A stretch of 64,000 nucleotides of DNA, taken from the sequence record PQ349265.1, one strand, 5' to 3'. Under the pieces are notes generated by a model. The model had not been told where the DNA came from. It saw only the letters and a list, made by a program, of their open reading frames with translations, and did no database searches. The stretch's first letter is position 1. The number at the start of each line of letters is the position of its first letter. This DNA comes from Escherichia phage CJY920. Both the position numbers and the translations under genes were made by a program. Shown here one piece after another: positions 1-64,000 of the stretch.

Positions 1-70
1 ATACCTTGATAAAGTTAAGGCCGTGCATCGGCATAAAGTAAATACAGGGCAAAAATGATAGGAGGCCTTT

Positions 71-364
71 ATGGCCTTAAAAGCAACGGCACTATTTGCC
101 ATGCTAGGATTGTCATTTGTTTTATCTCCATCGATTGAAGCGAATGTCGATCCTCATTTTGATAAATTTATGGAATCTGGTATTAGACACGTTTATATGC
201 TTTTTGAAAATAAAAGCGTAGAATCATCTGAACAATTCTATAGTTTTATGAGAACGACCTATAAAAATGACCCGTGCTCTTCCGATTTTGAATGTATAGA
301 ACGAGGCGCGGAGATGGCACAATTATACGCTAGAATTATGAACATTAAATTGGAGACTGAATGA
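71..364 (+). CDS. rI: RI-like lysis-inhibition regulator (antiholin), N-terminal signal-anchor
   Basis: 97-aa ORF with hydrophobic N-terminus (ALFAMLGLSFVL) then soluble domain; matches my memory of T4 rI in size and sequence. Confidence 0.55.
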   Translation: MALKATALFAMLGLSFVLSPSIEANVDPHFDKFMESGIRHVYMLFENKSVESSEQFYSFMRTTYKNDPCSSDFECIERGAEMAQLYARIMNIKLETE

Positions 365-747
365 AATTCAGCGACTTTTCACAAAGTGGAAAACCTTCAA
401 AGGCAGATGAATACTTAGGTTTATTAATGGCTGCGCAAGCTTATTTTCATTCTGCGCATTTTGAAACTAAAAGTTATGCTAGACACAAAGCATACGATTT
501 TATTTTCTCTGAGTTGCCAGATTTGATTGACAAATTTGGTGAGCAGTATTTGGGGTATTCTGGTAGAAAATACACGCCGGCAATTCCGGATGCCAGTAAA
601 CTTCCTACTGATACAGTTAAAATGATTGATCGCATACTAGACCAATCTAACAGCATTTATAAAGAAATGCCTCCAGCCATTCAAAGCACGATAGATGATA
701 TTACTGGAATGTTTTACCAGAGTAAGTATCTTCTTTCCCTCGAATAA
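361..747 (+). CDS. hypothetical protein (128 aa)
   Basis: ORF with ATGA start/stop overlap to upstream gene; followed by hairpin terminator. Confidence 0.55.
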
Positions 748-751
748 CATT

Positions 752-776
752 AGTCTCCTTCGGGAGACTTTTTTCA
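752..776 (+). terminator. intrinsic terminator hairpin (UUCG tetraloop) plus T-run
   Basis: agtctcc-ttcg-ggagact followed by tttttt. Confidence 0.6.
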
Positions 777-784
777 TTTTACCG

Positions 785-814
785 GTTTACTTTCCATTTG
801 AGCTGTGATACTAT
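785..814 (+). promoter_or_regulatory. early sigma70-type promoter
   Basis: GTTTAC -35-like hexamer, about 18 nt spacer, TACTAT -10-like; same architecture recurs upstream of many genes in window. Confidence 0.5.
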
Positions 815-842
815 ACAACCATCGGATAAAGAGGAGAACATC

Positions 843-1031
843 ATGAAAATTGAAGCACTTAATCAAGAAGGAAATATCTACGTCATCATTAATGGTGATT
901 TTTTCGTCAACATGGATGAAGTTACTAGTGAAGAACTTGTAGAACTTCTTAAGAAACGCTATAGTATGTGTGATGAAGCTGCAACTCATATGGCGTGTGC
1001 AATATTTTCTCTTTCATATGTGGTGGAATAA
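843..1031 (+). CDS. hypothetical protein (62 aa)
   Basis: ATG preceded by GAGGAG Shine-Dalgarno; track ORF 798..1031 trimmed to first ATG. Confidence 0.5.
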
Positions 1032-1213
1032 TGATTAGTATCAAACAAGCAGATAAAATTAAAGAATTGGTAGCTTTAATTCGCAAAGCAGATGAGGAAC
1101 GCATTAACTTTGCCTTATCAGGTATTGAAGAATTTGAAGCTAAAGTTGATAATGCTTTAGAAGCGTTAGATATGTTTCTTGATGAAATTATTGATCATAA
1201 TACGAGAGTTTAA
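1031..1213 (+). CDS. hypothetical protein (60 aa)
   Basis: TAATG overlap with upstream stop; helical-looking sequence. Confidence 0.45.
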   Translation: MISIKQADKIKELVALIRKADEERINFALSGIEEFEAKVDNALEALDMFLDEIIDHNTRV

Positions 1214-1215
1214 GT

Positions 1216-1410
1216 ATGCTAACACGCGAACAGTTTGAAAAAATCATTAAATTAGCACGTGATATTGAAATAGATTCATATCAATTAGCAGTTGAGCATT
1301 GTGAAGGATATTCATACGACGGTATAGAAGCAGCTAAAAAGGATTTGGATAAATCTAAAGCTAAGTTAGTTCAATATCTTGAAATGATTAGGTGGAATAA
1401 TGAAAACTGA
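1216..1410 (+). CDS. hypothetical protein (64 aa)
   Basis: ORF starting 2 nt after upstream stop. Confidence 0.45.
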   Translation: MLTREQFEKIIKLARDIEIDSYQLAVEHCEGYSYDGIEAAKKDLDKSKAKLVQYLEMIRWNNEN

Positions 1411-1573
1411 AAAGCAGATGTTTTTAATGAAGCTAATTGAAGAATATGCTAATGCAGTTTCTGACTATGAGTATTCTGCTCGGGAAAGAGGTACAGCTTT
1501 CGCCAAAGAAGAAATGAAAATCATGGTTGATGCTCATACAAAGCTTCAAAATTTTATTGAAAACGTCATTTAA
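1400..1573 (+). CDS. hypothetical protein (57 aa)
   Basis: short ORF below track threshold, ATG overlapping end of upstream ORF. Confidence 0.35.
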   Translation: MKTEKQMFLMKLIEEYANAVSDYEYSARERGTAFAKEEMKIMVDAHTKLQNFIENVI

Positions 1574-1575
1574 TG

Positions 1576-1605
1576 GTTTACAAGTTGGCAAGGTTATGAT
1601 ATAGT
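1576..1605 (+). promoter_or_regulatory. early sigma70-type promoter
   Basis: GTTTAC -35, TATAGT -10. Confidence 0.45.
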
Positions 1606-1740
1606 AATCTTGTCAACTGCCAAGGAGAAGAGAATGAAAATTTTGTTTGTTGTGTATGTGATGATTCAATATTATCACCCAATGTTTACTTATAATCTAG
1701 TGAACAACATTATTGATATTATTCAAAGGAGTATGTAATT

Positions 1741-2307
1741 GTGAGTGAGTCGAAGAGAATCAATATGAAACGATTAGTATTAGAAGTTAGTCCGCTTTTT
1801 GGTGAATTGGCTATAGAAAAAGTAAATAACATGTATCGTTTGACGCAAGAAGACGATATGCTGTATTTTACGCCTAGTGAAATCATTCATTTAACCCAAA
1901 TTGAATATCCTTATACTGATAAAATAGTAAGCATCAATGATGAGCATAAAATTCATTTTTATTCTTCATGCCCAGGATTTAATATTAAAAGTGAGTCAAT
2001 GTGTTTATCAGTTATTCATTGGGATAGTTTTATAGCTAAGATTAAATATTTTTATTATTCTAATGAAAGAAAACATAGTTTAAAATGGCTCAAAAATTGC
2101 AATGCTATTATTACTAACGCTTGCGATCAGTGCGATCAGAATGATGAAACTGTTTTAAACGTATCAAAATGTTATGAAGATGGAGATGTCTTAACTATTC
2201 GCCAAATTGACGATTTTCGATCACATATTGTCACATTTACCAAAGACGAAGCTATTGCGCTAAAGACTTATCTTGATTCTGTCATTCCAACTATGATTTC
2301 AAAGTGA
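1741..2307 (+). CDS. hypothetical protein (188 aa)
   Basis: ORF with GTG start preceded by AAGGAG; alternative ATG at 1765. Confidence 0.5.
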   Translation: MSESKRINMKRLVLEVSPLFGELAIEKVNNMYRLTQEDDMLYFTPSEIIHLTQIEYPYTDKIVSINDEHKIHFYSSCPGFNIKSESMCLSVIHWDSFIAKIKYFYYSNERKHSLKWLKNCNAIITNACDQCDQNDETVLNVSKCYEDGDVLTIRQIDDFRSHIVTFTKDEAIALKTYLDSVIPTMISK

Positions 2308-2381
2308 GGAAATATGTTTATTTCAAGTGGAACAGACATGTGTTATAAATGCAAAGCAAAATTAAATGAGACGAAGAACCA

Positions 2382-3161
2382 ATGAATTATACTAAAGTAT
2401 ATAATAATTTAATTAAGAAAGGAAAACTCAGAAAATTAGATAAATCTAAATTAAATTTTTATACGGAAAAGCATCATATTATTCCATCTTGTATTGGTGG
2501 TAATGATGATTCTGATAATTTAGTTTTATTAACAGCTAGAGAGCATTTTATAGCCCATTGGCTTTTAGCTAAAATTCATTATAATTCGCCTGGATTAATT
2601 TATGCATGGTGGTCATTTTATAATTTTGGAGAAGATTCTTTAGGAAGAAATCTCAAATTAACTTCAAGAGGATATCAGTTAGTTAGAGAAAAATTTTCAA
2701 AAATACATTCTAATACAATGAAAGAAATGTGGAAGTCTAATGAATACAGAGAAAAACGTTCGATAACATTAAGTCTTCCTGAAATAAGGGCTAAAATTTC
2801 AGAATCCCAGTTAGAAGCACAAAACAAACCGGAAGTTAAAGAAAAAATATCTAAAGGGGTGAAAGCTGCTTTTAAACGACCGGGAGTTAAAGAAAAACAC
2901 TCTGCTGCAGTCAAAAAATCTTTGAATAATTTTGAAACTAAAAAGAAACAATCAAATTCATCTAAAATTAGACAAAGAACTGGTAAACATTGGCAAGACT
3001 ATGACTTACTTTATAAGTTATGGATTAAATTAAATAGACCTAAACGTGGGTCATTCGGAACTTATATAAGTAAATTAGGATATCCAAAATCTAATTATCA
3101 TCGATTGATTGTACAATTTAATGAAGATTATGAAAGGTCTAATAATGAAAACTGTAGTTAA
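2382..3161 (+). CDS. Mob-type HNH homing endonuclease (MobD-like by position)
   Basis: N-terminal MNYxKxYNxLI and HHIIP..GG...N.V.LT..EH..H HNH motif; C-terminal DNA-binding tail shared with other Mob/Seg ORFs here. Confidence 0.8.
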   Translation: MNYTKVYNNLIKKGKLRKLDKSKLNFYTEKHHIIPSCIGGNDDSDNLVLLTAREHFIAHWLLAKIHYNSPGLIYAWWSFYNFGEDSLGRNLKLTSRGYQLVREKFSKIHSNTMKEMWKSNEYREKRSITLSLPEIRAKISESQLEAQNKPEVKEKISKGVKAAFKRPGVKEKHSAAVKKSLNNFETKKKQSNSSKIRQRTGKHWQDYDLLYKLWIKLNRPKRGSFGTYISKLGYPKSNYHRLIVQFNEDYERSNNENCS

Positions 3162-4155
3162 GTCTTATTTTGGTAGTCATCTTTATGGAACTTCTACTCC
3201 AGAATCTGATGTAGATTTTAAAGAAATCTTTGTTCCTCCTGCTCGTGATATTCTTATCGGAAATGTTAAAGAGCATATGAGTAAAAACACTAATAACACA
3301 TCATCTAAAAACACTAAAGATGATATTGACCATGAACTATACAGTCTTAAGTATTTCTTTAAATTAGCAGCAGATGGTGAAACTGTAGCATTGGATATGC
3401 TCCACACTCCACCTGAACTGGTAGTTAAATCTGATTTGCCTGATGTATGGAAGTTTATTCAAGACAATCGTTCTCGTTTTTATACGACTAACATGAAATC
3501 CTATTTAGGATATGTTCGCAAGCAAGCTTCTAAATACGGTGTCAAGGGTTCTCGTTTGGCCGCATTACGTGATGTATTGAAAGTAGTTAATCAAATCCCT
3601 GACCAGTGGGTTGATTACCAAGAAGACGGTTCTATTAAGCAACGTCGAACTAAAGTTGAAGATATTAAGCATCGTCTTCCAGAAAACGAATTCTGTGAAT
3701 GGGTGTTTCATAATCATGAGAAAACAGGCCCGCAAACGTTCTATACTGTGTTGGGTCGTAAATATCAGACAACGCTTTCTCTTATTGAGCTTAAGCAGTC
3801 TTTGAATAAACTTGATGCCGAATACGGTGAACGTGCTCGTAAAGCTGAAGCTAACGAAGGCATTGATTGGAAAGCTCTGAGTCATGCTTGTCGTGGTGGA
3901 CTCCAACTATTGGAAATTTACAAAACTGGCGACTTGGTTTATCCACTCCAAGATGCTCCGTTTATTCTCGACGTGAAGCTGAGTAAACATCCATTTAAAA
4001 CTGTTCAAGAGTTTTTGGAAGATGTGGTCGATCAAGTAGAAGCAGCATCCATTGAAGCTTCTAAGAACGGTATGCAGCAAAAAGTAGACATGGGTTTCTG
4101 GGATGACTTCCTTGAAAGGGTTTATCTTGAAAACCACCGAAGTTATTATAAATGA
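3145..4155 (+). CDS. Pol-beta superfamily nucleotidyltransferase-like protein
   Basis: GSHLYGTSTPESDVDF resembles the GS-x(9-13)-DxD nucleotidyltransferase signature; start chosen at ATG 3145. Confidence 0.55.
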   Translation: MKTVVKSYFGSHLYGTSTPESDVDFKEIFVPPARDILIGNVKEHMSKNTNNTSSKNTKDDIDHELYSLKYFFKLAADGETVALDMLHTPPELVVKSDLPDVWKFIQDNRSRFYTTNMKSYLGYVRKQASKYGVKGSRLAALRDVLKVVNQIPDQWVDYQEDGSIKQRRTKVEDIKHRLPENEFCEWVFHNHEKTGPQTFYTVLGRKYQTTLSLIELKQSLNKLDAEYGERARKAEANEGIDWKALSHACRGGLQLLEIYKTGDLVYPLQDAPFILDVKLSKHPFKTVQEFLEDVVDQVEAASIEASKNGMQQKVDMGFWDDFLERVYLENHRSYYK

Positions 4156-4157
4156 TA

Positions 4158-4182
4158 GGGAGCCTTCGGGCTCCCTTTTTTG
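4158..4182 (+). terminator. intrinsic terminator (UUCG hairpin plus T-run)
   Basis: gggagcc-ttcg-ggctccc followed by tttttt. Confidence 0.65.
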
Positions 4183-4204
4183 TTTAAAATGACGTCACAA
4201 AGTT

Positions 4205-4234
4205 GTTTACTTCTGCCGCAAAGCATATTATAAT
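4205..4234 (+). promoter_or_regulatory. early sigma70-type promoter
   Basis: GTTTAC -35 and TATAAT -10. Confidence 0.55.
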
Positions 4235-4280
4235 ATATGTGTAGTTAATTAATTGCTCTTTAAAAATTGAGGAGAATACA

Positions 4281-4766
4281 ATGCATATTTTAATGCAATG
4301 CCTTGGCAACAAAATTAATGATTTTAATCATAAGCGTGTTAATGATTACATTAAAGACAAACTTGAGATTAAAGACACACTTTTTAGAGGACTTACAATA
4401 GAGGAAGTGCTATCTTATAAGTTTGAAGTTAATAGGAGAATCAAATTTAAAAGAATAACTTCCTTTAGCAGTGAGTCTCATATAGCTGAAACGTTTGCGG
4501 CAGAACGCTATATGACTAATGTTTTAGTAGTGTTAAAAAATGCAAACGTTTTCGACTATTCGACTGCTATGATTGACATTTTAGAAAATTTAATCGCAAT
4601 TGAAGAATCTGGTCAAATTGACGATGATAAGCTTAACAAGCTTTATGATAACCTTTGTATGGTAGATTATGAAAGAGAGTTTTTACTGCCAATTAATTCT
4701 GAGTTAATAGTTAAAAACATATATTTTGATAGCAAAAAGAACATGCATATAGTAGAAATGGAATAA
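4281..4766 (+). CDS. Mod-like mono-ADP-ribosyltransferase paralog (R-S-E motifs)
   Basis: LFRG (Arg), SFSS (STS motif), EREF (ExE) in ModA/ModB-like spacing; VFDYSTAMIDI aligns with ModA AFNYSDHISDI at 43284; GAGGAG SD. Confidence 0.6.
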   Translation: MHILMQCLGNKINDFNHKRVNDYIKDKLEIKDTLFRGLTIEEVLSYKFEVNRRIKFKRITSFSSESHIAETFAAERYMTNVLVVLKNANVFDYSTAMIDILENLIAIEESGQIDDDKLNKLYDNLCMVDYEREFLLPINSELIVKNIYFDSKKNMHIVEME

Positions 4767-4776
4767 ATCAACACAA

Positions 4777-4802
4777 AGGGGGCCCTAGAGGTCCCCTTTT
4801 TA
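4777..4802 (+). terminator. intrinsic terminator-like hairpin plus T-run
   Basis: GC-rich imperfect stem (aggggg..cccct) followed by tttttatttc. Confidence 0.5.
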
Positions 4803-4826
4803 TTTCAAAAATTTTTTCACAAAACG

Positions 4827-4856
4827 GTTTACAAGCATAAAGCTTTATGGTACTAT
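4827..4856 (+). promoter_or_regulatory. early sigma70-type promoter
   Basis: GTTTAC -35, TACTAT -10. Confidence 0.5.
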
Positions 4857-4896
4857 ACAACTATCAACTACTGATACAGATTTGGAGAATAAAATG
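4849..4896 (+). repeat. conserved promoter-leader repeat, copy A
   Basis: ggtactatacaactatcaactactgatacagatttggagaataaaatg; near-identical copies at 28451, 49856, 63419. Confidence 0.7.
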
Positions 4897-5862
4897 AAAA
4901 CTGTAACTATCAATAAGGGTATCTACTTCGGTAAAGAAATCTCTGGAACTTTTGAGCTCTTAGGCGAATGGTTCCCAGATAATGCTCCGGTAGATGCACA
5001 AGGAGATGGTAAAGTTTTTGTTGAAATTGACGGTAAACGTCGCGGTGTTTGGGTTTACAAATCAGATATTTCATATGATGGTGTAAAAGTTGAAGAAGTT
5101 AAAGAATCATATGAAGATATGAAAACCCGCATTAATAAAAGATTTAATGTTATGGGAATGATGACGAACGGTATTATTAATGGAAATATTCGTTCATTAA
5201 TTATCTCTGGCGCAGCAGGTATTGGTAAAACGTATTCTTTAGATAAAGCTTTAAATAAAGCAAATGATATTGGATACATTGAATATAAAAGCATTAATGG
5301 TAAAATCTCTGGTATTGGTCTTTATGAACAGCTTTGGAATAATCGTGAAGAGAATTCTGTCCTTTTGATTGATGATGTGGATGTTTTCTCTGATATGGAC
5401 ATTCTTAATCTTCTAAAAGCTGCTCTGGACACTGGAGAGACCCGTAAAGTCTGCTGGAGCACTGCATCTTCTTACTTAGAAGAAAAAGGCATTGACCGTG
5501 AGTTTGAATTTAAAGGAACGATTGTTTTTATCACAAACGTTGACATTGACCGCGAATTAGACCGTGGTACTAAACTTGCCCCACACTTACAAGCATTGGT
5601 GTCCCGCTCAGTTTATTTGGATTTGGGTGTTCACACTAATGAAGAAATTATGGTCAGGGTTGAAGATGTTATTCTTTCAACTGACATGATGCAAAAGCGC
5701 GGTCTTTCTAGTGAAGAAACTTATAAAGCATTATCATGGATGAAAGTTAATGTTAATCGTTTACGCAATGTTTCACTGCGTACTGCTCTTTATCTTGCTG
5801 ACTTTATTATGACCGACAAAAACGGTTGGCAAGAAATCGCTGAGGTTACTCTTCTGAAATAA
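4894..5862 (+). CDS. AAA+/P-loop ATPase
   Basis: Walker A GAAGIGKT and Walker B LLIDDVD; start at ATG after GGAG SD. Confidence 0.7.
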   Translation: MKTVTINKGIYFGKEISGTFELLGEWFPDNAPVDAQGDGKVFVEIDGKRRGVWVYKSDISYDGVKVEEVKESYEDMKTRINKRFNVMGMMTNGIINGNIRSLIISGAAGIGKTYSLDKALNKANDIGYIEYKSINGKISGIGLYEQLWNNREENSVLLIDDVDVFSDMDILNLLKAALDTGETRKVCWSTASSYLEEKGIDREFEFKGTIVFITNVDIDRELDRGTKLAPHLQALVSRSVYLDLGVHTNEEIMVRVEDVILSTDMMQKRGLSSEETYKALSWMKVNVNRLRNVSLRTALYLADFIMTDKNGWQEIAEVTLLK

Positions 5863-5930
5863 ATTCATAAGAGGCCTTCTAAGACAAAAAGGCAGTTCAG
5901 AAATAGATTATATGGACTGCCATTAAAAAG

Positions 5931-6197
5931 ATGACTAGAACTAAACTGGTGAATGGAGGTAGTGATGTTATACTCAAAGACGGTTATAGATTTAGTGAAT
6001 ATATTTCCCCAGAGATGTATTCTTCAATAGAAAAAGGTGATAATATTACTGTAAGTTTACGTCCTTTCGACGTAAAACAGACACTGTTTGATAATATTGT
6101 TTGGTTCTTTGGGATGGTATTAGTTCAATCTGTGTGCGGTGCTTATGTAGTCTGTTCAATCATATTCTGTGTATTTAGTAAAATTGAAATTGAGTGA
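5931..6197 (+). CDS. hypothetical protein with C-terminal hydrophobic segment (88 aa)
   Basis: track ORF only; weak. Confidence 0.35.
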   Translation: MTRTKLVNGGSDVILKDGYRFSEYISPEMYSSIEKGDNITVSLRPFDVKQTLFDNIVWFFGMVLVQSVCGAYVVCSIIFCVFSKIEIE

Positions 6198-6204
6198 GGA
6201 AAAT

Positions 6205-7095
6205 ATGTCAGTAGCAATTAATAATGTCAATGCAGTAATTAAATCTTTAGTTAATAAAAAAATGATGAATGAATGGACTGTACTTCGCCGTGGAGAGCCA
6301 GATAAATTTTTTCATAGATTTAACCCAACTTTGGATTTGAATGTTATCGACAGAGATGTTCATGCTGAAATTTTAGATAAGTTTAAAGTTGATATTGGAT
6401 TTGGATTAGAAAAACATTTACAGCGAACAAATGGGTCTGGAATGAGTTTATCTAATCGCATTATGAAAGCCCTTAATAAAATTGGAGCGTTGTCTCGTAT
6501 TAATGCGAGTGAAATCCTTCGTAATTACAATAAAGGATATGACCTTTATGGTCGACTAATGCCAAAATTATCATTCGACCAAATGATTGCAGATTTGTGG
6601 GAAAATCAACGACGATTATTAGCATTGGGTGCTCGATTAGCTAAAGGTCTAGATAAACAAATGATTTTTAAGACCAATAATACAGAAGACCTTAAATGCT
6701 TTAAATTTAGTATTCGTGGAGATGATTATTACATCAGAGCTCACTCTACAGATTATGTTAATATGGGGCATCATCTCTGTTTAGCTTTTGAAGTTTTAAA
6801 AGAAGCTGGAACATTAGAATATTCATCTGGTGCAAAATGCCCTATTGGTTCAAGTTGTATTTTAATTTATCGCCCGGATGAATCCAGTTCAACTAAATTG
6901 CCTACGAAACCTGTACCAGTTCGTAGTAATGAAAAACATTCTGAACAAATTGATTATTTTAATAAACAGATTGAAGAGCTGAATATTTCTATTCAACAAT
7001 ATGACGATGAAATTTTCAGACTATCTGGATTGAGTAGTAAAGCTAAATCTGAGCGTGAAAAGTTAATTAAAATTGTTGATTTACTTAAATCTTAA
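6205..7095 (+). CDS. hypothetical protein with C-terminal coiled coil (296 aa)
   Basis: long ORF, ATG after GAGGA SD. Confidence 0.6.
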   Translation: MSVAINNVNAVIKSLVNKKMMNEWTVLRRGEPDKFFHRFNPTLDLNVIDRDVHAEILDKFKVDIGFGLEKHLQRTNGSGMSLSNRIMKALNKIGALSRINASEILRNYNKGYDLYGRLMPKLSFDQMIADLWENQRRLLALGARLAKGLDKQMIFKTNNTEDLKCFKFSIRGDDYYIRAHSTDYVNMGHHLCLAFEVLKEAGTLEYSSGAKCPIGSSCILIYRPDESSSTKLPTKPVPVRSNEKHSEQIDYFNKQIEELNISIQQYDDEIFRLSGLSSKAKSEREKLIKIVDLLKS

Positions 7096-7103
7096 GGAAC
7101 ACC

Positions 7104-8132
7104 ATGAAAACTCGTTCTCAAATTGAAGATATGGTTCGTAATGCCAGCTATACTCGTAATGTTATGACATTTTTGTGTGAAAATAATTTAGACCCTGATA
7201 AAGTTAATCGTGTTATTCATCACTTTAAGTATACGAATAGCAGTGAATGGGTGCGTAATTTTAGTAAAGCGGGGTATATTACACAAATGACTGCTCGTGA
7301 GCAGCTCACCGATTTCTGTAAAACTATTGATTATAAAAATCCTTTATTTGTTCAAGGCGTTGGTCAAAGTAAGGTCGATTTATCATCTGGATTTTTCAAT
7401 CCAAATCATTATCGTATTGAATGGAGATTTATTGCTCTGTTCCGTAGACAATTAAAGCAAATTTTATCAACTGCGAGTCGATTAAAAGGTTCTGATATTA
7501 ACTTAAAGAACCTGAAATTTGATGGTTATACTCTTCAGATGGAAGTAAGACCATTAAAAGAAAATAACAGAACTGCACGAATTAGCTTTAAACCTAATAC
7601 AAAAAATTCTCTTTCAATTTGCGAATGCCTTAAATCACAGTTGACAGAAGCATTTAAGTATATGGATGTTGTTGCTGCTGTTCAGTCTAAGATTTCACAA
7701 CATTTCGAACGATTTAAATTAGACACAACAACATATGAACTTGATATGATCGTTTCATTTAAATATGAATTTTTGAGAAAGGACGAAGTCCCGCAAGAGA
7801 AAAAGCAAGAAGTGCAAGATAACTTAAATTTAAATTTATCTAATTACTCATCAAACGATCCTAAATTTTGGATGTATAGTTCAGGTAATAAGGATGCATG
7901 GAAATTCAATAAAGTGAATTTTCTTCCTGATGAAAATCCGAGTCTTAAACCTGTTGAAAAATGGCATGCAGATGCGATTGAGAAGTCTATAAAGGCAGTA
8001 GATGATGAACTCGTTAAAGCAACTAATGAAGTGTTAGAAGCTGAAAAGATGCTAGAAAAAGCTCAAGAAAAAGTCAAAAATCTCACGAAGCAACGTTCTA
8101 AACTGAACAATGCACTAAATGCACTAAACTAG
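7104..8132 (+). CDS. hypothetical protein with C-terminal coiled coil (342 aa)
   Basis: long ORF with SD. Confidence 0.6.
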   Translation: MKTRSQIEDMVRNASYTRNVMTFLCENNLDPDKVNRVIHHFKYTNSSEWVRNFSKAGYITQMTAREQLTDFCKTIDYKNPLFVQGVGQSKVDLSSGFFNPNHYRIEWRFIALFRRQLKQILSTASRLKGSDINLKNLKFDGYTLQMEVRPLKENNRTARISFKPNTKNSLSICECLKSQLTEAFKYMDVVAAVQSKISQHFERFKLDTTTYELDMIVSFKYEFLRKDEVPQEKKQEVQDNLNLNLSNYSSNDPKFWMYSSGNKDAWKFNKVNFLPDENPSLKPVEKWHADAIEKSIKAVDDELVKATNEVLEAEKMLEKAQEKVKNLTKQRSKLNNALNALN

Positions 8133-8161
8133 TTTACTTTGCCACAAGGATGTGGTATAAT
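8132..8161 (+). promoter_or_regulatory. early sigma70-type promoter
   Basis: agtttactttgccacaaggatgtggtataat; nearly identical copy at 55488. Confidence 0.55.
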
Positions 8162-8189
8162 GTTCTTACTTTCTACTGAGGAGATTAAT

Positions 8190-9116
8190 ATGACTCGTAA
8201 ACATTATATTGATTATTTTAACAGTCTTATTACTAAACATCGTAATTATCAGATAGGACACAGAGCAGTAATCAATAATATTCTTCGTGATTTCCTTCAA
8301 TATGTTGGCCAGGAAAATCATATATGTAAAGATACACAGAACGCTTATTCTCATTCGTTAGGCAATTTGCTTCAATGGTTTAAACGTTCTCGTCTGTTAT
8401 CTTCTACTGTAGCTAGTGATAACATTAAAAACTTTATGAAGCCGAGCTTCATTAAATCTGCGACATCTATAACCGATTTGGTTGAATTTACCATTGTTAA
8501 CGATGTTAAAAAGACCCATTTGGCTGATTGGTTATCTACCATTCCTGAAACTAAATTTGCCGATAAATTCGCTTGTCAATTCAATGACCAAGTGAATATG
8601 CTTTTTAAGCATGCTCGTAAACTATTTACCGCGGGTGATGACCGTACAAATACAGTTCATGTTAAGGACTGGGTTATTGCTGATGAAGTAACACACAAGC
8701 CAGGCGGTTCATCAGTATTAATTAATATCCAGGTTCCTTATTATTACTCACGTAATCTCGGCACCATGACAGCTAGAGAAATTAATAAGCATAACAAAAC
8801 TATTCGTTCGTTGTCTTATAAACTCTGCACGATGGTGGAGATGATGGACGTAGTGGAAATGTATGATGAAACCGAAGATAATGGTTCAATGTTATACAGT
8901 TCACGTATTCTAATTAAACTGAAGAATCCTAATACATATAAGCCAGTTGTAAAAGAACCTAAAATAGAAAAAGTTGATAACTTGAGCGAAGAACGTGAAT
9001 ATCTCAATGCTCGTTTGATTGAAGTTGAAGCCCAGATTGCCGAACACACCAAATTGTTAAAAGCTCTTAATGCAAAAGCAAATGGTTTACGTAATGCTAT
9101 TGAGGTATTGAAATGA
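8190..9116 (+). CDS. hypothetical protein with C-terminal coiled coil (308 aa)
   Basis: ATG after GAGGAG SD downstream of promoter. Confidence 0.6.
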   Translation: MTRKHYIDYFNSLITKHRNYQIGHRAVINNILRDFLQYVGQENHICKDTQNAYSHSLGNLLQWFKRSRLLSSTVASDNIKNFMKPSFIKSATSITDLVEFTIVNDVKKTHLADWLSTIPETKFADKFACQFNDQVNMLFKHARKLFTAGDDRTNTVHVKDWVIADEVTHKPGGSSVLINIQVPYYYSRNLGTMTAREINKHNKTIRSLSYKLCTMVEMMDVVEMYDETEDNGSMLYSSRILIKLKNPNTYKPVVKEPKIEKVDNLSEEREYLNARLIEVEAQIAEHTKLLKALNAKANGLRNAIEVLK

Positions 9117-9430
9117 AAAAGCGTCTATTAGAAGATATTGCAGCTTCAAGTAATTCCAGTCTAATTAAAATTATTATGGCTGGTGAAGAAGACGATCTGG
9201 AAATGCGTGGAAAGATTCATGGTTGCGATGATTTAGACTTTAAACCTCCAGCTTGGGATGCCATTATGGTTATGGTTGAACGTCGTGAAAGGGCTTCTAA
9301 AAACGTTCCTAATTGTCCTGAATGCGGTACTGAACAGGTACAATTAGTTCATTGGCAGACTAGTATTCTTCGTTATAAATGTCGTCATTGCAAACACCGA
9401 TTTAACCGAGAAGAAAATGACAAAGCGTAA
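9113..9430 (+). CDS. zinc-ribbon protein (CPECG...CRHCKH)
   Basis: four Cys in CxxC-x(n)-CxxC arrangement; ATGA overlap. Confidence 0.55.
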
Positions 9431-9659
9431 AGAATATATGGAGATTGCTGAAAAAGCAGTCCGTGAATTAGCAATAGCGTATTATAATGAACATGGTAAA
9501 TTTCCTGATAGATACAGCGTGCTTAAATCTGCTTTAAATCGTTCATATAAAAATATGCTATCAGAAGTAAGTGATATTATATACAAGCATAAAGAACAAA
9601 CTGGCCAAAGTCTTGATTACGACGAGACTTTTAAACAAGTACTAGGAATTAAGGAATAA
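9417..9659 (+). CDS. hypothetical protein (80 aa)
   Basis: track ORF. Confidence 0.5.
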
Positions 9660-9660
9660 T

Positions 9661-9924
9661 ATGTTTAAAGTATATGGTTATGATAGCAACATCCACAAAT
9701 GCGTGTATTGCGATAATGCAAAACGTCTTTTGACTGTGAAGAAACAGCCGTTTGAATTTATCAATATTATGCCGGAAAAAGGTGCTTTTGATGATGAGAA
9801 AATCGCTGAGCTTCTGACGAAACTAGGTCGTGATACTCAAATTGGTTTGACAATGCCGCAAGTATTTGCTCCTGACGGAAGTCATATTGGTGGATTTGAC
9901 CAATTGCGGGAATACTTTAAATGA
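9661..9924 (+). CDS. nrdC: NrdC thioredoxin/glutaredoxin
   Basis: 87 aa MFKVYGYDSNIHKCVYCDNAK...; CxxC redox motif; matches remembered T4 NrdC. Confidence 0.9.
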   Translation: MFKVYGYDSNIHKCVYCDNAKRLLTVKKQPFEFINIMPEKGAFDDEKIAELLTKLGRDTQIGLTMPQVFAPDGSHIGGFDQLREYFK

Positions 9925-10136
9925 TGCTCGAAGGAACTGATTATATCCATGACTACCGCGGAAGCGCGGTATATGTAGGTGATGAGGTTGCAGTTTATTA
10001 CGGGTATGGAACTTTGATGACAGCAAAGGTTATTCAAATTAAAAATGGCCGTGCTAAACTCGAAGTTTATTATTCTAATGGTGAAAAGTCTATTTCTAAA
10101 TGGAAATACGGCGATTGCATGGTCAAATTGGGGTAA
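9921..10136 (+). CDS. hypothetical protein (71 aa)
   Basis: ATGA overlap with nrdC stop. Confidence 0.5.
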   Translation: MMLEGTDYIHDYRGSAVYVGDEVAVYYGYGTLMTAKVIQIKNGRAKLEVYYSNGEKSISKWKYGDCMVKLG

Positions 10137-10138
10137 AT

Positions 10139-10447
10139 ATGATTTATGATGTTGATGCAGTTCTGAGTGAAATCATCGAAGACCATGATGCATTTTCAGA
10201 AAATTATGATTTCGATTTTTCGGATTATCTTAAACCTGTCGAAATAGAAGATTGGGTACAAGATGGCAAATGCCAATATCGGCAGTGCGTTTATTTTAGT
10301 CCAAAACATAATGTACATGTTTCCGTAAATGAATCTCGCTCAGGTTCTTACCATTCTGACTGGTATTATGCAGTTCCGACTGTTGAACTAGTCGAGCCCC
10401 GTGAACGTGTAATAACTCAGACAATACGAGAATGGATTACGCTATAA
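10139..10447 (+). CDS. hypothetical protein (102 aa)
   Basis: ATG just after upstream stop. Confidence 0.5.
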   Translation: MIYDVDAVLSEIIEDHDAFSENYDFDFSDYLKPVEIEDWVQDGKCQYRQCVYFSPKHNVHVSVNESRSGSYHSDWYYAVPTVELVEPRERVITQTIREWITL

Positions 10448-10570
10448 AACCCTGGTGGGCGGCTAGATGGGAAACTGTAGAGCCAGAGCCGGAAGAACCG
10501 GTTTACACTGATGAAGAAACAGTATATAATGAACCTACAATAAATGACTTAATTGATATGGAGATGGGAC

Positions 10571-11017
10571 ATGATTACAGTAGATAAGTGGTTTAGAATT
10601 AATCGTGCTGATATAGGGCTGTGTAATTACTGGCCGGAACTTAGTGCAGATACTGTCTTTAAAGTTCGTGAACTTGTAAAAGAATGTGAAGATGATATAG
10701 AACCTGATATTGGAATTATTGAAATTGAACTTTCTGATGGAAAGATTATTAACATTTACGATAAGCCAATTACATATTGGTGCTTGTGGAATACTGAATC
10801 AGTAGAAAATGGCGAAATTGAAGAAGTTGTAGAACGAGTTGATCAAGCTATTCATAAACCTAAAGCCGCTTTTCAAGGTGAACGCATTTCATATGCATTA
10901 GCTAAATTAGCTGCGCAAGAAAACAACGATGGCTATGAAGGAAATTTAATGCAAGCTGCGGCAGAATATATTGAATGGCTTGAAACTCAAATTTCTTTTT
11001 CTGACCGAGCGTTTTAA
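10571..11017 (+). CDS. hypothetical protein (148 aa; syntenic with T4 pin/49.x region)
   Basis: ATG preceded by GGAG; track ORF trimmed. Confidence 0.5.
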   Translation: MITVDKWFRINRADIGLCNYWPELSADTVFKVRELVKECEDDIEPDIGIIEIELSDGKIINIYDKPITYWCLWNTESVENGEIEEVVERVDQAIHKPKAAFQGERISYALAKLAAQENNDGYEGNLMQAAAEYIEWLETQISFSDRAF

Positions 11018-11066
11018 TACTTGAAAATAATAAATACCCTTATCTATTTAAGGTAAGGGTTTTATT

Positions 11067-11540
11067 ATGTTATTGACTGGCAAATTATATAAAGAAGAAA
11101 AACAGAAATTTTATGATGCACAAAACGGTAAATGCTTAATTTGCCAACGAGAACTAAATCCTGATGTTCAAGCTAATCACCTTGACCATGACCATGAATT
11201 AAATGGACCGAAAGCTGGAAAGGTACGTGGGTTGCTCTGTAATCTATGTAATGCTGCAGAAGGTCAAATGAAACACAAATTTAATCGTTCTGGCTTAAAG
11301 GGACAAGGCGTTGATTATCTTGAATGGTTAGAAAATTTACTTACTTATTTAAAATCAGATTACACCCAAAATAATATTCACCCTAACTTTGTTGGAGATA
11401 AATCAAAGGAATTTTCTCGTTTAGGAAAAGAGGAAATGATGGCTGAGATGCTTCAAAGAGGATTTGAATATAATGAATCTGACACTAAAACACAATTAAT
11501 AGCTTCATTTAAGAAGCAGCTTAGAAAGAGTTTAAAATGA
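11067..11540 (+). CDS. 49: endonuclease VII (Holliday junction resolvase)
   Basis: 157 aa, HLDHDHELNGPKAGKVRGLLCNLCN zinc/HNH-like core; matches remembered T4 gp49. Confidence 0.9.
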   Translation: MLLTGKLYKEEKQKFYDAQNGKCLICQRELNPDVQANHLDHDHELNGPKAGKVRGLLCNLCNAAEGQMKHKFNRSGLKGQGVDYLEWLENLLTYLKSDYTQNNIHPNFVGDKSKEFSRLGKEEMMAEMLQRGFEYNESDTKTQLIASFKKQLRKSLK

Positions 11541-11869
11541 CAATTGAAAAAGAAATTGAAGGATTAACTATAACTGGAGGTGACCCTCTTTATCCTGATA
11601 ACCGAGATGTTGTTCATTGCATTGTTCAAACAGTAAAAAATCTTTATCCGAATAAAAGCATTTGGTTGTGGACAGGATATAAGTTTGAAGATATTAAACA
11701 ACTAGAAATGCTTAAATATGTTGATGTTATTATTGATGGGAAGTATGAGAAAAATCTTCCGACCAAAAAGCTGTGGCGAGGTTCAGATAATCAGCGACTT
11801 TGGTCAAATACCGATGGGGTGTGGAAACATGATTTTTCATTTTGGTCCAGAATTTTATTCGCAGTATAG
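11537..11869 (+). pseudogene. nrdG: truncated nrdG (anaerobic RNR activase) remnant lacking radical-SAM N-terminus
   Basis: LTITGGDPLYP...IWLWTGYKFED...IDGKYE...LWRGSDNQ aligns to NrdG C-terminal two-thirds; no CxxxCxxC part; ATGA overlap with gene 49. Confidence 0.55.
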
Positions 11870-11911
11870 TTTAGTGCTTATCAATGCTTGGTTAATCAAT
11901 TAAGGGTAAAT

Positions 11912-12127
11912 ATGTATAAATTTCGTAAAGGTTTAGCTGATTTTCTTACAACCGTAACATTCTTTTTGTTTATGGCAGTTGGAGCTATTTTCCTTATTCC
12001 TTTTATTGCTATATTTTTCGTGATTAGCTTAATTTCTCCAGAAAAAGGCTTATCTTCTAGCGAGTTTAATGAGCGTCTGGATAAAATTACTAACAAACTG
12101 AATGCTGTTCTTGATAAAAAGGCTTAA
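11912..12127 (+). CDS. small membrane protein (71 aa)
   Basis: ATG after AAGGG; long hydrophobic segment. Confidence 0.5.
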   Translation: MYKFRKGLADFLTTVTFFLFMAVGAIFLIPFIAIFFVISLISPEKGLSSSEFNERLDKITNKLNAVLDKKA

Positions 12128-12129
12128 TT

Positions 12130-12441
12130 ATGATTAGTTTTGAGCGGTACGTGGTAGAGAGTTGGAAGGGTTTTGATATGTTCGGTAATGACTATTATTT
12201 CTATGAATGTAGTCTAAATCCTAGTTTTTGGGCTGGACGAGAACGAGAACTTGAAGAAATTAATAACCGTGCTGAATTGTTAGGTGAATTACCTACGGTT
12301 TATTTTACCTTTGATGCATCTGGATTTGTTATCCAGGTTTATTTTCCTGAAGAAAATTCTGGCGATGATTCTGTTAACCCGCCATACTGGGCTTATCAAG
12401 GAATTATTTCTCGTGGAACAAAACTCGAACTTAAAGAATAA
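12130..12441 (+). CDS. hypothetical protein (103 aa)
   Basis: track ORF. Confidence 0.55.
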   Translation: MISFERYVVESWKGFDMFGNDYYFYECSLNPSFWAGRERELEEINNRAELLGELPTVYFTFDASGFVIQVYFPEENSGDDSVNPPYWAYQGIISRGTKLELKE

Positions 12442-12736
12442 GATTGAAGTCTATGGAATTCCAGATGAAGTAGGTCGTTGTCCTGGATGTCAATCAGTTA
12501 CAAAACTTCTAAAGGAGCTCAATGCTCCTTTTACTTTCTATAAAGTTCTTACAAATAATGGTAAGATTGAGTATGATCGCCCACTGATTGTATCTCTTGC
12601 TAAACGAGCTGGATTCACATCTCTTAACATTCGTTATCCAGTCATTTTCATCAATGATTCTAGACAAAAGAACATTAAACACTTCAAAGAAACTCTCATT
12701 TCACTTGGATATGATAGAGATATCATAGAAGACTAA
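12365..12736 (+). CDS. glutaredoxin/NrdH-like redoxin (start uncertain)
   Basis: KIEVYGIPDEVGRCPGCQ thioredoxin-fold N-terminus with CxxC; domain begins right after stop of upstream ORF with no ATG at the domain start. Confidence 0.45.
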   Translation: MILLTRHTGLIKELFLVEQNSNLKNKIEVYGIPDEVGRCPGCQSVTKLLKELNAPFTFYKVLTNNGKIEYDRPLIVSLAKRAGFTSLNIRYPVIFINDSRQKNIKHFKETLISLGYDRDIIED

Positions 12737-12739
12737 GAC

Positions 12740-12762
12740 GGGCCCTCTGGGCCTTTCTTTTT
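12740..12762 (+). terminator. intrinsic terminator hairpin plus T-run
   Basis: ggccc-tct-gggcc followed by tttcttttt. Confidence 0.55.
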
Positions 12763-12834
12763 CACATTCTGTATATTACCATTCTAAGCTATCGTTCCCT
12801 TCTTATCATTCCCTAAAATAATTTTCACAAAGTT

Positions 12835-12864
12835 GTTTACAAGAAGTTCAAACTGTGGTATTAT
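12835..12864 (+). promoter_or_regulatory. early sigma70-type promoter
   Basis: GTTTAC -35, TGTGGTATTAT extended -10. Confidence 0.55.
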
Positions 12865-12894
12865 TAACATATGAATTGCCTTTGAGGATTTGAT

Positions 12895-13070
12895 ATGGTT
12901 GATAAAGAGATTAAAAGGGATCAGTATTATCGAGTTAACGGACATATTGTTATTGTTACAGCAGTAGATGATCTAGATGTTCATTATACTGTGCTTAAAT
13001 GGAACAAACACATGATTTGTGACCGTGCTGTATTTAGTTCAGTTGCTAAGGAAATTAAACTCCATGGGTA
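12895..13070 (+). CDS. hypothetical protein (58 aa)
   Basis: first ORF after promoter; below track threshold. Confidence 0.4.
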
Positions 13071-13357
13071 AAACGTATCGTCGTAAAGATTTAAAAGTAC
13101 GTGATTATGACTATTTCGGAAAGCGTAAAGCTCCTGATGGTGTAAGTCATAAAGATATGGTTGAAAACATTTTTCGCTCAGATAAATGGCGTAGAATGAA
13201 AGGCATTGATTCAGAAGTTAAAGATGAGCTAAACCGTCAATTGCGTAGTGAAGTAAGAAAGTTGAAAAAATCAGTTTACATTGACGATGATTTTGATTAC
13301 AATACTTCTCAACGAGTTGCTAAGCGTAAATCAAACGAGTGCTATCGTTACAGCTGA
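13064..13357 (+). CDS. hypothetical basic protein (97 aa)
   Basis: ATG overlapping upstream stop; Lys/Arg-rich. Confidence 0.5.
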   Translation: MGKTYRRKDLKVRDYDYFGKRKAPDGVSHKDMVENIFRSDKWRRMKGIDSEVKDELNRQLRSEVRKLKKSVYIDDDFDYNTSQRVAKRKSNECYRYS

Positions 13358-13364
13358 GGAAAAT

Positions 13365-13565
13365 ATGAATCCTGAATCTAAATTATCGCAACGAATTGCT
13401 GAAGCTCGTCGTCAGTTCTTTGAAAATATGATAGCCCAGGGTATTGATGACGAAGTCTTTCTGAACTGGTTTTGGAATCACAAATATTCAAAATGCGCAG
13501 GAGCAATATTAATATCAGCTGCAATGATGTACGAAGGCTGGAAGGGTGCCAAACAGTTTAGCTAA
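13365..13565 (+). CDS. hypothetical protein (66 aa)
   Basis: ATG after GAGGAAAAT; track ORF trimmed. Confidence 0.45.
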   Translation: MNPESKLSQRIAEARRQFFENMIAQGIDDEVFLNWFWNHKYSKCAGAILISAAMMYEGWKGAKQFS

Positions 13566-13583
13566 GGGCTTCGGCCCTTTTTT
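13564..13583 (+). terminator. intrinsic terminator (UUCG hairpin plus T-run)
   Basis: agggc-ttcg-gccct followed by ttttt. Confidence 0.65.
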
Positions 13584-13618
13584 GGATAATAAAATTTTAA
13601 TGCAATTGAGGATAATGT

Positions 13619-13945
13619 ATGACTATTCAAATTAAAAACGCCATCAATTCTTACGCATATGATAAAGTAGTTTCTCTGCTAGAAAAAGGCGATATTGTAA
13701 CTCCTCAAATTTTGGATAAATGGGAAAAAGAGCTTCATCAGACGATGAAACAGAATGATCAGAAAATTGGACGCAATACTATCCGTGAATTGTTGGTTCA
13801 GTATATCTTGTCAGAATTTGATGTTAAAGCTTTTGGCGTAGAATCTAAAGCTTATCAAAAGCATGAAATTTCTGATAAAACTATTCGTCGTATGAAAAAT
13901 CAACGCAAGAAAAAATTTGCTGACCTGAAAATTACTAAGGTATGA
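13619..13945 (+). CDS. hypothetical protein (108 aa)
   Basis: track ORF with SD. Confidence 0.55.
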   Translation: MTIQIKNAINSYAYDKVVSLLEKGDIVTPQILDKWEKELHQTMKQNDQKIGRNTIRELLVQYILSEFDVKAFGVESKAYQKHEISDKTIRRMKNQRKKKFADLKITKV

Positions 13946-14163
13946 ATATGAACGAAGCTCTTATTAATGATTTACGTCTTGCCGGATATGAAGTAAATAC
14001 AAACGGCAGTGGTTTAACTCAAATTGAAGGAAATGGATTTATTCTTGAGTATGAATTTAGCCAATGGTGGTTATATGCTAATTACGGCGAATTGATTGAA
14101 TACGTTGACCAATTTGATTCACTAGATGCAGCTCTTGAAACGGCTAAGTTGATGAATGCATGA
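13942..14163 (+). CDS. hypothetical protein (73 aa)
   Basis: ATGA overlap. Confidence 0.5.
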   Translation: MNMNEALINDLRLAGYEVNTNGSGLTQIEGNGFILEYEFSQWWLYANYGELIEYVDQFDSLDAALETAKLMNA

Positions 14164-14429
14164 AATTTATTAATATTTCTATTACTATTGAAAATTATGG
14201 AATTTTCTATGTTGACCAATATATGAAAATTTCATTTTTCCCAAATAAGACTGGTGTTGGATATTGGGAAAGCCATGTTTCTGAATTAAATGAAAGTGAA
14301 TATGTTAGCACACATGAAAAGTTTTTAGACTTTTTATATCATGCTGATTTAACTAGTCATTACATAGATATTCATGAATTTAAAAAGATGATGGAGAAAG
14401 TGTTCCAAGCATACTGTTTACTTAGATAA
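14160..14429 (+). CDS. hypothetical protein (89 aa)
   Basis: ATGA overlap. Confidence 0.5.
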   Translation: MKFINISITIENYGIFYVDQYMKISFFPNKTGVGYWESHVSELNESEYVSTHEKFLDFLYHADLTSHYIDIHEFKKMMEKVFQAYCLLR

Positions 14430-14507
14430 CTGATATCCTCTATGCTTTAAGATAGATCTTCAAATATTATGATATAATAGATCTATGAATTGAGCTAAGA
14501 GGTGAAA

Positions 14508-15065
14508 ATGTCAGAAACTAAGCCTAAATATAATTACGTAAACAATAAAGAGCTTTTACAAGCTATTATTGATTGGAAAACAGAATTAGCAAATAATAAA
14601 GACCCAAATAAAGTAGTTCGTCAGAATGATACTATCGGATTAGCCATTATGCTTATTGCAGAAGGCTTATCTAAACGTTTCAACTTTTCAGGATACACCC
14701 AATCCTGGAAACAAGAAATGATTGCAGATGGTATAGAAGCTTCTATTAAGGGGCTTCATAATTTTGATGAAACGAAATATAAAAACCCACATGCATATAT
14801 AACTCAAGCTTGTTTTAATGCATTCGTCCAACGTATTAAAAAAGAACGTAAGGAAGTTGCAAAGAAATATAGTTACTTCGTTCACAATGTCTATGACAGT
14901 CGTGACGACGATATGGTTGCGTTAGTAGATGAAACTTTTATTCAAGACATCTACGATAAAATGACGCATTACGAAGAATCAACCTATAGAACACCAGGGG
15001 CTGAAAAGAAAAGTGTTGTAGACGATTCTCCTAGTTTGGATTTTTTATATGAGGCTAACGATTAA
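14508..15065 (+). CDS. 55: late-transcription sigma factor gp55
   Basis: 185 aa [23 protein letters not shown]...; matches remembered T4 gp55; GAGGTG SD. Confidence 0.9.
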
Positions 15066-15267
15066 CCTCTCCGGATTCTTGGAAGAAATACCTGAAGTTG
15101 AAGCTATTCCCTATTTACTTAAAATGTATCTCAGGGAAGTTTTAGCTCTTGACATTGATATTGATCCAGAAAATCCGTATGATACCGCTTTTAAATCTAA
15201 TGGTGTAGAATTAAACTATCGGTATCATTTAACAGATGATGATTTTTATTTTATATTAGAGAAATAA
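15049..15267 (+). CDS. hypothetical protein (72 aa)
   Basis: track ORF overlapping end of gene 55. Confidence 0.4.
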
Positions 15268-15268
15268 T

Positions 15269-15586
15269 ATGACTGATAAACCCGAAATTAATGATGAAGT
15301 GGAAAAGCTTATTTCTTCTATTGAAGAAAAGAACCGTCTTGAAGCAGAAAGAAAAGCAAATAAGTTATTGTCTAAAAATAAGCGCGAACTGAACCGTCTT
15401 TATAAACACGCTCAGATTGCAGCTGAAAACAATAATTTTGCTCAATACGAATATGCTATCAAGAAAAGTCGGGATATTCTAAAACAGCCATATAACGATG
15501 AACTCATTAGTATTCTTTGGAAGACTACTAGATCGCAGATTGAGGATATGATTGATGCTTACACACGTAAAATTCAAGCGTCTTAA
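15269..15586 (+). CDS. hypothetical protein (105 aa)
   Basis: track ORF. Confidence 0.5.
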   Translation: MTDKPEINDEVEKLISSIEEKNRLEAERKANKLLSKNKRELNRLYKHAQIAAENNNFAQYEYAIKKSRDILKQPYNDELISILWKTTRSQIEDMIDAYTRKIQAS

Positions 15587-15758
15587 AATTAATGCAGGAT
15601 TTACTGAATCTTTGAATGGTCATCTTTGTGTGAAAATTTCTGAAAAAGAATACCATGATACTTCAATTAAAGAAGTTAATCCTCCTATTGTAAGAGCAGA
15701 CCCTAATATGAAAGTGTGGGTTGATTCTTATCAAGTCAAAAAATGGTGGCAACTGTGA
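15552..15758 (+). CDS. hypothetical protein (68 aa)
   Basis: track ORF. Confidence 0.4.
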   Translation: MMLTHVKFKRLKINAGFTESLNGHLCVKISEKEYHDTSIKEVNPPIVRADPNMKVWVDSYQVKKWWQL

Positions 15759-15761
15759 AAG

Positions 15762-15935
15762 ATGAACATCCAGACTTCTGAAATAGATTATAATAAAATT
15801 CGTTCCTCTAAAGAGGAAATGATGAGACGTTTTAAAGAGTCTTATGATAAAGCTAAAGCCGAAGGAACTATTACGTACAAGCCCATTCGATTTAAAAGTT
15901 CAAATGAGCCTCTGTATGACGTATTATGCGGATAG
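15762..15935 (+). CDS. hypothetical protein (57 aa)
   Basis: short ORF below track threshold. Confidence 0.35.
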   Translation: MNIQTSEIDYNKIRSSKEEMMRRFKESYDKAKAEGTITYKPIRFKSSNEPLYDVLCG

Positions 15936-15950
15936 GAGCTTCGGCTCCTA

Positions 15951-15977
15951 TATTGCTTTATAAATTTTTGGTAAAAT
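15951..15977 (+). promoter_or_regulatory. candidate MotA-dependent middle promoter
   Basis: TGCTTTA MotA-box-like, about 11 nt, TAAAAT; preceded by UUCG hairpin at about 15935-15948. Confidence 0.4.
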
Positions 15978-16001
15978 AAACCAAAACAAAGAGGATATTA
16001 A

Positions 16002-16796
16002 ATGAATTATTTAAACATATATAATTCACTGATCGAAAAAGGACTAAACAGATGCAATGATAAAAGTCTTTTGACATACTATACTGAAACCCATCATATA
16101 ATTCCTAAATGCATGGGTGGTACAGATGATAAAACTAATTTAGTTCTTTTGACGCCAGAAGAACATTTTACCGCGCATTTATTGTTATTTAAAATTTATA
16201 GACTTCCTAAATTGGCTTTAGCTATTCGTATGATGTGTTATAGTTCTGACGGAACAAGACTAAATAATAAAATGTATGGATGGATTAAAACAGCTGTATC
16301 TTCCTCAATATCGGAAAGCATGAAAGAGTTCTGGAAAGATGATAATAATAAAAAATATATGTCTAACGCTAGACGAAATACTGGAAAACCAATTTATCAA
16401 TATGATTTAAATGGAAATTTTATTCGCAAATATAGATGTATTACAGACGCTGCAGAAGATATGTCATATAGATGTTCAAGTTCAATTAAACAGTGCGTAG
16501 ATGGGAAAAGGAAAACCGCTGGAGGATTTCAATGGAAATATTATTATTTTGATAACATAGGAAAGCCCTCTACGATGTCTAACACAACTAGACAAAAAAT
16601 GTCTAAGTCTAAACGTGGGATAACTCAGAAAAGAAATGTGCCAGTATTTCAATATGATACTGCTGGAAAATTATTACGAGTATTTCCTAAAATTAAAGAC
16701 GCAGCTGAATCCGTTAAAGGATGCATGTCTAATATTAAAAAGTGTATATCCGGAAAAAGTAAAATTGCTTATGGATACGTTTGGGCTTATTCGTAA
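16002..16796 (+). CDS. Mob-type HNH homing endonuclease (MobB-like by position)
   Basis: MNYLNIYNSLIEKG..., HHIIPKCMGG...NLVLLTPEEHFTAH; two C-terminal NUMOD1-like repeats. Confidence 0.8.
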   Translation: MNYLNIYNSLIEKGLNRCNDKSLLTYYTETHHIIPKCMGGTDDKTNLVLLTPEEHFTAHLLLFKIYRLPKLALAIRMMCYSSDGTRLNNKMYGWIKTAVSSSISESMKEFWKDDNNKKYMSNARRNTGKPIYQYDLNGNFIRKYRCITDAAEDMSYRCSSSIKQCVDGKRKTAGGFQWKYYYFDNIGKPSTMSNTTRQKMSKSKRGITQKRNVPVFQYDTAGKLLRVFPKIKDAAESVKGCMSNIKKCISGKSKIAYGYVWAYS

Positions 16797-16855
16797 TGCT
16801 TTTATAGTAAATAAAATGTTATTTACATAACTTATTAAATGGAAAGAGGAACTAT

Positions 16856-18058
16856 ATGCGTATTTGCATTTTTATGGCTCGAGGTCTTGAAGGTTGTGGT
16901 GTAACTAAATTTTCTCTTGAGCAACGTGATTGGTTTATTAAAAATGGTCATGAAGTGACTTTGGTTTATGCTAAAGATAAATCATTTACCCGTAATTGCG
17001 CGCATGATTATAAATCATTTTCAATTCCAGTTTTATTGGCAAAAGAATACGATAAAACACTTAAGCTGGTAAATGATTGTGATATTCTAATTATCAATTC
17101 AGTTCCTGCTTCTTCAGTCGAAGAAGACACTATTAATAACTATAAAAAAATTATTGATAACATTAAACCTTCGGTTCGTGTTGTAGTTTATCAGCATGAC
17201 CATTCTTCTCTTTCTTTGCGCCGAAATTTGGGATTAGAAGAAACTGTTCGTCGAGCTGATGTTATTTTTAGCCATTCTGATAATGGTGATTTTAATAAAG
17301 TTCTGATGAAAGAATGGTATCCAGAAACTGTTTCTCTGTTTGATGATATTGAAGAAGCACCGACAGTATATAACTTTCAGCCTCCTATGGATATTGCGAA
17401 GGTTCGGTCAACCTACTGGAAAGATGTTTCTGAAATTAATATGAATGTCAACCGTTGGATTGGTCGTACGACTACATGGAAAGGTTTTTATCAGATGTTT
17501 GATTTTCACGAAAAACATCTTAAACCTGCTGGGCTAAGTACTATTATGGAAGGTCTGGAACGTTCTCCAGCGTTCATTCCTATTAAAGAAAAAGGAATTC
17601 CATACGAGTATTATCGTCTTCACCAAGTAGACCAAATTAAAATTGCTCCTAATTTGCCGACGCAAATTCTCGACCGTTATGTAAATAGCGAAATGCTTGA
17701 ACGCATGAGTAAATCCGGATTTGGTTATCAGCTGAGTAAGTTGGACAAAAAATATCTACAACGTTCTTTAGAATATACTCATCTTGAATTAGGTGCTTGC
17801 GGTACAATTCCTGTTTTCTGGAAATCTACTGGCGAAAATTTAAAATTCCGTGTTGATAATACTCCTTTGACCTCACATGATAGCGGTATCATTTGGTTTG
17901 ATGAAAATGACATGGAATCAACATTTGAACGTATTAAAGAATTGTCATCTGACCGAGCTCTTTATGACCGTGAGCGAGAAAAAGCATATGAATTTTTGTA
18001 TCAGCATCAAGATTCAAGCTTCTGCTTTAAAGAACAGTTTGACATTATTACAAAATAA
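16856..18058 (+). CDS. a-gt: DNA alpha-glucosyltransferase
   Basis: 400 aa MRICIFMARGLEGCGVTKFSLEQRDWFIKNGHEV...; matches remembered T4 alpha-gt. Confidence 0.9.
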   Translation: MRICIFMARGLEGCGVTKFSLEQRDWFIKNGHEVTLVYAKDKSFTRNCAHDYKSFSIPVLLAKEYDKTLKLVNDCDILIINSVPASSVEEDTINNYKKIIDNIKPSVRVVVYQHDHSSLSLRRNLGLEETVRRADVIFSHSDNGDFNKVLMKEWYPETVSLFDDIEEAPTVYNFQPPMDIAKVRSTYWKDVSEINMNVNRWIGRTTTWKGFYQMFDFHEKHLKPAGLSTIMEGLERSPAFIPIKEKGIPYEYYRLHQVDQIKIAPNLPTQILDRYVNSEMLERMSKSGFGYQLSKLDKKYLQRSLEYTHLELGACGTIPVFWKSTGENLKFRVDNTPLTSHDSGIIWFDENDMESTFERIKELSSDRALYDREREKAYEFLYQHQDSSFCFKEQFDIITK

Positions 18059-18075
18059 AGGGCTTCGGCCCTTTA
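18059..18075 (+). terminator. UUCG hairpin (terminator/RNA stability element)
   Basis: agggc-ttcg-gccct then ttt. Confidence 0.5.
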
Positions 18076-18099
18076 GCTTTATACGGAGTTTGATATAAT
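18072..18099 (+). promoter_or_regulatory. candidate MotA-dependent middle promoter
   Basis: AGCTTTA box-like overlapping hairpin tail, 12 nt, TATAAT. Confidence 0.4.
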
Positions 18100-18234
18100 G
18101 ATATTTCTTGGATATGTGATACTTTTTCTTGCATTTTATCTGCTCACTAGAGCATGTTGGATTGGGTTCTTTAGCACTCCAGATGGATTTATTGCAATAA
18201 TTTTATTTTGCATTTCAATGACGGTTCTTGATAT

Positions 18235-19254
18235 ATGAAAATTTTAAATTTAGGTGATTGGCATTTAGGCGTTAAAGCTGATGATGAGTGGATTCGCGGT
18301 ATTCAAATTGATGGAATTAAGCAAGCGATAGAATATTCTAAGAAAAACGGAATTACTGTATGGATTCAATATGGTGATATTTTTGATGTGCGAAAAGCGA
18401 TCACGCATAAAACTATGGAGTTTGCTCGCGAAATAGTTCAAATGCTTGATGACGTTGGAATCACATTACATACTATTGTAGGAAATCACGATCTCCACTA
18501 TAAAAATGTAATGCATCCAAATGCTTCTACTGAACTTTTGGCTAAATACCCTAATGTTAAAGTATATGATAAGCCTACTACAGTAGATTTTGACGGATGT
18601 TTGATTGATTTAATTCCTTGGATGTGCGAAGAAAATACTGGTGAAATTCTTGAACACATCAAAACTTCATCTGCTTCCTTCTGTGTCGGTCACTGGGAAC
18701 TGAATGGATTTTATTTTTATAAAGGAATGAAATCTCACGGTCTTGAACCTGATTTCCTTAAGACTTATAAAGAAGTGTGGTCTGGTCACTTCCATACTAT
18801 CTCTGAGGCTGCTAACGTCAGATATATTGGGACACCATGGACACTAACTGCAGGTGACGAGAATGACCCTCGTGGGTTCTGGATGTTTGATACAGAAACA
18901 GAACGAATGGAATTTATTCCAAACAGCACTACCTGGCATCGTCGAATTCAATATCCATTTAAGGGAAAAATTGACTATAAAGATTTTACAAATCTGTCAG
19001 TACGTGTTATAGTAACTGAGGTAGACAAAAATCTGACAAAGTTCGAATCTGAACTAGAAAAAGTTGTGCATTCATTACGAGTTGTGTCAAAGATTGATAA
19101 CTCTGTCGAGTCAGATGATAGCGAAGAAGTTGAAGTTCAATCTCTTCAGACGTTGATGGAAGAATACATTAATGCAATTCCAGACATCACTGATTCTGAC
19201 CGTGAAGCACTTATTCAATATGCAAATCAGTTATATGTAGAGGCAACACAATGA
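18235..19254 (+). CDS. 47: recombination nuclease subunit gp47 (Mre11-like)
   Basis: 339 aa; phosphoesterase motifs (GDWH, GNHD, GHFH); synteny next to gene 46. Confidence 0.9.
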   Translation: MKILNLGDWHLGVKADDEWIRGIQIDGIKQAIEYSKKNGITVWIQYGDIFDVRKAITHKTMEFAREIVQMLDDVGITLHTIVGNHDLHYKNVMHPNASTELLAKYPNVKVYDKPTTVDFDGCLIDLIPWMCEENTGEILEHIKTSSASFCVGHWELNGFYFYKGMKSHGLEPDFLKTYKEVWSGHFHTISEAANVRYIGTPWTLTAGDENDPRGFWMFDTETERMEFIPNSTTWHRRIQYPFKGKIDYKDFTNLSVRVIVTEVDKNLTKFESELEKVVHSLRVVSKIDNSVESDDSEEVEVQSLQTLMEEYINAIPDITDSDREALIQYANQLYVEATQ

Positions 19255-19514
19255 CTTTTGATGAATTTAAAAATGTTATGATGAGTCAGCATTTTGAATG
19301 CGAAGTAAAAGATGATATTGGGCATAAAGAAATTATTGAATATTGGTTTGAACCACTAGAGGTTGAAGATAATTGTATTAAAAAGGTTACGGTCTGTACT
19401 GACTGGGCTGTATCTTTTAACTTCAACATTTTAGATAATGACACACCTAAATCATTACAAGATATGGCTGTATCTTATATTAAGGATGCATACTGTGAAG
19501 TTTTCGACATTTGA
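19251..19514 (+). CDS. hypothetical protein (87 aa)
   Basis: ATGA overlap with gene 47. Confidence 0.5.
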   Translation: MTFDEFKNVMMSQHFECEVKDDIGHKEIIEYWFEPLEVEDNCIKKVTVCTDWAVSFNFNILDNDTPKSLQDMAVSYIKDAYCEVFDI

Positions 19515-19701
19515 CATTAACGATGAATTCATAGCAAATATTGATTACACCGAAGAAGATTCTAGATATGTTGGAATAATTTATATCACATCAAAAGCAG
19601 CACAAGGTGTTGTTTGCATGGCTGAATTTGATGAATACTTTTTAGATTATGATGATATGATAGAATGGTCTAAAAGATACATTAAAAGGAATCTTTTGTG
19701 A
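19486..19701 (+). CDS. hypothetical protein (about 71 aa, start uncertain)
   Basis: track ORF 19438..19701 trimmed to internal ATG. Confidence 0.4.
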   Translation: MHTVKFSTFDINDEFIANIDYTEEDSRYVGIIYITSKAAQGVVCMAEFDEYFLDYDDMIEWSKRYIKRNLL

Positions 19702-21380
19702 AGAATTTTAAACTTAATAGAGTAAAATATAAAAATATAATGTCAGTTGGTCAAAATGGAGTTGACATTCAATTAGATAAGGTTCAAAAAACTCTTATTA
19801 CTGGACGAAATGGCGGTGGTAAGTCTACTATGTTAGAAGCCATCACATTTGGGCTTTTTGGCAAGCCATTCCGTGATGTAAAGAAAGGTCAATTAATAAA
19901 CAGCACAAATAAGAAAGAACTTTTAGTTGAACTGTGGATGGAATATGATGAGAAAAAGTACTATATCAAAAGAGGACAAAAACCAAACGTTTTCGAAATC
20001 ACCGTTAACGGTACACGTCTTAATGAATCTGCCAGCAGTAAAGATTTCCAAGCAGAATTTGAACAGCTTATCGGAATGTCATATGCCAGTTTCAAGCAGA
20101 TTGTTGTCCTTGGTACAGCAGGGTATACCCCTTTCATGGGTTTGTCGACCCCTGCGCGAAGAAAGCTTGTGGAAGACCTGCTTGAGGTAGGAACATTAGC
20201 TGAAATGGATAAGCTTAATAAAGCACTAATACGTGAATTAAATTCACAAAACCAAGTGCTTGATGTTAAAAAAGATAGTATTATCCAACAAATTAAAATA
20301 TATAATGATAACGTTGAACGCCAGAAAAAATTAACTGGTGATAACCTTACTCGTCTGCAGAATATGTATGATGATTTGGCAAAAGAAGCTAGAACGCTAA
20401 AATCGGAAATAGAAGAAGCTAATGAAAGATTAGTTAATATTGTTTTGGATGAAGACCCGACTGATGCATTTAATAAAATCGGTCAAGAAGCATTTTTAAT
20501 TAAATCAAAAATTGACTCGTATAATAAAGTCATTAATATGTATCACGAAGGTGGATTATGTCCAACCTGTTTGTCACAATTAAGTTCCGGTGATAAAGTT
20601 GTTTCTAAAATTAAAGATAAAGTTTCTGAATGTACGCATTCATTTGAACAGCTTTCAACGCATCGTGATAATTTAAAAGTTCTTGTTGACGAATACCGAG
20701 ACAATATTAAAACCCAGCAGACGTTGGCAAATGATATTCGCAATAAAAAGCAATCTCTAATCACGACGGTAGATAAAGCTAAAAAGGTTAAAGCGGCTAT
20801 AGAAAAAGCATCATCCGAGTTTATTGACCATGCTGATGAAATAGCACTGCTTCAAGAAGAACTTGATAAAATTGTTAAAACAAAAACTAATTTAGTAATG
20901 GAAAAATACCACCGAGGAATTTTGACTGATATGCTCAAAGATTCTGGTATTAAAGGTGCTATTATTAAAAAGTACATTCCATTATTTAATAAGCAGATTA
21001 ACCATTATCTTAAAATAATGGAAGCGGATTATGTGTTTACATTAGATGAAGAATTTAATGAGACAATTAAATCCCGTGGTCGTGAAGATTTTAGTTATGC
21101 TTCATTTAGTGAAGGCGAAAAAGCACGAATTGATATTGCTCTTTTATTTACTTGGCGTGATATTGCTTCTATTGTATCTGGTGTTAGTATTAGTACATTA
21201 ATACTCGATGAAGTGTTTGATGGGTCATTTGATGCCGAAGGTATTAAAGGTGTAGCTAATATTATAAATTCAATGAAAAACACTAATGTTTTTATAATTT
21301 CGCATAAAGACCATGACCCGCAAGAATATGGTCAGCATCTTCAAATGAAGAAAGTTGGTCGGTTTACTGTAATGGTTTAA
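19698..21380 (+). CDS. 46: recombination ATPase subunit gp46 (Rad50/SbcC-like)
   Basis: 560 aa; Walker A GRNGGGKST, zinc hook CPTC, C-terminal LILDEVFD; GTG start. Confidence 0.9.
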   Translation: MKNFKLNRVKYKNIMSVGQNGVDIQLDKVQKTLITGRNGGGKSTMLEAITFGLFGKPFRDVKKGQLINSTNKKELLVELWMEYDEKKYYIKRGQKPNVFEITVNGTRLNESASSKDFQAEFEQLIGMSYASFKQIVVLGTAGYTPFMGLSTPARRKLVEDLLEVGTLAEMDKLNKALIRELNSQNQVLDVKKDSIIQQIKIYNDNVERQKKLTGDNLTRLQNMYDDLAKEARTLKSEIEEANERLVNIVLDEDPTDAFNKIGQEAFLIKSKIDSYNKVINMYHEGGLCPTCLSQLSSGDKVVSKIKDKVSECTHSFEQLSTHRDNLKVLVDEYRDNIKTQQTLANDIRNKKQSLITTVDKAKKVKAAIEKASSEFIDHADEIALLQEELDKIVKTKTNLVMEKYHRGILTDMLKDSGIKGAIIKKYIPLFNKQINHYLKIMEADYVFTLDEEFNETIKSRGREDFSYASFSEGEKARIDIALLFTWRDIASIVSGVSISTLILDEVFDGSFDAEGIKGVANIINSMKNTNVFIISHKDHDPQEYGQHLQMKKVGRFTVMV

Positions 21381-21391
21381 TTTATAAGAGA

Positions 21392-21418
21392 TTATGCTTT
21401 AATTTATTAGAGTATAAT
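21392..21418 (+). promoter_or_regulatory. candidate MotA-dependent middle promoter
   Basis: TGCTTTA box, 11 nt, TATAAT. Confidence 0.45.
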
Positions 21419-21435
21419 CTCTATGGAGGAAAAAC

Positions 21436-21624
21436 ATGGAATATTCAACTGGACAGCATCTATTAACTATTCCTGAAATAAAACGATATATTCTGAGAAA
21501 TAATTTTTCTAATGAAGAGCATATAGTTACTGAATCTATGCTTAAGAATGCATTTAAATCAGAATATACGAAAATAATGTCCAACAGAAATGAAGCTTGG
21601 ACTGTTACTGATTATTATGACTAA
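21436..21624 (+). CDS. hypothetical protein (62 aa)
   Basis: ATG after GGAGGA SD. Confidence 0.5.
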   Translation: MEYSTGQHLLTIPEIKRYILRNNFSNEEHIVTESMLKNAFKSEYTKIMSNRNEAWTVTDYYD

Positions 21625-21633
21625 AGGTGTATT

Positions 21634-22023
21634 ATGACTAAAATTACTGTGAATTATACTGTTGATGTAAAAGATATTCAGCCAAAACACGTGCGTTCTG
21701 ATTCAAATCCACAAAACCAAAATAAAATTCGTCGAGCATGGGTTTTGTCTCTTTCTGATAACGCAATGGAAGTTATTCAGAACAAAATTAAATCTGCACC
21801 TGCTCGTCATGCGTATTATGAAGCTATCGATCGTGAAGTAAGTAATAAATGGATTGAACTAATGCGCAAACATACTACAGAATCCCTAAACGCCGGTGCT
21901 AAATTTATTATGACTTCATGTGGTGAACGCCTTGAAGATGATTATTGCGGTAATGCAGATGAACGTCTAATTGTTGCTGCTCAAATTGTTGCGGAAACAA
22001 TTGCTGCTGAGTTTAATAAATGA
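21634..22023 (+). CDS. rpbA: RNA polymerase-binding protein RpbA-like
   Basis: 129 aa, position immediately upstream of gene 45 region. Confidence 0.6.
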
Positions 22024-22907
22024 ATTTAGTATATCTTATTAGCTTTCCAGAGCGGGAAGCTAAAAATATTTTTCCGTGTTATTATATAGGTTCGAAAATT
22101 GACGCAATTTTCGATGGAACAAATATAATTGATTCAGCTGGAAAGATTTATACTGGAAGCGTGTCATCGAGTTATAGCGATGAATATTTTGAGCTTATTA
22201 AAACCACTAAATATACTGTTAAAATTTTAGCTGAAACTATATTAGATCCAAGAAAATTGGAAAGATTTTTTCAATTAAAAGTTAAAGCAAAAAGTAATAT
22301 AAAATATTTTAATAAAGCGTACGCAGATGAAAATACTTTAATTGGTGCTAAAGGATATGGAACATATAAAAATGTTTTAACTGGAAAAATTGTAAAGCTT
22401 TCGCAATCTGAAATCACGCCCGATTATGTTGGTATTCGTAAAGGTTACAAACATAGTTCTGACGTAAAATACAAAATATCTAATTCAATGAAGATTCACT
22501 GGACCGATGAGAAAAAGCTTAAACTCTCAAATAAGATGAAATTGAAATATCTTGATTGTAGTTATGCTAAAAAGTTTAGTGATATAATGAACTCAGAAAG
22601 TGTAAGATCAAAAATTTCTAAATCTCAAAAAGAATTATGGAATAATGCTGAAAGAAGACAGAGAGCTTCAATTCAAGCAACTGTTAGAAATAATTTACCG
22701 GAATTCAAATCAAAATTTAGAAAATCTAAAGCTAGAGGAACTTGGATTGAACATGAAGATGAATTAAAATCTTTATGGCATGCTTACGGAAAACCGAGTT
22801 ATAATAAATTTCGTAAAATTGCAGTAGCTAATGGGTTTAACGACGAATCTTATCAGGGTGCTGTACGGTCCTGGTCTAACTATTATGTAAATAGGAAATT
22901 GAAATGA
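22020..22907 (+). CDS. Seg-type GIY-YIG homing endonuclease
   Basis: N-terminal VYLISF...YYIGSK...YTGS GIY-YIG-like; repeated [35 protein letters not shown]-like motifs; ATGA overlaps on both sides. Confidence 0.65.
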
Positions 22908-23590
22908 AATTATCTAAAGACACGCTGAATATTTTGAAAAATTTCGCTACTATTAACTCTGGTATTATGCTTAAATCCGGTCAATTTATTATGACTCGCG
23001 CGGTTAATGGTACAACTTATGCGGAAGCAAATATTTCTGACACTATTGATTTTGATGTAGCAATTTACGATTTGAACGGTTTTCTCGGTATTCTGTCTCT
23101 AGTTAATGATGATGCAGAAATTTCCCAGTCAGAAGATGGTAATATTAAAATTGCTGATGCTCGTTCAACAATTTTTTGGCCAGCAGCCGATCCGAGTACA
23201 GTAGTTGCTCCTAATAAACCAATTCCATTCCCGGTAGCATCTGTTGTTACTGAAATTAAAGCTGAAGACCTTCAACAGCTGTTGCGTGTATCTCGTGGTC
23301 TGCAGATTGATACAATTGCTATCACAGTAAAAGAAGGTAAAATCGTAATTAACGGTTTTAATAAAGTAGAAGATTCTGCTTTGACTCGTGTTAAATATTC
23401 TTTGACTCTTGGTGATTATGATGGTGAAAATACATTTAATTTCATTATCAATATGGCAAATATGAAAATGCAACCAGGAAATTATAAACTTCTGCTCTGG
23501 GCAAAAGGTAAACAAGGCGCTGCTAAATTTGAAGGTGAACACGCGAATTATGTAGTAGCTCTTGAAGCTGATTCTACCCACGATTTTTAA
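22904..23590 (+). CDS. 45: sliding clamp gp45
   Basis: 228 aa [36 protein letters not shown]...; matches remembered T4 gp45. Confidence 0.9.
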   Translation: MKLSKDTLNILKNFATINSGIMLKSGQFIMTRAVNGTTYAEANISDTIDFDVAIYDLNGFLGILSLVNDDAEISQSEDGNIKIADARSTIFWPAADPSTVVAPNKPIPFPVASVVTEIKAEDLQQLLRVSRGLQIDTIAITVKEGKIVINGFNKVEDSALTRVKYSLTLGDYDGENTFNFIINMANMKMQPGNYKLLLWAKGKQGAAKFEGEHANYVVALEADSTHDF

Positions 23591-23592
23591 TA

Positions 23593-23610
23593 GAGGGCTT
23601 CGGCCCTTTA
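23593..23610 (+). terminator. UUCG hairpin
   Basis: agggc-ttcg-gccct then ttt. Confidence 0.5.
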
Positions 23611-23641
23611 TAATTTACACTAAAACTTGAATGAGGAAATT

Positions 23642-24601
23642 ATGATTACTGTAAATGAAAAAGAACACATTCTTGAACAGAAATATCGTCCATCTACTAT
23701 CGATGAATGTATTCTTCCCGCCTTTGATAAAGAAACCTTTAAATCTATTACAAGTAAAGGTAAGATTCCACATATTATTCTTCATTCTCCTTCTCCAGGA
23801 ACAGGTAAAACAACTGTAGCAAAAGCATTGTGTCATGACGTAAATGCTGATATGATGTTTGTGAATGGGTCAGATTGTAAAATTGATTTCGTTCGTGGTC
23901 CTTTGACTAATTTTGCTAGTGCAGCTTCATTTGATGGTCGTCAAAAAGTAATCGTCATTGATGAATTTGACCGTTCAGGGTTAGCAGAGTCTCAGCGACA
24001 TCTTCGTTCCTTTATGGAAGCTTATAGTTCAAACTGCAGTATTATTATTACTGCTAACAATATTGATGGTATTATTAAACCACTTCAGTCACGCTGCCGA
24101 GTTATTACGTTCGGTCAACCGACCGATGAAGATAAAATTGAAATGATGAAGCAGATGATTCGTCGATTGACTGAAATCTGTAAGCATGAAGGAATTGCTA
24201 TAGCTGATATGAAAGTTGTAGCAGCTTTGGTTAAAAAGAATTTTCCTGATTTTCGTAAAACTATTGGCGAGCTCGATAGTTATTCATCTAAAGGTGTTTT
24301 GGATGCTGGTATTTTATCACTGGTTACTAACGATCGTGGTGCTATTGATGATGTTCTTGAATCTCTCAAAAATAAAGATGTTAAACAGCTCAGAGCTTTA
24401 GCACCAAAATATGCAGCTGATTATTCGTGGTTCGTAGGTAAACTTGCCGAAGAAATCTATACACGCGTAACTCCACAAAGTATTATTCGTATGTATGAAA
24501 TTGTTGGTGAAAATAACCAGTATCATGGAATTGCGGCTAATACGGAATTACATTTAGCATATCTTTTCATTCAATTAGCATGCGAAATGCAGTGGAAGTG
24601 A
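23642..24601 (+). CDS. 44: clamp loader large subunit gp44
   Basis: 319 aa [17 protein letters not shown]...; Walker [11 protein letters not shown]; track start trimmed to ATG. Confidence 0.9.
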
Positions 24602-24602
24602 T

Positions 24603-25166
24603 ATGAGCTTATTTGAAGATGATATTCAATTAAACGAGCATCAAGTTGCTTGGTATTCAAAAGATTGGACAGCGGTCCAATCCGCTGCTGATTCTTTTAA
24701 AGAAAAAGCTGAAAATGAATTTTTTGAAATAATTGGAGCTATCAATAATAAAACTAAATGCTCTATTGCTCAAAAAGATTATTCAAAATACATGGTTGAG
24801 AATGCATTATCACAATTTCCGGAGTGCATGCCAGCTGTATATGCTATGAATTTAATTGGATCAGGTTTAAGCGATGAAGCCCATTTTAATTATCTGATGG
24901 CTGCTGTTCCTCGGGGTAAAAGATATGGTAAATGGGCAAAACTGGTCGAAGATTCTACCGAAGTATTGATTATTAAGTTACTTGCTAAGCGGTATCAAGT
25001 TAATACAAATGATGCAATTAACTATAAATCAATTCTTACTAAAAATGGAAAACTTCCTTTAGTATTAAAAGAACTAAAAGGTTTAGTCACGGATGATTTT
25101 TTGAAAGAAGTGACTAAGAACGTAAAAGAACAGAAACAACTCAAAAAACTAGCATTGGAATGGTAA
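24603..25166 (+). CDS. 62: clamp loader small subunit gp62
   Basis: 187 aa, immediately follows gene 44. Confidence 0.85.
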
Positions 25167-25167
25167 A

Positions 25168-25536
25168 ATGATTGAAATTACTCTTAAAAAACCTGAAGAT
25201 TTTCTGAAAGTTAAAGAAACTTTGACTCGTATGGGAATTGCTAATAATAAAGATAAAGTTCTGTATCAATCCTGTCATATTCTCCAGAAAAAAGGACTAT
25301 ACTATATCGTTCATTTTAAAGAAATGCTTCGTATGGATGGTCGCCAGGTTGAAATGACAGAAGAAGATGAAGTTCGTCGTGATTCGATTGCATGGCTGTT
25401 AGAAGATTGGGGACTGATTGAAATCGCTCCAGGTCAAAGAACTTTTATGAAAGATTTAACTAATAACTTCCGAGTTATTTCTTTTAAACAAAAACATGAA
25501 TGGAAACTCGTTCCTAAATATACGATTGGTAATTAA
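25168..25536 (+). CDS. regA: translational repressor RegA
   Basis: 122 aa, position between 62 and 43. Confidence 0.85.
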   Translation: MIEITLKKPEDFLKVKETLTRMGIANNKDKVLYQSCHILQKKGLYYIVHFKEMLRMDGRQVEMTEEDEVRRDSIAWLLEDWGLIEIAPGQRTFMKDLTNNFRVISFKQKHEWKLVPKYTIGN

Positions 25537-25538
25537 GC

Positions 25539-25560
25539 AAGGGGCTTCGGCCCCTTATTT
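25539..25560 (+). terminator. UUCG hairpin
   Basis: aagggg-c-ttcg-g-cccctt. Confidence 0.5.
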
Positions 25561-25575
25561 GGAGTATAATATATC

Positions 25576-25614
25576 AAGAGCCTAATAACTCGGGCTATAA
25601 ACTAAGGAATATCT
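25576..25614 (+). promoter_or_regulatory. gene 43 translational operator (autoregulatory hairpin plus SD)
   Basis: gagcctaataactcgggct hairpin then AAGGAA SD directly before gene 43 ATG, as in the T4 gp43 operator. Confidence 0.6.
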
Positions 25615-28311
25615 ATGAAAGAATTTTATATCTCTATTGAAACAGTCGGAAATAACATTGTTGAACGTTATATTGATGAAAATGGAAAGGAACGTACTCG
25701 TGAAGTAGAATATCTTCCGACTATGTTTAGACATTGTAAGGAAGAATCAAAATACAAAGACATTTACGGTAAAAACTGCGCTCCTCAAAAATTTCCATCA
25801 ATGAAAGATGCCCGAGATTGGATGAAACGAATGGAAGACATCGGTCTCGAAGCTCTCGGTATGAACGATTTTAAACTCGCTTATATCAGTGATACATATG
25901 GTTCAGAAATTGTTTATGACCGAAAATTTGTTCGTGTAGCTAACTGTGACATTGAGGTTACTGGCGATAAATTTCCTGACCCAATGAAAGCAGAATATGA
26001 AATTGATGCTATCACTCATTATGATTCAATTGACGACCGTTTTTACGTCTTTGATTTGTTGAATTCAATGTACGGTTCAGTATCAAAATGGGATGCAAAG
26101 TTAGCTGCTAAGCTTGACTGTGAAGGTGGTGATGAAGTTCCTCAAGAAATTCTTGACCGAGTAATTTATATGCCATTTGATAATGAGCGTGATATGCTCA
26201 TGGAATATATTAATCTCTGGGAACAGAAACGACCTGCTATTTTTACCGGTTGGAATATTGAGGGATTTGACGTTCCGTATATCATGAATCGTGTTAAAAT
26301 GGTTCTCGGCGAACGCAGTATGAAACGCTTCTCTCCAATCGGTCGAGTAAAATCTAAACTAATTCAAAATATGTACGGTAGCAAAGAAATTTATTCTATT
26401 GATGGCGTATCTATTCTTGATTATTTAGATTTGTACAAGAAATTCGCATTTACTAATTTGCCATCATTCTCTTTGGAATCAGTTGCTCAGCACGAAACCA
26501 AAAAAGGTAAATTACCATATGATGGTCCTATTAATAAACTTCGTGAAACTAATCATCAACGATACATTAGTTATAACATTATTGACGTAGAATCAGTTCA
26601 AGCAATTGATAAAATTCGTGGGTTTATCGATCTAGTTTTAAGTATGTCTTATTACGCTAAAATGCCTTTTTCTGGTGTAATGAGTCCTATTAAAACTTGG
26701 GATGCTATTATTTTTAACTCACTGAAAGGTGAACATAAGGTTATTCCTCAACAAGGTTCGCACGTTAAACAGAGTTTTCCAGGTGCATTTGTGTTTGAAC
26801 CTAAACCGATTGCCCGTCGATACATTATGAGTTTTGACTTGACGTCTCTGTATCCTAGCATTATTCGTCAGGTTAACATTAGTCCTGAGACTATTCGTGG
26901 ACAGTTCAAAGTTCATCCAATTCATGAATACATCGCAGGAACAGCTCCTAAGCCAAGTGATGAGTATTCATGTTCTCCGAATGGATGGATGTATGATAAG
27001 CATCAAGAAGGTATCATTCCAAAGGAAATCGCTAAAGTATTTTTCCAACGTAAAGATTGGAAAAAGAAAATGTTCGCCGAAGAAATGAATGCCGAAGCTA
27101 TTAAAAGGATTATTATGAAAGGTGCAGGGTCTTGTTCAACTAAACCAGAAGTTGAACGATATGTTAAGTTCAATGATGATTTCTTAAATGAATTATCGAA
27201 TTACACTGAATCTGTTCTTAATAGTCTGATTGAAGAATGTGAAAAAGCAGCTACTCTTGCTAACACAAATCAGTTAAACCGTAAAATTCTTATCAACAGT
27301 CTTTATGGTGCTCTTGGTAATATTCATTTCCGTTACTATGATTTGCGAAATGCTACTGCTATCACAATTTTTGGTCAAGTCGGTATTCAGTGGATTGCTC
27401 GTAAAATTAATGAATATCTGAATAAAGTGTGTGGAACTGATGGTGAAGATTTCATTGCGGCGGGTGATACTGATTCGGTATATGTTTGTGTAGATAAAGT
27501 TATTGAAAAAGTAGGTCTTGACCGCTTTAAAGAACAAAATGATTTAGTTGAATTCATGAATCAGTTCGGTAAGAAAAAGATGGAACCTATGATTGATGTT
27601 GCATATCGTGAGTTATGTGATTATATGAATAACCGCGAGCATCTGATGCATATGGACCGTGAAGCTATTTCTTGCCCTCCACTTGGTTCAAAGGGCGTTG
27701 GTGGATTTTGGAAAGCGAAAAAGCGTTATGCTCTGAACGTTTATGATATGGAAGATAAGCGATTTGCTGAACCGCATCTAAAAATCATGGGTATGGAAAC
27801 TCAGCAGAGTTCAACACCAAAAGCAGTACAAGAAGCTCTCGAAGAAAGTATTCGTCGTATTCTTCAGGAAGGTGAAGAGTCTGTCCAAGAATACTACAAG
27901 AACTTCGAGAAAGAATATCGTCAACTTGACTATAAAGTTATTGCTGAAGTAAAAACTGCGAACGATATAGCGAAATATGATGATAAAGGTTGGCCAGGAT
28001 TTAAATGCCCGTTCCATATTCGCGGTGTGCTAACTTATCGTCGAGCTGTTAGTGGTCTGGGTGTAGCTCCAATTTTGGATGGAAATAAAGTAATGGTTCT
28101 TCCATTACGTGAAGGAAATCCATTTGGTGACAAGTGCATTGCTTGGCCATCGGGTACAGAACTTCCAAAAGAAATTCGTTCTGATGTGCTATCTTGGATT
28201 GACCACTCAACTTTGTTCCAAAAATCGTTTGTTAAACCGCTTGCGGGTATGTGTGAATCGGCTGGCATGGACTATGAAGAAAAAGCTTCGTTAGACTTCC
28301 TGTTTGGCTGA
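25615..28311 (+). CDS. 43: DNA polymerase gp43 (family B)
   Basis: 898 aa MKEFYISIETVGNNIVERYIDENGKERTRE...; exonuclease and polymerase motifs (DIE, YGDTDS). Confidence 0.95.
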   Translation: MKEFYISIETVGNNIVERYIDENGKERTREVEYLPTMFRHCKEESKYKDIYGKNCAPQKFPSMKDARDWMKRMEDIGLEALGMNDFKLAYISDTYGSEIVYDRKFVRVANCDIEVTGDKFPDPMKAEYEIDAITHYDSIDDRFYVFDLLNSMYGSVSKWDAKLAAKLDCEGGDEVPQEILDRVIYMPFDNERDMLMEYINLWEQKRPAIFTGWNIEGFDVPYIMNRVKMVLGERSMKRFSPIGRVKSKLIQNMYGSKEIYSIDGVSILDYLDLYKKFAFTNLPSFSLESVAQHETKKGKLPYDGPINKLRETNHQRYISYNIIDVESVQAIDKIRGFIDLVLSMSYYAKMPFSGVMSPIKTWDAIIFNSLKGEHKVIPQQGSHVKQSFPGAFVFEPKPIARRYIMSFDLTSLYPSIIRQVNISPETIRGQFKVHPIHEYIAGTAPKPSDEYSCSPNGWMYDKHQEGIIPKEIAKVFFQRKDWKKKMFAEEMNAEAIKRIIMKGAGSCSTKPEVERYVKFNDDFLNELSNYTESVLNSLIEECEKAATLANTNQLNRKILINSLYGALGNIHFRYYDLRNATAITIFGQVGIQWIARKINEYLNKVCGTDGEDFIAAGDTDSVYVCVDKVIEKVGLDRFKEQNDLVEFMNQFGKKKMEPMIDVAYRELCDYMNNREHLMHMDREAISCPPLGSKGVGGFWKAKKRYALNVYDMEDKRFAEPHLKIMGMETQQSSTPKAVQEALEESIRRILQEGEESVQEYYKNFEKEYRQLDYKVIAEVKTANDIAKYDDKGWPGFKCPFHIRGVLTYRRAVSGLGVAPILDGNKVMVLPLREGNPFGDKCIAWPSGTELPKEIRSDVLSWIDHSTLFQKSFVKPLAGMCESAGMDYEEKASLDFLFG

Positions 28312-28323
28312 TAGAATAAATCT

Positions 28324-28346
28324 AGGGACCTCCAGGTCCCTTTTTC
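28324..28346 (+). terminator. intrinsic terminator hairpin plus T-run
   Basis: gggacc-tcca-ggtccc followed by ttttt. Confidence 0.65.
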
Positions 28347-28428
28347 ATACAAGTAATATAAATCTATACTTATGAAAAAGAGATGATTCTGGACCCTTTG
28401 GATTCCCTAAAAATTTTTTCACAAAACT

Positions 28429-28458
28429 GTTTACATCCCTGTTCTTCCATGGTACTAT
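28429..28458 (+). promoter_or_regulatory. early sigma70-type promoter
   Basis: GTTTAC -35, TACTAT -10. Confidence 0.5.
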
Positions 28459-28498
28459 ACAACTATCAACTACTGATACGGATTTGGAGAATAAAATG
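28451..28498 (+). repeat. conserved promoter-leader repeat, copy B
   Basis: ggtactatacaactatcaactactgatacggatttggagaataaaatg. Confidence 0.7.
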
Positions 28499-28732
28499 AA
28501 AATTGTTTATGGTTGCTTAGCAGTGTGTTTAGTTGCATTAGCAACTGTTCCATTTATTGATATTGAAAATGATACTCAGAATGTGATTGAATCTAATACT
28601 GTTATTCACATGAATGGTAAAGTATCAACAAAAATTGATGATAATCTTCATATGAATACTAATGGAACGCTGGGTGTTCAATTAGGTAATATCTGTGTAA
28701 GCACTACTGGAGTAATTACTACTTGTATTTGA
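28496..28732 (+). CDS. small secreted/membrane protein (78 aa)
   Basis: N-terminal signal-like hydrophobic segment; ATG after GGAG. Confidence 0.55.
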   Translation: MKIVYGCLAVCLVALATVPFIDIENDTQNVIESNTVIHMNGKVSTKIDDNLHMNTNGTLGVQLGNICVSTTGVITTCI

Positions 28733-28742
28733 GGAAATTATT

Positions 28743-29036
28743 ATGAAAATCGCTATTTTGGTTATTGCATTGGGTCTTACTGGTTGTGTAGCTCAAGGAC
28801 CGGTAGTAAATCAATCTGATGTAGGAAAAATTGTAAACTGTTCAAGCAAATTTTATAATCCTAATGTTAAGTGTTATAAAGAAGCTCCAAAACAGACAGT
28901 AGAACAAATGCAGGCGAATTTTGACGAAGCTATTCGTCCAGATGAATCTGCTCAAGCATATCGTAATTCAGATGTGATTACACGTGAAGAAAAAATTGAA
29001 AGTTACTGTGCCGAACTTTGGGCTAATTGGGCCTAA
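28743..29036 (+). CDS. putative lipoprotein (97 aa)
   Basis: signal peptide with lipobox-like LTGC. Confidence 0.55.
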   Translation: MKIAILVIALGLTGCVAQGPVVNQSDVGKIVNCSSKFYNPNVKCYKEAPKQTVEQMQANFDEAIRPDESAQAYRNSDVITREEKIESYCAELWANWA

Positions 29037-29131
29037 TAATTATCAATGGCGTACTGGTAAAAATGCTCCGATGGAGTATGTAGTAAATTCTTATAATTCA
29101 TGCGTAAAAAATTTGACTAAGTGAGGAAAAC

Positions 29132-29383
29132 ATGGAAACTTTAGTAGCAGGTTCAATTTTTATGGTTTTAGTTTCAGGTGTGTTGGCTATTATTATATAC
29201 ATGCTTCCATGGTTTATCGCCTTGATGCGTGGGTCAAAATCGACAGTAGGAATCTTTTTCACATCTTTACTGTTTAACTGGTCAATCATTGGTTGGTTTA
29301 TTACATTTATTTGGTCAATTGCTGGTGAAACTAAAAAATCTGTACAACAAAATCAAGTAATTATCATCAGAGAGAAGGAATGA
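29132..29383 (+). CDS. imm: superinfection immunity membrane protein Imm-like
   Basis: 83 aa, two hydrophobic segments, position between 43 and 42. Confidence 0.65.
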   Translation: METLVAGSIFMVLVSGVLAIIIYMLPWFIALMRGSKSTVGIFFTSLLFNWSIIGWFITFIWSIAGETKKSVQQNQVIIIREKE

Positions 29384-29529
29384 AAAGCAAAATTATAGCA
29401 GTGTTGCTTTTAATCTTGATGATTATAATAAGTATATACTATAGTGTAACGGTTCCTCTTATGATTCCAACGCTTATTATAGGGTGGAGTTTATTACTGT
29501 TACAAGTTAAATATGAATGTATCAATTGA
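29380..29529 (+). CDS. small hydrophobic protein (49 aa)
   Basis: short ORF, ATGA overlap. Confidence 0.35.
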   Translation: MKSKIIAVLLLILMIIISIYYSVTVPLMIPTLIIGWSLLLLQVKYECIN

Positions 29530-29536
29530 GGTTTAA

Positions 29537-30277
29537 ATGATTAATGACTCTATGACAGTTGAAGAAATCCGTCTTCATTTGGGAATTGCATTAAAGGAAA
29601 AAGATTTCGTAGTTGATAAAACTGGTGTTAAAACTATTGAAATTATTGGCGCATCATTTGTAGCAGATGAACCTTTTATTTTTGGTGCTCTTAATGATGA
29701 ATACATTCAACGTGAACTTGAATGGTATAAATCTAAAAGTTTGTTTGTTAAAGATATTCCAGGCGAAACGCCAAAGATTTGGCAACAGGTAGCATCTTCT
29801 AAAGGTGAAATTAACTCGAATTATGGTTGGGCTATCTGGTCAGAAGATAACTATGCCCAGTATGATATGTGTTTAGCTGAACTTGGTCAAAATCCTGATT
29901 CTCGCCGCGGTATCATGATTTATACTCGTCCATCCATGCAGTTTGACTACAACAAAGATGGTATGTCAGATTTCATGTGTACGAATACAGTACAGTACCT
30001 GATTCGTGATAAGAAAGTCAATGCAGTAGTTAACATGAGAAGCAATGATTGCTGGGCAGGCTATCGTAATGATTATGCATGGCAAAAATACGTATTAGAT
30101 AAATTAGTATCTGATTTGAATGCAGGCGACCCATCGCGGCAATATAAAGCAGGTTCTATTATATGGAACGTTGGAAGTCTTCATGTTTACGAAAATCAGT
30201 TTTATTTAGTTGACCATTGGTGGAAAACTGGTGAAACTCATATTGCGAAAAAAGATTATAACGGTGAGTGGAAATGA
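29537..30277 (+). CDS. 42: dCMP hydroxymethylase gp42
   Basis: 246 aa MINDSMTVEEIRLHLGIALKEKDFVVDK...; matches remembered T4 gp42. Confidence 0.9.
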   Translation: MINDSMTVEEIRLHLGIALKEKDFVVDKTGVKTIEIIGASFVADEPFIFGALNDEYIQRELEWYKSKSLFVKDIPGETPKIWQQVASSKGEINSNYGWAIWSEDNYAQYDMCLAELGQNPDSRRGIMIYTRPSMQFDYNKDGMSDFMCTNTVQYLIRDKKVNAVVNMRSNDCWAGYRNDYAWQKYVLDKLVSDLNAGDPSRQYKAGSIIWNVGSLHVYENQFYLVDHWWKTGETHIAKKDYNGEWK

Positions 30278-31116
30278 TTCAATTCGTAATTCCAAGCTAT
30301 CAACGAGTAGGGGCAGTTTCTGCCCTTGATATGTTTCCGACTGATTATGAACCTCATATTGTAGTACGTGAACACGAAGAAAAAGCTTATTATGACGCTT
30401 ATGGGTCTAAAGCTAAAATTATAACTATTTCTGATGATGTCAATGGAATTGCTGGAACTCGTAAAGCAATTACTGATATGTATGCAGGTCAACGAATTTG
30501 GATGATCGATGATGATACTACTATTCGTATGAGTTCAATACGAAAGAGAGACGATAAACGGCGCGTAGATAAAGTCAATCAATTGACTCGTGAGCAATTC
30601 TATGAATTAATTCAATACGTTGAGGATGCCATGGATTGCGGGTATTATCATGGCCATGCTCGTCTACCAATTTTTAAAATTACTTCATCTTGGGGTAATT
30701 ATCGTGAAAATTCATATGGATTCACGAATACATGGTATGACCTTGGAAAACTTACGACAGAACAAATTGGGTATGGAAAAATTGATTTATGCGAAGATAT
30801 GTATGCATTTCTCAATTTAATTAATCAAGGTTATCCGCATTTGGCCTTGTTCAAATATCTAGTTGTATCTGGAAAATCACACGCTCCCGGTGGATGTAGT
30901 TCAATTCGTAGTAATTCTAAACATAATAGAGCGCTTGAGCAAATCAATAGAGAGTTTCCAGAGCAAGCTCGTTGGAAAACATCGAATATTGAAAAACGAA
31001 AATCGTTGGGTGAAGAAGATGAACCACTAAAGGTTCTTCGCATGTGTGTTTCGCGTAAAGAAAAATCAGAAGCATTTCATAAGTTTAATGCTATTCATCC
31101 AATAGCAGTTGATTAA
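30274..31116 (+). CDS. glycosyltransferase (GT-A-like, DxD), candidate DNA glucosyltransferase, not T4-type beta-gt
   Basis: 280 aa, WMIDDD DxD-like motif; occupies beta-gt locus between 42 and segA/uvsX but does not resemble T4 beta-gt (351 aa). Confidence 0.55.
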   Translation: MIQFVIPSYQRVGAVSALDMFPTDYEPHIVVREHEEKAYYDAYGSKAKIITISDDVNGIAGTRKAITDMYAGQRIWMIDDDTTIRMSSIRKRDDKRRVDKVNQLTREQFYELIQYVEDAMDCGYYHGHARLPIFKITSSWGNYRENSYGFTNTWYDLGKLTTEQIGYGKIDLCEDMYAFLNLINQGYPHLALFKYLVVSGKSHAPGGCSSIRSNSKHNRALEQINREFPEQARWKTSNIEKRKSLGEEDEPLKVLRMCVSRKEKSEAFHKFNAIHPIAVD

Positions 31117-31120
31117 TGAC

Positions 31121-31786
31121 ATGAAAAGACACAAAGAAAAGAAATATAATTATACTTATGTTATAACTAATTTAGTTAATAATAAAATTTACTACGGAAC
31201 TCATTCAACCGATGACTTAAATGATGGTTATCTGGGGTCAGGAACTTTATTAGCACAAGCCAAGAAAAAGTATGGTAAGAAAAATTTTAATTTAAGCATT
31301 CTTGGGTTTTATAAAGATTTTAAATCAGCCCGTGATGCTGAAAGAGAATTAGTAACAATAGATGTGGTAAATGATCCTATGACCTATAATTTAAAAATTG
31401 GCGGAGAGGGTGGTAGAAGAATTGGTTATAGAGTTTCATCAGAAACCAAAGAAAAAATTTCAAAAGCTCAAAAAGGAAAACCAAAACATCTTGGATTTAG
31501 TGATGTTTGCCGGAAAGCCCAGCTAGGCAAAAAGCAGTCAGAAGAAACTAAAGCAAAACGAAAAGAAGCTTTGCTTAATAATCCATATGGTTATAATAGA
31601 AATAAACCATCACATAAACGTGACCCAATAATGTGGGATAACATTGAAAAGATTAAAGAAATATGGGAAAACTCTGGAAAACCCGGTGCTATTAAGCTTA
31701 AAAAATTAGCAATTGAAGCTGGATTTCCAAATAAATCTTATGCAAGAATGCTCGAAGTATTTCGTGGAACAAGAACACTACTATAA
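31121..31786 (+). CDS. segA: Seg-type GIY-YIG homing endonuclease (SegA-like by position)
   Basis: 221 aa; YTYVITNLVNNKIYYGTHS GIY-YIG motif; NUMOD-like ETKEKISKAQKGKPK; located just upstream of uvsX. Confidence 0.7.
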   Translation: MKRHKEKKYNYTYVITNLVNNKIYYGTHSTDDLNDGYLGSGTLLAQAKKKYGKKNFNLSILGFYKDFKSARDAERELVTIDVVNDPMTYNLKIGGEGGRRIGYRVSSETKEKISKAQKGKPKHLGFSDVCRKAQLGKKQSEETKAKRKEALLNNPYGYNRNKPSHKRDPIMWDNIEKIKEIWENSGKPGAIKLKKLAIEAGFPNKSYARMLEVFRGTRTLL

Positions 31787-31794
31787 GGTATTAT

Positions 31795-32970
31795 ATGTCT
31801 GATTTAAAATCTCGTTTGATTAAAGCTTCTACTTCTAAATTGACTGCAGAATTAACAGCATCTAAATTCTTTAATGAAAAAGATGTAGTTCGAACAAAAA
31901 TTCCTATGATGAATATTGCACTTTCTGGTGAAATTACTGGTGGTATGCAATCTGGTCTGTTAATTTTGGCAGGTCCATCAAAATCATTTAAATCAAACTT
32001 TGGATTAACAATGGTGTCATCTTACATGCGTCAATATCCTGATGCAGTATGTTTGTTTTATGATAGTGAATTTGGTATTACTCCTGCTTATTTGCGGTCT
32101 ATGGGAGTCGATCCAGAACGAGTAATTCATACTCCGGTTCAATCACTTGAGCAATTACGTATTGACATGGTTAATCAATTGGATGCAATTGAACGCGGCG
32201 AAAAGGTAGTCGTTTTTATCGATTCACTTGGTAACTTAGCTTCTAAGAAAGAAACTGAAGATGCTTTAAATGAAAAAGTTGTTAGTGATATGACTAGAGC
32301 TAAAACAATGAAAAGCTTATTTCGTATCGTAACTCCCTATTTTAGTACTAAAAATATTCCATGTATTGCTATTAACCATACATACGAAACACAAGAAATG
32401 TTTAGTAAAACCGTTATGGGAGGCGGGACTGGACCGATGTATTCGGCTGATACGGTATTCATTATCGGTAAGCGCCAGATTAAAGATGGTTCTGATCTTC
32501 AGGGGTATCAATTTGTTCTAAATGTAGAAAAATCTCGTACCGTCAAAGAAAAAAGTAAATTCTTTATTGATGTTAAATTTGACGGTGGCATCGATCCTTA
32601 TTCTGGATTGTTAGATATGGCTCTTGAATTAGGATTTGTAGTAAAACCTAAAAACGGTTGGTATGCTCGTGAATTTCTTGACGAAGAAACCGGCGAGATG
32701 ATTCGCGAAGAAAAATCTTGGCGTGCAAAAGATACCAATTGCACTACATTCTGGGGTCCTTTATTTAAGCATCAACCATTCCGAGATGCTATTAAACGTG
32801 CTTATCAGTTAGGTGCTATTGATAGTAATGAAATTGTTGAAGCTGAAGTTGATGAATTGATTAACTCAAAGGTTGAAAAATTTAAATCTCCAGAAAGTAA
32901 AAGTAAATCAGCAGCTGATTTAGAAACTGACCTAGATCAGTTAAGTGATATGGAAGAATTTAATGAATAA
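31795..32970 (+). CDS. uvsX: recombinase UvsX (RecA-like)
   Basis: 391 aa; Walker A GPSKSFKS. Confidence 0.9.
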   Translation: MSDLKSRLIKASTSKLTAELTASKFFNEKDVVRTKIPMMNIALSGEITGGMQSGLLILAGPSKSFKSNFGLTMVSSYMRQYPDAVCLFYDSEFGITPAYLRSMGVDPERVIHTPVQSLEQLRIDMVNQLDAIERGEKVVVFIDSLGNLASKKETEDALNEKVVSDMTRAKTMKSLFRIVTPYFSTKNIPCIAINHTYETQEMFSKTVMGGGTGPMYSADTVFIIGKRQIKDGSDLQGYQFVLNVEKSRTVKEKSKFFIDVKFDGGIDPYSGLLDMALELGFVVKPKNGWYAREFLDEETGEMIREEKSWRAKDTNCTTFWGPLFKHQPFRDAIKRAYQLGAIDSNEIVEAEVDELINSKVEKFKSPESKSKSAADLETDLDQLSDMEEFNE

Positions 32971-33307
32971 AGATGATTTAGATTTAGATCTAGAAATTAT
33001 CGATGAATCCCCCTCTTCGGAGGGGGAAGAAGAAAGAAAAGAACGTCTTTTTAATGAATCTCTTAAGATAATTAAATCTGCCATGGAAAATGTTATCCAG
33101 GAGATTGTCATTAAACTAGAAGATGGTTCTACACATATAGTGTATGTAACTAAACTGGATTGGGTTGATGGAAAGGTTGTAATGGACTTTGCTGTTCTTG
33201 ACCAAGAAAGAAAAGCTGAGTTAGCTCCTCATGTAGAAAAATGTATTACAATGCAACTACAAGATGCATTTAATAAAAGGTCAAAGAAAAAATTTAAATT
33301 CTTTTAA
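32963..33307 (+). CDS. 40: gp40-like protein (start uncertain)
   Basis: ORF between uvsX and 41; acidic N-terminus; contains UUCG hairpin inside coding sequence. Confidence 0.5.
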   Translation: MNKDDLDLDLEIIDESPSSEGEEERKERLFNESLKIIKSAMENVIQEIVIKLEDGSTHIVYVTKLDWVDGKVVMDFAVLDQERKAELAPHVEKCITMQLQDAFNKRSKKKFKFF

Positions 33308-33316
33308 GGAGTAAGT

Positions 33317-34744
33317 GTGGTAGAAATTATTCTTTCTCATCTCATATTTGATCAAGCTTATTTTTCAAAAGTTTGGCCATATATGGATTCAGAATATTTT
33401 GAAAGTGGTCCAGCTAAAAATACATTCAAATTAATTAAATCTCATGTTAATGAGTACCATAGCGTTCCATCTATTAATGCGTTAAATGTTGCATTAGAAA
33501 ATAGTTCATTTACTGAAACAGAATATTCTGGTGTAAAAACACTTATTTCAAAACTAACCGATTCTCCGGAAGACCACAGCTGGTTAGTAAAAGAAACAGA
33601 AAAATATGTTCAGCAAAGGGCGATGTTTAACGCCACATCTAAAATAATTGAAATTCAAACCAATGCTGAGCTTCCTCCAGAAAAACGAAATAAGAAAATG
33701 CCGGATGTAGGTGCTATTCCTGACATTATGCGCCAAGCATTATCAATTTCATTTGATAGCTACGTTGGCCATGATTGGATGGATGACTATGAAGCACGTT
33801 GGCTATCTTATATGAATAAAGCTCGTAAGGTTCCATTTAAACTCAAAATTCTAAATAAAATTACTAAAGGCGGAGCTGAAACTGGAACACTGAATGTTTT
33901 AATGGCTGGTGTTAACGTCGGTAAGTCATTAGGTCTGTGTTCATTGGCAGCAGATTATTTGCAGCTCGGACATAATGTTCTTTACATTTCCATGGAAATG
34001 GCAGAAGAAGTCTGTGCTAAACGTATTGATGCTAATATGCTTGACGTTTCTCTTGATGACATTGATGATGGGCATATTTCTTACGCTGAGTATAAAGGAA
34101 AAATGGAAAAATGGCGTGAGAAATCTACTCTTGGCCGTTTAATCGTTAAACAGTATCCTACTGGTGGAGCAGACGCTAATACATTTCGATCGCTTTTAAA
34201 CGAATTAAAGCTCAAGAAGAATTTTGTTCCAACAATCATTATTGTCGACTATCTAGGTATTTGTAAATCTTGTCGCATCAGAGTTTACTCAGAAAATAGT
34301 TACACAACTGTTAAAGCTATCGCAGAGGAATTGCGTGCTCTTGCTGTTGAAACCGAAACTGTTCTTTGGACTGCAGCACAGGTTGGTAAGCAAGCTTGGG
34401 ATTCTTCTGATGTTAACATGAGCGATATTGCAGAATCTGCCGGTCTTCCAGCAACAGCCGATTTTATGCTTGCGGTCATTGAAACTGAGGAGTTAGCAGC
34501 TGCTGAACAACAACTTATTAAGCAAATCAAATCACGATATGGTGATAAGAATAAATGGAATAAGTTTTTGATGGGTGTTCAAAAAGGAAATCAGAAATGG
34601 GTAGAAATTGAACAAGATTCTACTCCAACTGAAGTTAACGAAGTAGCAGGTTCGCAACAGATACAAGCTGAGCAGAATCGCTATCAAAGAAATGAATCTA
34701 CTCGAGCCCAGTTAGATGCTTTAGCAAATGAATTAAAATTTTAG
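33317..34744 (+). CDS. 41: replicative DNA helicase gp41 (DnaB-like)
   Basis: 475 aa MVEIILSHLIFDQAYFSKVWPYM...; Walker A GVNVGKS; GTG start. Confidence 0.9.
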   Translation: MVEIILSHLIFDQAYFSKVWPYMDSEYFESGPAKNTFKLIKSHVNEYHSVPSINALNVALENSSFTETEYSGVKTLISKLTDSPEDHSWLVKETEKYVQQRAMFNATSKIIEIQTNAELPPEKRNKKMPDVGAIPDIMRQALSISFDSYVGHDWMDDYEARWLSYMNKARKVPFKLKILNKITKGGAETGTLNVLMAGVNVGKSLGLCSLAADYLQLGHNVLYISMEMAEEVCAKRIDANMLDVSLDDIDDGHISYAEYKGKMEKWREKSTLGRLIVKQYPTGGADANTFRSLLNELKLKKNFVPTIIIVDYLGICKSCRIRVYSENSYTTVKAIAEELRALAVETETVLWTAAQVGKQAWDSSDVNMSDIAESAGLPATADFMLAVIETEELAAAEQQLIKQIKSRYGDKNKWNKFLMGVQKGNQKWVEIEQDSTPTEVNEVAGSQQIQAEQNRYQRNESTRAQLDALANELKF

Positions 34745-34773
34745 TTTACAAGCTGACAGGACTATGGTATAGT
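34744..34773 (+). promoter_or_regulatory. early sigma70-type promoter
   Basis: GTTTAC -35, TATAGT -10. Confidence 0.5.
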
Positions 34774-34802
34774 AGTCTTGTTGGTTAAATGAGGAGATTG
34801 TT

Positions 34803-34985
34803 ATGGAATTGGTAAAGGTAGTTTTTATGGGGTGGTTTAAGAATGAAAGCATGTTTACTAAAGAAATCACAATGATGAAAGACGACGTTCAATGGGCTAC
34901 TACTCAATATGCTGAAGTTAATAAAGCATTAGTTAAAGCTTTCATTGATGACAAGAAAGTATGCGAAGTGGATTGCCGAGGATAA
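34803..34985 (+). CDS. hypothetical protein (60 aa)
   Basis: ATG after GAGGAG. Confidence 0.45.
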   Translation: MELVKVVFMGWFKNESMFTKEITMMKDDVQWATTQYAEVNKALVKAFIDDKKVCEVDCRG

Positions 34986-34986
34986 T

Positions 34987-35229
34987 ATGCATATTGTTTT
35001 ATTTAAACCTACTCCGTATAATGTCAGGAAAAATACTCAATTCAAAGCACTTATTGCAGATACGTGGGAATTGGTGTTAGATATTCCAGCAGAAGAAAGT
35101 CCTCCATTTGGTCGAGTGGAATTTATTAAGTTTGCTGTGCGCCCTACGAAGCGACAGATTCGCCAATGCAAAAGATACTTTCGTAAAATAGTCAAGTTAG
35201 AGAAACAGTTATTGATGCTAGTAAAATAG
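34987..35229 (+). CDS. hypothetical protein (80 aa)
   Basis: track ORF trimmed to ATG after upstream stop. Confidence 0.45.
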   Translation: MHIVLFKPTPYNVRKNTQFKALIADTWELVLDIPAEESPPFGRVEFIKFAVRPTKRQIRQCKRYFRKIVKLEKQLLMLVK

Positions 35230-35231
35230 TA

Positions 35232-35261
35232 GTTTACAAGCTGATAGAGTTGTGTTATAGT
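35232..35261 (+). promoter_or_regulatory. early sigma70-type promoter
   Basis: GTTTAC -35, TATAGT -10. Confidence 0.5.
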
Positions 35262-35292
35262 AATTCTATCAGCTAATCGCGGAGAAAAGAAA

Positions 35293-35547
35293 ATGATGCT
35301 AGTTAATAGAGAATATCAGTTTAAATCAGAAGAAGATTTGGAAAAATTCGCAAGTGGTTGTGAACTGAATAGACGCACAGCTAAAGTCATAGGATTAAAA
35401 CCCTTTACAGTTCTAGATTGTGAAGTTTCTAAATTCCGCAGAGGGTGTTCTATTAGCGGTCATGCTCTGGTTGATGGGAACACATTTTTCTTTGTTTTTA
35501 GCGTCAGAGAACTTTTATTGATTAACGAACTTGAGGAAATAAAATAG
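35293..35547 (+). CDS. hypothetical protein (84 aa)
   Basis: ATG after GGAGAA. Confidence 0.5.
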   Translation: MMLVNREYQFKSEEDLEKFASGCELNRRTAKVIGLKPFTVLDCEVSKFRRGCSISGHALVDGNTFFFVFSVRELLLINELEEIK

Positions 35548-35578
35548 TTTACTTTTGTTAGAAATTGAGATACTATAT
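35547..35578 (+). promoter_or_regulatory. early sigma70-type promoter
   Basis: GTTTAC -35, TACTAT -10. Confidence 0.45.
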
Positions 35579-35604
35579 AAACATAAACTACTGAGGAGAT
35601 TATC

Positions 35605-35898
35605 ATGAAAAAATTTGTTTTTGCTGCAATTTTTGCTTTAGCTTCTTGCGCTGCTCAGCCTGCTATGGCAGGTTATGATAAAGATTTGTGCGAATGGTCT
35701 ATGACTGCAGATCAGACTGAGGTTGAAACTCAGATTGAAGCAGATATTATGAATATCGTTGAGCGTGATCGCCCTGAAATGAAAGCTGAAGTACAAAAAC
35801 AGCTTAAGTCTGGTGGTGTAATGCAGTATAATTATGTTCTGTATTGCGATAAAAACTTCAATAATAAAAATATCATCGCTGAAGTGGTAGGTGAATAA
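35605..35898 (+). CDS. putative lipoprotein/secreted protein (97 aa)
   Basis: signal peptide with ALASCAAQ lipobox-like. Confidence 0.55.
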   Translation: MKKFVFAAIFALASCAAQPAMAGYDKDLCEWSMTADQTEVETQIEADIMNIVERDRPEMKAEVQKQLKSGGVMQYNYVLYCDKNFNNKNIIAEVVGE

Positions 35899-36524
35899 TG
35901 CTTTATCAAATGCACAAGTGCAAAGACACGTACAAATATAAAGGTGCCCAGTGTTATATCATTAATCGTGAAAACGCAGGTCCAGGTCATTCGCATCAAT
36001 CAAGATTTGTATTTGTTAAAAATAATGAAATTATAGCAGTTGCTAATTACGTGCTTGTGACTAGTGATGTTAATCCGGTGCCTTTTACATATTATAATCT
36101 AATGGACTTGGCGTACGATTATAATTGGTTTAATCGTGACACTTTGGCTCATATCGAAGGCGTAGGATTTGACATCTCTTACTCTAGTTACTCGTTGTGT
36201 CCTATGAGCCGAGCTCATAAAGAGCCTGAATATTTTTCATTTCGGCGGCGCGTAGACTTTAAACGCAGCACAGAGTATATTGGTGGAATCTTTGTTAAAG
36301 ATAATCGAATTACTCGCATTATTTATCCTTTGGGTTGTGGTCAAAAAGATATTGATGTTGATTTAGACTTTACTGAAAACATCATTAATCATATTGCTTC
36401 TGTGTATTTTGATATTGATCACAAAATTGTAATATGCGGATATGAATTACCATCGGAAAAACAGTTTAAAGTAAAAGTTTCTATTGATGACCAAATTTTT
36501 AATGCTTTTATGAATAGAGGTTAA
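35898..36524 (+). CDS. hypothetical protein (208 aa)
   Basis: track ORF, ATGA overlap. Confidence 0.6.
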   Translation: MLYQMHKCKDTYKYKGAQCYIINRENAGPGHSHQSRFVFVKNNEIIAVANYVLVTSDVNPVPFTYYNLMDLAYDYNWFNRDTLAHIEGVGFDISYSSYSLCPMSRAHKEPEYFSFRRRVDFKRSTEYIGGIFVKDNRITRIIYPLGCGQKDIDVDLDFTENIINHIASVYFDIDHKIVICGYELPSEKQFKVKVSIDDQIFNAFMNRG

Positions 36525-36525
36525 T

Positions 36526-36690
36526 ATGAAAACATATAAAGAATTTATTAAAGAAGATATGGTAGCTGGAGATTCAGGTGGTAATCCTGAAAATATCTCT
36601 ACTGGAACAACGTCAGGCGCTGTAGTAAATAAAGGTCCTGAACAGATTCCTAAAAAGAAAAAAGAGGAATCTAAAGAAAAAGAAGAGTAA
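36526..36690 (+). CDS. hypothetical protein (54 aa)
   Basis: short ORF below track threshold. Confidence 0.35.
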   Translation: MKTYKEFIKEDMVAGDSGGNPENISTGTTSGAVVNKGPEQIPKKKKEESKEKEE

Positions 36691-36692
36691 AA

Positions 36693-37721
36693 ATGTCATC
36701 AATACCTTGGATTGATAATGAGTTTGCATATCGTGCGCTAGCTCATTTACCTAAATTCGCACAAGTAAATAATAGTTCAACTTTTAAATTACGGTTTAGA
36801 TGTCCTGTTTGTGGAGATTCAAAAACCGACCAAAATAAAGCCCGTGGATGGTATTATGGTGATAATAATGAAGGAAATATTCATTGTTATAACTGTAACT
36901 ATCATGCACCAATCGGAATATATTTAAAGGAGTTTGAACCTGATTTATATCGTGAGTATATCTTTGAAATAAGAAAAGAAAAAGGTAAAAGTCGTCCAGT
37001 AGAAAAACCTAAAGAACTTCCTAAACAACCCGAGAAGAAAATAATTAAATCTCTTCCGTCATGCATTAGATTAGATAAACTGACGGAAGACCATCCAATT
37101 ATAAAATACGTAAAAGCTCGTTGTATTCCAAAGGATAAATGGAAATATCTTTGGTTTACAACCGAATGGCCTAAATTAGTTAATAGTATAGCACCAGGAA
37201 CATATAAAAAGGAAATACCTGAGCCTCGTCTTGTTATTCCAATTTATAATGCTAATGGAAAAGCTGAGTCTTTTCAAGGACGTGCATTAAAGAAAGATGC
37301 TCCTCAAAAATATATCACCATCAAAGCTTATCCTGAGGCAACAAAAATCTATGGAGTCGAACGGGTTAAAGATGGCGATGTATATGTTCTAGAAGGACCT
37401 ATAGATTCACTTTTTATTGAAAATGGTATAGCTATTACAGGTGGTCAATTAGACCTAGAAATTGTTCCATTTAAAGATAGACGCGTGTGGGTTTTAGATA
37501 ATGAACCTCGTCACCCTGACACTATTAAACGAATGACTAAATTAGTTGATGCAGGAGAAAGGGTTATGTTTTGGGACAAATCTCCCTGGAAATCAAAAGA
37601 TGTCAATGATATGATTAGAAAGGAAGGTGCAACCCCTGAACAAATTATGGAATATATGAAAAATAATATTGCCCAAGGGCTGATGGCTAAAATGCGGCTA
37701 TCTAAATATGCTAAGATTTAA
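36693..37721 (+). CDS. 61: DNA primase gp61
   Basis: 342 aa; zinc ribbon CPVCGDS...CYNCNYH; Toprim region. Confidence 0.9.
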   Translation: MSSIPWIDNEFAYRALAHLPKFAQVNNSSTFKLRFRCPVCGDSKTDQNKARGWYYGDNNEGNIHCYNCNYHAPIGIYLKEFEPDLYREYIFEIRKEKGKSRPVEKPKELPKQPEKKIIKSLPSCIRLDKLTEDHPIIKYVKARCIPKDKWKYLWFTTEWPKLVNSIAPGTYKKEIPEPRLVIPIYNANGKAESFQGRALKKDAPQKYITIKAYPEATKIYGVERVKDGDVYVLEGPIDSLFIENGIAITGGQLDLEIVPFKDRRVWVLDNEPRHPDTIKRMTKLVDAGERVMFWDKSPWKSKDVNDMIRKEGATPEQIMEYMKNNIAQGLMAKMRLSKYAKI

Positions 37722-37918
37722 ATTAACCCAACCAAAGCAAATGTTAAATCTACGAATGTATCAAGAGTAATTACTGGAATACTAACGCCATGAGCAATAG
37801 CAACTGGCGATAAAACAAAATTCCAAAGTAAAATTCCTATCATAGCAGAAATAGTAAAAGCTATACGTTTTTTATTACCTTTGATGGCATTAACAAGTGC
37901 CATTAATTTTTGTACCAT
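37718..37918 (-). CDS. small hydrophobic membrane protein, antisense to flanking genes (66 aa)
   Basis: minus-strand ATG at 37916-37918 preceded by GAGGAGGA SD (6-nt spacer); two hydrophobic segments; stop overlaps gene 61 stop convergently. Confidence 0.45.
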   Translation of the reverse strand: MVQKLMALVNAIKGNKKRIAFTISAMIGILLWNFVLSPVAIAHGVSIPVITLDTFVDLTFALVGLI

Positions 37919-37967
37919 GCGTCGTCCTCCTCTAAATTAAATATTTATCGCAAATTTTACAAAATTT

Positions 37968-37997
37968 GTTTACTTTCTCAGCTTGCTGTGGTATTAT
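37968..37997 (+). promoter_or_regulatory. early sigma70-type promoter
   Basis: GTTTAC -35, TGTGGTATTAT extended -10. Confidence 0.55.
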
Positions 37998-38022
37998 AAA
38001 ATAAACTGCTGAGGATAATATA

Positions 38023-39362
<1,340 letters not shown>

Positions 39363-39423
39363 TTGCTTTATATTTAAATGATACAATTAATCTACTAATC
39401 CATGAATTGAAAGGAAAAATAAC

Positions 39424-39939
39424 ATGCCACATTTCAACGAATGTAGTCATCTGATCGAAGGCGCTGATAAAGCTCAAAATGAATACTGGGATATTCTCGG
39501 TGATGAAAAAGACCCGCTGCAGGTTATGCTTGATATGCAGAAATCTTTACAGGTTCGTTTAGCAAATGACCGCGAATACTGCTATCATCCAGATAAATTA
39601 GAAACTGCCGGTGATGTTGTTTCTTGGATGCGTGAACAAAAAGACTGCATTGACGATGAATTCCGCGAACTTCTGACTTCTCTTGGTGAAATGTCACGTG
39701 GTGAAAAAGATGCATCGGCAGTTTGGAAAAAATGGAAAGCACGTTATATTGAAGCGCAAGAAAAACGCATTGATGAAATGTCCCCAGAAGATCAGCTCGA
39801 AATTAAATTTGAGCTTGTGGATATATTTCATTTCGTATTAAATATGTTTGCTGGCCTTGGAATGAATGCGGAAGAAATCTTTAAACTTTATTATCTGAAA
39901 AACAAACATAATTTTGAACGTCAAGATAATGGATATTAA
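39424..39939 (+). CDS. 56: dCTPase/dUTPase gp56
   Basis: 171 aa, MazG-like pyrophosphatase; synteny. Confidence 0.85.
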   Translation: MPHFNECSHLIEGADKAQNEYWDILGDEKDPLQVMLDMQKSLQVRLANDREYCYHPDKLETAGDVVSWMREQKDCIDDEFRELLTSLGEMSRGEKDASAVWKKWKARYIEAQEKRIDEMSPEDQLEIKFELVDIFHFVLNMFAGLGMNAEEIFKLYYLKNKHNFERQDNGY

Positions 39940-40765
39940 TTTCAAATCTGCTCTTAAAGAAAAGTTCCCGCAATGGGAACTTTTAGATGAGTACTTAAAA
40001 ATTATAGATAAGTATAAGTTAAACACTCACATTAAATCTAAAACAGAAGCCCATCATATACTTCCTAAATGCGCATTTCCTGAGTATAGTGATTTTAAAA
40101 TATATCCTTGGAATAGAGTATATCTCCCAATATATCAACACATATATGTTCACTATCTCTTATGTTCAACTGGAAGATTTGGATTGCTGAATGCATTCCA
40201 GAGAATGACCTCAGTAAATAGCTCGCAATTTAAGAAGCTTTCTGACTTAGAGAAAGACTTTACTATTAAGTTATGGGCTGATAAACGTGAGCAATGGATA
40301 AACCAAGATACTCTTCGCAAAAGAAAATCTTTCATGTATTCCAACTTTGATTTTTGGTATAATGACTGGATTTCAAGGGATATGCCTCGTTACCGAAGAT
40401 ATTGGGGAATTTTAGTTGAAGAAAATAATCCAGAAATTTTAGGTACTCACAAAAATTGCCTAATAGCTGTAGTAAAAGATTTTTGCATAAGGTATTCAAA
40501 GGAAAATAATTTATCTATAGAAGAAGTTTTAAATATTCAAAAATTAAAACAATCATCCGAAAAAGCTTTAAAAGCTAAAGGAAAAACTTTAAGCAAAACT
40601 GCACGCAGAAATCAACTTAAATGGAATTATGAAAAAGAGCTTAGAGAATTATGGATTAATAACAACAAACCTAAATATGTCAATTTTAGAAAGTTAGCAG
40701 TTAGTCTAGGTTATCCCGATGAAAACTATATAAATATGATAAAGAGGTTTGAAAATGGTTTATAA
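39929..40765 (+). CDS. Mob-type HNH homing endonuclease
   Basis: EAHHILPKCAF...N.V.L...H..H motif; C-terminal LW..NKPKYVNFRKLAVSLGYPDENY tail shared with other Mob/Seg ORFs; ATG overlaps end of gene 56. Confidence 0.75.
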   Translation: MDINFKSALKEKFPQWELLDEYLKIIDKYKLNTHIKSKTEAHHILPKCAFPEYSDFKIYPWNRVYLPIYQHIYVHYLLCSTGRFGLLNAFQRMTSVNSSQFKKLSDLEKDFTIKLWADKREQWINQDTLRKRKSFMYSNFDFWYNDWISRDMPRYRRYWGILVEENNPEILGTHKNCLIAVVKDFCIRYSKENNLSIEEVLNIQKLKQSSEKALKAKGKTLSKTARRNQLKWNYEKELRELWINNNKPKYVNFRKLAVSLGYPDENYINMIKRFENGL

Positions 40766-40768
40766 ATA
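40761..40768 (+). promoter_or_regulatory. late promoter (TATAAATA)
   Basis: exact TATAAATA about 30 nt upstream of soc ATG; overlaps HNH stop. Confidence 0.55.
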
Positions 40769-40799
40769 CACTTGTAATTAAACAATAAAGGAGTTTATT

Positions 40800-41036
40800 A
40801 TGGGTGGTTTCGTTAACATCAAGACCTTTACTCATCCAGCGGGTGAAGGCAAAGAAGTTAAAGGTATGGAAGTTTCTGTTCCATTTGAAATCTATTCTAA
40901 CGAGCATCGTATTGCAGATTCTCATTATCAGACCTTTCCTTCTGAAAAGGCGGCATATTCTACTGTAGTTTCTGATGCAGCTGACTGGAAAACTAAGAAT
41001 GCTGCAATGTTTACGCCTACACAAATAGGTGGTTAA
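40800..41036 (+). CDS. soc: small outer capsid protein Soc
   Basis: 78 aa ...VNIKTF...HYQTFPSEKAAYSTV...; matches remembered T4 Soc. Confidence 0.8.
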   Translation: MGGFVNIKTFTHPAGEGKEVKGMEVSVPFEIYSNEHRIADSHYQTFPSEKAAYSTVVSDAADWKTKNAAMFTPTQIGG

Positions 41037-41043
41037 TAATTCA

Positions 41044-41069
41044 AGGACTCCCGAAGGAGTCCTTTTTTC
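41044..41069 (+). terminator. intrinsic terminator hairpin plus T-run
   Basis: aggactcc-cgaa-ggagtcct followed by tttttt. Confidence 0.65.
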
Positions 41070-41078
41070 ATTTTACTG

Positions 41079-41108
41079 GTTTACTTTCCAAAATGAGTAT
41101 GGTATAAT
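41079..41108 (+). promoter_or_regulatory. early sigma70-type promoter
   Basis: GTTTAC -35, TATAAT -10. Confidence 0.5.
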
Positions 41109-41134
41109 AGAATTATCTTATAGAGGAGAGCGCT

Positions 41135-41341
41135 ATGTTAAATCGTTGGATTAAACCAAATGAAGATTTAGATATTATCATTTCACGACATGTAATGAAG
41201 AAATATGAACTACAGCCATGGTCTACAGAAGTTGTTGTGCATTCATTTATGATGTACGCAGATGGTTCTGTCGAATTTAACGCAGAGATTCGATATGATT
41301 ATGGTGAGAAGCAAGTTGAATTCAAGAGAGGCTTTTTGTAA
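41135..41341 (+). CDS. hypothetical protein (68 aa)
   Basis: ATG after GGAGAG. Confidence 0.5.
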   Translation: MLNRWIKPNEDLDIIISRHVMKKYELQPWSTEVVVHSFMMYADGSVEFNAEIRYDYGEKQVEFKRGFL

Positions 41342-41679
41342 TGTTTATCTTTAATTGGTTTAAAAATTTCTTTACGGATTTTTTCTCTACAACTCCTGGA
41401 GAAGGTGTAGTTCCTATTTCAAACGACTACCTTCCTTTAACTGTAGTTGAATATGTTTATATGGGAGATGGAACAGTAGAAGCAGTTACTATGACTTATG
41501 AAGAAGCCCAGGAATATTATAAAAATCCTTGGCGTTGGTCAACACCTACATCATCTAATGCGCAGAATACACAGTCTAGTTCTGATTCATATGACACTAA
41601 TGTTCCTGTTCATGTATGGGCGGGCGATTCATGTGGAAGTTCTTGTGATTCTAGTTGTTCATCTACATCTTGTGATTGA
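41341..41679 (+). CDS. hypothetical protein with Cys/Ser-rich C-terminal tail (112 aa)
   Basis: track ORF; tail [16 protein letters not shown]. Confidence 0.5.
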
Positions 41680-42173
41680 GGAAAATTATGGAAGCGATTT
41701 TGTTTGAAATGTATATTAGCAGTAATAGTATGTCGTTTGCTAAAGATGTTCCAATTACAGTAGCAGTAATGATTGATAAGGGTTATTGTGACCCAATGTA
41801 TCTCGTAGAAAATTTCGTTTCAATGCCAGTTCCAGAAGATGCTGAAATAAAACTTAAAAAGATTGGTATTATTGAAACTGTACCAAATATTCCGTTTAGA
41901 GCAATTGAAGCATTTACTAAATCCGAATACATTAATGTTAGCGCAGAACAATATAATGATAAGCCTTTATCTTTTTATTCGTACGATTCAGTATATAACT
42001 GGAAAATAGATAAAGGAAATAAATTTATAATTGCAAGTGAAGATGCTTTATCATACTTTATTTCTTCTGTATGGAATAGTTTACATCCAAATTTGCTAAA
42101 AATTCATGAATTTGATGATGCTCCTACTGTTGTTTTAGGTAAAACAAATGAAAGTTCTGAAGAAAATGCTTAA
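41676..42173 (+). CDS. hypothetical protein (165 aa)
   Basis: track ORF, ATGA overlap. Confidence 0.55.
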
Positions 42174-42351
42174 ATGGTTCAATAGACCAAACTCAATGTA
42201 CATTGATGACGGTTGGGTTGAACAGGCAAATAAAGAAATGCAGAACGAATCAGAAGAATGGATGAAATCAATGATTAGTGCTGAGAAAGAAAAGAAATTA
42301 GAACGCTCAGCGCTTAAATTGATGAGAGACATCTACGGGGATAAATCATGA
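42148..42351 (+). CDS. hypothetical protein (67 aa)
   Basis: track ORF. Confidence 0.4.
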
Positions 42352-42512
42352 ACAGAGATATGACGTTAGAAGAGGCCAAGGCTAAAGCAAATGAAGCATT
42401 GGATTTGCTTCTTAAAATTGGCAGTAAAATGATGGAAGAAAATGAGAAATATATCCAGGAAAACAAAATTCCTGACGGCCCATTAGTAGGCAAGAGGAAA
42501 TCGCATGATTGA
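42348..42512 (+). CDS. hypothetical protein (54 aa)
   Basis: short ORF, ATGA overlap. Confidence 0.35.
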
Positions 42513-42581
42513 AGTAGCAAAACATTATTCAATAGAATTTATGTCTAAAGAAGGTAAATCAGTAAATACACTTGATAAAAA

Positions 42582-42974
42582 GTGCTCATTAATTATTCCT
42601 TTAGCAGAAAATCCGGTATTTTAATTAAAGATATAAAAGAAAGAAAATATCCAGAAAATGTTATTCTAATTATAAAGCATACTGAAGATATTTTGCAGAA
42701 TACTGATTCACCATTTTCTTCTTCTGAAGATTTAACTATTAAAGGCTATAAAAGAGCTCATGAATATGGTCTTTTTGACCTGTTTGAAGACGATAAAGTT
42801 AAATTAGCGAGTCAACCTTTTAAAAGTAAAACATTCATTATTGAAGATATTAAAGATATAAATGCATTCGTTAAGATGGTCTGGGCTCATTTTGATGTTG
42901 GACTACGCTGGAGAATGTCCGAAGAAGAAAGAAAGATTATTGAAGCTAATCGTCAATTTGGTTTTTATCGCTAG
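42582..42974 (+). CDS. hypothetical protein (130 aa, start uncertain)
   Basis: track ORF. Confidence 0.4.
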   Translation: MLINYSFSRKSGILIKDIKERKYPENVILIIKHTEDILQNTDSPFSSSEDLTIKGYKRAHEYGLFDLFEDDKVKLASQPFKSKTFIIEDIKDINAFVKMVWAHFDVGLRWRMSEEERKIIEANRQFGFYR

Positions 42975-42982
42975 GAATTAAT

Positions 42983-43165
42983 ATGGATTTATTTGAGATG
43001 TTAGAAGATAATCATTCTACGAATATCCAGAATGATTCTAGTGATTATAAGAAAGAGTACCGTATAGTATTACAGAATTATGGAATTGAAGCCCCAGATG
43101 CTCTTCTAGAAGAACTAGCTTCATACCATCTTGACCCTCCGCCCTGGGCTCCCTGGGCAAAATAA
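42983..43165 (+). CDS. hypothetical protein (60 aa)
   Basis: track ORF. Confidence 0.4.
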   Translation: MDLFEMLEDNHSTNIQNDSSDYKKEYRIVLQNYGIEAPDALLEELASYHLDPPPWAPWAK

Positions 43166-43176
43166 TTCAAAAAGTT

Positions 43177-43208
43177 GTTTACTTTTTCCTTTCTAACGAT
43201 GATATGAT
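43177..43208 (+). promoter_or_regulatory. early sigma70-type promoter
   Basis: GTTTAC -35, TATGAT -10-like. Confidence 0.45.
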
Positions 43209-43234
43209 AGCTTCTGAAGTATATGGAGGCTATC

Positions 43235-43384
43235 ATGATTATTAATCCTGCAGATGTTGAACAGTTATCTATAAAAGCTGAAAGTGTCGATTTTCAATAT
43301 GATATGTATAAAAAGGTCTGTGAAAAATTTACTGACTTTGAACAGTTCAGTTCTTTGGCAATGTATGGAAGCCAAAAAGAATGA
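43235..43384 (+). CDS. hypothetical protein (49 aa)
   Basis: ATG after GGAGG SD downstream of promoter. Confidence 0.4.
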   Translation: MIINPADVEQLSIKAESVDFQYDMYKKVCEKFTDFEQFSSLAMYGSQKE

Positions 43385-43859
43385 AGCTCTTCATCGGCAG
43401 TTGAATAAAATCATTAAAAAGCATTTAACTGAATCACCTTATCAGTTATATCGTGGTATATCAAAATCGACAAAAGAGCTCATTAAAGATTTACAAGTTG
43501 GAGAAGTGTTTTCAACGAACAGGGTAGATTCATTTACTACTAGTTTGCACACAGCGTGCGGTTTTTCTTATGTTGAGTATTTCACTGAAATAATATTTCG
43601 CTTAAAAACTGACAAAGCTTTTAATTATTCTGACCATATCAGCGATATTATACTTTCTTCTCCTAACACTGAGTTTAAGTATACATATGAAGATACTGAT
43701 GGATTAGATTCAGAACGTACTGATAACTTAATGATGATTGTGCGTGAACAAGAATGGATGATTCCAATTGGAAAGTATAAAATAACTTCTATTTCAAAAG
43801 AAAAATTACACGATTCATTTGGAACATTTAAAGTGTATGATATTGAGGTAGTTGAATGA
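43284..43859 (+). CDS. modB: Mod-family ADP-ribosyltransferase (ModB-like by order; start uncertain, possibly ATG 43365)
   Basis: LYRG, SFTTS, QEWMIP motifs in ART spacing; tandem with second Mod gene. Confidence 0.6.
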   Translation: MSIFNMICIKRSVKNLLTLNSSVLWQCMEAKKNEALHRQLNKIIKKHLTESPYQLYRGISKSTKELIKDLQVGEVFSTNRVDSFTTSLHTACGFSYVEYFTEIIFRLKTDKAFNYSDHISDIILSSPNTEFKYTYEDTDGLDSERTDNLMMIVREQEWMIPIGKYKITSISKEKLHDSFGTFKVYDIEVVE

Positions 43860-44458
43860 AATATTCAGCAATGCAATTAAAAGATTTTAAAATCAAATCA
43901 ATGGATGCATCGGTGCGTGCTTCTATTCGTGAAGAATTACTTTCTGAAGGATTTAATTTATCCGAAATTGAACTTTTAATTCATTGTATTACTAATAAGC
44001 CAGACGATCATTCTTGGTTAAATGAAATAATCAAATCTCGTTTGGTTCCAAACGATAAACCTCTTTGGAGAGGTGTTCCAGTTGAGACTAAGCAAGTGTT
44101 AAATCAAGGAATTGATATTATTACATTTGATAAAGTAGTATCAGCTTCATATGATAAAAATATAGCTCTACATTTTGCTTCTGGATTAGAATACAATACA
44201 CAAGTTATTTTTGAATTCAAAGCTCCTATGGTATTTAATTTTCAGGAGTATGCTATAAAAGCTCTACGTTGTAAAGAATACAGTCCGAGTTTTAAGTTTC
44301 CAGATAGTCATCGCTATCGTAATATGGAATTAGTTTCAGATGAACAAGAAGTAATGATACCAGCTGGAAGTGTATTTAGAATTGCAGATAGATATGAGTA
44401 TAAAAAGTATTCAACATACACTATCTATACTCTTGATTTTGAAGGATTTAATCTATAA
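43856..44458 (+). CDS. modA: Mod-family ADP-ribosyltransferase (ModA-like by order)
   Basis: 200 aa; LWRG, SASYD, EQEVMIP (ExE) motifs; ATGA overlap. Confidence 0.65.
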   Translation: MKYSAMQLKDFKIKSMDASVRASIREELLSEGFNLSEIELLIHCITNKPDDHSWLNEIIKSRLVPNDKPLWRGVPVETKQVLNQGIDIITFDKVVSASYDKNIALHFASGLEYNTQVIFEFKAPMVFNFQEYAIKALRCKEYSPSFKFPDSHRYRNMELVSDEQEVMIPAGSVFRIADRYEYKKYSTYTIYTLDFEGFNL

Positions 44459-44514
44459 TGGAAGGACTTAGATTCATTATACCATGAAAGTTTTAAAGCA
44501 TTTTTCATAAAGTT

Positions 44515-44544
44515 GTTTACAAGCTGAAGTAAAAATGTTATAGT
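44515..44544 (+). promoter_or_regulatory. early sigma70-type promoter
   Basis: GTTTAC -35, TATAGT -10. Confidence 0.5.
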
Positions 44545-44573
44545 ATAAGTAGTTAACCGTCCGTGAGAAAAAT

Positions 44574-45320
44574 ATGAAACTGTCTAAAAATCAAATTCGT
44601 AAAATTACACGTCGTCTAGAGCATACTCAGGCATCTGCCAAAAGACGTTCTAAAGATTTTAACTTAGACTTCAATTACATTAAGAACATTTTAGATCAGA
44701 AAGTTTGCGCTTACTCAGGAGAACCTTTTGATAATCGTATTGAAGGAGAGAAATTATCGTTAGAACGTTTTGATAATAACGTTGGATATATTAAAGGGAA
44801 TGTTATTGCAGTAAAGAAAAAGTATAATACATTTCGTTCTGATTATACTTTAGAAGAGTTGATTGAAAAGCGTGATTTATTTGCTTTGCGTATTGGTCGT
44901 TCATCTGCGAAAAAAGTTCATAAACTAAATTTAGATGAAAAGAAATGGGCTAAAATCAAAAAGACTTATAATCAAATTAAAGCTATACAGAAAAAACGTG
45001 AAAACCGAATTGAGCACATTTCTCAGCTTTCTAAGTCAAAACAAACATCTGACATTAAGCTAACGATTATAGCGCTTAAAGCTCGTATCGATGGTTCTCG
45101 TATAGCAGAAGGCGCTGAAGTTGTTAAATTGAACGTTCTTCTTAAAGGCTCGGATTGGAAAACTGTGAAAAAGTTGTCAGAAGCAGAAATGCAATATGAT
45201 ATGTGTGATAAAATTATTCAAGGTGTAGAGCGGTATCAAAACTTGTCTTTTATTGATAAACTTAAACTGAAAAGAGGATACCCGCTAAATTGTTCAATTT
45301 TTAAACTTATCCGAGGATAA
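44574..45320 (+). CDS. hypothetical basic protein (248 aa; syntenic position of T4 srd)
   Basis: track ORF between mod genes and dda; assignment positional only. Confidence 0.45.
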   Translation: MKLSKNQIRKITRRLEHTQASAKRRSKDFNLDFNYIKNILDQKVCAYSGEPFDNRIEGEKLSLERFDNNVGYIKGNVIAVKKKYNTFRSDYTLEELIEKRDLFALRIGRSSAKKVHKLNLDEKKWAKIKKTYNQIKAIQKKRENRIEHISQLSKSKQTSDIKLTIIALKARIDGSRIAEGAEVVKLNVLLKGSDWKTVKKLSEAEMQYDMCDKIIQGVERYQNLSFIDKLKLKRGYPLNCSIFKLIRG

Positions 45321-45321
45321 T

Positions 45322-45633
45322 ATGTTTTATGTATATGCGATAGTGTATAGAGATAAAGATGGATTTGCGGTGCCTGTTCCTCTTGATGAACATCGCCCTG
45401 CTGTATTTTTTGAAAGGGAGATTGCTGATAAAGTATTTACTGCTCTTAAAGAGCAATATCAACTAGCTTTAGGTATGGGAATTCCGAGATTAGTTGAGAC
45501 TCCACGCAAGTTTTGGTTTAATAAAATAGAAGTTAAACATGTTAAGCCTGATGTAGACACACAAAGATTATATCGGCGAATTTTAGATACTGGGCGTATT
45601 GTTAGTATACCAATTGCAGGGAATTTACGATGA
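45322..45633 (+). CDS. hypothetical protein (103 aa; dda.1 position)
   Basis: track ORF, ATGA overlap with dda. Confidence 0.55.
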   Translation: MFYVYAIVYRDKDGFAVPVPLDEHRPAVFFEREIADKVFTALKEQYQLALGMGIPRLVETPRKFWFNKIEVKHVKPDVDTQRLYRRILDTGRIVSIPIAGNLR

Positions 45634-46949
45634 CATTTGATGATTTGACCGAAGGCCAGAAAAATGCCTTTAACATTGTTATGAGGGCTATTAAAGAAAA
45701 GAAACATCATGTAACTATTAATGGACCTGCCGGTACCGGTAAGACTACTCTTACTAAGTTCATCATTGAAGCCTTAATATCTACGGGCGAAACTGGCATT
45801 ATTTTAGCAGCTCCTACACATGCAGCTAAAAAGATTCTTTCAAAACTGTCAGGGAAAGAAGCGAGTACTATTCACAGTATTCTTAAAATTAACCCAGTAA
45901 CATACGAAGAAAACGTTCTTTTTGAGCAAAAAGAAGTACCGGATTTGGCTAAATGCAGAGTATTAATCTGCGACGAAGTGTCAATGTATGATAGAAAGCT
46001 ATTCAAAATTCTGCTTTCAACTATCCCGCCGTGGTGTACTATAATTGGAATAGGTGATAATAAGCAAATTAGACCCGTTGACCCAGGAGAAAACACTGCT
46101 TATATCAGTCCGTTCTTTACGCATAAAGATTTTTATCAGTGTGAACTCACTGAAGTTAAACGCAGTAATGCTCCTATTATTGATGTAGCTACTGATGTTC
46201 GTAACGGTAAGTGGATTTATGATAAAGTTGTTGACGGGCATGGAGTACGTGGATTTACTGGTGATACCGCTTTACGCGATTTTATGGTAAATTATTTTTC
46301 AATCGTCAAATCGCTAGATGATTTGTTTGAAAATCGTGTAATGGCATTTACGAATAAATCTGTTGATAAGTTAAATAGCATTATTCGTAAAAAGATTTTT
46401 GAAACTGATAAAGATTTTATCGTTGGTGAAATTATTGTAATGCAGGAACCATTAATTAAAACATATAAAATTGATGGAAAGCCTGTGTCAGAAATTATTT
46501 TTAATAACGGACAATTAGTTCGTATTATAGAAGCAGAGTATACATCAACATTTGTTAAAGCTCGTGGCGTTCCTGGAGAATATCTAATTCGTCATTGGAA
46601 TTTAACAGTAGAAACTTACGGCGATGATGAATATTATCGTGAAAAGATTAAAATAATTTCATCTGATGAAGAGCTGTATAAGTTTAACTTATTTTTAGGT
46701 AAAACTGCAGAAACTTATAAAAATTGGAATAAAGGCGGAAAAGCTCCATGGAGTGATTTTTGGGATGCTAAATCACAATTTAGTAAAGTGAAAGCACTTC
46801 CTGCATCAACATTCCATAAAGCTCAGGGCATGTCTGTAGATCGTGCTTTCATTTATACACCTTGCATTCATTATGCAGATGCTGAACTAGCTCAGCAGCT
46901 TCTTTATGTTGGTGTAACACGTGGTCGTTATGATGTGTTTTACGTATGA
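45630..46949 (+). CDS. dda: DNA helicase Dda (SF1)
   Basis: 439 aa MTFDDLTEGQKNAFNIVMRAIKEKKHHVTINGPAGTGKTT...; matches remembered T4 Dda. Confidence 0.9.
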   Translation: MTFDDLTEGQKNAFNIVMRAIKEKKHHVTINGPAGTGKTTLTKFIIEALISTGETGIILAAPTHAAKKILSKLSGKEASTIHSILKINPVTYEENVLFEQKEVPDLAKCRVLICDEVSMYDRKLFKILLSTIPPWCTIIGIGDNKQIRPVDPGENTAYISPFFTHKDFYQCELTEVKRSNAPIIDVATDVRNGKWIYDKVVDGHGVRGFTGDTALRDFMVNYFSIVKSLDDLFENRVMAFTNKSVDKLNSIIRKKIFETDKDFIVGEIIVMQEPLIKTYKIDGKPVSEIIFNNGQLVRIIEAEYTSTFVKARGVPGEYLIRHWNLTVETYGDDEYYREKIKIISSDEELYKFNLFLGKTAETYKNWNKGGKAPWSDFWDAKSQFSKVKALPASTFHKAQGMSVDRAFIYTPCIHYADAELAQQLLYVGVTRGRYDVFYV

Positions 46950-46970
46950 TTAAATTCGAGGAAGCTATTC

Positions 46971-47216
46971 GTGGAAATAACTAAAGATCAGTTTTATCTG
47001 CTCCAAGATAAAGTGAGCGAAATTTATGAAATAGCTTATAGTAAAAATCGCAAAAACGTGAAAATTGAATCGGGAAAGTTAATGCTTCAATTGGAAGAAA
47101 TTGAACGAGATTTGATTGCGTTAGAATTCTTTTGCGGTGAAGTGAAAACTGTTACAATCAGTGATTATGTTTTAGGTGAAATTAGCCATCTTTATAAGGC
47201 GGTTATTAATGATTGA
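46971..47216 (+). CDS. hypothetical protein (81 aa)
   Basis: track ORF; paralogous to next ORF. Confidence 0.5.
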   Translation: MEITKDQFYLLQDKVSEIYEIAYSKNRKNVKIESGKLMLQLEEIERDLIALEFFCGEVKTVTISDYVLGEISHLYKAVIND

Positions 47217-47451
47217 ATTAAGTTTGCACCAGTTTAAATCTCTTATGGCAAGTGTTAAAGCTGTCATTCAAGAAAATCCAGGACCTGATAATGTTACTAT
47301 TCGCGAAAAAGCTTTAAAGATAGTATACAGTCTTGAAGAGATACAAAAAGATATTGAATCTATGGCAAAATTTATTGATGAGCCCATTAATAAAGTTTAT
47401 ATCCAAGATTATACTGTAGGTCAAATTCGCGATTTAGCGAGGAAAATTTAA
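47209..47451 (+). CDS. hypothetical protein (80 aa), tandem paralog of previous
   Basis: similar length and pattern (…HQFKSLMASVKAVIQ vs …DQFYLLQDKVSEIYE). Confidence 0.5.
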   Translation: MIELSLHQFKSLMASVKAVIQENPGPDNVTIREKALKIVYSLEEIQKDIESMAKFIDEPINKVYIQDYTVGQIRDLARKI

Positions 47452-48134
47452 TGTTTGATTTTATTATAGATTTTGAAACAATGGGAAGCGGTGAAAAGGC
47501 AGCTGTTATTGATTTGGCTGTTATTGCCTTTGACCCTAATCCAGAAGTAGTTGAAACATTTGATGAATTAGTTTCGCGCGGCATTAAAATCAAATTTGAT
47601 TTAAAAAGCCAAAAAGGACACCGTCTTTTTACTAAAAGCACTATCGAATGGTGGAAAAATCAGTCTCCTGAAGCTCGAAAAAATATTGCACCATCAGATG
47701 AAGATGTAAGCACCATCGATGGTATTGCAAAATTTAATGATTACATCAATGCGCATAATATCGATCCTTGGAAATCTCAGGGCTGGTGCCGTGGAATGTC
47801 GTTTGATTTTCCAATTTTAGTCGATCTCATTCGCGATATTCAACGTCTTAATGGCGTTTCTGAGAATGAACTTGACACGTTTAAGTTAGAACCATGTAAA
47901 TTCTGGAATCAGCGTGATATTCGTACCAGAATTGAAGCACTTCTGCTTGTTCGTGATATGACCACATGTCCTCTTCCAAAGGGAACTTTAGATGGGTTCG
48001 TTGCACATGATTCTATTCATGACTGTGCGAAAGACATCCTGATGATGAAGTATGCTTTGCGATATGCTATGGGTCTTGAAGATGCTCCGTCAGAGGAAGA
48101 GTGCGATCCTCTGTCTCTTCCAACAAAACGATAA
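47451..48134 (+). CDS. dexA: exonuclease A DexA (DEDDh 3'-5' exonuclease)
   Basis: 227 aa, MFDFIIDFET start typical of DnaQ-like exonucleases; synteny after dda. Confidence 0.85.
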   Translation: MFDFIIDFETMGSGEKAAVIDLAVIAFDPNPEVVETFDELVSRGIKIKFDLKSQKGHRLFTKSTIEWWKNQSPEARKNIAPSDEDVSTIDGIAKFNDYINAHNIDPWKSQGWCRGMSFDFPILVDLIRDIQRLNGVSENELDTFKLEPCKFWNQRDIRTRIEALLLVRDMTTCPLPKGTLDGFVAHDSIHDCAKDILMMKYALRYAMGLEDAPSEEECDPLSLPTKR

Positions 48135-48140
48135 AAAGTT

Positions 48141-48170
48141 GTTTACTTCCTCGGTTAGTTGTGGTATTAT
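48141..48170 (+). promoter_or_regulatory. early sigma70-type promoter
   Basis: GTTTAC -35, TGTGGTATTAT. Confidence 0.55.
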
Positions 48171-48197
48171 AACACCATAGCTACTGAGGATAATAAA

Positions 48198-48698
48198 ATG
48201 AAAATTTATCGTGTTGAATCATCTTTTAGTATTCTTAATTATGAAGATGCTATAACAATACGTCGAAATCTTTGTGTTCAAATAACGCCGTACAGGAGTA
48301 TAATAGATTCATGGAGCGAAGAGTGGCTATTACACGTAGGTTATGACAGACCTAATTTTATGCATCATAGCGATAATAATAAAAGAATTCCTTTACCACA
48401 CGAAGATAAACTATTAGTTAAAAACGCTAATATAGTAATTAATACTAAGTTCAAGAAAGATTATGTTGGAGTAGAATATCATATTCCAGGATGGTTTATA
48501 GCTCTTTATCATTTTGCTTTCGCTAGTGAATATGATATGATGAGATGGTTCACACGAGAAGAGCGGGAAGAATTATCTTCCAAAGGATTTTATCTCGCTG
48601 TATACGAAGTTCCTGAAGATGAAGTTATCATTGGCGGGCACCAAGTAATGTTCCGCAAATCGCATGCTGAACTCATAAATTTTATTGAAATGAGATAA
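48198..48698 (+). CDS. hypothetical protein (166 aa)
   Basis: ATG after GAGGA SD. Confidence 0.55.
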   Translation: MKIYRVESSFSILNYEDAITIRRNLCVQITPYRSIIDSWSEEWLLHVGYDRPNFMHHSDNNKRIPLPHEDKLLVKNANIVINTKFKKDYVGVEYHIPGWFIALYHFAFASEYDMMRWFTREEREELSSKGFYLAVYEVPEDEVIIGGHQVMFRKSHAELINFIEMR

Positions 48699-48700
48699 TT

Positions 48701-49243
48701 ATGAAATTTAATTATAATCCTGAATACACACCAAATCCGGTAGCTAAACTGATTGATTTTGATGTTGTAAGCACTTATGTATGCCCTGTTAAACCACTGG
48801 AAATTAAGGAACCTACTATGACTACCGCTATTGAAATCGGCAAAACCTACAAACTGGTTGAACCTGAAATTAAAACTAATGCCTTGATTTCCGGCCATAA
48901 AACTCTGACTGTTGTTTTTGGCGAAGGCGAATTTACTGTTGAAGACTTTGAAAAAAGTAAATGGTTTACTAAATCTTATATTGTGCACGGTCGTCGTTTA
49001 GACAATAACAAAATAGAGAAAATCCTGGTTTATGAAGCAGAGTTCATCCTGTTCCAAGAAGTTGAAGAACAAGACCCTACAGACCTTCTAACTCGTGCGG
49101 TAGCTATCAAGACTCCATTTATTTCAGTCTGTGGTTGGGTAACAGACCAGTGGATTGAAGATGGTGTTGAACTTCTGAACGTTGTTCATGCAGGTGATTT
49201 TAGTGTAGTACCTCGTAGTGCGGTGGTAGCTATTTTGAATTAA
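48701..49243 (+). CDS. hypothetical protein (180 aa), paralog of 49320 ORF
   Basis: C-terminal CGWVTDQWIEDGVELLNVVHAGDFSVVP matches CGYITDQWVEDGVKLYNVVFLGTYKVIP. Confidence 0.55.
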   Translation: MKFNYNPEYTPNPVAKLIDFDVVSTYVCPVKPLEIKEPTMTTAIEIGKTYKLVEPEIKTNALISGHKTLTVVFGEGEFTVEDFEKSKWFTKSYIVHGRRLDNNKIEKILVYEAEFILFQEVEEQDPTDLLTRAVAIKTPFISVCGWVTDQWIEDGVELLNVVHAGDFSVVPRSAVVAILN

Positions 49244-49246
49244 TAG

Positions 49247-49275
49247 TTTACAAACTCTTGGGACCAGAGTATAAT
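49247..49275 (+). promoter_or_regulatory. early sigma70-type promoter
   Basis: GTTTAC -35, TATAAT -10. Confidence 0.5.
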
Positions 49276-49319
49276 GGTCCTGTGGAGTATAAAATCTTTT
49301 TAACAAGTGAGAGATAACT

Positions 49320-49808
49320 ATGATTATTAATATTGGTGAAATTGCTCGTGTATCTGATAAATCCCGTTCTAAAGCAGCAGGAAAATTGGTTGAAATTGTA
49401 AGCATTCAGCTTAAACATGGCGTTAAAGATGAAGATTCTGAAGTAAAAGTGCGTATCATTCCTAAAGATGGAAAGTCTAAACCTCAGTTTGGCTATGTTC
49501 GTGCGAAATTTCTTGAATCTGCGTTTTTGAAAGCTGTTCCTGCTAAAGGAATTGAGACGATTGATACTTCGCATGTAGGTGTAGACTTTAAGTGGAAACT
49601 CGGTCAATCTATTAAGTTCATTGCTCCTTGCGAATTTAAATTCATTCCAGATGATGGAAAGGCTGTTTATACTCGTGCTATGTGTGGATACATTACCGAT
49701 CAATGGGTAGAAGATGGTGTTAAGTTGTACAACGTGGTATTTTTAGGAACATACAAAGTCATTCCTGAAAGTTGGATTAAACACTATAGAAATGCGCTCT
49801 ATGCATAA
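49320..49808 (+). CDS. MotB-like protein (162 aa; positional/size match)
   Basis: 162-aa ORF in dexA-39 interval where T4 motB lies. Confidence 0.45.
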   Translation: MIINIGEIARVSDKSRSKAAGKLVEIVSIQLKHGVKDEDSEVKVRIIPKDGKSKPQFGYVRAKFLESAFLKAVPAKGIETIDTSHVGVDFKWKLGQSIKFIAPCEFKFIPDDGKAVYTRAMCGYITDQWVEDGVKLYNVVFLGTYKVIPESWIKHYRNALYA

Positions 49809-49855
49809 AGTTTAAAATTTTTTTCATAAAACTATATACATCAGTAGTTGATTAT

Positions 49856-49909
49856 GGTACTATATCAATATCAACTACTGATACAGAAAACAATTTGGAG
49901 AATAAAATG
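49856..49909 (+). repeat. conserved promoter-leader repeat, copy C (variant with inverted-repeat flank)
   Basis: ggtactatatcaatatcaactactgatacagaaaacaatttggagaataaaatg; upstream atcagtagttgat is inverse of atcaactactgat. Confidence 0.65.
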
Positions 49910-50176
49910 GAAAACTTAATTATCATCGAACAATCTTTCAACGATTATGGTATGGCTTACGGTTATCGTGCGATAATGGAAGATTCTCGTGGATGTGTTA
50001 TCGATATTGCTGAATGTAAAGATTTACTGCAGCTTTTGAAGATTGTTCGTAAAAATTGGGATTGTGAAAACATTAAAGTTCGTGTTGTAACGGAAGAAGA
50101 AACTGTTTTTCATGATGTAAAATTTGCCAAAGGTGCTGCTACTCTTCTGAAACGCATCGCTCCACTGTTCAATTAA
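49907..50176 (+). CDS. hypothetical protein (89 aa)
   Basis: ATG after GGAG. Confidence 0.55.
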   Translation: MENLIIIEQSFNDYGMAYGYRAIMEDSRGCVIDIAECKDLLQLLKIVRKNWDCENIKVRVVTEEETVFHDVKFAKGAATLLKRIAPLFN

Positions 50177-50189
50177 TGAGGAAATTGTA

Positions 50190-50405
50190 ATGAAACGTAA
50201 AACTGTTCAGAAATGCACTAATGACGAATTTGAAGATGTATTATTCGATCCAGATTTGGTAGTGGTTCAAAAGGAACACACCATTAAGTTTACTCACTTG
50301 ACTTCGGTTTATGTTTATGAAAAGGTTGGTGATAAACAGCCAATTTACGGCGTATTTCGTGAAATTACTGAAGATGGCACAACTTACTGGAAGGAAATTT
50401 ATTAA
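50190..50405 (+). CDS. hypothetical protein (71 aa)
   Basis: ATG after GAGGAAATTG. Confidence 0.5.
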
Positions 50406-50824
50406 TGGCTATTAGATTTGAAGTTAATAAATGGTATCAATTTAAAAATAAACAAGCTCAAGAAAATTTTATTAAAGACCATATTAATAACGGAATTTAT
50501 GCGCGCCGTTTAGGTATGTATCCTTTTAAAATTTTAGATGTGGACGCTCTTGGGCGTCCTATTAAAATTTTGTCATCTACTGGAAATTTAGTACTATCTC
50601 CTGATAAAGATGTTTTGGATGAAGACTTTATTTGGCTTTCAAAAAGTGAAGCTGGGTTCTTTGATGAAGTTGAAAATCCATACCAGGCAGCTGAAGAACA
50701 AGAGCAGGAAGAGCAAGAACAAATAGAAGATTTCACAGAATTCCCGGTAATGAAAGTTACTATTGAAAATAATGAACAGGCATGGTCCTTGTATCAGATG
50801 TTGAAAGCACACTTTAAGGAATAA
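50405..50824 (+). CDS. hypothetical acidic protein (139 aa)
   Basis: track ORF, overlapping start. Confidence 0.55.
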
Positions 50825-50826
50825 TT

Positions 50827-51003
50827 ATGCCAATGTATGATTATAAATGCCAATCCGAAGATTGCGGGCATGAATATGAAAAAATTAAAAAGATTTCTGA
50901 ACGAGAAAATGATGTTTGCCCTAAATGTCATCGTTTGTCTACTCGTCGGCCTTCTGCTCCTAAGCATGTGAATGGTGGATTTTACGACTTACTTAAAGAG
51001 TGA
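50827..51003 (+). CDS. FmdB-like zinc-ribbon protein (58 aa)
   Basis: MPMYDYKCQSEDCGHEYE...CPKCH: Y-x-Y-x-C-x2-C ... C-x2-C pattern. Confidence 0.45.
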   Translation: MPMYDYKCQSEDCGHEYEKIKKISERENDVCPKCHRLSTRRPSAPKHVNGGFYDLLKE

Positions 51004-51005
51004 TT

Positions 51006-51377
51006 ATGTTTAAAATCGGTAAGAAATATCGTGTTCGCGAAGGTGAAGAAAAGAAATATCTACTTTCTTCTATTTATAGGAATGGTTCTATTAATGCCGT
51101 AATATCTACAAGTGAATTTATCGTTGAAGATATGAAAGGTAATAATGTTACAATGATTAGTACATCATCTGGAAATGATGGAAAAATTCTTCACAGTTTT
51201 CAGAGTAATGTTCTAATTTATGATGAAGAATTTGACTTCTTCGAAGAAGTTACAGAAGATTTTGATTTTGAATGCACTATCACTATGAAATCTGGTGACC
51301 CTCTTTCTTTTACAGTTAAAGATGAAAGAAGTCGCTTGAGAATTATTAGTCTCCTTCAAGCCATTAAATTTGAGTGA
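51006..51377 (+). CDS. hypothetical protein (123 aa)
   Basis: track ORF trimmed to ATG. Confidence 0.5.
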   Translation: MFKIGKKYRVREGEEKKYLLSSIYRNGSINAVISTSEFIVEDMKGNNVTMISTSSGNDGKILHSFQSNVLIYDEEFDFFEEVTEDFDFECTITMKSGDPLSFTVKDERSRLRIISLLQAIKFE

Positions 51378-51381
51378 AATT

Positions 51382-51644
51382 ATGAAATATGTTAATCGTT
51401 CTATCGCGGCATTAGTATTAGCAGTATATCTTTAGTAGGATGTACTGATGCTGATAATGCAACCAAAGTTTTGTCTTCAAGCGGGTTTACTAATATTGAA
51501 ATCACTGGATACAATTGGTTTGGTTGCTCTGAAAATGATTTCCAACACACTGGATTTCGTGCTATTGGACCTACCGGGCAGAAAGTAGAAGGAACAGTAT
51601 GTTCTGGGCTGTTCTTTAAGGATTCAACTATTCGTTTTAAATAA
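51382..51644 (+). pseudogene. lipoprotein gene disrupted by frameshift (signal peptide and mature part in different frames)
   Basis: MKYVNRSIAALVLAVYL then stop; downstream frame encodes ...SLVGCTDADNATKV... (LVGC lipobox) with no start codon of its own. Confidence 0.4.
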
Positions 51645-51662
51645 AAGGCCTTCGGGCCTTTA
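51645..51662 (+). terminator. UUCG hairpin
   Basis: aaggcc-ttcg-ggcctt. Confidence 0.5.
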
Positions 51663-51686
51663 GCTTTATGATTACCGGAGTATAAT
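51659..51686 (+). promoter_or_regulatory. candidate MotA-dependent middle promoter of gene 39
   Basis: AGCTTTA box-like, 12 nt, TATAAT. Confidence 0.45.
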
Positions 51687-51713
51687 ATTCCCGAAACCAA
51701 ACGAGGATAAGTG

Positions 51714-53264
51714 ATGATTAAGAATGAAATTAAAATTCTGAGCGATATTGAACATATCAAAAAGCGTAGCGGCATGTATATTGGCTCTTCTGCTAATGAA
51801 ATGCATGAGCGCTTTCTGTTTGGTAAATGGGAAAGTGTTCAGTATGTACCTGGTCTTGTTAAGCTTATTGATGAAATTATCGATAACTCAGTAGATGAAG
51901 GTATTCGTACTAAGTTTAAATTCGCAAATAAAATTAGTGTTACTATTAAAAACAATCAAGTAACAGTTGAAGATAACGGTCGCGGTATTCCACAGGCGAT
52001 GGTTAAAACACCTACTGGTGAAGAAATTCCTGGTCCTGTTGCTGCATGGACTATTCCAAAAGCAGGTGGTAACTTTGGTGATGATAAAGAACGCGTCACT
52101 GGCGGTATGAATGGTGTTGGTTCTAGTTTGACAAACATTTTTTCTGTGATGTTTGTCGGTGAAACTGGTGATGGTCAAAATAATATTGTAGTTCGTTGTT
52201 CAAATGGCATGGAAAATAAATCATGGGAAACTATTCCAGGAAAATGGAAAGGAACTCGTGTTACTTTCATTCCTGATTTTATGTCATTTGAAACTAATGA
52301 GCTGTCCCAAGTTTATCTTGACATTACACTAGATCGTCTCCAGACACTTGCAGTAGTTTATCCTGATATTCAATTTACCTTTAATGGTAAAAAGGTTCAG
52401 GGCAATTTTAAGAAATATGCACGCCAATATGATGAGCATGCTATCGTTCAAGAACAAGAAAATTGCTCTATTGCGGTTGGTCGTTCACCGGATGGTTTTC
52501 GTCAATTAACTTATGTGAATAACATTCACACTAAGAATGGTGGCCATCACATTGACTGTGTTATGGATGATATTTGTGAAGACCTTATTCCACAAATCAA
52601 ACGTAAGTTCAAAATTGATGTGACTAAAGCACGCGTTAAAGAATGTTTGACTATCGTTATGTTTGTCCGTGATATGAAAAACATGCGATTTGATTCTCAA
52701 ACTAAAGAGCGTTTGACTTCTCCATTTGGTGAAATCCGTAGTCATATTCAACTTGATGCTAAAAAGATTTCACGTGCTATTCTAAATAATGAAGCAATTC
52801 TAATGCCGATTATTGAAGCTGCTTTGGCTCGTAAATTGGCGGCAGAAAAAGCAGCAGAAACTAAAGCAGCTAAAAAGGCTTCTAAAGCTAAGGTTCATAA
52901 ACATATTAAAGCGAATCTTTGTGGTAAAGATGCTGATACTACTCTTTTCTTGACTGAGGGTGATTCGGCTATCGGATATCTTATTGATGTTCGTGATAAA
53001 GAACTTCACGGTGGTTATCCATTACGTGGTAAAGTTCTCAACAGTTGGGGTATGTCATATGCTGACATACTTAAAAACAAAGAACTGTTTGATATTTGCG
53101 CAATCACTGGATTAGTTCTCGGTGAAAAGGCGTTTGAAGAAAAAGAAGATGGCGAGTGGTTTACTTTCGAACTAAATGGCGATACAATTATCGTAAATGA
53201 AAATGATGAAGTACAGATTAATGGTAAATGGATAACAGTAGGTGAATTACGAAAAAATCTATAA
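51714..53264 (+). CDS. 39: topoisomerase II large subunit gp39 (GyrB-like ATPase)
   Basis: 516 aa; GHKL ATPase motifs (IDNSVDE, GRGIP); GAGG SD. Confidence 0.9.
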   Translation: MIKNEIKILSDIEHIKKRSGMYIGSSANEMHERFLFGKWESVQYVPGLVKLIDEIIDNSVDEGIRTKFKFANKISVTIKNNQVTVEDNGRGIPQAMVKTPTGEEIPGPVAAWTIPKAGGNFGDDKERVTGGMNGVGSSLTNIFSVMFVGETGDGQNNIVVRCSNGMENKSWETIPGKWKGTRVTFIPDFMSFETNELSQVYLDITLDRLQTLAVVYPDIQFTFNGKKVQGNFKKYARQYDEHAIVQEQENCSIAVGRSPDGFRQLTYVNNIHTKNGGHHIDCVMDDICEDLIPQIKRKFKIDVTKARVKECLTIVMFVRDMKNMRFDSQTKERLTSPFGEIRSHIQLDAKKISRAILNNEAILMPIIEAALARKLAAEKAAETKAAKKASKAKVHKHIKANLCGKDADTTLFLTEGDSAIGYLIDVRDKELHGGYPLRGKVLNSWGMSYADILKNKELFDICAITGLVLGEKAFEEKEDGEWFTFELNGDTIIVNENDEVQINGKWITVGELRKNL

Positions 53265-54060
53265 TGACTTAATAGTGCGGGGTAAAACCCGCGTTTCTAA
53301 ATTTAAGGGTGAAATTCATCATATCCTTCCAAGATCAATGGGAGGTTCTGATGATAAAGAAAATTTGGTGAAACTGACTTTTCGTGAACATTTTTTAGCA
53401 CATTTTCTACTATATAAAATTCATCGTAATCGTGAAATGGCATATGCGATGAATAGAATGTTAAACACTGAAAAATATTTACGTTCTAGTAAATTATATG
53501 AAATTGCTAGAATTTACCATCAAAGAGCAGTATCTGAATGGTCAAAAAACTTTATGAAAGATAAAGTTTTAATGAGAAGTATTAAATCGGGTAAATGCGC
53601 CTTATTAATTAAAGGATCATTTAACCCAAAGGAATGGTGCGGTGTTAATAAAGGTGTTAAGCTTCCTGGAATTAAAGGCATGACATGCTTTAAAAATGAA
53701 AAAGGCGAAGTTTTTCGTCTTCATGTTAATGATCCACGCATTAAAGCTGAAAAATTAGTTGGTATTGGAAATACTGTTGCTGCTACTGCAAAAGCAGCTG
53801 AACTTGAAAAAGCGAAACCATGGTATAATAAATCAGCGACAAATCCAGAGGCTGTAAAATTAATACCAAATTTATATGAATGGTACGTCACGAAATATGA
53901 CCCCGATCATTATAAACGAACGGGAGTTGCTAAATGGAAATCAGTTAATAATATAACTGTGAATTCAAAATTATTCGGCCGAGCATTTAATGAATTTAAA
54001 CGCGGTTGGATTCCTGATGAAAAGTTCTATGAGGTGTATAATGAAATTTGTAAAAATTGA
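53242..54060 (+). CDS. mobA: Mob-type HNH homing endonuclease (MobA-like, between 39 and 60)
   Basis: MNYEKIYNDLI..., HHILPRSMGG...NLVKLTFREHFLAH; GTG start inside last 23 nt of gene 39. Confidence 0.75.
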   Translation: MNYEKIYNDLIVRGKTRVSKFKGEIHHILPRSMGGSDDKENLVKLTFREHFLAHFLLYKIHRNREMAYAMNRMLNTEKYLRSSKLYEIARIYHQRAVSEWSKNFMKDKVLMRSIKSGKCALLIKGSFNPKEWCGVNKGVKLPGIKGMTCFKNEKGEVFRLHVNDPRIKAEKLVGIGNTVAATAKAAELEKAKPWYNKSATNPEAVKLIPNLYEWYVTKYDPDHYKRTGVAKWKSVNNITVNSKLFGRAFNEFKRGWIPDEKFYEVYNEICKN

Positions 54061-54573
54061 TTCTTCTAGCGTTGATATGAAAAAATATAAATTGCAGAAC
54101 AATGTTCGTCGTTCTATTAAATCCTCTTCAATGAACTATGCGAATGTCGCTATTATGACAGACGCAGATCACGATGGATAGCCTTCGGGCTATCTATAGA
54201 AATACCTCATAATTAAGAGATTATTGGATTAGGTTCTATTTATCCTTCTCTGCTTGGATTTTTTAGTAATTGGCCAGAACTGTTTGAGCAAGGACGAATT
54301 CGCTTTGTCAAAACTCCTGTAATCATCGCTCAGGTTGGTAAAAAACAAGAATGGTTTTATACAGTCGCTGAATATGAGAGTGCTAAAGATGCTCTACCTA
54401 AACATAGTATTCGATACATCAAGGGATTGGGCTCACTTCAGCGGGATGAATATAAAGAAATGATTCAAAACCCTGTGTACGACGTAGTTAAACTTCCTGA
54501 AAATTGGAAAGAACTATTTGAAATGCTCATGGGTAACGACCCTGAACTCCGTAAAGATTGGATGCTAGGATAA
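54041..54573 (+). CDS. 60: topoisomerase II small subunit gp60, join(54041..54178,54229..54573) via 50-nt translational bypass
   Basis: MKFVKIDSS...AIMTDADHDG to take-off GGA then UAG; landing GGA 54226-54228; resumes LGSIYPSLLGFFSNWPELFEQGRIRFVK...; 46+114=160 aa. Confidence 0.85.
54179..54228 (+). other. gene 60 coding gap (ribosomal hop) with take-off stem-loop
   Basis: UAG stop inside UUCG hairpin (gga-tag-cc-ttcg-gg-cta-tc); matching GGA codons 50 nt apart. Confidence 0.8.
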
Positions 54574-55370
54574 TGAATTATCGTAAAATTTATGATAAAC
54601 TTATCGCTGCGGCTAAAAACCGCAGCACTATTCCTAATTATACTGAAACTCACCATATTTTGCCTAAATCTATGGGCGGGAGTAATGCTAAATCAAATCT
54701 AGTTAAAATGACCCCTAGAGAGCATTTTATCGCCCATTTATTGCTTTATAAAATTCATAAGAACCGTTCTATGCTTATGGCTATTAGAGCTTTTTACATG
54801 GGAGCTAGAAATTCTAGAGATTATGATTGGCTTAAACAAGAATTCTCTAAAGAGCACTCTAGATTTATGAAAGAATGGATTGCTAAAAATGGCAACCCAT
54901 TTAAAGGTAAAAAACATACTAAAGCAACAAGAGAATTAATGTCACATATTGCTTCACAACGTATAGGCGAATTAAATCCATTTTATGGTAAAACTCATAC
55001 GCAAGAAGCAATAGATAAAATAATACAGGCTAACAAGTTATCTTGGGAGAATGGGCGAAAAGCACCTGTAAAAACAAAAGAACACCAGGATAAAATAACT
55101 AAATCAAGAATGGAAACATTTAAAACAAAAGGATTTAAACCATACACTCCTAGGTCAGAAGAAACTAAAGCTAAGACTAGAGAGTTGTATAAATCTAAAT
55201 ATGAAAGAAGGCCTATAAGAATCACAAGTGTAAAAACAGGCGAAACTATTGATTTTAACTATCTTTATGAATTAAGGGAGTATTTAGATATAGGGTCTTC
55301 TAATATATTGAAAGCATTAAATAATCCTAACAGAACCTGCAAAGGTTATAAAATGTGTTGGATGTCCTAA
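54573..55370 (+). CDS. Mob-type HNH homing endonuclease
   Basis: MNYRKIYDKLI..., THHILPKSMGG...NLVKMTPREHFIAH; NUMOD3-like NPFYGKTHT; ATG overlaps gene 60 TAA. Confidence 0.75.
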   Translation: MNYRKIYDKLIAAAKNRSTIPNYTETHHILPKSMGGSNAKSNLVKMTPREHFIAHLLLYKIHKNRSMLMAIRAFYMGARNSRDYDWLKQEFSKEHSRFMKEWIAKNGNPFKGKKHTKATRELMSHIASQRIGELNPFYGKTHTQEAIDKIIQANKLSWENGRKAPVKTKEHQDKITKSRMETFKTKGFKPYTPRSEETKAKTRELYKSKYERRPIRITSVKTGETIDFNYLYELREYLDIGSSNILKALNNPNRTCKGYKMCWMS

Positions 55371-55397
55371 GCTCCTTCGGGAGCTTCATTTTAATTT
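55369..55397 (+). terminator. intrinsic terminator (UUCG hairpin plus T-rich tail)
   Basis: aagctcc-ttcg-ggagctt then tcattttaatttt. Confidence 0.55.
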
Positions 55398-55412
55398 TAA
55401 TAAGGCTTAATT

Positions 55413-55487
55413 ATGAAAGTTATGTTTATCCCATCTCGTGCAGTCCCATTTAATCCTGACCTTCGCAAAGAATGGATGAGCCAATAG
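55413..55487 (+). pseudogene. remnant of an alternative gene 60 3' end
   Basis: 24-codon ORF ending ...PFNPDLRKEWMSQ*, resembling the actual gene 60 end ...GNDPELRKDWMLG*. Confidence 0.45.
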
Positions 55488-55516
55488 TTTACTTTACCAC
55501 AAGGATGTGGTATAAT
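55488..55516 (+). promoter_or_regulatory. early sigma70-type promoter
   Basis: agtttactttaccacaaggatgtggtataat; near-identical to 8132-8161. Confidence 0.55.
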
Positions 55517-55541
55517 TAATTGGGCAAATGAGGATATTGAA

Positions 55542-55745
55542 ATGAAATCATATAAAGTAAATTTAGAACTTTTTGATAAAGCAGTTCATCGAGAATATAG
55601 AATCATTCAACGCTTTTTCGATATGGGAGAAGCCGAAGAATTTAAAAACCGCTTTAAAGATATTAGAGATAAAATTCAATCCGACACCGCAACTAAAGAC
55701 GAACTACTAGAAGTTGCTGAAGTTATTAAGCGTAATATGAATTAA
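55542..55745 (+). CDS. hypothetical protein (67 aa; rIIA.1 position)
   Basis: track ORF upstream of rIIA. Confidence 0.5.
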
Positions 55746-55755
55746 TGAGGAAATT

Positions 55756-57933
55756 ATGATTATCACCACTGAAAAAGAAACAATTCTTGGTAATGGTTCT
55801 AAATCAAAAGCATTTAGCATCACAGCATCTCCTAAAGTATTTAAAATTCTGTCATCTGATTTGTATACAAACAAGATTCGCGCAGTAGTTCGTGAATTGA
55901 TTACCAACATGATTGATGCCCATGCTCTTAATGGAAATCCTGAAAAATTTATCATTCAAGTTCCTGGACGTTTAGATCCACGATTTGTTTGCCGAGATTT
56001 TGGTCCGGGTATGAGCGATTTTGATATTCAAGGTGATGATAATTCTCCTGGGTTGTATAATTCATACTTTAGTTCATCTAAGGCTGAATCTAACGATTTC
56101 ATTGGTGGATTTGGTTTAGGTTCTAAATCTCCGTTTAGTTATACTGATACATTTAGTATTACTTCATATCATAAAGGCGAAATTCGTGGTTATGTAGCTT
56201 ACATGGATGGTGATGGTCCACAGATTAAACCTACATTCGTAAAAGAAATGGGTCCAAATGATAAAACTGGTATTGAAATCGTAGTTCCAGTTGAAGAAAA
56301 AGATTTTAGAAACTTTGCTTATGAAGTTTCTTATATCATGCGACCATTCAAAGATTTGGCTATCATTAATGGTCTTGACCGTGAAATTGATTATTTTCCG
56401 GATTTTGATGACTACTACGGCGTAAATCCAGAAAGATACTGGCCAGATCGTGGTGGATTGTATGCTATCTATGGTGGTATTGTTTATCCTATTGATGGTG
56501 TTATTAGAGACCGTAACTGGTTAAGCATTCGCAATGAAGTGAATTACATTAAGTTTCCAATGGGTTCACTTGATATTGCTCCATCACGTGAGGCTCTTTC
56601 ACTAGATGATCGTACTCGTAAAAATATTATTGAGCGTGTTAAAGAGCTTAGTGAGAAAGCATTTAATGAAGATGTAAAACGATTTAAAGAATCTACATCT
56701 CCTCGTCATACATACCGTGAATTGATGAAGATGGGATATTCTGCTCGAGATTATATGATTAGTAATTCGGTCAAATTCACGACTAAAAATCTGTCATATA
56801 AGAAGATGCAAAGCATGTTTGAACCTGACAGTAAGTTATGCAATGCAGGGGTTGTGTATGAAGTAAATCTTGACCCTCGACTGAAGCGCATTAAGCAAAG
56901 CCATGAAACTTCAGCCGTTGCGTCAAGCTATCGTCTGTTTGGTATTAATACGACAAAAATTAATATTGTTATTGATAATACTAAAAATCGTGTTAATATT
57001 GTCCGTGGATTAGCACGTGCATTAGATGATAGCGAATTTAATAACACCTTAAATATTCATCACAATGAGCGTCTTCTGTTTATTAATCCGGAAGTAGAAT
57101 CACAGATTGATTTACTCCCTGATATTATGGCAATGTTTGAAAGTGATGAAGTTAACATTCATTATTTGTCAGAAATTGAAGCTTTAGTTAAAAGTTATAT
57201 TCCAAAGGCAGTAAAAAGTACAGCTCCTCGTCCTAAAACTGCCACTGCATTTAAGTTTGAAATTAAAGACGGGCGTTGGGAAAAAGAGGAATTGTTTACG
57301 CTCACATCAGAAGCAGATGAAATTACTGGTTATGTAGCATACATGCATCGTTCTGATATTTTCTCTATAGATGGTACTACATCGCTTTGTCATCCATCTA
57401 CGAATATTTTGATTCGTATGGCTAATCTTATTGGCATTAATGAATTTTATGTTATTCGTCCGCTTTTGCAGAAAAAGGTAAAAGAACTTGGTCAGTGCCA
57501 ATGTATTTTTGAAACTTTGCGTGATTTATATGTAGATGCTTTTGATGATGTAGATTATGATAAGTATGTAGGTTATTCAAGTTCAGCTAAACGATATATT
57601 GATAAAATTATCAAGTATCCTGAGTTAGATTTTATGATGAAGTACTTCAGTGTAGATGAAGTTTCTGAAGAATATACACGACTCGCTAATATGGTTAGTT
57701 CATTACAGGGTGTATATTTCAACGGTGGAAAAGATACCATCGGTCATGACATCTGGACAGTAACTAATCTTTTTGATGTATTATCAAATAATGCTTCAAA
57801 AAACAGTGATAAAATGGTTGCTGAGTTTACCAAGAAATTCCGTATTGTTTCCGACTTCATCGGTTATCGCAATTCTTTAAGTGATGATGAAGTTTCCCAA
57901 ATCGCTAAAACTATGAAGGCCCTTGCGGCCTAA
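55756..57933 (+). CDS. rIIA: rIIA protein
   Basis: 725 aa [30 protein letters not shown]...; matches remembered T4 rIIA. Confidence 0.9.
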
Positions 57934-57944
57934 TAAGGAAAATT

Positions 57945-58883
57945 ATGTACAATATTAAATGCCTGACCAAAAACGAACAAGCTGAAATTGTCAAACTGTA
58001 TTCAAGTGGTAATTACACTCAGCAGGAATTAGCTTATTGGAAGGATGTATCGGTTGACACAATCCGTCGTGTTTTGAAAAATGCTGAAGAAGCTAAACGC
58101 CCTAAAGTTACTATTAGCGGTGATATTACAGTTAAAGTTAATAGCGATGCAGTTATTGCTCCAGCTGCTAAATCTGACATTATTTGGAATGCATCTAAAA
58201 AATTCATTTCAATTACTGTTGACGGTGTAACTTATAACGCAACTCCTAATACTCATTCAAACTTCCAGGAAATTCTTAATCTGCTTGTAGCGGATAAGTT
58301 GGAAGAAGCGGCACAAAAAATTAATGTTCGTCGCGCTGTTGAAAAATATATTTCCGGTGATGTTCGAATTGAAGGTGGAAGCTTGTTCTATCAAAACATT
58401 GAATTGCGGTCTGGTTTAGTTGATCGTATTCTCGATTCGATGGAAAAAGGCGAAAACTTTGAATTTTATTTTCCGTTCCTGGAAAATCTGTTGGAAAACC
58501 CAAGCCAAAAAGCAGTATCTCGACTCTTTGATTTCTTGGTAGCAAACGATATTGAAATTACAGAAGACGGCTACTTCTATGCTTGGAAAGTAGTTCGTAG
58601 CAATTACTTTGACTGTCATTCAAATACTTTTGATAACAGCCCTGGTAAAGTAGTTAAAATGCCACGTACTCGTGTGAATGACGATGATACACAAACTTGT
58701 TCTCGTGGTCTGCATGTGTGTTCTAAATCTTATATTCGTCACTTTGGCAGTTCAACCAGTCGAGTTGTAAAAGTTAAAGTGCATCCGCGTGATGTAGTAT
58801 CAATTCCGATTGATTACAACGATGCTAAAATGCGTACCTGCCAATACGAAGTAGTTGAAGACGTTACTGAACAATTTAAATAA
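57945..58883 (+). CDS. rIIB: rIIB protein
   Basis: 312 aa, immediately downstream of rIIA. Confidence 0.9.
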   Translation: MYNIKCLTKNEQAEIVKLYSSGNYTQQELAYWKDVSVDTIRRVLKNAEEAKRPKVTISGDITVKVNSDAVIAPAAKSDIIWNASKKFISITVDGVTYNATPNTHSNFQEILNLLVADKLEEAAQKINVRRAVEKYISGDVRIEGGSLFYQNIELRSGLVDRILDSMEKGENFEFYFPFLENLLENPSQKAVSRLFDFLVANDIEITEDGYFYAWKVVRSNYFDCHSNTFDNSPGKVVKMPRTRVNDDDTQTCSRGLHVCSKSYIRHFGSSTSRVVKVKVHPRDVVSIPIDYNDAKMRTCQYEVVEDVTEQFK

Positions 58884-58912
58884 GGGCTTCGGCCCCTTAA
58901 CTAAGGAAAATT

Positions 58913-59107
58913 ATGTTAGGTTATCAAGCACGAGTAAAAGAAGAATACGATCAATTAATGCTCAAAATTAATGCATTGAGCAAATTTTTAGAAAGTGAAA
59001 AGTTTTCAACGGTTAATGCAGTTGAGCAAGAACTGTTGCTTTCGCAGTTTATTTCAATGAAATCTTATGCAGATTGTTTAGAGAAAAGAATTGCACAATT
59101 CAAATAA
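58913..59107 (+). CDS. hypothetical protein (64 aa)
   Basis: ATG after AAGGAAAAT; flanked by UUCG hairpins. Confidence 0.5.
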   Translation: MLGYQARVKEEYDQLMLKINALSKFLESEKFSTVNAVEQELLLSQFISMKSYADCLEKRIAQFK

Positions 59108-59111
59108 AATA

Positions 59112-59134
59112 AAGGGCTTCGGCCCTTTTGTTTT
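59112..59134 (+). terminator. intrinsic terminator (UUCG hairpin plus T-run)
   Basis: aagggc-ttcg-gccctt followed by ttgtttt. Confidence 0.6.
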
Positions 59135-59193
59135 AAGGGAAGTTATGATTTATTATATGAATATCAGTAATTCCGACGTGAAAGGAAAGTTTA

Positions 59194-59751
59194 ATGCAGA
59201 AAACAAATCCGGGTTTACAGAGACTATTTCAGATTCCAACATTTATCCTATCGAACGGTGACTTGACTAGTGAAATGAAGGTCAAAATTGCTGATACAGC
59301 AAGATACTCTTTAAAACAAAATCCTAATCAGGATAAAGCAGAAGTCATCGAAAGATGCCGTATCGCTGTGTATGCAGAGTTTTTTGTAGCAGATTGGCTG
59401 AGCGGGTATGTTAACAAAGGCCAAGAGGATGTTAATGACCCGTATACATACGCATGGGATGTATTGGCGCATCCAAGATATTGCGGGCTTCGTGTAGAAG
59501 TTAAGACACATCAAACTGACTCACGTTGGATTTCGGTAACAACCGGATGCAGCGGAGAGTATCCATATGGTTCTGGAATAAATCTAGGGCCCATTCTAAA
59601 TCATCAAGTCGCTGACTGTATAATTATATTCAACACTAAAGAAATTCATCCAGGTGTCATCCAGTACACTCCGAAGTTCATCGGTGACAGAGAAGACCTT
59701 CGTAAGGTTGTAAGAAAAAGCAACTACAACGGATGGTATCTTTCCATTTAA
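59194..59751 (+). CDS. denB: endonuclease IV DenB-like
   Basis: 185 aa, position adjacent to rIIB as in T4. Confidence 0.6.
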   Translation: MQKTNPGLQRLFQIPTFILSNGDLTSEMKVKIADTARYSLKQNPNQDKAEVIERCRIAVYAEFFVADWLSGYVNKGQEDVNDPYTYAWDVLAHPRYCGLRVEVKTHQTDSRWISVTTGCSGEYPYGSGINLGPILNHQVADCIIIFNTKEIHPGVIQYTPKFIGDREDLRKVVRKSNYNGWYLSI

Positions 59752-59767
59752 AAATTTTCACAAAACG

Positions 59768-59798
59768 GTTTACATACCACAAGGACTGTGGTACTATA
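59768..59798 (+). promoter_or_regulatory. early sigma70-type promoter
   Basis: GTTTAC -35, TACTAT -10; leader related to repeat family. Confidence 0.5.
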
Positions 59799-59824
59799 CA
59801 ACTATCAGCTACGGAGGAGTAAAA

Positions 59825-60013
59825 ATGAAATTTAAATTTTATTACGCTAAACATAAAATTACCGGTGAATTTATTGCATTTACGACTTCAACTACAGGTG
59901 AAGGAGATATTTTTACTGCAGTATTTTTATCAAAATGGGAATCAGATCAACCTTACTTATCATCGCGTGAAGATCTCCAACGATTAGTTAATGGAGAATA
60001 TAATGATTCATGA
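59825..60013 (+). CDS. hypothetical protein (62 aa)
   Basis: ATG after GGAGGAG. Confidence 0.5.
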   Translation: MKFKFYYAKHKITGEFIAFTTSTTGEGDIFTAVFLSKWESDQPYLSSREDLQRLVNGEYNDS

Positions 60014-60273
60014 TCATATTTAGTCCATGATTGTGTTAAAAAGGCAATAAAACAAAAACACCTGGAAATCGTTGAGATTGAACTATGAGTTCACTGTGGT
60101 GGTGTTTCGTTTGGTTAATTAGTATTCCAGTAATTTGTTTAACATTTACTTTTGTGATGAGGTTATTATGAAAATTTTGAATTCTGTACTTATTGCTTGT
60201 GCGTGGTGGGTTGTGCAAGTTTCAGCGGTAGTAGTTGGTATTCACATTTATTACGAATATTTTTAAAAAAGTT

Positions 60274-60303
60274 GTTTACAAGACTGTTCCTCTGTGGTAT
60301 TAT
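60274..60303 (+). promoter_or_regulatory. early sigma70-type promoter
   Basis: GTTTAC -35, TGTGGTATTAT. Confidence 0.5.
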
Positions 60304-60331
60304 TACCCTATCAACTACGGAGGAACAGAAA

Positions 60332-60445
60332 ATGAAAAAGATTGTTAAAGCTATATGGAATGTAGTTATAATACTAGTAGTTTTGAGTATATTCCCAATC
60401 GTTTTAATGATTGATGTATTAAACGCTTACTTTGGATTTATGTGA
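60332..60445 (+). CDS. small membrane peptide (37 aa)
   Basis: ATG after GGAGG; single TM helix. Confidence 0.4.
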   Translation: MKKIVKAIWNVVIILVVLSIFPIVLMIDVLNAYFGFM

Positions 60446-60452
60446 GGAAAAT

Positions 60453-60650
60453 ATGAAGCGTAAACGCAGTGCTTTTACATTTATGGAATGGTTTTTCGAT
60501 AATATTTTTCCAGCTTTATTCATTTTCATGCTGATTTTCGCCTTGGGTTCAGTTGTGGTTGGAATCTATTTGATGGCGGTTGTCGGAATGGACATTCATC
60601 AAAATGGCTTAAAATCCGTAGTTGAAACAATTTGGAATGGTGTAAAATGA
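60453..60650 (+). CDS. small membrane protein (65 aa)
   Basis: ATG after GAGGAAAAT; two hydrophobic segments. Confidence 0.5.
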   Translation: MKRKRSAFTFMEWFFDNIFPALFIFMLIFALGSVVVGIYLMAVVGMDIHQNGLKSVVETIWNGVK

Positions 60651-60765
60651 TGAATTTACTAAACATTTGGTTTTATATTCTTATGTTTTACATTGGTGCA
60701 AATTTCCCATATTGGATGGGATGGTCAACAACTGCATTTGGATTTTATACTCCCTGAGGTGAATT

Positions 60766-60981
60766 ATGAAAATTTTTAAAGATGTAAAAGTTGGTGAAAT
60801 TTTCTGTTTAGATAATGGTGATCAGTTAATTCGTATTTCACCTCTTAAGAGCACTAGCGAGAAAATGACAGTTAACGCTACTTTAGCAAATAACAGTAAT
60901 GAACGTTTCTGTATTGAAAATGATACTGAAACTTATACCGTAGAAGAGTTCTGGGAATTGAGCGTCGACTGCGACGATTAA
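60766..60981 (+). CDS. hypothetical protein (71 aa)
   Basis: ATG after GAGGTG. Confidence 0.5.
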
Positions 60982-61042
60982 TTTAACAGGCCGTGTGTAT
61001 TCATGCGGCCTTGGAGTAGAAAATAATTTAGAGGAAATCAAT

Positions 61043-61486
61043 ATGAAATACATGACTGTTACTGATCTGAATAATGCAGGCGCTACTGTTATTGGTACAA
61101 TCAAGGGCGGTGAATGGGTTTTTGGAACTCCGCATAAAGATATTTTATCTAAACCTGGATTTTACTTTTTAGTAAGTGAATTCGATGGTTCATGCGTATC
61201 TGCACGATTTTATGTAGGTAATCAGCGTTCTAAGCAAGGGTTCAGTGCAGTTCTAAGTCATATTCGCCAGCGTCGATCTCAGCTTGCGCGTACTATTGCA
61301 AATAACAATGTTCCATACACGGTATTTTATCTACCTGCTTCTAAGATGAAACCTCTGACGACGGGATTTGGAAAAGGACAGTTAGCTTTAGCGTTTACTC
61401 GTAATCATCATTCTGAGTATCAAACACTTGAAGAAATGAACCGTATGTTGGCTGATAATTTTAAATTCGTTTTGCAGGCATATTAA
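61043..61486 (+). CDS. ndd: nucleoid disruption protein Ndd-like
   Basis: 147 aa ORF immediately upstream of stp as in T4; ATG after AGAGGAAA. Confidence 0.5.
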
Positions 61487-61566
61487 TGAGTAATTTCCAC
61501 AACGAACACGTGATGCAGTTCTATCGTAATAATCTTAAAACTAAAGGCGTCTTCGGACGCCAGTGA
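61486..61566 (+). CDS. stp: Stp peptide (26 aa)
   Basis: [26 protein letters not shown]; matches remembered T4 Stp; TAATG overlap with ndd. Confidence 0.8.
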
Positions 61567-61573
61567 GGAAAAT

Positions 61574-61729
61574 ATGAATATCGCAAAATTATTAGGAGTT
61601 ATTTCATTTATTTGTTGGATAGTAGCATGTGTTTTAACTATCTGTATTGATGTTAGCAATGTGTTTTCGCAAGCTTTAGCTCAGGGTATGTGTGCATATT
61701 TAACATTTGTGTTGTTATCTAATGATTAA
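61574..61729 (+). CDS. ac: Ac-like small membrane protein (51 aa)
   Basis: 51 aa hydrophobic ORF after stp, SD GAGGAAAAT. Confidence 0.55.
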   Translation: MNIAKLLGVISFICWIVACVLTICIDVSNVFSQALAQGMCAYLTFVLLSND

Positions 61730-61862
61730 GAAAATCTTGGGCTATTCATTAGCCCTTGCTATTTTATTGATAGCATTATATTACGGAATAATGTTCGGAT
61801 TAATTCAAGTCGTGCTTTTCATTTCTGATGTTATTATGGCACTACATTCACTAGTATGGTAA
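61722..61862 (+). CDS. small membrane peptide (46 aa)
   Basis: short hydrophobic ORF overlapping ac stop. Confidence 0.35.
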   Translation: MIKKILGYSLALAILLIALYYGIMFGLIQVVLFISDVIMALHSLVW

Positions 61863-61866
61863 ATTT

Positions 61867-63195
61867 ATGCAACTGAATAATCGTGATTTAAAAAGTATCA
61901 TTGATAATGAAGCATTGGCTTATGCTATGTACACGGTTGAAAATCGTGCCATTCCAAATATGATTGACGGATTTAAGCCAGTTCAACGATTTGTTATTGC
62001 TCGAGCTCTTGATTTGGCACGAGGAAATAAAGATAAGTTTCACAAACTAGCTTCTATCGCAGGTGGTGTAGCGGACCTTGGATATCATCATGGTGAAAAC
62101 TCTGCGCAAGACGCAGGTGCTTTGATGGCTAACACTTGGAATAATAACTTTCCTCTGTTAGACGGTCAAGGAAACTTTGGTTCTCGTACTGTCCAAAAGG
62201 CAGCAGCAAGTCGTTATATTTTTGCTCGTGTAAGTAAAAATTTCTATAGCGTATATAAAGATACTGAATATGCTCCGGTACATCAAGATAAAGAACACAT
62301 TCCGCCTGCTTTCTATTTGCCTATTATTCCTACTGTTCTTCTTAATGGCGTTTCCGGTATTGCAACTGGTTATGCAACTTACATTCTTCCTCATAGTGTT
62401 TCTTCTGTTAAGAAAGCTGTATTACAAGCTCTTCAAGGAAAGAAAGTAACTAAACCGAAGGTAGAATTCCCAGAATTTCGCGGTGAAGTCGTTGAAATTG
62501 ACGGTCAATATGAAATTCGTGGAACGTACAAGTTTACTTCACGAACTCAAATGAATATCACTGAGATTCCGTATAAGTATGATCGTGAAACTTACGTGAG
62601 TAAAATCTTAGACCCGCTTGAAGATAAAGGCTTCATTACATGGGATGATGCTTGCGGTGAGCATGGTTTTGGCTTTAAAGTTAAATTCCGCAAAGAATAT
62701 TCTTTGAGCGATAACGAAGAAGAACGCCATGCAAAAATCATGAAAGACTTCGGGTTGATTGAGCGTCGTTCCCAAAATATTACAGTCATCAACGAGAAAG
62801 GAAAGTTACAAGTTTACGATAACGTAGTTGATTTAATCAAAGACTTCGTTGAAGTTCGTAAAACTTATGTCCAAAAGCGAATTGATAACAAAATCAAAGA
62901 AACTGAATCAGCATTTCGTTTAGCCTTTGCCAAGGCACATTTCATTAAGAAAGTAATTTCAGGTGAAATTGTTGTGCAGGGTAAAACTCGCAAAGAACTG
63001 ACCGAAGAACTTTCTAAAATTGAGATGTATTCTTCTTATGTTGATAAACTAGTCGGAATGAATATTTTTCATATGACTTCTGATGAAGCAAAGAAACTTG
63101 CTGAAGAAGCTAAAGCTAAGAAAGAAGAAAACGAATATTGGAAAACTACTGATGTAGTTACAGAATACACCAAAGATTTAGAGGAAATCAAATGA
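61867..63195 (+). CDS. 52: topoisomerase II medium subunit gp52 (GyrA-like)
   Basis: 442 aa, GyrA/ParC N-terminal domain-like; synteny. Confidence 0.9.
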   Translation: MQLNNRDLKSIIDNEALAYAMYTVENRAIPNMIDGFKPVQRFVIARALDLARGNKDKFHKLASIAGGVADLGYHHGENSAQDAGALMANTWNNNFPLLDGQGNFGSRTVQKAAASRYIFARVSKNFYSVYKDTEYAPVHQDKEHIPPAFYLPIIPTVLLNGVSGIATGYATYILPHSVSSVKKAVLQALQGKKVTKPKVEFPEFRGEVVEIDGQYEIRGTYKFTSRTQMNITEIPYKYDRETYVSKILDPLEDKGFITWDDACGEHGFGFKVKFRKEYSLSDNEEERHAKIMKDFGLIERRSQNITVINEKGKLQVYDNVVDLIKDFVEVRKTYVQKRIDNKIKETESAFRLAFAKAHFIKKVISGEIVVQGKTRKELTEELSKIEMYSSYVDKLVGMNIFHMTSDEAKKLAEEAKAKKEENEYWKTTDVVTEYTKDLEEIK

Positions 63196-63341
63196 GTCCA
63201 TTCATTGGTATTACAAGTGCGGCGTTAGTATCTGGTAGCATTTTACTGGCGGGTTTAGGCGTTGTTCCAGCCGTAGCAGGAGGTCTTCTTGCGTTCGGCA
63301 TTCAACGTGTTATCATGACAGTTATCACAGTCATGCAGTAA
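63192..63341 (+). CDS. small membrane peptide (49 aa)
   Basis: short hydrophobic ORF, ATGA overlap with gene 52. Confidence 0.4.
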   Translation: MSPFIGITSAALVSGSILLAGLGVVPAVAGGLLAFGIQRVIMTVITVMQ

Positions 63342-63344
63342 TTT

Positions 63345-63374
63345 TAGGGAGAGCCGAGGCTCTCCCTTTTTTAT
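63345..63374 (+). terminator. intrinsic terminator hairpin plus T-run
   Basis: agggagagcc-gagg-ctctccct followed by ttttttatttc. Confidence 0.65.
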
Positions 63375-63396
63375 TTCAAAAATTTTTTCACAAAAC

Positions 63397-63426
63397 GGTT
63401 TACAACCAAAGCATACTGTGGTACTA
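63397..63426 (+). promoter_or_regulatory. early sigma70-type promoter
   Basis: GTTTAC -35, TACTAT -10. Confidence 0.5.
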
Positions 63427-63470
63427 TACAACTATCAAATACTGATACAGAATTACGGAGATTAGAAAAT
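63419..63470 (+). repeat. conserved promoter-leader repeat, copy D
   Basis: ggtactatacaactatcaaatactgatacagaattacggagattagaaaatg. Confidence 0.65.
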
Positions 63471-64000
63471 GTCTAAAGTAACTTACATCATCAAAGCTTC
63501 TAACGATGTTCTGAATGAAAAAACTGCTGCGATTTTAATTACCATTGCTAAGAAAGATTTCATTACAGCTGCAGAAGTTCGTGAGGTGCATCCAGATTTA
63601 GGTAATGCAGTAGTTAATAGTAATATTGGGGTATTGATTAAAAAAGGCCTAGTGGAGAAATCCGGTGATGGATTAATCATTACAGGTGAAGCTCAGGATA
63701 TTATTTCAAATGCGGCAACTTTATACGCACAGGAAAACGCTCCTGAACTGCTGAAAAAACGAGCAACTCGTAAAGCTCGCGAAATTACTTCTGATATGGA
63801 AGAAGATAAAGACTTCATGTTAAAACTTTTAGATGAAAATGGATTTGTTCTTAAAAAGGTTGAAACTTATCGTAGTAACTATCTCGCTATTTTAGAAAAA
63901 CGCACTCACGGAATTCGCAATTTTGAAATTAACAACAATGGAAATATGCGAATTTTTGGATACAAAATGATGGAACATCATATTCAGAAATTTACTGATA
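63468..64000 (+). CDS. motA: middle-transcription activator MotA (3' end truncated by window)
   Basis: MSKVTYIIKASNDVLNEKTAAILITIAKKDFITAAEVREVHPDLGNAV...; matches remembered T4 MotA; runs off window end. Confidence 0.85.

Follow-up and report, generated by a model that had tools for sequence, protein, structure and literature searches.

The host defences that can act against a T-even phage are determined by the sugar pattern on its hydroxymethylcytosine (hmC), and the defences concerned are McrBC, GmrSD/BrxU-type type IV enzymes, the Brig1 glycosylase, CRISPR-Cas and type II enzymes (PMC13216743, PMC13390438). The glucosyltransferase difference between T2/T6 and T4 is a textbook T-even polymorphism. 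T2 and T6 carry an alpha-glucosyltransferase (alpha-GT) together with a TET-associated glycosyltransferase (TAGT), which glucosylates the alpha-glucosylated cytosine to gentiobiosyl-methylcytosine (PMC13216743). TAGT has a GT-A fold and is sister to GT2, and the T4-type genotype of alpha plus beta was found in only six of 753 genomes (PMC13216743). The TAGT gene is syntenic with the beta-GT gene of T4 (PMC13390438; AEM 2026). In the same study, ten Tequatrovirus phages that carry alpha-GT and TAGT were analysed by HPLC/MS, which detected 5-hmdC, alpha-glc-mdC and alpha-gent-mdC, and no beta-glc-mdC. The three nucleosides were present at ~1:2:2 in phages EL, BGP and Geo, with ~40% gentiobiosyl-hmC in EL, and the other seven phages contained ~1/3 5-hmdC and ~2/3 alpha-gent-mdC (PMC13390438). 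The classical values for gentiobiosyl-hmC are ~5% in T2 and ~72% in T6 (PMC13390438).

The sequence analysed here was a 64-kb stretch (hereafter the window) of a roughly 168-kb genome; it belonged to a Tequatrovirus phage, was ~96% identical to several deposited phages and matched none of them completely. We conclude with high confidence that positions 30274..31116 encode the T2/T6-type enzyme (ba-gt), a single-domain GT-A glycosyltransferase that would add the second glucose after the action of gene 42 and alpha-gt. The gene is of an already known kind: the genotype was described in two 2026 papers, and the annotation exists in many records.

Gene arrangement around ba-gt

The genes used in this analysis were as follows.

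16856..18058, + strand: alpha-gt, DNA alpha-glucosyltransferase, 400 aa (PF11440, 784 bits; 366 of 400 residues identical to T4 alpha-gt)
25615..28311: gene 43, upstream of gene 42
29537..30277, + strand: gene 42, dCMP hydroxymethylase (PF00303, thymidylate-synthase family; syntenic with gene 42 of T4, T6 and T2)
30274..31116, + strand: ba-gt, also ggt or TAGT, 280 aa (ORF, PHROG 842, PF20691, identity to T2/T6)
31121..31786, + strand: segA, GIY-YIG homing endonuclease (219 of 221 aa identical to T4 SegA; PF01541 and NUMOD3)
31795..32970: uvsX, 3' of segA and followed by genes 40 and 41

The ba-gt ORF was uninterrupted, with 280 codons from the ATG at 30274 to the TAA at 31114-31116. Its start codon overlapped the stop codon (TGA) of gene 42 in the sequence ATGA, and this overlap was also present in T2. 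A mechanical ORF call had placed the start two codons earlier, at the GTG at 30268; it was rejected in favour of the ATG because MIQFVIPSY opens every homologue. The segA gene is a mere neighbour of ba-gt and stands outside the modification pathway.

A G+C-rich hairpin (GGGGCAG-TTT-CTGCCCT, 30308..30328) was located 34 nt inside the ORF and had been flagged as terminator-like. It was dropped as a candidate, since its stability was no better than that of shuffled sequence (z -1.47; 19 of 200 shuffles folded as well). In the related record LR215724.1, a "terminator" is annotated under the match.

Identification as the T2/T6-type enzyme

The window protein was identical to the T2 enzyme at 271 of 280 positions (97%, all 280 aa) and was 96% identical to the protein of both T6 records over its full length. 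T6 and T2 carry the gene at the equivalent position, between gene 42, which immediately precedes it, and uvsX. Over its full length the protein matched PHROG 842, "beta-glucosyl-HMC-alpha-glucosyltransferase", with a value of 2.9e-87, and the same name is the product name on many deposited records (hundreds in GenBank). It also matched PF20691 (TAGT) with 38.0 bits against a gathering cut-off of 27.5, where residues 3-207 aligned to model positions 2-205 of 205. NCBIfam had no model for it.

The alpha-gt gene was intact (92% identity to T4 alpha-gt, and recovered in full length with the T4 query as well). The window thus combined an intact alpha-gt with no beta-gt match within its 64 kb, the co-occurrence that marks the ba-gt orthologue group. 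The assignment as ba-gt is based on orthology and synteny, on the fold and the conserved motifs, and on the presence of alpha-gt. An earlier note made from the sequence had described a 280-aa ORF between gene 42 and segA/uvsX next to an intact alpha-gt, had suggested that it was possibly a beta-alpha-glucosyl transferase, and had proposed an alignment to the T2/T6 enzyme as a check. The ORF and its flanking genes were confirmed by Pfam and by the identity to T4 SegA, alpha-gt proved complete, and the proposed alignment, with the values given above, supported the suggested function.

A tblastn search of 50,697 phage records gave 688 records that matched the window protein. Among them, 474 were at least 90% identical and belonged to Tequatrovirus phages of Escherichia, Shigella, Yersinia and Salmonella, and ~200 had 60-80% identity and came from T4-like phages of Klebsiella and Enterobacter. 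A word-indexed protein search yielded 10 relatives and no more; the wider family became visible when 1.84 billion cluster representatives were searched exhaustively with a profile, which gave 898 relative clusters at E <=1e-3.

Fold and conserved residues

A PDB sequence search with the window protein found no relative (best E 0.78, to an unrelated protein). An AlphaFold2 model was built from nine homologues and had a mean pLDDT of 74 and a pTM of 0.76. The N-terminal 130 residues were well determined (pLDDT mostly 73-95), and the stretches of low confidence were 132-140, 192-211 and 236-247, which limits how far the model defines the surface that binds the acceptor. The model predicted a single Rossmann-like alpha/beta/alpha nucleotide-binding domain, as expected of a GT-A enzyme. 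Conservation was assessed by aligning 60 diverse homologues taken from the 898 relatives; their identity to the query was 16-63%, and PF20691 matched every one of them (60/60). R11, D80, D175, G186 and G207 were invariant, and I6, P7, E35, R63, D79, D81, G206 and R212 were conserved in at least 90% of the homologues. Three short motifs were considered.

30289..30306, + strand: IPSYQR, codons 6-11, N-terminal strand-loop motif (R11 in 60/60; I6 and P7 each in 90% or more)
30499..30516, + strand: WMIDDD, residues 76-81, with D79-D80-D81 as the DxD motif, predicted to bind metal and UDP-sugar
30793..30798, + strand: E-D of "CED", codons 174-175 (D175 in 60/60, E174 in 50/60)

The three aspartates of WMIDDD were found in 59 (D79), 60 (D80) and 58 (D81) of the 60 homologues. 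Since the motif is conserved across these homologues, it is a genuine feature and not a chance run of Asp. In the model, DDD directly followed the fourth strand (74-78), with a loop after the strand (pLDDT ~91), and this is the canonical site of DxD in GT-A enzymes. We take the IPSYQR motif to resemble the "IPxYN" nucleotide-binding signature of GT2 enzymes. D175 was placed by the model at the N-terminus of the helix 174-184, where it presumably corresponds to the catalytic base (ED/TED motif) that inverting GT2 enzymes have. By this analogy we infer that D175 is a candidate catalytic base.

The possibility that the window protein is a T4-type beta-gt in disguise was rejected. BLASTP against T4 beta-gt (351 aa, NC_000866) gave a best E of 2.9 over seven residues, and thus no detectable similarity; PF09198, the family of T4 beta-gt, had no match in the protein at E <=1; and tblastn with T4 beta-gt detected no such gene across the 64 kb of the window, where the best E was 1.4. 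Instead of the two domains of a GT-B enzyme, the model showed one, and its best-scoring structural neighbours all had GT-A or nucleotidyltransferase folds. The earlier note had proposed that the protein is not a T4-type beta-glucosyltransferase and that its DxD-like WMIDDD is more typical of GT-A enzymes, and had named clear homology to T4 beta-gt as the result that would speak against this reading. The BLASTP search found no such homology, and both proposals agreed with the results on similarity, conservation and model position.

Predicted modification pathway and DNA sugars

A three-step pathway like the one known from T2 and T6 is the most likely. The gene 42 product would make hm-dCMP, which would then be incorporated in the phage DNA. 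Subsequently, alpha-gt would move glucose from UDP-glucose to 5-hmC in the DNA in alpha linkage, and the product would be the acceptor of ba-gt. Finally, ba-gt would add a second UDP-glucose-derived glucose onto the first in beta-1,6 linkage, giving alpha-gentiobiosyl-hmC. Catalysis by ba-gt would most likely proceed by inversion from UDP-alpha-glucose: D79-D80-D81 would bind a divalent metal and the UDP diphosphate, the IPSYQR loop would bind the nucleotide, and the invariant D175, by analogy, may act as the general base that activates the 6-OH of the acceptor.

The genotype of alpha-gt plus ba-gt therefore predicts gentiobiosyl-hmC and no beta-glucosyl-hmC. The phage DNA should contain a T6-like mix of hmC, alpha-glucosyl-hmC and gentiobiosyl-hmC without beta-monoglucosyl-hmC, a sugar pattern deduced from the genes. 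Such a prediction from genotype serves host-range and restriction forecasts for this phage.

The reference records of T2 and T6 carried lesions in this gene. All three T2 records (AP018813, MH751506 and LC348380) had R11H, at a residue that was invariant in the 60 TAGT homologues. The two public T6 genomes differed in their ba-gt lesions. Record MH550421 had a TAG amber codon at codon 10 (7951-7953, minus strand), and its annotation has the protein start at M20 instead. Record NC_054907/AP018814 had lost one Asp of DDD in frame, so that its protein had 279 aa, and this T6 protein was used as the TAGT reference in a recent study (PMC13216743). Because gentiobiosyl-hmC was ~5% in T2 and ~72% in T6, R11H is a candidate one-residue explanation and might account for the low gentiobiosylation of T2.

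Two other explanations of the window gene were considered. The first is that ba-gt is present but weak or inactive, so that the DNA is essentially alpha-monoglucosylated as in T2. Lesions do occur in the gene, as in the T2 and T6 records above, and the window protein had seven private substitutions compared with both T2 and T6 (K46, S53, I89, K95, R97, S202 and H203). However, all seven were at variable columns of the alignment, the ORF was full length, and Q10, R11, DDD and all invariant or near-invariant residues of the family were kept. Moreover, the enzyme of phage EL (OZ034682.1) was 98.6% identical to the window protein, and its DNA carries the substantial gentiobiosyl fraction cited above (PMC13390438). 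We therefore regard a weak or inactive enzyme as improbable. The second explanation, that the enzyme differs from that of T6 in specificity (in its sugar donor, in the linkage formed or by acting on hmC directly) and makes a product other than gentiobiose, could draw on the breadth of the TAGT family (898 clusters at E <=1e-3) and on TAGT homologues that lie beside beta-GT or alone and imply varied acceptors across the family (PMC13216743), but in the ten phages with alpha-GT plus TAGT glucose and gentiobiose were the only adducts (PMC13390438), and the 96-97% full-length identity to the T2/T6 enzymes makes such a change very unlikely, the more remote of the two. The preferred reading is thus an active T2/T6-type ba-gt, and since Q10, R11 and DDD are intact in the window gene, a T6-like or EL-like pattern is favoured over a T2-like one.

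A ba-gt relic in T4 and the segA-uvsX tract

The end of the ba-gt ORF was found in T4 as well.

31094..31116, + strand: last 23 nt of the ba-gt ORF, kept in T4 (22 of 23 identical in a three-way alignment)

In T4, this relic lay immediately before the start of segA, within the 164 nt that separate beta-gt from segA. T4 and the window ceased to be homologous at 30259 and were homologous again from 31094, and this gap coincides almost exactly with the ba-gt ORF. The 23-nt relic together with this gap suggests, as read from the alignment, that a resident ba-gt was displaced by beta-gt in the T4 lineage. The words remnant, relic and segA do not appear in the text of PMC13216743.

The positions 31683..32411, comprising the end of segA and the first ~600 nt of uvsX, were 100% identical to T4, and segA as a whole was 99% identical. 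In T6, 137 of 600 uvsX positions (31800-32399) differed from the window. Judged from these identities, the T4-identical tract beside segA resembles a co-conversion tract at a homing endonuclease. The contiguous order of gene 42, ba-gt, segA and uvsX was covered in only eight of 505 matching phage records.

These observations can be joined in one scenario. The ba-gt-segA-uvsX order of the window would represent the state before the T4 locus arose, the beta-gt of T4 would be a recent swap over ba-gt, an intact R11 would give T6-like high gentiobiosylation, and R11H would explain the difference between T2 and T6. We put this scenario forward tentatively, as a whole that is nearly as plausible as its negation. 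If it is true, the alpha-plus-beta pattern of T4 is a recent secondary replacement.

Comparison with known systems

T4 beta-gt and ba-gt share UDP-glucose as donor, and the linkage that each makes on phage DNA is beta. T4 beta-gt occupies the same chromosomal slot, from gene 42 to segA/uvsX, as ba-gt in the window. The acceptors differ, since T4 beta-gt uses hmC itself, whereas ba-gt uses the glucose of alpha-glucosyl-hmC. The folds also differ: T4 beta-gt is a GT-B enzyme, and the window ba-gt is a GT-A enzyme according to the model and to the description of TAGT (PMC13216743).

The GT2 inverting GT-A enzymes (the catalytic domain of BcsA, TarS, TarP and PcManGT) were only 10-15% identical to the window protein, and the GT2 Pfam models had no match in it. 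Unlike these examples, the window ba-gt is small, soluble and single-domain, and its acceptor is glucosylated DNA. Within the TAGT family of PF20691, the window protein was fairly divergent (38 bits, where the family best was 8.3e-27). The family was named for its neighbourhood of TET/JBP dioxygenases, whereas the window ba-gt adjoins a dCMP hydroxymethylase and its acceptor is the sugar already on hmC.

The alpha-gt plus ba-gt genotype is the majority genotype in Tequatrovirus, with T4 as the exception, and the window adds nothing biologically new in this respect. Its closest counterparts were the ba-gt genes of T2 and T6, which shared the length of 280 aa, the slot after gene 42, the alpha-gt partner, the DDD motif and the invariant residues. 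Besides the seven substitutions, which were conservative or at variable sites, two differences from them were observed. In the window ba-gt is directly followed by segA, which T2 and T6 lack, and the window gene is free of the lesions of the reference stocks, namely R11H in T2 and the Q10 amber codon or the loss of one Asp in T6.

Follow-up and report, generated by a model that had tools for sequence, protein, structure and literature searches.

The early region of Escherichia phage CJY920 carries, directly upstream of the topoisomerase gene 39, a lipoprotein gene whose signal peptide and lipobox stand in different reading frames, and this raises the question of whether the split reflects an inactivated gene, a recoding site or an error in the deposited sequence. 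The stretch analysed here (64,000 nt of record PQ349265.1, referred to as the window) represents the early region of a Tequatrovirus (T4-type) genome, with the T4 minus strand on its + strand. Direct reading of the window places an ATG at 51382, from which 17 codons (MKYVNRSIAALVLAVYL) are translated before a TAG at 51433-51435, after which comes a second TAG; the statement in an earlier note on this DNA that the signal peptide is terminated by a stop codon is thereby borne out. The -1 frame is open from 51396, being preceded by a TAA at 51393-51395, and reads SFYRGISISSIS-LVGCTDADN...TIRFK up to a TAA at 51642-51644. The lipobox LVGC lies in this -1 frame, with its cysteine codon at 51441-51443 and 66 more codons beyond, and the distance from the leucine codon at 51432 to the lysine codon ending at 51641 is exactly 70 codons. 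No ATG, GTG or TTG was found upstream of the lipobox in the -1 frame of the window, in agreement with the same note, which had described LVGC and about 70 codons in another frame without a prior start. The earliest in-frame start 3' of the lipobox is a TTG at 51471, which would yield 57 aa devoid of a signal peptide. Where gp39.1 is otherwise one uninterrupted ORF of about 82-90 codons, the window holds two fragments in different frames.

A tandem TA duplication in gene 39.1

Alignment of the region to Shfl2, NBG2 and ASO78A, with a second alignment to T4, located the cause of the split in a 2-nt tandem duplication (GTATCT to GTATATCT) on the + strand within 51425-51428, in codon 16 of gene 39.1, and thus inside the interval 51424-51434 for which an indel had previously been proposed. 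The relatives read GCAGTATCTTTAG and the window GCAGTATATCTTTAG, so that TA in the former is TATA in the latter, the extra copy being indistinguishable among the two; the 2-nt insertion is also apparent relative to resequenced T4 and to six contigs that share the identical upstream protein. Both pieces are collinear with one 261-nt ORF of relatives, which answers the ortholog comparison that the earlier note had called for. The 5' fragment (51382-51435, + strand) comprises the signal-peptide n-region and hydrophobic core, is collinear with codons 1-15 of intact orthologs and ends at the TAG that the frameshift renders premature. The 3' fragment in the -1 frame (51432-51644, + strand) comprises, by comparison of the repaired translation with relatives, the lipobox L-V-G-C, a 66-residue mature domain with Cys48 and Cys73, and the TAA at 51642-51644. 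As judged by these alignments, the two pieces are one orthologous lipoprotein gene, the T4-type 39.1, and not a chance juxtaposition.

The surroundings of the gene point to the same identity. Upstream lie cef (50190-50405), goF (50405-50824), a 58-aa zinc ribbon of the 39.2 type (50827-51003) and, on the + strand, a 123-aa ORF (51006-51377); six other contigs encode an identical protein and, after it, an intact 39.1 of 86 aa. The split gene itself (51382-51644, + strand) is followed on the same strand by a terminator hairpin, AAGGCC-TTCG-GGCCTT (51645-51673), which is conserved in relatives and whose counterparts in NBG2 and ASO78A bear a terminator annotation; in a simple terminator scan this hairpin was left unscored owing to its short T tract. 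A T4 middle-type promoter of gene 39, with a GCTT box and TATAAT (51663-51686, + strand), is conserved with identical sequence, has its homologous position annotated in ASO78A and precedes gene 39 (51714-53264, + strand). As gene 39 has its own middle promoter, no polar effect of the 39.1 frameshift is expected. The locus accordingly occupies the position of gp39.1, directly upstream of gene 39 and followed by terminator and middle promoter, and lies, like gp39.1 (phrog_902) of JS98, KP185, PP01 and T4T, between the 123-aa ORF or 39.2 and gene 39. Farther downstream, a MobE-like HNH endonuclease ORF of 272 aa (53242-54060), like that of phage e11/2, interrupts the topoisomerase gene, leaving it as 39 and 60 (about 54100-54567), and a NUMOD3-containing ORF of 270 aa (54558-55370) lies between gene 60 and the rIIA region, gene 60 thus being flanked by two homing-endonuclease-type ORFs.

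The duplicated allele is private to the window. TATA at this site was absent among 50,697 phage records, the mutant 28-mer was not found in IMG/VR, JGI metagenome contigs or GTDB genome contigs, and megablast with a 41-nt query that had the duplication at its centre, and so could match only sequences sharing it, returned no match. The best of 452 phage records matched at 74/76, the shortfall being exactly the 2-nt gap, and the gene is an intact 86-aa ORF on all six contigs on which the upstream 123-aa protein is identical. Removal of one TA in silico restored a protein 100% identical to those of NBG2, LH2, Shinka and vB_Eco_BGP, and 98% identical to that of T4T, where the lipobox reads LIGC as compared to LVGC in the window. 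The window copy of 39.1 carries two private substitutions, both synonymous in the native frame. A decayed pseudogene would be expected to show multiple lesions and a dN/dS near 1; here there is a single lesion, the closest intact alleles differ by no nonsynonymous change, and without a second lesion or other decay in 39.1 the event must be either extremely recent or not real.

If the duplication is real, it would represent a slippage of TA to TATA in codon 16 of an early/middle gene that in relatives encodes an 86-residue prolipoprotein. Such a duplication would shift the frame by +2 and translation would stop after 17 residues, before the lipobox cysteine; as the remaining 70 codons are without a usable start, the allele would be null. 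Two other origins were considered and rejected: in a quasipalindrome-templated mutation the hairpin arm would be expected to template CA and not TA, simple tandem duplication being the better fit, and a TA microsatellite or contingency locus is at odds with the wild type, which has only a single TA(T).

Gene 39.1 in T4-like phages and in the T4 reference record

In relatives the gene is a single 261-nt ORF of 86 aa beginning MKY[VI]NRSIAALVLAVSLVGCTDADN..., annotated in Shfl2 as similar to gp39.1, and the repaired translation of the window copy matches phrog_902 over residues 1-86 (E = 9.5e-37). Homologs were detected by tblastn in 1,065 phage records, from T4-like phages of Escherichia, Shigella, Klebsiella, Serratia, Cronobacter, Enterobacter and Aeromonas and from a few unrelated phages, and fall into 49 clusters at 90% identity which, where named, are labelled 'gp39.1' or 'lipoprotein'. 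A single match covers at least 80% of the protein in 985 of the 1,065 records, and in a spread sample drawn from them 39.1 is uninterrupted in 59 of 60 rows, the sole interrupted copy being that of the old T4 reference. At 18 IMG/VR loci, with identities down to 51%, the gene occurs in the same place. The lipobox cysteine, Cys48 and Cys73 are each at least 90% conserved among 35 diverse homologs, and the domain stands behind a signal peptide for export in all 35 aligned. The family dN/dS is about 0-0.15, and the repaired window allele differs from four close alleles (including NBG2 and N2) by 0 nonsynonymous as compared to 6-12 synonymous changes; by these sequence comparisons the gp39.1 family is under strong purifying selection.

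The window copy retains the lipoprotein signature, with K2 and R6 followed by SIAALVLAV and L-V-G-C (family pattern L-[VAI]-G-C), in keeping with the bacterial lipobox consensus L-[ASVI]-[GA]-C, the lipobox being out of frame with the start. It shares with the family the signal peptide, the lipobox, the two conserved cysteines, the terminator and the downstream middle promoter; unlike in the family, its ORF is interrupted after codon 17 by the private 2-nt duplication, and as written no lipoprotein can be made. According to the E. coli Lol +2 rule, the residue after the lipid cysteine governs outer-membrane sorting. With Thr at +2 (the +1 Cys being followed by Thr-Asp) Gp39.1 would be expected to localise to the outer membrane. 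The mature part is predicted to form a small disulfide-containing domain with one helix and four strands. Neither Pfam nor NCBIfam returned a model matching gp39.1, and our literature search found no paper on its function. Llp of T5 and Cor of phi80 and N15 are receptor-blocking or exclusion lipoproteins of other coliphages which, like gp39.1, are small, phage-encoded, equipped with a classical lipobox and located outside the lysis cassette; a functional analogy is plausible, and a role of Gp39.1 in envelope modification or exclusion would be our guess. What the window holds is an ordinary frameshifted copy of an already known and conserved phage lipoprotein gene, and the family itself is strongly conserved, its homologs occurring in more than 1,000 phage records, some of them from phages that do not belong to the T4 group.

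A comparable frameshift is found in the public record of T4 itself. NC_000866/AF158101 annotates 39.1 as 65 aa from an internal ATG, without a signal peptide, and 39.2 as 45 aa; like the window, therefore, the T4 reference has 39.1 frameshifted near the lipobox, leading in its case to the truncated 65-aa annotation. The lesions, however, differ from that of the window. As compared to T4T and MT984581, the stretch NC_000866 5395-5845 has LINS in place of the lipobox LIGC, +1 T, another +1 T in 39.2 and about ten clustered substitutions, and a 100% match to it is offered only by M89919 and X06220, the source records of the 1980s. T4T and MT984581, both representing resequenced T4, contradict these lesions and encode an intact 86-aa lipoprotein (LIGC) as well as a 58-aa zinc-ribbon protein; the other resequenced T4-type records (KJ477684-6, RB55 and RB59) are likewise only 91% identical to the T4 reference over this stretch. 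AF158101 has been reported to contain artefacts, with about 172 differences, 75 of them indels (Subedi & Barr, PMC8573959). The truncated 39.1 and 39.2 of the T4 reference are thus, from these comparisons, probably 1980s sequencing errors, and the canonical record would mis-describe gp39.1, given as 65 aa lacking a signal peptide, as well as gp39.2, given as 45 aa. An independent loss of the lipobox by T4 itself was considered and rejected, since only old Sanger records carry that allele.

Possible recoding and internal restart

Before the split can be ascribed to a non-programmed event, it must be asked whether ribosomes could join the two frames, by a -1 or +2 shift or a hop at CUU-UAG in the hairpin loop region, to give the full-length lipoprotein. 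Certain features of the site are suggestive of this. The zero frame terminates at a shift-prone CUU-UAG that resembles the CUU-UGA carried by the frameshift site of prfB, an 11-bp hairpin (51422-51447) holds the stop codon within its loop, and re-pairing of the P-site Leu-tRNA by +2 onto UUA would restore ...AVYLVGC with the lipobox intact; furthermore, gene 60, also in this window, has a genuine bypass site. The slippery and bypass signals that programmed recoding would need are, however, absent. The sequence A UAU CUU UAG offers no X XXY YYZ slippery heptamer, and re-pairing from CUU to UCU (-1) or UUA (+2) would be poor; while the productive shift would have to be -1 or +2, CUU-UAG favours +1 (CUU to UUU), which meets a UGA after 4 codons. 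Stimulation would call for a structure 5-9 nt downstream or an SD-like element upstream; the hairpin here covers the site itself and is unremarkable (z = -2.0, with 8 of 200 shuffles folding at least as well). No landing codon in register matches the take-off codon, the sole downstream CTT (in GTCTTCA) being out of register with the ORF, and a search of the site against Rfam gave no match. Above all, the two-frame architecture is not conserved, all copies but the old T4 reference being single-frame in the 60-row sample and one match spanning 80% or more of the protein in 985 of the 1,065 records, and the insertion itself is private to the window. Programmed recoding at 39.1 is on this evidence effectively excluded, and we regard it as very unlikely indeed that ribosomes make the full-length protein from the sequence as deposited. 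Of the three options of the earlier note, then, recoding is rejected on account of the single frame in relatives, the private allele and the lack of slippery or bypass signals, while a pseudogene and a sequencing indel are both plausible.

The bypass site of gene 60 lies 2.7 kb downstream of 39.1, at 54176-54228, where a take-off GGA (54176-54178), a TAG (54179-54181), the hairpin GCCTTCGGGC and a landing GGA (54226-54228) delimit the 50-nt bypass. The T4 gene 60 site and the split in 39.1 have in common a stop directly after the last decoded codon and inside a hairpin; the former differs in that its take-off and landing codons are both GGA, at a distance of 50 nt, and in that it is conserved in phages with a split topoisomerase.

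Expression of the downstream piece alone, from the TTG at 51471 or from some other start within the gene, to give a functional 57-aa protein lacking a signal peptide, is the least probable of the readings considered and would in our view be exceptional. The TTG-initiated ORF does exist, and the signal-less 65-aa gp39.1 of NC_000866 might appear to be a precedent; that precedent, however, is itself probably an artefact of reference errors. In addition, TTG 51471 lacks a Shine-Dalgarno sequence, a gene with the 57-aa product was found in no record by exact look-up, and a domain with two conserved cysteines that is normally exported (as noted above, behind a signal peptide in all 35 aligned homologs) would be left in a signal-less form. 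A restart product of this kind, being a piece of an exported, disulfide-containing domain, is considered non-functional.

Mutation or assembly artefact, and other private frameshifts

The split in 39.1 is not the only private frameshift in the window. The homolog of imm.1 (28743-29121) is split in codon 98 of 126 by a private +1 C at about 29032 (GGGCTAA to GGGCCTAA), the best of 26 phage records differing by exactly this C. In the modA.3 homolog (42505-42971) a private 1-nt deletion at about 42617 (CCGGATATTT to CCGGTATTT) falls at approximately codon 38 of 156 and is exactly what sets the window apart from the best of 499 records; modA.3 is broken in phage e11/2 too, albeit at a different place. 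The ADP-ribosyltransferase gene modB (43223-43856) has a private +1 T at about 43347 (CAGTCAG to CAGTTCAG), at approximately codon 41 of 207, which is exactly the difference from its best record, and a private TT insertion is present in the T-run just upstream of modB, at 43186. In a whole-window scan against Shfl2, T4, NBG2 and e11/2, in which each genome was scanned against the others, counts were expressed per approximately 50 kb and most 'in-frame stop' rows were discarded as alternative-frame ORFs, the window had 4 split genes and 6 private short indels in addition to the 39.1 site. The corresponding numbers of split genes and private short indels were 0 and 1 for Shfl2, 0-1 and 3 for NBG2, 3 and 1 for e11/2, and 2-3 and 12 for the T4 reference. 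In e11/2 (KJ668714.2) fragmented modA.3 and mrh genes, at 14039-14646 and 14833-15319, are annotated in the GenBank genome, which shows that broken auxiliary early genes also occur in other deposited T4-like genomes.

From sequence alone, a real and recent null allele and an assembly artefact are inseparable; anything other than these two would be improbable. We infer, at roughly even confidence, that the duplication is present in the phage DNA and not in the assembly alone, the split then being due to a single tandem duplication of 2 bp that was not programmed, a real slipped-strand event of very recent date by which an auxiliary gene that the phage can dispense with lost its function. Each of the four private frameshifts in coding sequence (imm.1, modA.3, modB and 39.1) falls in an auxiliary gene and none in essential replication or transcription genes, nor is any of them located in a long homopolymer. 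The essential genes, which we take to span about 16-25 kb, an estimated 30-45% of the matched coding sequence, would be missed altogether by random errors with a probability of roughly 0.1-0.25, this figure resting on the assumed extent of essentiality. The private substitutions of the window are 74% synonymous, as in good modern genomes, whereas the nonsynonymous fraction of the T4 reference is 48%, and modA.3 and mrh are likewise broken in e11/2. Laboratory stocks of T4 acquire frameshifts of the duplication type in auxiliary genes, such as rI.-1 179dupG and arn 258dupA (Subedi & Barr 2021, PMC8573959); like the 39.1 lesion, these are short Streisinger-type tandem duplications that truncate a non-essential gene, growth being unaffected in T4. 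They differ in having been verified by resequencing of several sublines, whereas 39.1 here is a single unverified sequence from a region with a higher load, of four in about 52 kb.

This load counts against a real mutation, as four private frameshifts in about 52 kb are at or above the top of the comparator range (Shfl2 0, NBG2 0-1, e11/2 3), and so does the clustering of three private indels within 730 bp at 42617-43347, which suggests either poor sequence quality at this place or a region under locally relaxed constraint. The competing explanation, to which we assign somewhat less than an even chance, holds that 39.1 is intact in the phage and that the deposited consensus alone contains the extra TA, as well as the private indels at 29032, 42617, 43186 and 43347. 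It is consistent with an allele found nowhere else in a gene that is otherwise perfect, with 0 nonsynonymous changes, and with 6-7 private short indels and 4 split genes in the window as compared to 1-3 indels in three modern genomes and 0-3 split genes in the comparators. The change in imm.1, a C doubled before TAA, is of a form also seen in two insertions private to the T4 reference. Moreover, many of the differences between AF158101 and resequenced T4 are considered likely artefacts (PMC8573959), and in this very gene the frameshift of the T4 reference appears to be a sequencing error, both from that work and from the resequenced T4 examined here, in which it vanishes. Against an artefact stand the freedom of essential genes from indels, the location of the indels outside the long homopolymers where 454, Ion Torrent and nanopore errors concentrate, and a substitution-level quality of the window that is as good as that of modern genomes. 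Should the duplication prove to be a real null, the natural allele would be a ready-made tool for studying Gp39.1.

A further reading, which we hold to be unlikely, takes the four frameshifts in 39.1, imm.1, modA.3 and modB to be real and non-random, in that the lineage would have been selected to shed auxiliary genes that modify the envelope or the host, for example on a particular host or under a defence sensing early proteins, loss of Gp39.1 being part of that adaptation; in a weaker variant, low-level +2 slippage at CUU-UAG would supply a little lipoprotein. For annotation, 39.1 of this phage should be entered as a frameshifted copy, or be corrected once the region has been resequenced, and not as two small ORFs or a recoding site, and imm.1, modA.3 and modB in the window need the same check. 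The homolog of pin, encoding the Lon protease inhibitor (10553-11017), also ends early, at 154 aa as compared to 161-167 aa, because about 32 nt that Shfl2 and T4 possess are deleted at its 3' end (about 11009-11017).

Follow-up and report, generated by a model that had tools for sequence, protein, structure and literature searches.

We consider it probable that a Mob-type homing gene, specialised for the 3′ end of the topoisomerase gene, passed through Mosigvirus into Tequatrovirus and gave the locus around gene 60 its present form in the 64,000-nt stretch of DNA analysed here (the window). The original prediction was that a homing-endonuclease cassette had inserted at the 3′ end of gene 60, bringing a replacement coding end and leaving the original one as a remnant. 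The positions given there were all confirmed. Sequence comparison supports this interpretation in that an imported end and a stranded original can both be recognized, but the scar is nested, reflecting passage through Mosigvirus. The locus contains the following features, in which HNH#2 denotes the second HNH gene:

51714–53264 (+): gene 39, N-terminal part of the topoisomerase II large subunit; ORF including a C-terminal extension from the mobA element
53242–54060 (+): mobA-type HNH homing endonuclease gene, 272 aa, GTG start (phrog_655, E = 2.5e-57)
54041–54178 (+): gene 60 part 1, ending at the take-off GGA; N-terminal extension supplied with mobA (T4 annotation)
54179–54228 (+): 50-nt translational bypass gap, TAG (54179) to landing GGA, 98–100% identical to T4
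54229–54402 (+): sole native Tequatrovirus stretch of gene 60; informative sites all T4/RB32/T6-type to 54402
54403–54564 (+): imported (co-converted) gene 60 3′ coding tract, endonuclease-linked allele (marker map)
54558–54564 (+): left TTGGATG direct repeat beside the cassette (sequence; empty-site comparison)
54565–55364 (+): HNH#2 cassette, 800 nt, defined against the empty site TGGATG/TCCTAA (slash, insertion point)
54573–55370 (+): HNH#2 ORF, 265 aa, N-terminal HNH domain and two NUMOD3 motifs (profile matches)
55358–55364 (+): right TTGGATG direct repeat (sequence; empty-site comparison)
55359–55370 (+): older remnant of a Mosigvirus topoisomerase gene, its final four codons (TGG ATG TCC TAA), identical in JS09 and NHEP36
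55369–55386 (+): Mosigvirus topoisomerase terminator hairpin brought with the cassette; terminator-like site, identical in JS09
55413–55461 (+): truncated start of Mosigvirus ORF003c (putative arabinosyl-hmC transferase), 49 nt, 100% identical to JS09 and phi25-307
55413–55487 (+): 24-codon chimeric ORF, ORF003c start plus gene 60 end
55456–55461 (+): CTGACC microhomology at the Mosigvirus/Tequatrovirus junction, present in both parent sequences
55462–55487 (+): stranded native end of gene 60, T4-type (..LRKEWMSQ, stop), from alignment to T4 and T6
55488–55541 (+): intergenic region of T4 type containing a match to a sigma-70-like promoter, TTTACT-17-TATAAT; T4/RB32/T6 identical throughout
55542–55745: rIIA.1, downstream of the T4-type intergenic promoter match

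Gene 39 is collinear with T4 gene 39 (92–100% identity per 100 nt). The first HNH ORF begins inside the end of gene 39, as predicted: its GTG lies at 53242, giving a 23-nt overlap with the gene 39 end at 53264, as in T4 mobA, for which the GUG start and 23-bp overlap were already published (PMC2988022). This ORF is 97–100% identical to T4, and its 3′ end overlaps gene 60 part 1 by 20 nt. The mobA/bypass architecture is complete over 53130–54228 (97–100% to T4), with the element-supplied extensions, a MobA ORF overlapping both and the 50-nt gap with its GGA take-off and landing codons; the structure of the mobA element, including the gene 60 extension, has been described by Manning and Atkins (bioRxiv 2022.08.31.505936). 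Gene 60 itself is join(54041..54178, 54229..54573), and its native part in the window measures 174 nt only. HNH#2 starts on the gene 60 stop codon, again as predicted, the ATG at 54573 and the TAA at 54571–54573 having one A in common; a TTG at 54558 is an alternative upstream start.

HNH#2 appears to be a free-standing Mob-type HNH homing endonuclease gene of T4-like phages. Its product, like that of mobA, belongs to phrog_655 ‘homing endonuclease’ (E = 1.3e-55), and the two proteins share 61% identity, confined to the first 71 residues. The C-terminal half is unlike that of MobA and matches NUMOD3 in two stretches (36.5 bits versus a 20.4-bit cut-off, E = 4.6e-9). Residues H27, H28, N42, H51 and H55 are invariant among 40 homologues, and the AF2 model places strands 25–28 and 43–46 and helix 48–62 (pLDDT >93) in a beta-beta-alpha motif at residues 25–62. 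Pfam HNH models stayed under their cut-offs (HNH_4, 16.7 bits versus 22 bits), and PDB sequence and fold searches with HNH#2 gave no significant match. We infer that the protein is an endonuclease.

HNH#2 is carried by 27 of ~650 matching phage records, and the site is empty in JS09, NHEP36, T4, T6 and RB32. Since the gene sits with an unsplit topoisomerase gene in 27/27 of these records, and T4 and its relatives have mobA without HNH#2, it is a distinct element whose distribution does not follow that of the mobA/bypass cassette. The ancestral context is the order topoisomerase, HNH#2, full-length ORF003c, as found in Mosigvirus phi25-307 and others. The insertion point corresponds to the empty site of RB69-like Mosigvirus topoisomerase genes (NHEP36, JS09). 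The last four codons of HNH#2 (TGGATGTCCTAA) are the same as these topoisomerase ends and provide the C-terminus and stop of the protein; its homologues terminate otherwise (...GFKWKY..). These codons are a second, older remnant, derived from a Mosigvirus topoisomerase end. Mosigvirus sites occur in a naive empty state (JS09), empty in the endonuclease-linked allele (NHEP36) and occupied. In LF82-4, OLB35 and TH12, the Leu-Gly-stop end is kept and an insert of 18–19 nt is present relative to the empty site, which we read as a deletion footprint. In a second genome with both endonucleases (L013), T4-type sequence is kept right up to TGGATG, so the strictly cassette-borne replacement end is only CTA GGA TAA (Leu-Gly-stop), the codons with which the cassette begins.

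The functional gene 60 end upstream of HNH#2 is imported, as predicted: the tract 54403–54564 is identical to the alleles of Mosigvirus and Tequatrovirus carriers (157/157), this identity running from 54403–54408 to 54573, and is 71–74% identical to T4. On the left, the crossover falls between 54402 and 54408 in the window and L013, and at topoisomerase nt 1403–1416 in BYEP01 and fPS-90, giving Mosigvirus-type tracts of 166–171 nt in the window and about 405–415 nt in the latter two. Tequatrovirus carriers thus have several left crossovers and a single right junction. Across carriers of the two genera the cassette is 795–799/800 (99.4–99.9%) identical and encodes an identical protein, with the ORF intact in all carriers. 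Identity is 96–97.5% in the rIIA-side flank among Tequatrovirus carriers and 62–88% in the topoisomerase gene between Tequatrovirus and Mosigvirus, so the spread of the cassette appears to be recent. Flanking markers have been co-converted with the element, which is far more conserved than its flanks.

Relatives of HNH#2 occupy the same position in distant phages. Three homologues (P0002, P0003 and P0004; 45, 44 and 41% identity to HNH#2) each lie directly 3′ of the topoisomerase large-subunit gene of a distant T4-like phage, with a start/stop overlap in two (GTGA, ATGA). One of these phages (L008) has CTTCGTAAAGAGTGGATGAATCAATAG directly after the endonuclease gene. This remnant begins at the same Leu codon as that in the window, falls exactly where the gene ends in the endonuclease-free relative CC31 and is independent of it. 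The site to which the HNH#2 lineage has become specialised would therefore be the very 3′ end of the gene for the topoisomerase II large subunit in T4-like phages.

Free recombination among T4-like phages could give the same mosaics without an endonuclease, a point that we count against homing. One alternative is that the mosaic is real and HNH#2 an inactive or passive passenger, the segment having been moved by ordinary homologous and illegitimate recombination. Mosaicism is pronounced among T4-like genomes (the nearest relatives of the window are only ~95% identical to it, and exchange is patchy), the conversion pattern of L013 is patchy in a way that does not need a nuclease, and literature searches on HNH#2 gave no more than a one-line annotation. 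We nevertheless consider this alternative unlikely: the cassette is nearly invariant across two genera while its flanks differ by 3–4% within a genus and much more strongly from one genus to the other, one topoisomerase position is shared by four diverged lineages, the catalytic residues are invariant in an ORF that all carriers keep intact, and a cycle of homing would account for sites that are empty, occupied or marked by a footprint.

Downstream of the cassette, the predicted 24-codon ORF is present at 55413–55487, and its end does resemble that of gene 60: 54541–54573 and 55455–55487 agree at 23/33 nt. On neither strand of the whole 64-kb window does the gene 60-end 33-mer have a better match other than to itself (next best, 20/33). 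The repeat finder did not detect the pair, whose similarity is too weak, because the two share no exact 7-mer seed. Comparison with T4-like genomes lacking HNH#2 was decisive. Positions 55450–55545 match the true topoisomerase end and the intergenic region of T4 and T6 at 92/96 and of RB32 at 91/96, running into the intergenic promoter, which identifies the remnant as the original Tequatrovirus gene 60 end. Counting CTGACC, this end spans 55456–55487, and the remnant is 26–32 nt long. The prediction holds for the last 9–11 codons of the small ORF; its first 49 nt are instead the start of ORF003c, of the RB69 ORF003c type found in Mosigvirus, which runs 366 codons in JS09 and phi25-307 and has been assigned as a putative arabinosyl-hmC transferase (PMC6024577). 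At the junction, ORF003c reads AATCCTGACC followed by GTGTAC, and T4 gene 60 reads AATGCTGACC followed by TTCGTA. The Mosigvirus DNA right of the cassette comprises 97 nt (topoisomerase stop, terminator hairpin and ORF003c start), and the comparison of hairpin and ORF003c start with JS09 and phi25-307 gave 97/97 identities; the hairpin has a fold of −13.1 kcal/mol (z = −2.8). The intact chimeric region occurs in 7/50,697 phage records (5 phages), and HNH#2 is present in 7/7.

The ORF at 55413–55487 is a chimera of two gene fragments and no gene. Its frame is open, the ribosome-binding region and ATG of ORF003c are kept, and it persists in 6/6 Tequatrovirus carriers examined, as would a genuine small gene encoding a functional 24-aa peptide. 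Such a gene is very improbable, however, given that the ORF fuses two unrelated fragments, each 97–100% identical to a different genus, occurs solely together with HNH#2 and lies just downstream of a terminator hairpin. Read in the former gene 60 frame, its two substitutions are synonymous, consistent with inherited polymorphism. It is not a conserved independent gene.

Sequence comparison shows the following history for the homing gene. The 800-nt cassette inserted into TGGATG/TCCTAA, changing the last codons to Leu-Gly-stop and overlapping its own start with that stop. Its first host was an RB69-like Mosigvirus, in which the terminator and the arabinosyltransferase gene lay downstream of it. 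It then entered Tequatrovirus flanked by Mosigvirus DNA, with >400 nt of topoisomerase coding sequence on the left and 97 nt on the right, the right end being joined non-homologously at CTGACC to the resident gene, whose last 9 codons were thereby stranded as the remnant. Later homologous exchange among Tequatroviruses, with differing left crossovers, spread the element and reached a mobA/bypass-carrying T4-type genome, producing the architecture of the window.

HNH#2 would nick or cut an endonuclease-free topoisomerase gene at or just upstream of GACC^TTCG, a position derived from two independent junctions only. This is ~18–24 nt before the insertion point, the geometry reported for MobA. Repair would copy the cassette from a co-infecting carrier, and the cross-genus step would represent ‘one-sided’ homing. 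Carriers would be immune because the insertion splits a long recognition site into two halves. Against this model, the remnant keeps the putative nick site, everything downstream and 9/10 nt upstream. An enzyme recognising solely this region would cut its own genome; the recognition site would thus need to reach beyond about −10 and +18 of the nick.

The pairing of mobA with HNH#2 is rare: the two occur together in 0/50,697 phage records and in no IMG/VR contig, and in one other assembly, the 169-kb NCBI contig of L013 (GCA_041350275.1). It is scarcely credible that two phages present together were merged during assembly to give the pairing, as its absence from these collections and the switch at 54402–54408 inside a conserved gene might suggest, because L013 is an independent contig with the same architecture and left crossover but with 183/6,798 positions that differ from the window, and one further similar contig has been reported. 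Rather tentatively, MobA and HNH#2 in the window and L013 might move together as a composite element. When a carrier and a naive T-even phage infect the same cell, two nicks would fall in the unsplit topoisomerase gene, that of MobA near nt ~1440 and that of HNH#2 near nt ~1791, and the doubly damaged interval of ~350 nt would be repaired by copying the whole 2.3-kb block (gene 39 C-terminal extension, mobA, bypass, gene 60, HNH#2 and scar). If so, gene 60 would be cargo between two endonucleases. The same evidence would further mean that arabinosyl-hmC Mosigvirus and glucosyl-hmC Tequatrovirus, genera regarded as genetically isolated, are separated by a barrier that homing endonucleases can cross.

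HNH#2 resembles MobA and MobE of the T4 Mob family, which nick their targets (PMC2988022), in that the cassette has no promoter, begins with a start codon inside the preceding ORF and lies in or beside an essential, conserved DNA-metabolism gene, with co-converted flanks. Beyond the similarity of its HNH domain to that of MobA, its presumed cut ~20 nt upstream of sequence disrupted by its own insertion recalls MobA and the bypass; an insert lying 20 nt 3′ of the nick protects the MobA site (bioRxiv 2022.08.31.505936). Like the mobA/bypass element (Bonocora et al. 2011; bioRxiv 2022.08.31.505936), it targets the same host gene, brings its own replacement coding copy (homR in mobA/bypass) and alters the site against self-cutting. 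Unlike MobA, whose target lies at nt ~1400–1440, HNH#2 targets the topoisomerase stop-codon region, has a NUMOD3-containing C-terminal domain, is distributed independently and uses no recoding device, the last two codons simply being rewritten. A reading of HNH#2 as part of the mobA/bypass element was rejected, since most phages that have the gene carry an unsplit topoisomerase gene, and the preprint of Manning and Atkins on that element makes no mention of it.

That homing can be one-sided, with illegitimate repair at microhomology closing the other end, has been shown in T4 (PMC2988022). As in that process, homology exists on one side, the other junction lies at microhomology after limited degradation (CTGACC, and TTGGATG at the older junction), and donor DNA beyond the element was brought in. 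Unlike that work, which used engineered substrates, the td intron and I-TevI, the event here is natural and cross-genus, involves a free-standing HNH gene and was fixed and then spread.

Parallels to the scar are atp6 of Allomyces macrogynus (Paquin et al. 1994) and atp6, atp9, cox2 and nad3 of Glomus (PMC3630166), mitochondrial genes in which a foreign C-terminal segment and an endonuclease ORF have been inserted close to the 3′ end. The genes are essential, and their native C-terminus remains downstream, unused. In the window, too, the unused native end is closer to relatives (92/96) than the functional end (71–74% to T4), and the inserted C-terminal segment is in phase with the host gene, as in the Allomyces atp6 type. 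The fungal ORFs are of the GIY-YIG or LAGLIDADG kind, often fused in frame, with tens to hundreds of duplicated nucleotides. HNH#2, in contrast, is a separate HNH ORF in a different frame, with one base common to the stop, and its remnant of 26–32 nt is parted from the endonuclease gene by DNA of the intermediate host. HNH#2 thus represents a well-documented but ordinary kind of mobile element, the leftover DNA next to it revealing an origin in another phage genus.

The gene 60 region is a T4-type cluster, 39-mobA-60-rIIA.1-rIIA-rIIB, on the + strand of the window. The window is ~95% identical to known Tequatroviruses (20 kb compared) and thus represents a new strain, not T4 itself. The features of the region are as follows:

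51714-53264, + strand: gene 39
53242-54060, + strand: mobA-type HNH open reading frame, GTG start, 23-nt overlap with gene 39
join(54041..54178, 54229..54573), + strand: gene 60
54179-54228, + strand: bypass gap of 50 nt
54573-55370, + strand: second HNH open reading frame (HNH#2), one base of its ATG shared with the gene 60 TAA
55369-55386, + strand: hairpin 3' of HNH#2
55413-55487, + strand: 24-codon open reading frame 3' of the hairpin
55488-55516, + strand: promoter-like site
from 55542, + strand: rIIA.1

Both HNH frames begin where the original prediction had placed them, the first in the end of gene 39 and the second on the gene 60 stop codon. T4 mobA has likewise been published with a GTG start and a 23-nt gene 39 overlap (PMC2988022). 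The gene 39 C-terminus (..VGELRKNL*, 53240-53264) is similar to the topoisomerase end motif ..ELRKDWM.., probably by coincidence; it is the mobA start region in another frame.

The end of the 24-codon frame was said to resemble that of gene 60, and it does: 54541-54573 and 55455-55487 agree at 23/33 nt, the top non-self match to the gene 60-end 33-mer in a direct scan of the whole window on both strands (runner-up, 20/33). The similarity is too weak for a repeat finder with a 7-nt seed, which did not report the pair. In T4, T6 and RB32, which lack HNH#2, the topoisomerase gene ends ...GCTGACCTTCGTAAAGAATGGATGAGCCAGTAG, followed by TTTACTTTACCACAAGG..., and window 55450-55545 matches this gene end and its downstream sequence at 92/96 (T4, T6) or 91/96 (RB32) positions. 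On the strength of this match, 55456-55487 is the native Tequatrovirus gene end, with its native downstream region still attached, in keeping with its proposed status as a remnant. Local tandem duplication or slippage is ruled out, as the two copies disagree at 10/33 positions and have their matches in different phage lineages. Compared with T4, the remnant has substitutions at window 55466 (CGC for CGT) and 55484 (CAA for CAG), both synonymous in the old gene 60 frame. One substitution is common to BYEP01; neither occurs in fPS-90 or in L013, a 169-kb contig (NCBI assembly GCA_041350275.1). This uneven sharing among carriers suggests that exchange with endonuclease-free phages continues downstream of the scar left by the cassette.

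HNH#2 and the remnant are separated by DNA that is not of Tequatrovirus type. Nucleotides 55359-55461 are identical to RB69-like Mosigvirus phages such as JS09 and comprise the last 12 nt of the Mosigvirus topoisomerase gene (TGGATGTCCTAA), the terminator hairpin of that gene and the first 49 nt of RB69 ORF003c, a 366-codon gene for a proposed arabinosyl-hmC transferase (PMC6024577). Given this identity, the last four codons of HNH#2 are an older remnant, of a Mosigvirus topoisomerase end, and the 24-codon frame is a chimera of ORF003c codons 1-16 and the final nine codons of a T4-type gene 60. The two parts meet at a CTGACC microhomology (ORF003c, AATCCTGACC|GTG; gene 60, AATGCTGACC|TTCG). 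Deletion of ORF003c inside one genome is ruled out: no T4-type gene 60 end-like sequence lies 3' of ORF003c in Mosigvirus. Nor was the frame seen as a conserved independent gene in phages without the HNH insert; it is intact in only 7 of 50,697 phage records, representing five phages (BYEP01, F1, FN, fPS-90 and FL12), and HNH#2 is present in all seven.

HNH#2 is carried by 27 phage records, most of them collinear with the Mosigvirus phi25-307, the one record among these for which the genus was confirmed. The order in phi25-307 is unsplit topoisomerase gene, HNH#2, hairpin, full ORF003c and rIIA.1, of which Tequatrovirus carriers have a truncated version. Both genera encode an HNH#2 protein identical to that of the window. 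Among carriers, the 800-nt cassette (54565-55364) is identical at 795-799/800 positions and the carried-along 97-nt Mosigvirus piece at 97/97; identity is 96.2-97.5% for rIIA.1 plus rIIA among Tequatrovirus carriers, and only 62-88% for the topoisomerase gene between genera. Because the cassette and the 97-nt piece are nearly identical while the flanks and the topoisomerase gene are less so, the history is one of recent transfer from Mosigvirus to Tequatrovirus. DNA has thus moved recently from RB69-like (arabinosyl-hmC) into T4-like (glucosyl-hmC) phages, despite a report that the two do not recombine (PMC6024577).

Four site states are found in Mosigvirus. JS09 has a naive empty site (...GAATGGATG|TCCTAA), and NHEP36 has an empty site in the endonuclease-linked allele (...GATTGGATG|TCCTAA). 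In carriers, ...GATTGGATG is followed by the 800-nt insert, CTAGGATAATG...TGTTGGATG, and then TCCTAA, the insert lying between TTGGATG copies. LF82-4, OLB35 and TH12 ('Mosigvirus utam') read TGGATG-CTTGGTTAATTGATAG-ATGTCCTAA; their 18-19 nt insert at the empty site, CTTGGTTAATTGATAG(ATG) (L024/L025/L026, about 1455-1480), looks like what a diverged HNH#2 cassette would leave on being lost, a footprint with the Leu-Gly-stop end kept. The ~145-nt divergent patch adjoining the endonuclease gene was ruled out, as a whole, as obligatory cassette DNA: L013 is T4-type up to TGGATG, and in NHEP36 the patch is present although the endonuclease is absent. The T4/RB32-type sequence of L013 up to TGGATG shows that substitutions near the gene end are dispensable for keeping the element, and that CTA GGA TAA is the only strictly cassette-borne replacement end.

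Among phage records, none spans 80% or more of window 53000-56000, and a pattern scan of IMG/VR for the bypass and the HNH#2 start on one contig gave 0 matches. All four features, mobA, the bypass, HNH#2 and the scar, are nevertheless found together in L013, which is collinear with the window, shares its left crossover and differs from it at 183 of 6,798 positions. The mobA plus HNH#2 double-endonuclease architecture is real. Conversion in L013 is patchy, with endonuclease-linked sequence at 54408-54468 and T4/RB32-type sequence at 54471-54558, adjoining the cassette (window equivalents). As a consequence of this T4/RB32-type patch, the functional end and the remnant form a perfect 23-nt direct repeat, CTGACCTTCGTAAAGAATGGATG, around HNH#2, from which the element could be lost precisely.

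Conversion tracts were mapped at sites differing between T6/RB32 and JS09/phi25-307. In the window, sites through 54402 are of Tequatrovirus type and those from 54408 on are endonuclease-linked. In BYEP01 and fPS-90 the change of type comes much earlier, at topoisomerase nt 1403-1416 (~53115-53129 in the window), and the right junction is identical in all Tequatrovirus carriers. The common right junction and the different left switches point to one illegitimate entry event and subsequent homologous spread with varied left crossovers. The tract start in BYEP01 and fPS-90, which are mobA-free, coincides with the 5' insertion point of the mobA element as published by Manning & Atkins (nt 1399-1419); this may be chance, or a recombination hotspot common to both elements. 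Gene 60 of the window is made up of three parts:

46 codons plus the gap: mobA element
54229-54402, 58 codons: native
56 codons plus stop: imported

Translated, the last 47 residues of the imported end include 11 positions unlike T4 gp60. Only 174 nt of gene 60 are native here, and mobile elements wrote both ends of this classic recoding gene.

Outside the ~98% cluster, the nearest HNH#2 homologues are P0002 (45%), P0003 (44%) and P0004 (41%), each encoded in a divergent metagenomic T4-like phage, directly 3' of the gene for the topoisomerase large subunit. At the P0002 locus (L008), start and stop overlap as GTGA, and CTTCGTAAAGAGTGGATGAATCAATAG, read LRKEWMNQ*, adjoins the endonuclease frame without a break. 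This is an independent remnant; its position is the exact gene end in the endonuclease-free relative CC31, and the same Leu codon begins it and the window remnant. P0004 (L027) has an ATGA overlap and no remnant 3' of its gene, and the P0003 gene (L011) lies 3' of a terminator hairpin. These copies, 41-45% identical, outline a lineage of endonucleases, uncharacterised to date, whose conserved target is the final ~30 nt of the large-subunit gene. At the other end of the gene, Mosigvirus AV114 and AV115 (L016, L014; 502-1185) have a 227-aa NUMOD3 frame that overlaps the start of the topoisomerase gene, and a 235-aa Endonuclease_7-domain frame lies directly upstream in L008 (1144-1851). Added to mobA and HNH#2, these endonuclease-like frames make the topoisomerase gene a hotspot for at least three endonuclease insertions.

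Over its 71 N-terminal residues, HNH#2 is 61% identical to MobA; H27, H28, N42, H51 and H55 are invariant, and NUMOD3 motifs lie C-terminal to the HNH domain. The AF2 model has a confident beta-beta-alpha core, and support for the fold outside the local HNH motif is weak: a PDB sequence search gave McrA as sole match (E = 0.38), and Foldseek returned 0 matches at E <= 0.001, with I-HmuI at rank 43. The frame is open 5' to TTG 54558 (MDARIMNY...), and L008 has an ATG at the equivalent position (3664-3680; MDGAVNY...), so the true start may lie ~15 nt inside the topoisomerase gene. An AGGA created by the replacement codons CTAGGATAA lies 2 nt 5' of the HNH#2 ATG.

We infer the endonuclease activity of HNH#2 and its cut site from sequence. 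HNH#2 would nick endonuclease-free topoisomerase genes, as MobA and MobE nick their targets (PMC2988022), and repair would copy the cassette from a co-infecting carrier. Because two independent right junctions keep DNA from (C)TTCG on, the break is put at GACC^TTCG or slightly upstream of it, which is 18-24 nt short of the insertion point. Since the remnant still has the putative nick site and the whole sequence 3' of it, carrier immunity would require a recognition site extending beyond about -10 and beyond +18. The predicted cut site and recognition extent are concrete and testable. The cross-genus step would be 'one-sided' homing, with illegitimate repair at microhomology.

Overall, the observation is confirmed and its earlier interpretation supported and extended. 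The region is an unusually legible natural record of a free-standing homing endonuclease crossing phage genera, in which two nested non-homologous junctions are preserved together with part of a DNA-modification gene and with alleles of the empty, occupied and footprint kinds. The only literature mention of HNH#2 found was a one-line annotation in the phiC120 genome paper, and HNH#2 is absent from the survey of mobA elements by Manning & Atkins. It joins the free-standing HNH endonucleases of the Mob type as a new and uncharacterised member. Its putative break-to-insertion geometry equals that reported for MobA, where the bypass insert, lying 20 nt downstream of the nick, protects the site (Manning & Atkins), and its cross-genus step matches the 'one-sided' homing with illegitimate microhomology repair demonstrated experimentally in T4 (Parker et al. 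1999, via PMC2988022). A further parallel is found in the hybrid genes of fungal mitochondrial mobile ORFs, in which a foreign C-terminal segment arrives with an endonuclease ORF and the native C-terminus is stranded downstream (Paquin et al. 1994; PMC3630166). Systems of this kind were known before; what is new is the detail, the cross-genus route and the double-endonuclease gene 60.

Follow-up and report, generated by a model that had tools for sequence, protein, structure and literature searches.

The gene 60 region of Escherichia phage CJY920 (record PQ349265.1) raises the question of how a reading frame that meets a stop codon after 46 codons, and resumes 50 nt further on in a different frame, can give a single subunit of topoisomerase II. 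The window analyzed here spans 64,000 nt of this record, and all features described lie on its + strand. There is very little doubt about the answer: the region carries a T4-type mobA/gene 60 cassette with a programmed 50-nt translational bypass. The sequence holds nothing contrary to bypass, and the phenomenon is already known from T4 gene 60, from about 41 T4-like records that contain the same cassette, and from a survey of divergent mobA/bypass cassettes (Manning & Atkins 2022, bioRxiv 10.1101/2022.08.31.505936).

ORF1 of gene 60 (54041..54178) comprises codons 1–46, ends with the take-off codon, and its direct translation is MKFVKIDSSSVDMKKYKLQNNVRRSIKSSSMNYANVAIMTDADHDG. The ATG at 54041 is the start annotated in T4 and the one associated with a Shine-Dalgarno sequence, GAGG at 54031..54034, with a 6-nt spacer; the mechanical list of open reading frames instead opens ORF1 at an in-frame upstream ATG (53990). 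The take-off codon is GGA (Gly46, 54176..54178), directly followed by UAG (54179–54181), exactly as read, to the base, in the first-pass annotation. Both codons lie within the 5′ arm of a predicted stem-loop (54174..54197) with 10 bp and a UUCG tetraloop (54184–54187). That annotation had described a GC stem with this loop; the hairpin and its tetraloop are indeed present, but the stem is G+C-rich in its apical part only. The hairpin folds at −14.7 kcal/mol (z = −5.1), and equally good folds occur in 0 of 200 shuffles. Among six diverse cassettes, 60 of the 60 cells are paired, whereas sliding the register lowers pairing to 18%–45%. The one compensatory pair involves the take-off codon's third base and takes the form A-U, U-A, or G-C.

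The untranslated coding gap runs from the UAG through the landing codon (54179..54228, 50 nt), and the matching stretch of the T4 record is labeled as a misc_feature, “non-coding translational bypass region.” The landing codon (54226..54228) is the only GGA of the gap and, as previously noted, matches the take-off codon 50 nt upstream; in T4-type cassettes, a single tRNA decodes both members of such a pair. At published bypass sites, the landing codon is preceded, at a distance of 5–7 nt and in A+U-rich surroundings, by a Shine-Dalgarno-like triplet, GAG (or GGG, GGA, AGG); here, a GAG (54217..54219) stands 6 nt ahead of the landing GGA, and the surrounding segment 54195–54225 is 81% A+U. The gap is closed in all three frames, by stops at 54179 and 54197 (frame 0) and at 54210 and 54214 (the other two). 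Because ORF1 and ORF2 are in different frames and every frame of the gap contains a stop, neither readthrough nor a local frameshift is able to join them. The positions of the stop codons thus rule out both UAG readthrough and frameshifting by −1 or +2 at take-off.

ORF2 (54229..54573) was delimited by translation, by a Pfam TOPRIM_C match on the spliced gene 60 protein, and by site-by-site comparison. Decoding resumes at UUA 54229 and covers codons 47–160 (114 codons, LGSIYPS...DWMLG), up to the TAA at 54571–54573. The 46 and 114 residues add up to the 160-aa topoisomerase II subunit with T4 gene 60 architecture that had been proposed, and match T4 gp60; across the junction the spliced product reads ...AIMTDADHDG-LGSIYPSLLGFF.... 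The frame of ORF2 opens at 54217, after the TAA at 54214–54216. Its first ATG, GTG, or TTG is the TTG at 54427, by which point 66 codons of the conserved domain have passed; no canonical start precedes it in this frame, in line with the first-pass remark that the frame has no start of its own. An open stretch of 119 codons has a probability of about 5e-5 by chance at the local composition. The unsplit topoisomerase II protein of F1 is contiguous at the same place (...IMTDADHDG|LGSIYPA...), with no residue gained or lost at the junction, and the structures of the unsplit protein (PDB 8ylu) and of T4 gp39–gp60 (PDB 8yo3) are equally contiguous. Just past the landing codon, T4-type sequences have UUA GGU UCU and F1-type sequences CUU GGA AGU, both coding for Leu-Gly-Ser. 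Such synonymous differences, including the UCU/AGU serine switch, indicate that the sequence is constrained as coding from codon 47 onward.

Alignment to T4 gene 60, which the first-pass annotation had suggested as a check, gives 100% identity over 234 nt (54021–54254: ribosome-binding site, ORF1, gap, and 26 nt at the start of ORF2), so that each published bypass signal in this segment is unchanged. The ORF1 product is identical to T4 gp60 at 46 of 46 residues, and equally to PDB 5np6 chain C, the 46-aa nascent chain of the take-off ribosome complex. The nascent-peptide signal said to precede the take-off site is indeed there: it is KKYKLQNNVRRSIKSSS, residues 14–30 (54080..54130), identical to T4. 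All of the signal residues listed in a conservation survey and in PMC5462505 are retained (Y16, Q19, V22, R24, S25, K27, S28, Y33, M39, T40, and H44), among which Tyr16, Arg24, and Ser28 are reported to touch the exit-tunnel proteins L22 and L4 (PMC5462505). For clade 1 only, the literature describes a 5′ stem-loop that precedes the take-off hairpin and takes part in bypass, and the minimum free energy fold of 54140–54280 predicts one at 54140..54165, in sequence identical to T4.

Downstream of the landing site, a hairpin that keeps the T4 pairs is predicted at 54247..54294. It may represent the 3′ stem-loop (“forward slippage barrier”) reportedly defined by Samatova et al. 2014, and we infer that the two probably correspond. 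Its predicted stability is −13.1 kcal/mol, versus −15.9 kcal/mol in T4; it is about 2.8 kcal/mol weaker because of two synonymous changes, 54255 C>U (C-G to U-G) and 54280 U>C. Hence, the efficiency of bypass could differ slightly from the ∼50%–60% of T4, but the 3′ stem-loop is regarded in the literature as poorly conserved and possibly without sequence specificity.

Work on the identical T4 sequence suggests how the hop would proceed. Codons 1–46 would be translated first, and the nascent peptide (residues ∼14–46) would grip the exit tunnel and keep the peptidyl-tRNA-Gly on the ribosome. The small UUCG hairpin, forming in the A site, would mask the UAG, while EF-G would drive a nondecoding slide of the ribosome along the mRNA. 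The GAG that precedes the second GGA by six bases would pair with 16S rRNA and aid re-pairing of the tRNA at that GGA, and decoding would restart at UUA 54229. The 160-aa product would then assemble with gp39 and gp52 into topoisomerase II. That the host ribosomes of this phage hop, and with what efficiency, is inferred from the identity with T4.

One reading that dispenses with a hop is that two polypeptides are made, the 46-aa product ending at the UAG and the C-terminal part being initiated independently downstream. Two separate coding sequences are annotated in this way in the records of BF15, S16, Pm5461, and Thanatos-1, and both BF15 and T4 have an in-frame TTG, a potential start, at the position equivalent to 54280. 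In the window, however, this codon is CTG, which leaves the distant TTG at 54427 as the first canonical start; the 17 codons from the landing site to 54280 are under coding constraint (synonymous relative to F1) and colinear with the unsplit homologs; and mass spectrometry in T4 reported only the product landing at the corresponding GGA. Separate initiation is therefore very improbable. A still more doubtful proposition is that the 50-nt insertion, which interrupts the frame and brings stops in all frames, inactivated the 3′ part of the gene, the downstream frame being open merely by recent descent. Against such a pseudogene stand the 119 open codons of ORF2, hardly expected by chance, and the overwhelmingly synonymous nature of its substitutions. 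Moreover, about 41 independent T4-like genomes carry the cassette without variation, distant cassettes retain matched take-off and landing codons together with a covarying hairpin, and T4 gp60 is present in solved topoisomerase II structures.

If the 50 nt were removed at the RNA level, by an intron or by editing, or were an assembly artifact, the mRNA would in fact be continuous and no recoding would be needed. This alternative can be raised for any interrupted gene, and no observation made here favors it. Self-splicing introns need far more than 50 nt. The same 50 nt are found in dozens of independently sequenced genomes, and in a reconstituted in vitro translation system ∼60% bypass product is obtained from the full-length T4 mRNA with its gap in place. 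A search of the whole 64,000-nt window with Rfam at gathering thresholds returned no intron or other RNA family; because the bypass element is itself not an Rfam family, this result excludes only introns and other known RNAs. A continuous mRNA is thus extremely improbable. In conclusion, the missing start, the synonymous patterns, and the conservation of the cassette are the grounds for rejecting independent initiation, a pseudogene, and removal at the RNA level, and leave programmed bypass as the reading adopted here.

The gap belongs to a larger mobile element. Gene 39 (51714..53264; Pfam HATPase_c and DNA_gyraseB) codes for the N-terminal part of the split topoisomerase II large subunit, and its product is colinear with the unsplit F1 protein as far as ...GLVLGEKA. 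Similarity to F1 ends at 53131/53132, and the last ∼44 codons of gene 39 (53132–53264) are a C-terminal extension encoded by the element. The break points relative to F1 place the whole mobA element, about 1105 nt, at 53132..54237: position 53131 aligns with F1 3771 and position 54237 with F1 3835, the element (53132–54236) standing in place of 63 nt of the unsplit gene (F1 3772–3834). Within it lie the tail of gene 39 and mobA, then the first 46 gene 60 codons with the 50-nt gap and another 9 nt beyond it, and a published description of the element gives the same layout with a length of 1097–1106 nt (bioRxiv 10.1101/2022.08.31.505936). Inserted in the TOPRIM region, it provides gene 60 with an N-terminal extension and gene 39 with a C-terminal tail. 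From ∼53132 to 54254, the sequence is 100% identical to phage BF15. The gene mobA (53242..54060) is intact and codes for a predicted HNH homing endonuclease of 272 aa (PHROG 655, E = 2.5e-57; weak Pfam HNH match). It starts with GTG and overlaps gene 39 by 23 nt and gene 60 by 20 nt; T4 mobA likewise has a GTG start and a 23-bp overlap (PMC2988022). The 50-nt insert, as part of the mobA element, is reported to shield the genome that carries it from nicking by MobA.

A second gene of this kind (54573..55370, 265 aa; Pfam NUMOD3; PHROG 655, E = 1.3e-55) follows gene 60 directly, its ATG sharing bases with the gene 60 stop (TAATG). It lies outside the bypass cassette and is lacking in T4. The two products share 61% identity, restricted to the N-terminal 71 aa, and in both the Pfam HNH scores are just under the curated cut-offs (20.1 versus 21.4 and 16.7 versus 22). 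The Mob-type class is described as having an N-terminal HNH module and a distinct C-terminal DNA-binding region, as free-standing, whether between phage genes or inside them, and as patchily distributed among close relatives. The spread is patchy here (the second gene in ∼27 of ∼680 related records, mobA with the gap in ∼41), and from their sequences both genes are assigned as putative Mob-type free-standing HNH homing endonucleases, the second with NUMOD3 repeats. The copies of the second gene in F1, BYEP01, and fPS-90, located after the unsplit topoisomerase gene, are 99.5%–99.7% identical to that of the window.

The region is a mosaic of near-identical BF15-like and F1/BYEP01-like patches, which meet within gene 60 at 54402..54408, as shown by site comparison and by identities in bins. 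BF15 was used as the reference for the patches because mobA of the T4 reference has many single-base indels relative to the window. Between 54229 and 54402, 33 of the 37 sites that differ between T4 and F1 follow T4; the remaining four (54255, 54336, 54384, and 54280) are point differences from T4, with 54280 matching neither T4 nor F1. Comparison of the gene with T4 counts three synonymous changes from the landing site to 54402. From 54408 to 54439 all 11 listed sites follow F1, and from 54408 on gene 60 is 99.5%–99.7% identical to F1, BYEP01, and fPS-90. The sequence at the crossover junction is GATGCTCTACCTAAACATAGTATTCGATACATCAAG. The first-pass annotation was silent both on this different allele in the 3′ quarter and on the second endonuclease gene. 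Among 50,697 phage genomes, 0 records combine the second endonuclease gene with mobA and the gap; the odds that chance accounts for this absence are about even, and the mosaic is a modest one. Exact-pattern scans of the IMG/VR viral contigs matched neither the crossover junction nor the 53-nt take-off-to-landing sequence, and are uninformative because the latter, which is plain T4 sequence, is missing there too.

In the window, the only Shine-Dalgarno sequence upstream of the second endonuclease AUG is a badly spaced AGGA, 2 nt away, and no late-promoter motif was found upstream of this AUG. Together with the UAAUG overlap, this suggests that the endonuclease is possibly translated mainly by ribosomes finishing gene 60. 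It is a doubtful but conceivable reading that in this recombinant, with two Mob-type cassettes flanking ORF2, the ribosomes that complete the hop (roughly half) would be those translating the second endonuclease. If this speculative coupling were true, bypass would serve to throttle a second selfish element.

Because the standard example of programmed translational bypassing is gene 60 itself, its hop in a T4-like genome adds nothing new on the mechanism, and the only new detail is that two selfish endonuclease genes surround it in an unusual combination. Many automatic annotations imply two polypeptides, and the finding flags a gene that they routinely split into two “hypothetical proteins.” It also provides a natural variant in which the signals of the element are intact, while the predicted downstream hairpin and the C-terminal quarter are altered and a second endonuclease gene abuts. 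This is a ready-made allele for studying the role of downstream context in bypass efficiency, or the co-conversion tracts of neighboring homing endonucleases.

Among known systems, the closest is the T4 gene 60 bypass of the T4-like Tequatrovirus phages (“clade 1,” such as T4, RB55, HY01, and BF15); all of the T4 signals up to 26 nt of ORF2 are base-identical to the window. There too, mobA lies upstream with the same overlaps, and the element agrees with that of the window in size and in where it enters the TOPRIM domain. However, mobA is intact in the window and BF15 but split into mobA and 60.1 in the T4 reference record. The last 55 codons of gene 60 in the window come from an F1-type allele, unlike T4, and the two gp60 proteins show 11 amino-acid differences, all in residues 117–160. 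The unsplit large subunit of F1, BYEP01, and fPS-90 (PDB 8ylu) has the motif IMTDADHDGLGSIYP identical to that of the window and is colinear with gp39 and gp60 once the tail of the former and the first ∼30 residues of the latter are set aside, but it is encoded by a single 605-aa ORF without mobA, gap, or recoding.

Outside phages, the literature describes the “byp” elements in mitochondria of the yeast Magnusiomyces capitatus, non-coding inserts of 27–55 nt that are crossed by programmed bypass, with matched take-off and landing codons, as here, and with a slow-to-decode codon after take-off that has its likeness in the window. They differ in that their sequence is unrelated, there are many inserts per genome, and they spread like GC clusters; unlike the window, they have no known linked endonuclease or nascent-peptide signal. 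Divergent mobA/bypass cassettes (Manning & Atkins 2022) are those of Salmonella phage S16, of the Proteus phages PM2 and Pm5461, and of Shewanella phage Thanatos-1, which belong to other phage genera; these cassettes show only ∼73%–81% nucleotide identity. Their take-off/landing pairs are GGU/GGC, GGG/GGA, and GGU/GGU, whereas the window has GGA/GGA, and the tip of the hairpin is CC-UUCG-GG in S16, PM2, and Pm5461, as in the window, but UUAG in Thanatos. All four nevertheless share with the window the insertion point after D-x-D-x-D-G, the matched Gly codons for take-off and landing, the UAG following take-off, and the Shine-Dalgarno-like purine triplet ahead of the landing codon.

Gene 60, which codes for a topoisomerase II subunit, lies in two segments on the plus strand. 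Translation starts at the ATG at 54041, six bases past a GAGG (54031-54034), and ORF1 runs for 46 codons (MKFVKIDSSSVDMKKYKLQNNVRRSIKSSSMNYANVAIMTDADHDG) up to the take-off codon GGA (54176-54178), with the stop UAG (54179-54181) directly 3' of it. The landing codon, a second GGA, is at 54226-54228, and the gap, counted with the UAG and this GGA, measures exactly 50 nt. ORF2 extends from UUA at 54229 to TAA at 54571-54573 and adds 114 residues (LGSIYPS...DWMLG), giving a total of 160. Direct reading and translation of both segments thus confirm all the gene 60 coordinates of the first-pass annotation, including the end of ORF1 at GGA-UAG and the matching GGA 50 nt downstream. The downstream frame was also said to lack a start of its own. 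It opens no earlier than 54217, past TAA at 54214-54216, and its earliest ATG, GTG or TTG is the TTG at 54427, inside ORF2. At the 34% G+C of the window, 119 codons would stay open by chance with a probability of ~5e-5.

The frames of ORF1 and ORF2 differ, and the 50-nt gap contains stops in all three frames (54179 and 54197; 54210; 54214). Because every frame is closed, readthrough of the UAG and local frameshifting are both ruled out as ways of joining the segments, which is possible only by re-pairing beyond 54216. F1 and BYEP01, T-even phages free of the insertion, instead encode the subunit as one 605-aa protein with the uninterrupted sequence ...NIAIMTDADHDG LGSIYPALL.... The same contiguous junction sequence is found in an unsplit 611-aa homolog (PDB 8ylu) and in T4 gp39-gp60 (8yo3 and others), and the 46-residue nascent chain of the stalled take-off ribosome (PDB 5np6, chain C) matches ORF1 at 46/46 residues. 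The spliced protein matches Pfam TOPRIM_C, and the acidic D-x-D-x-D-G motif of its TOPRIM fold immediately precedes the junction. Just past the landing codon, the T4-type UUA GGU UCU and the F1-type CUU GGA AGU differ at 5 of 8 bases and both encode Leu-Gly-Ser; over 54229-54402 the two types show 37 base differences and 7 amino-acid differences. Selection has therefore acted on the ORF2 frame from its first codon, 66 codons before any possible start.

The first-pass annotation had proposed the architecture of T4 gene 60 and an alignment with it. A three-way alignment shows 100% identity with T4 and with BF15 (a T4-like phage) over 54021-54254, which takes in ORF1 with its ribosome-binding site, the 50-nt gap, and ORF2 up to its 26th nucleotide, and the 46 + 114 residues give the expected 160-aa product. 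In the T4 reference record, the homologous 50 nt of gene 60 carry the label "non-coding translational bypass region". By megablast against 50,697 phage records, T4 and ~40 T4-like phages match gene 60 over 98% of the query. The proposed nascent-peptide signal (KKYKLQNNVRRSIKSSS) was located at residues 14-30, and the proposed UUCG stem at the take-off site is recovered as a predicted 10-bp hairpin at 54174-54197 (−14.7 kcal/mol, z = −5.1; 0/200 shuffles fold as well), whose 5' arm contains the take-off codon and the UAG. When the window was aligned with five divergent cassettes, from S16 (Salmonella), UoN_LG358_1 (Escherichia), PM2 and Pm5461 (Proteus), and Thanatos-1 (Shewanella), the stem showed standard pairs in 60/60 cells, the pair holding the third base of the take-off codon being A-U, U-A, or G-C according to clade. 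Sliding the 3' arm by 1-3 columns in this six-cassette alignment lowers pairing to 18-45%. Judging from such comparison in a small sample, the take-off hairpin is a selected structure, consistent with a published survey (bioRxiv 10.1101/2022.08.31.505936).

The bypass mechanism of CJY920 is inferred from the literature on T4, because the T4 sequence studied there is identical. In that system, Tyr16, Arg24, and Ser28 of the nascent peptide touch the exit-tunnel proteins L22 and L4, and the peptide retains peptidyl-tRNA-Gly and inactivates the peptidyl-transferase center (PMC5462505). A short stem-loop in the A site keeps the release factor out, take-off is set off by EF-G via pseudotranslocation, GTP is hydrolyzed throughout sliding, and ~50-60% of the ribosomes complete the hop (PMC6551183). 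A GAG six bases 5' of the landing codon pairs with the anti-SD, and the 5' and 3' stem-loops favor directionality and correct landing (bioRxiv 10.1101/2022.08.31.505936; PMC6551183). The gap lies within the ~1.1-kb mobA element and reportedly protects carrier DNA from MobA nicking (bioRxiv 10.1101/2022.08.31.505936). By analogy, in CJY920 the nascent peptide would grip the exit tunnel and hold peptidyl-tRNA-Gly, the stem-loop would fill the A site and shut out the release factor, and EF-G would start take-off; the ribosome would then slide with GTP hydrolysis, GAG-anti-SD pairing preceding landing at the second GGA. The gap would also shield the carrier DNA from MobA nicking.

Gene 60 as a whole is ~92% identical to T4, and its differences are unevenly distributed. 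From the landing site to 54402 there are only three, all synonymous (54255 CUC>CUU, 54280 UUG>CUG, 54336 GUC>GUU); from 54408 every informative site has the F1/BYEP01 allele, so that the protein departs from T4 gp60 at 11 amino acids, every one of them within residues 117-160. A predicted hairpin at 54247-54294 keeps the T4 pairs and is 2.8 kcal/mol weaker (−13.1 vs −15.9 in T4), owing to 54255 C>U (C-G to U-G) and 54280 U>C. This hairpin, a candidate for the 3' stem-loop, would be a natural variant of that element, which is reported to be host-derived and poorly conserved (bioRxiv 10.1101/2022.08.31.505936). The change at 54280 also removes an in-frame TTG at which the BF15 annotation starts a separate ORF2 CDS.

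A sharp crossover lies inside gene 60 at 54402-54408, T4/BF15-type on the left and F1/BYEP01-type on the right. The window is ~95-96% identical overall to the nearest phage records, and binned identities, with a background of 92-98%, rise in two adjoining patches: one 100% identical to BF15 (~53132 to 54254, the mobA element), the other 99.7-100% identical to F1/BYEP01 (54408 to ~55460). The latter comprises, with its flanks, a second Mob-type endonuclease gene (HNH + NUMOD3, 265 aa, plus strand, 54573-55370) directly 3' of gene 60, its ATG overlapping the gene 60 stop (TAATG). The pattern is consistent with that left by homing and flank co-conversion by two neighboring homing endonucleases, the order of events not being readable from it. 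Only the N-terminal nuclease module is shared with MobA (61% over 71 aa). T4 has no gene at this position, whereas F1, BYEP01, fPS-90 (likewise unsplit and without mobA), and ~24 other records have one 99.5-99.7% identical behind the unsplit topoisomerase gene. The two cassettes occur together in none of the 50,697 phage records, because none matches gene 60 at 95% or above. This is unremarkable, since with ~41 carriers of mobA and the gap and ~27 of the second endonuclease among ~680 related records, only ~1.6 joint carriers are expected by chance. A speculative and rather improbable reading is that the second endonuclease has its translation coupled to ribosomes that have finished the hop. 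At the very end of its gene is a terminator-like 7-bp UUCG hairpin with a T-run (55369-55386, plus strand; AAGCTCCTTCGGGAGCTT CATTTTAATT), and a sigma-70-like promoter match (TG-extended TATAAT, 55488-55516) precedes rIIA.1.

The two halves of gene 60 are mostly separate CDS in the records of BF15, S16, PM2, Thanatos-1, UoN_LG358_1, and Pm5461, some named "hypothetical protein" and some with invented starts; mention of the recoding is limited to a few T4-like records. UoN_LG358_1 (OK570374.1, 220-420; Gelderlandvirus) has an S16-type cassette with a GGU-UAG take-off, a UUCG hairpin, and a GGC landing site; as it is an Escherichia phage, the recorded host range of the S16-type clade reaches beyond Salmonella. 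The 53-nt T4 take-off-to-landing sequence occurs in ~41 GenBank phage genomes and has zero exact matches in IMG/VR viral contigs, so this collection seems to be without T4-like cassette carriers. A search of both strands of the whole 64-kb window at Rfam gathering scores found no family and no group I intron.

Gene order around gene 60 is that of T4: gene 39 (51714-53264), mobA (53242-54060), gene 60, and, farther along, rIIA.1 (55542-55745) and rIIA (55756-57933). mobA begins with GTG and overlaps gene 39 by 23 nt, as described for T4 (PMC2988022). It is an intact 272-aa ORF in the window and in BF15, whereas in the T4 reference record (NC_000866), where the sequence differs from that at 53242-54060 by many single-base indels, it is broken into two pieces, "mobA" and "60.1". 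All sequence features that define the T4 gene 60 bypass are present, the 3' stem-loop as a predicted candidate. Hence, the two-segment observation is confirmed and the T4-type bypass interpretation is supported. The phenomenon itself is not novel, the bypass being known from the original T4 work onward and repeatedly restudied; the sole new item is the mosaic context, i.e., the second Mob-type endonuclease gene and the crossover inside gene 60. The mobA element occupies 53132-54236/7, where the unsplit gene has 63 nt instead, in agreement with published elements (1097-1106 nt, replacing 55-75 nt; bioRxiv 10.1101/2022.08.31.505936), and the cassette is a member of the "clade 1" mobA elements of Manning & Atkins (bioRxiv 10.1101/2022.08.31.505936).
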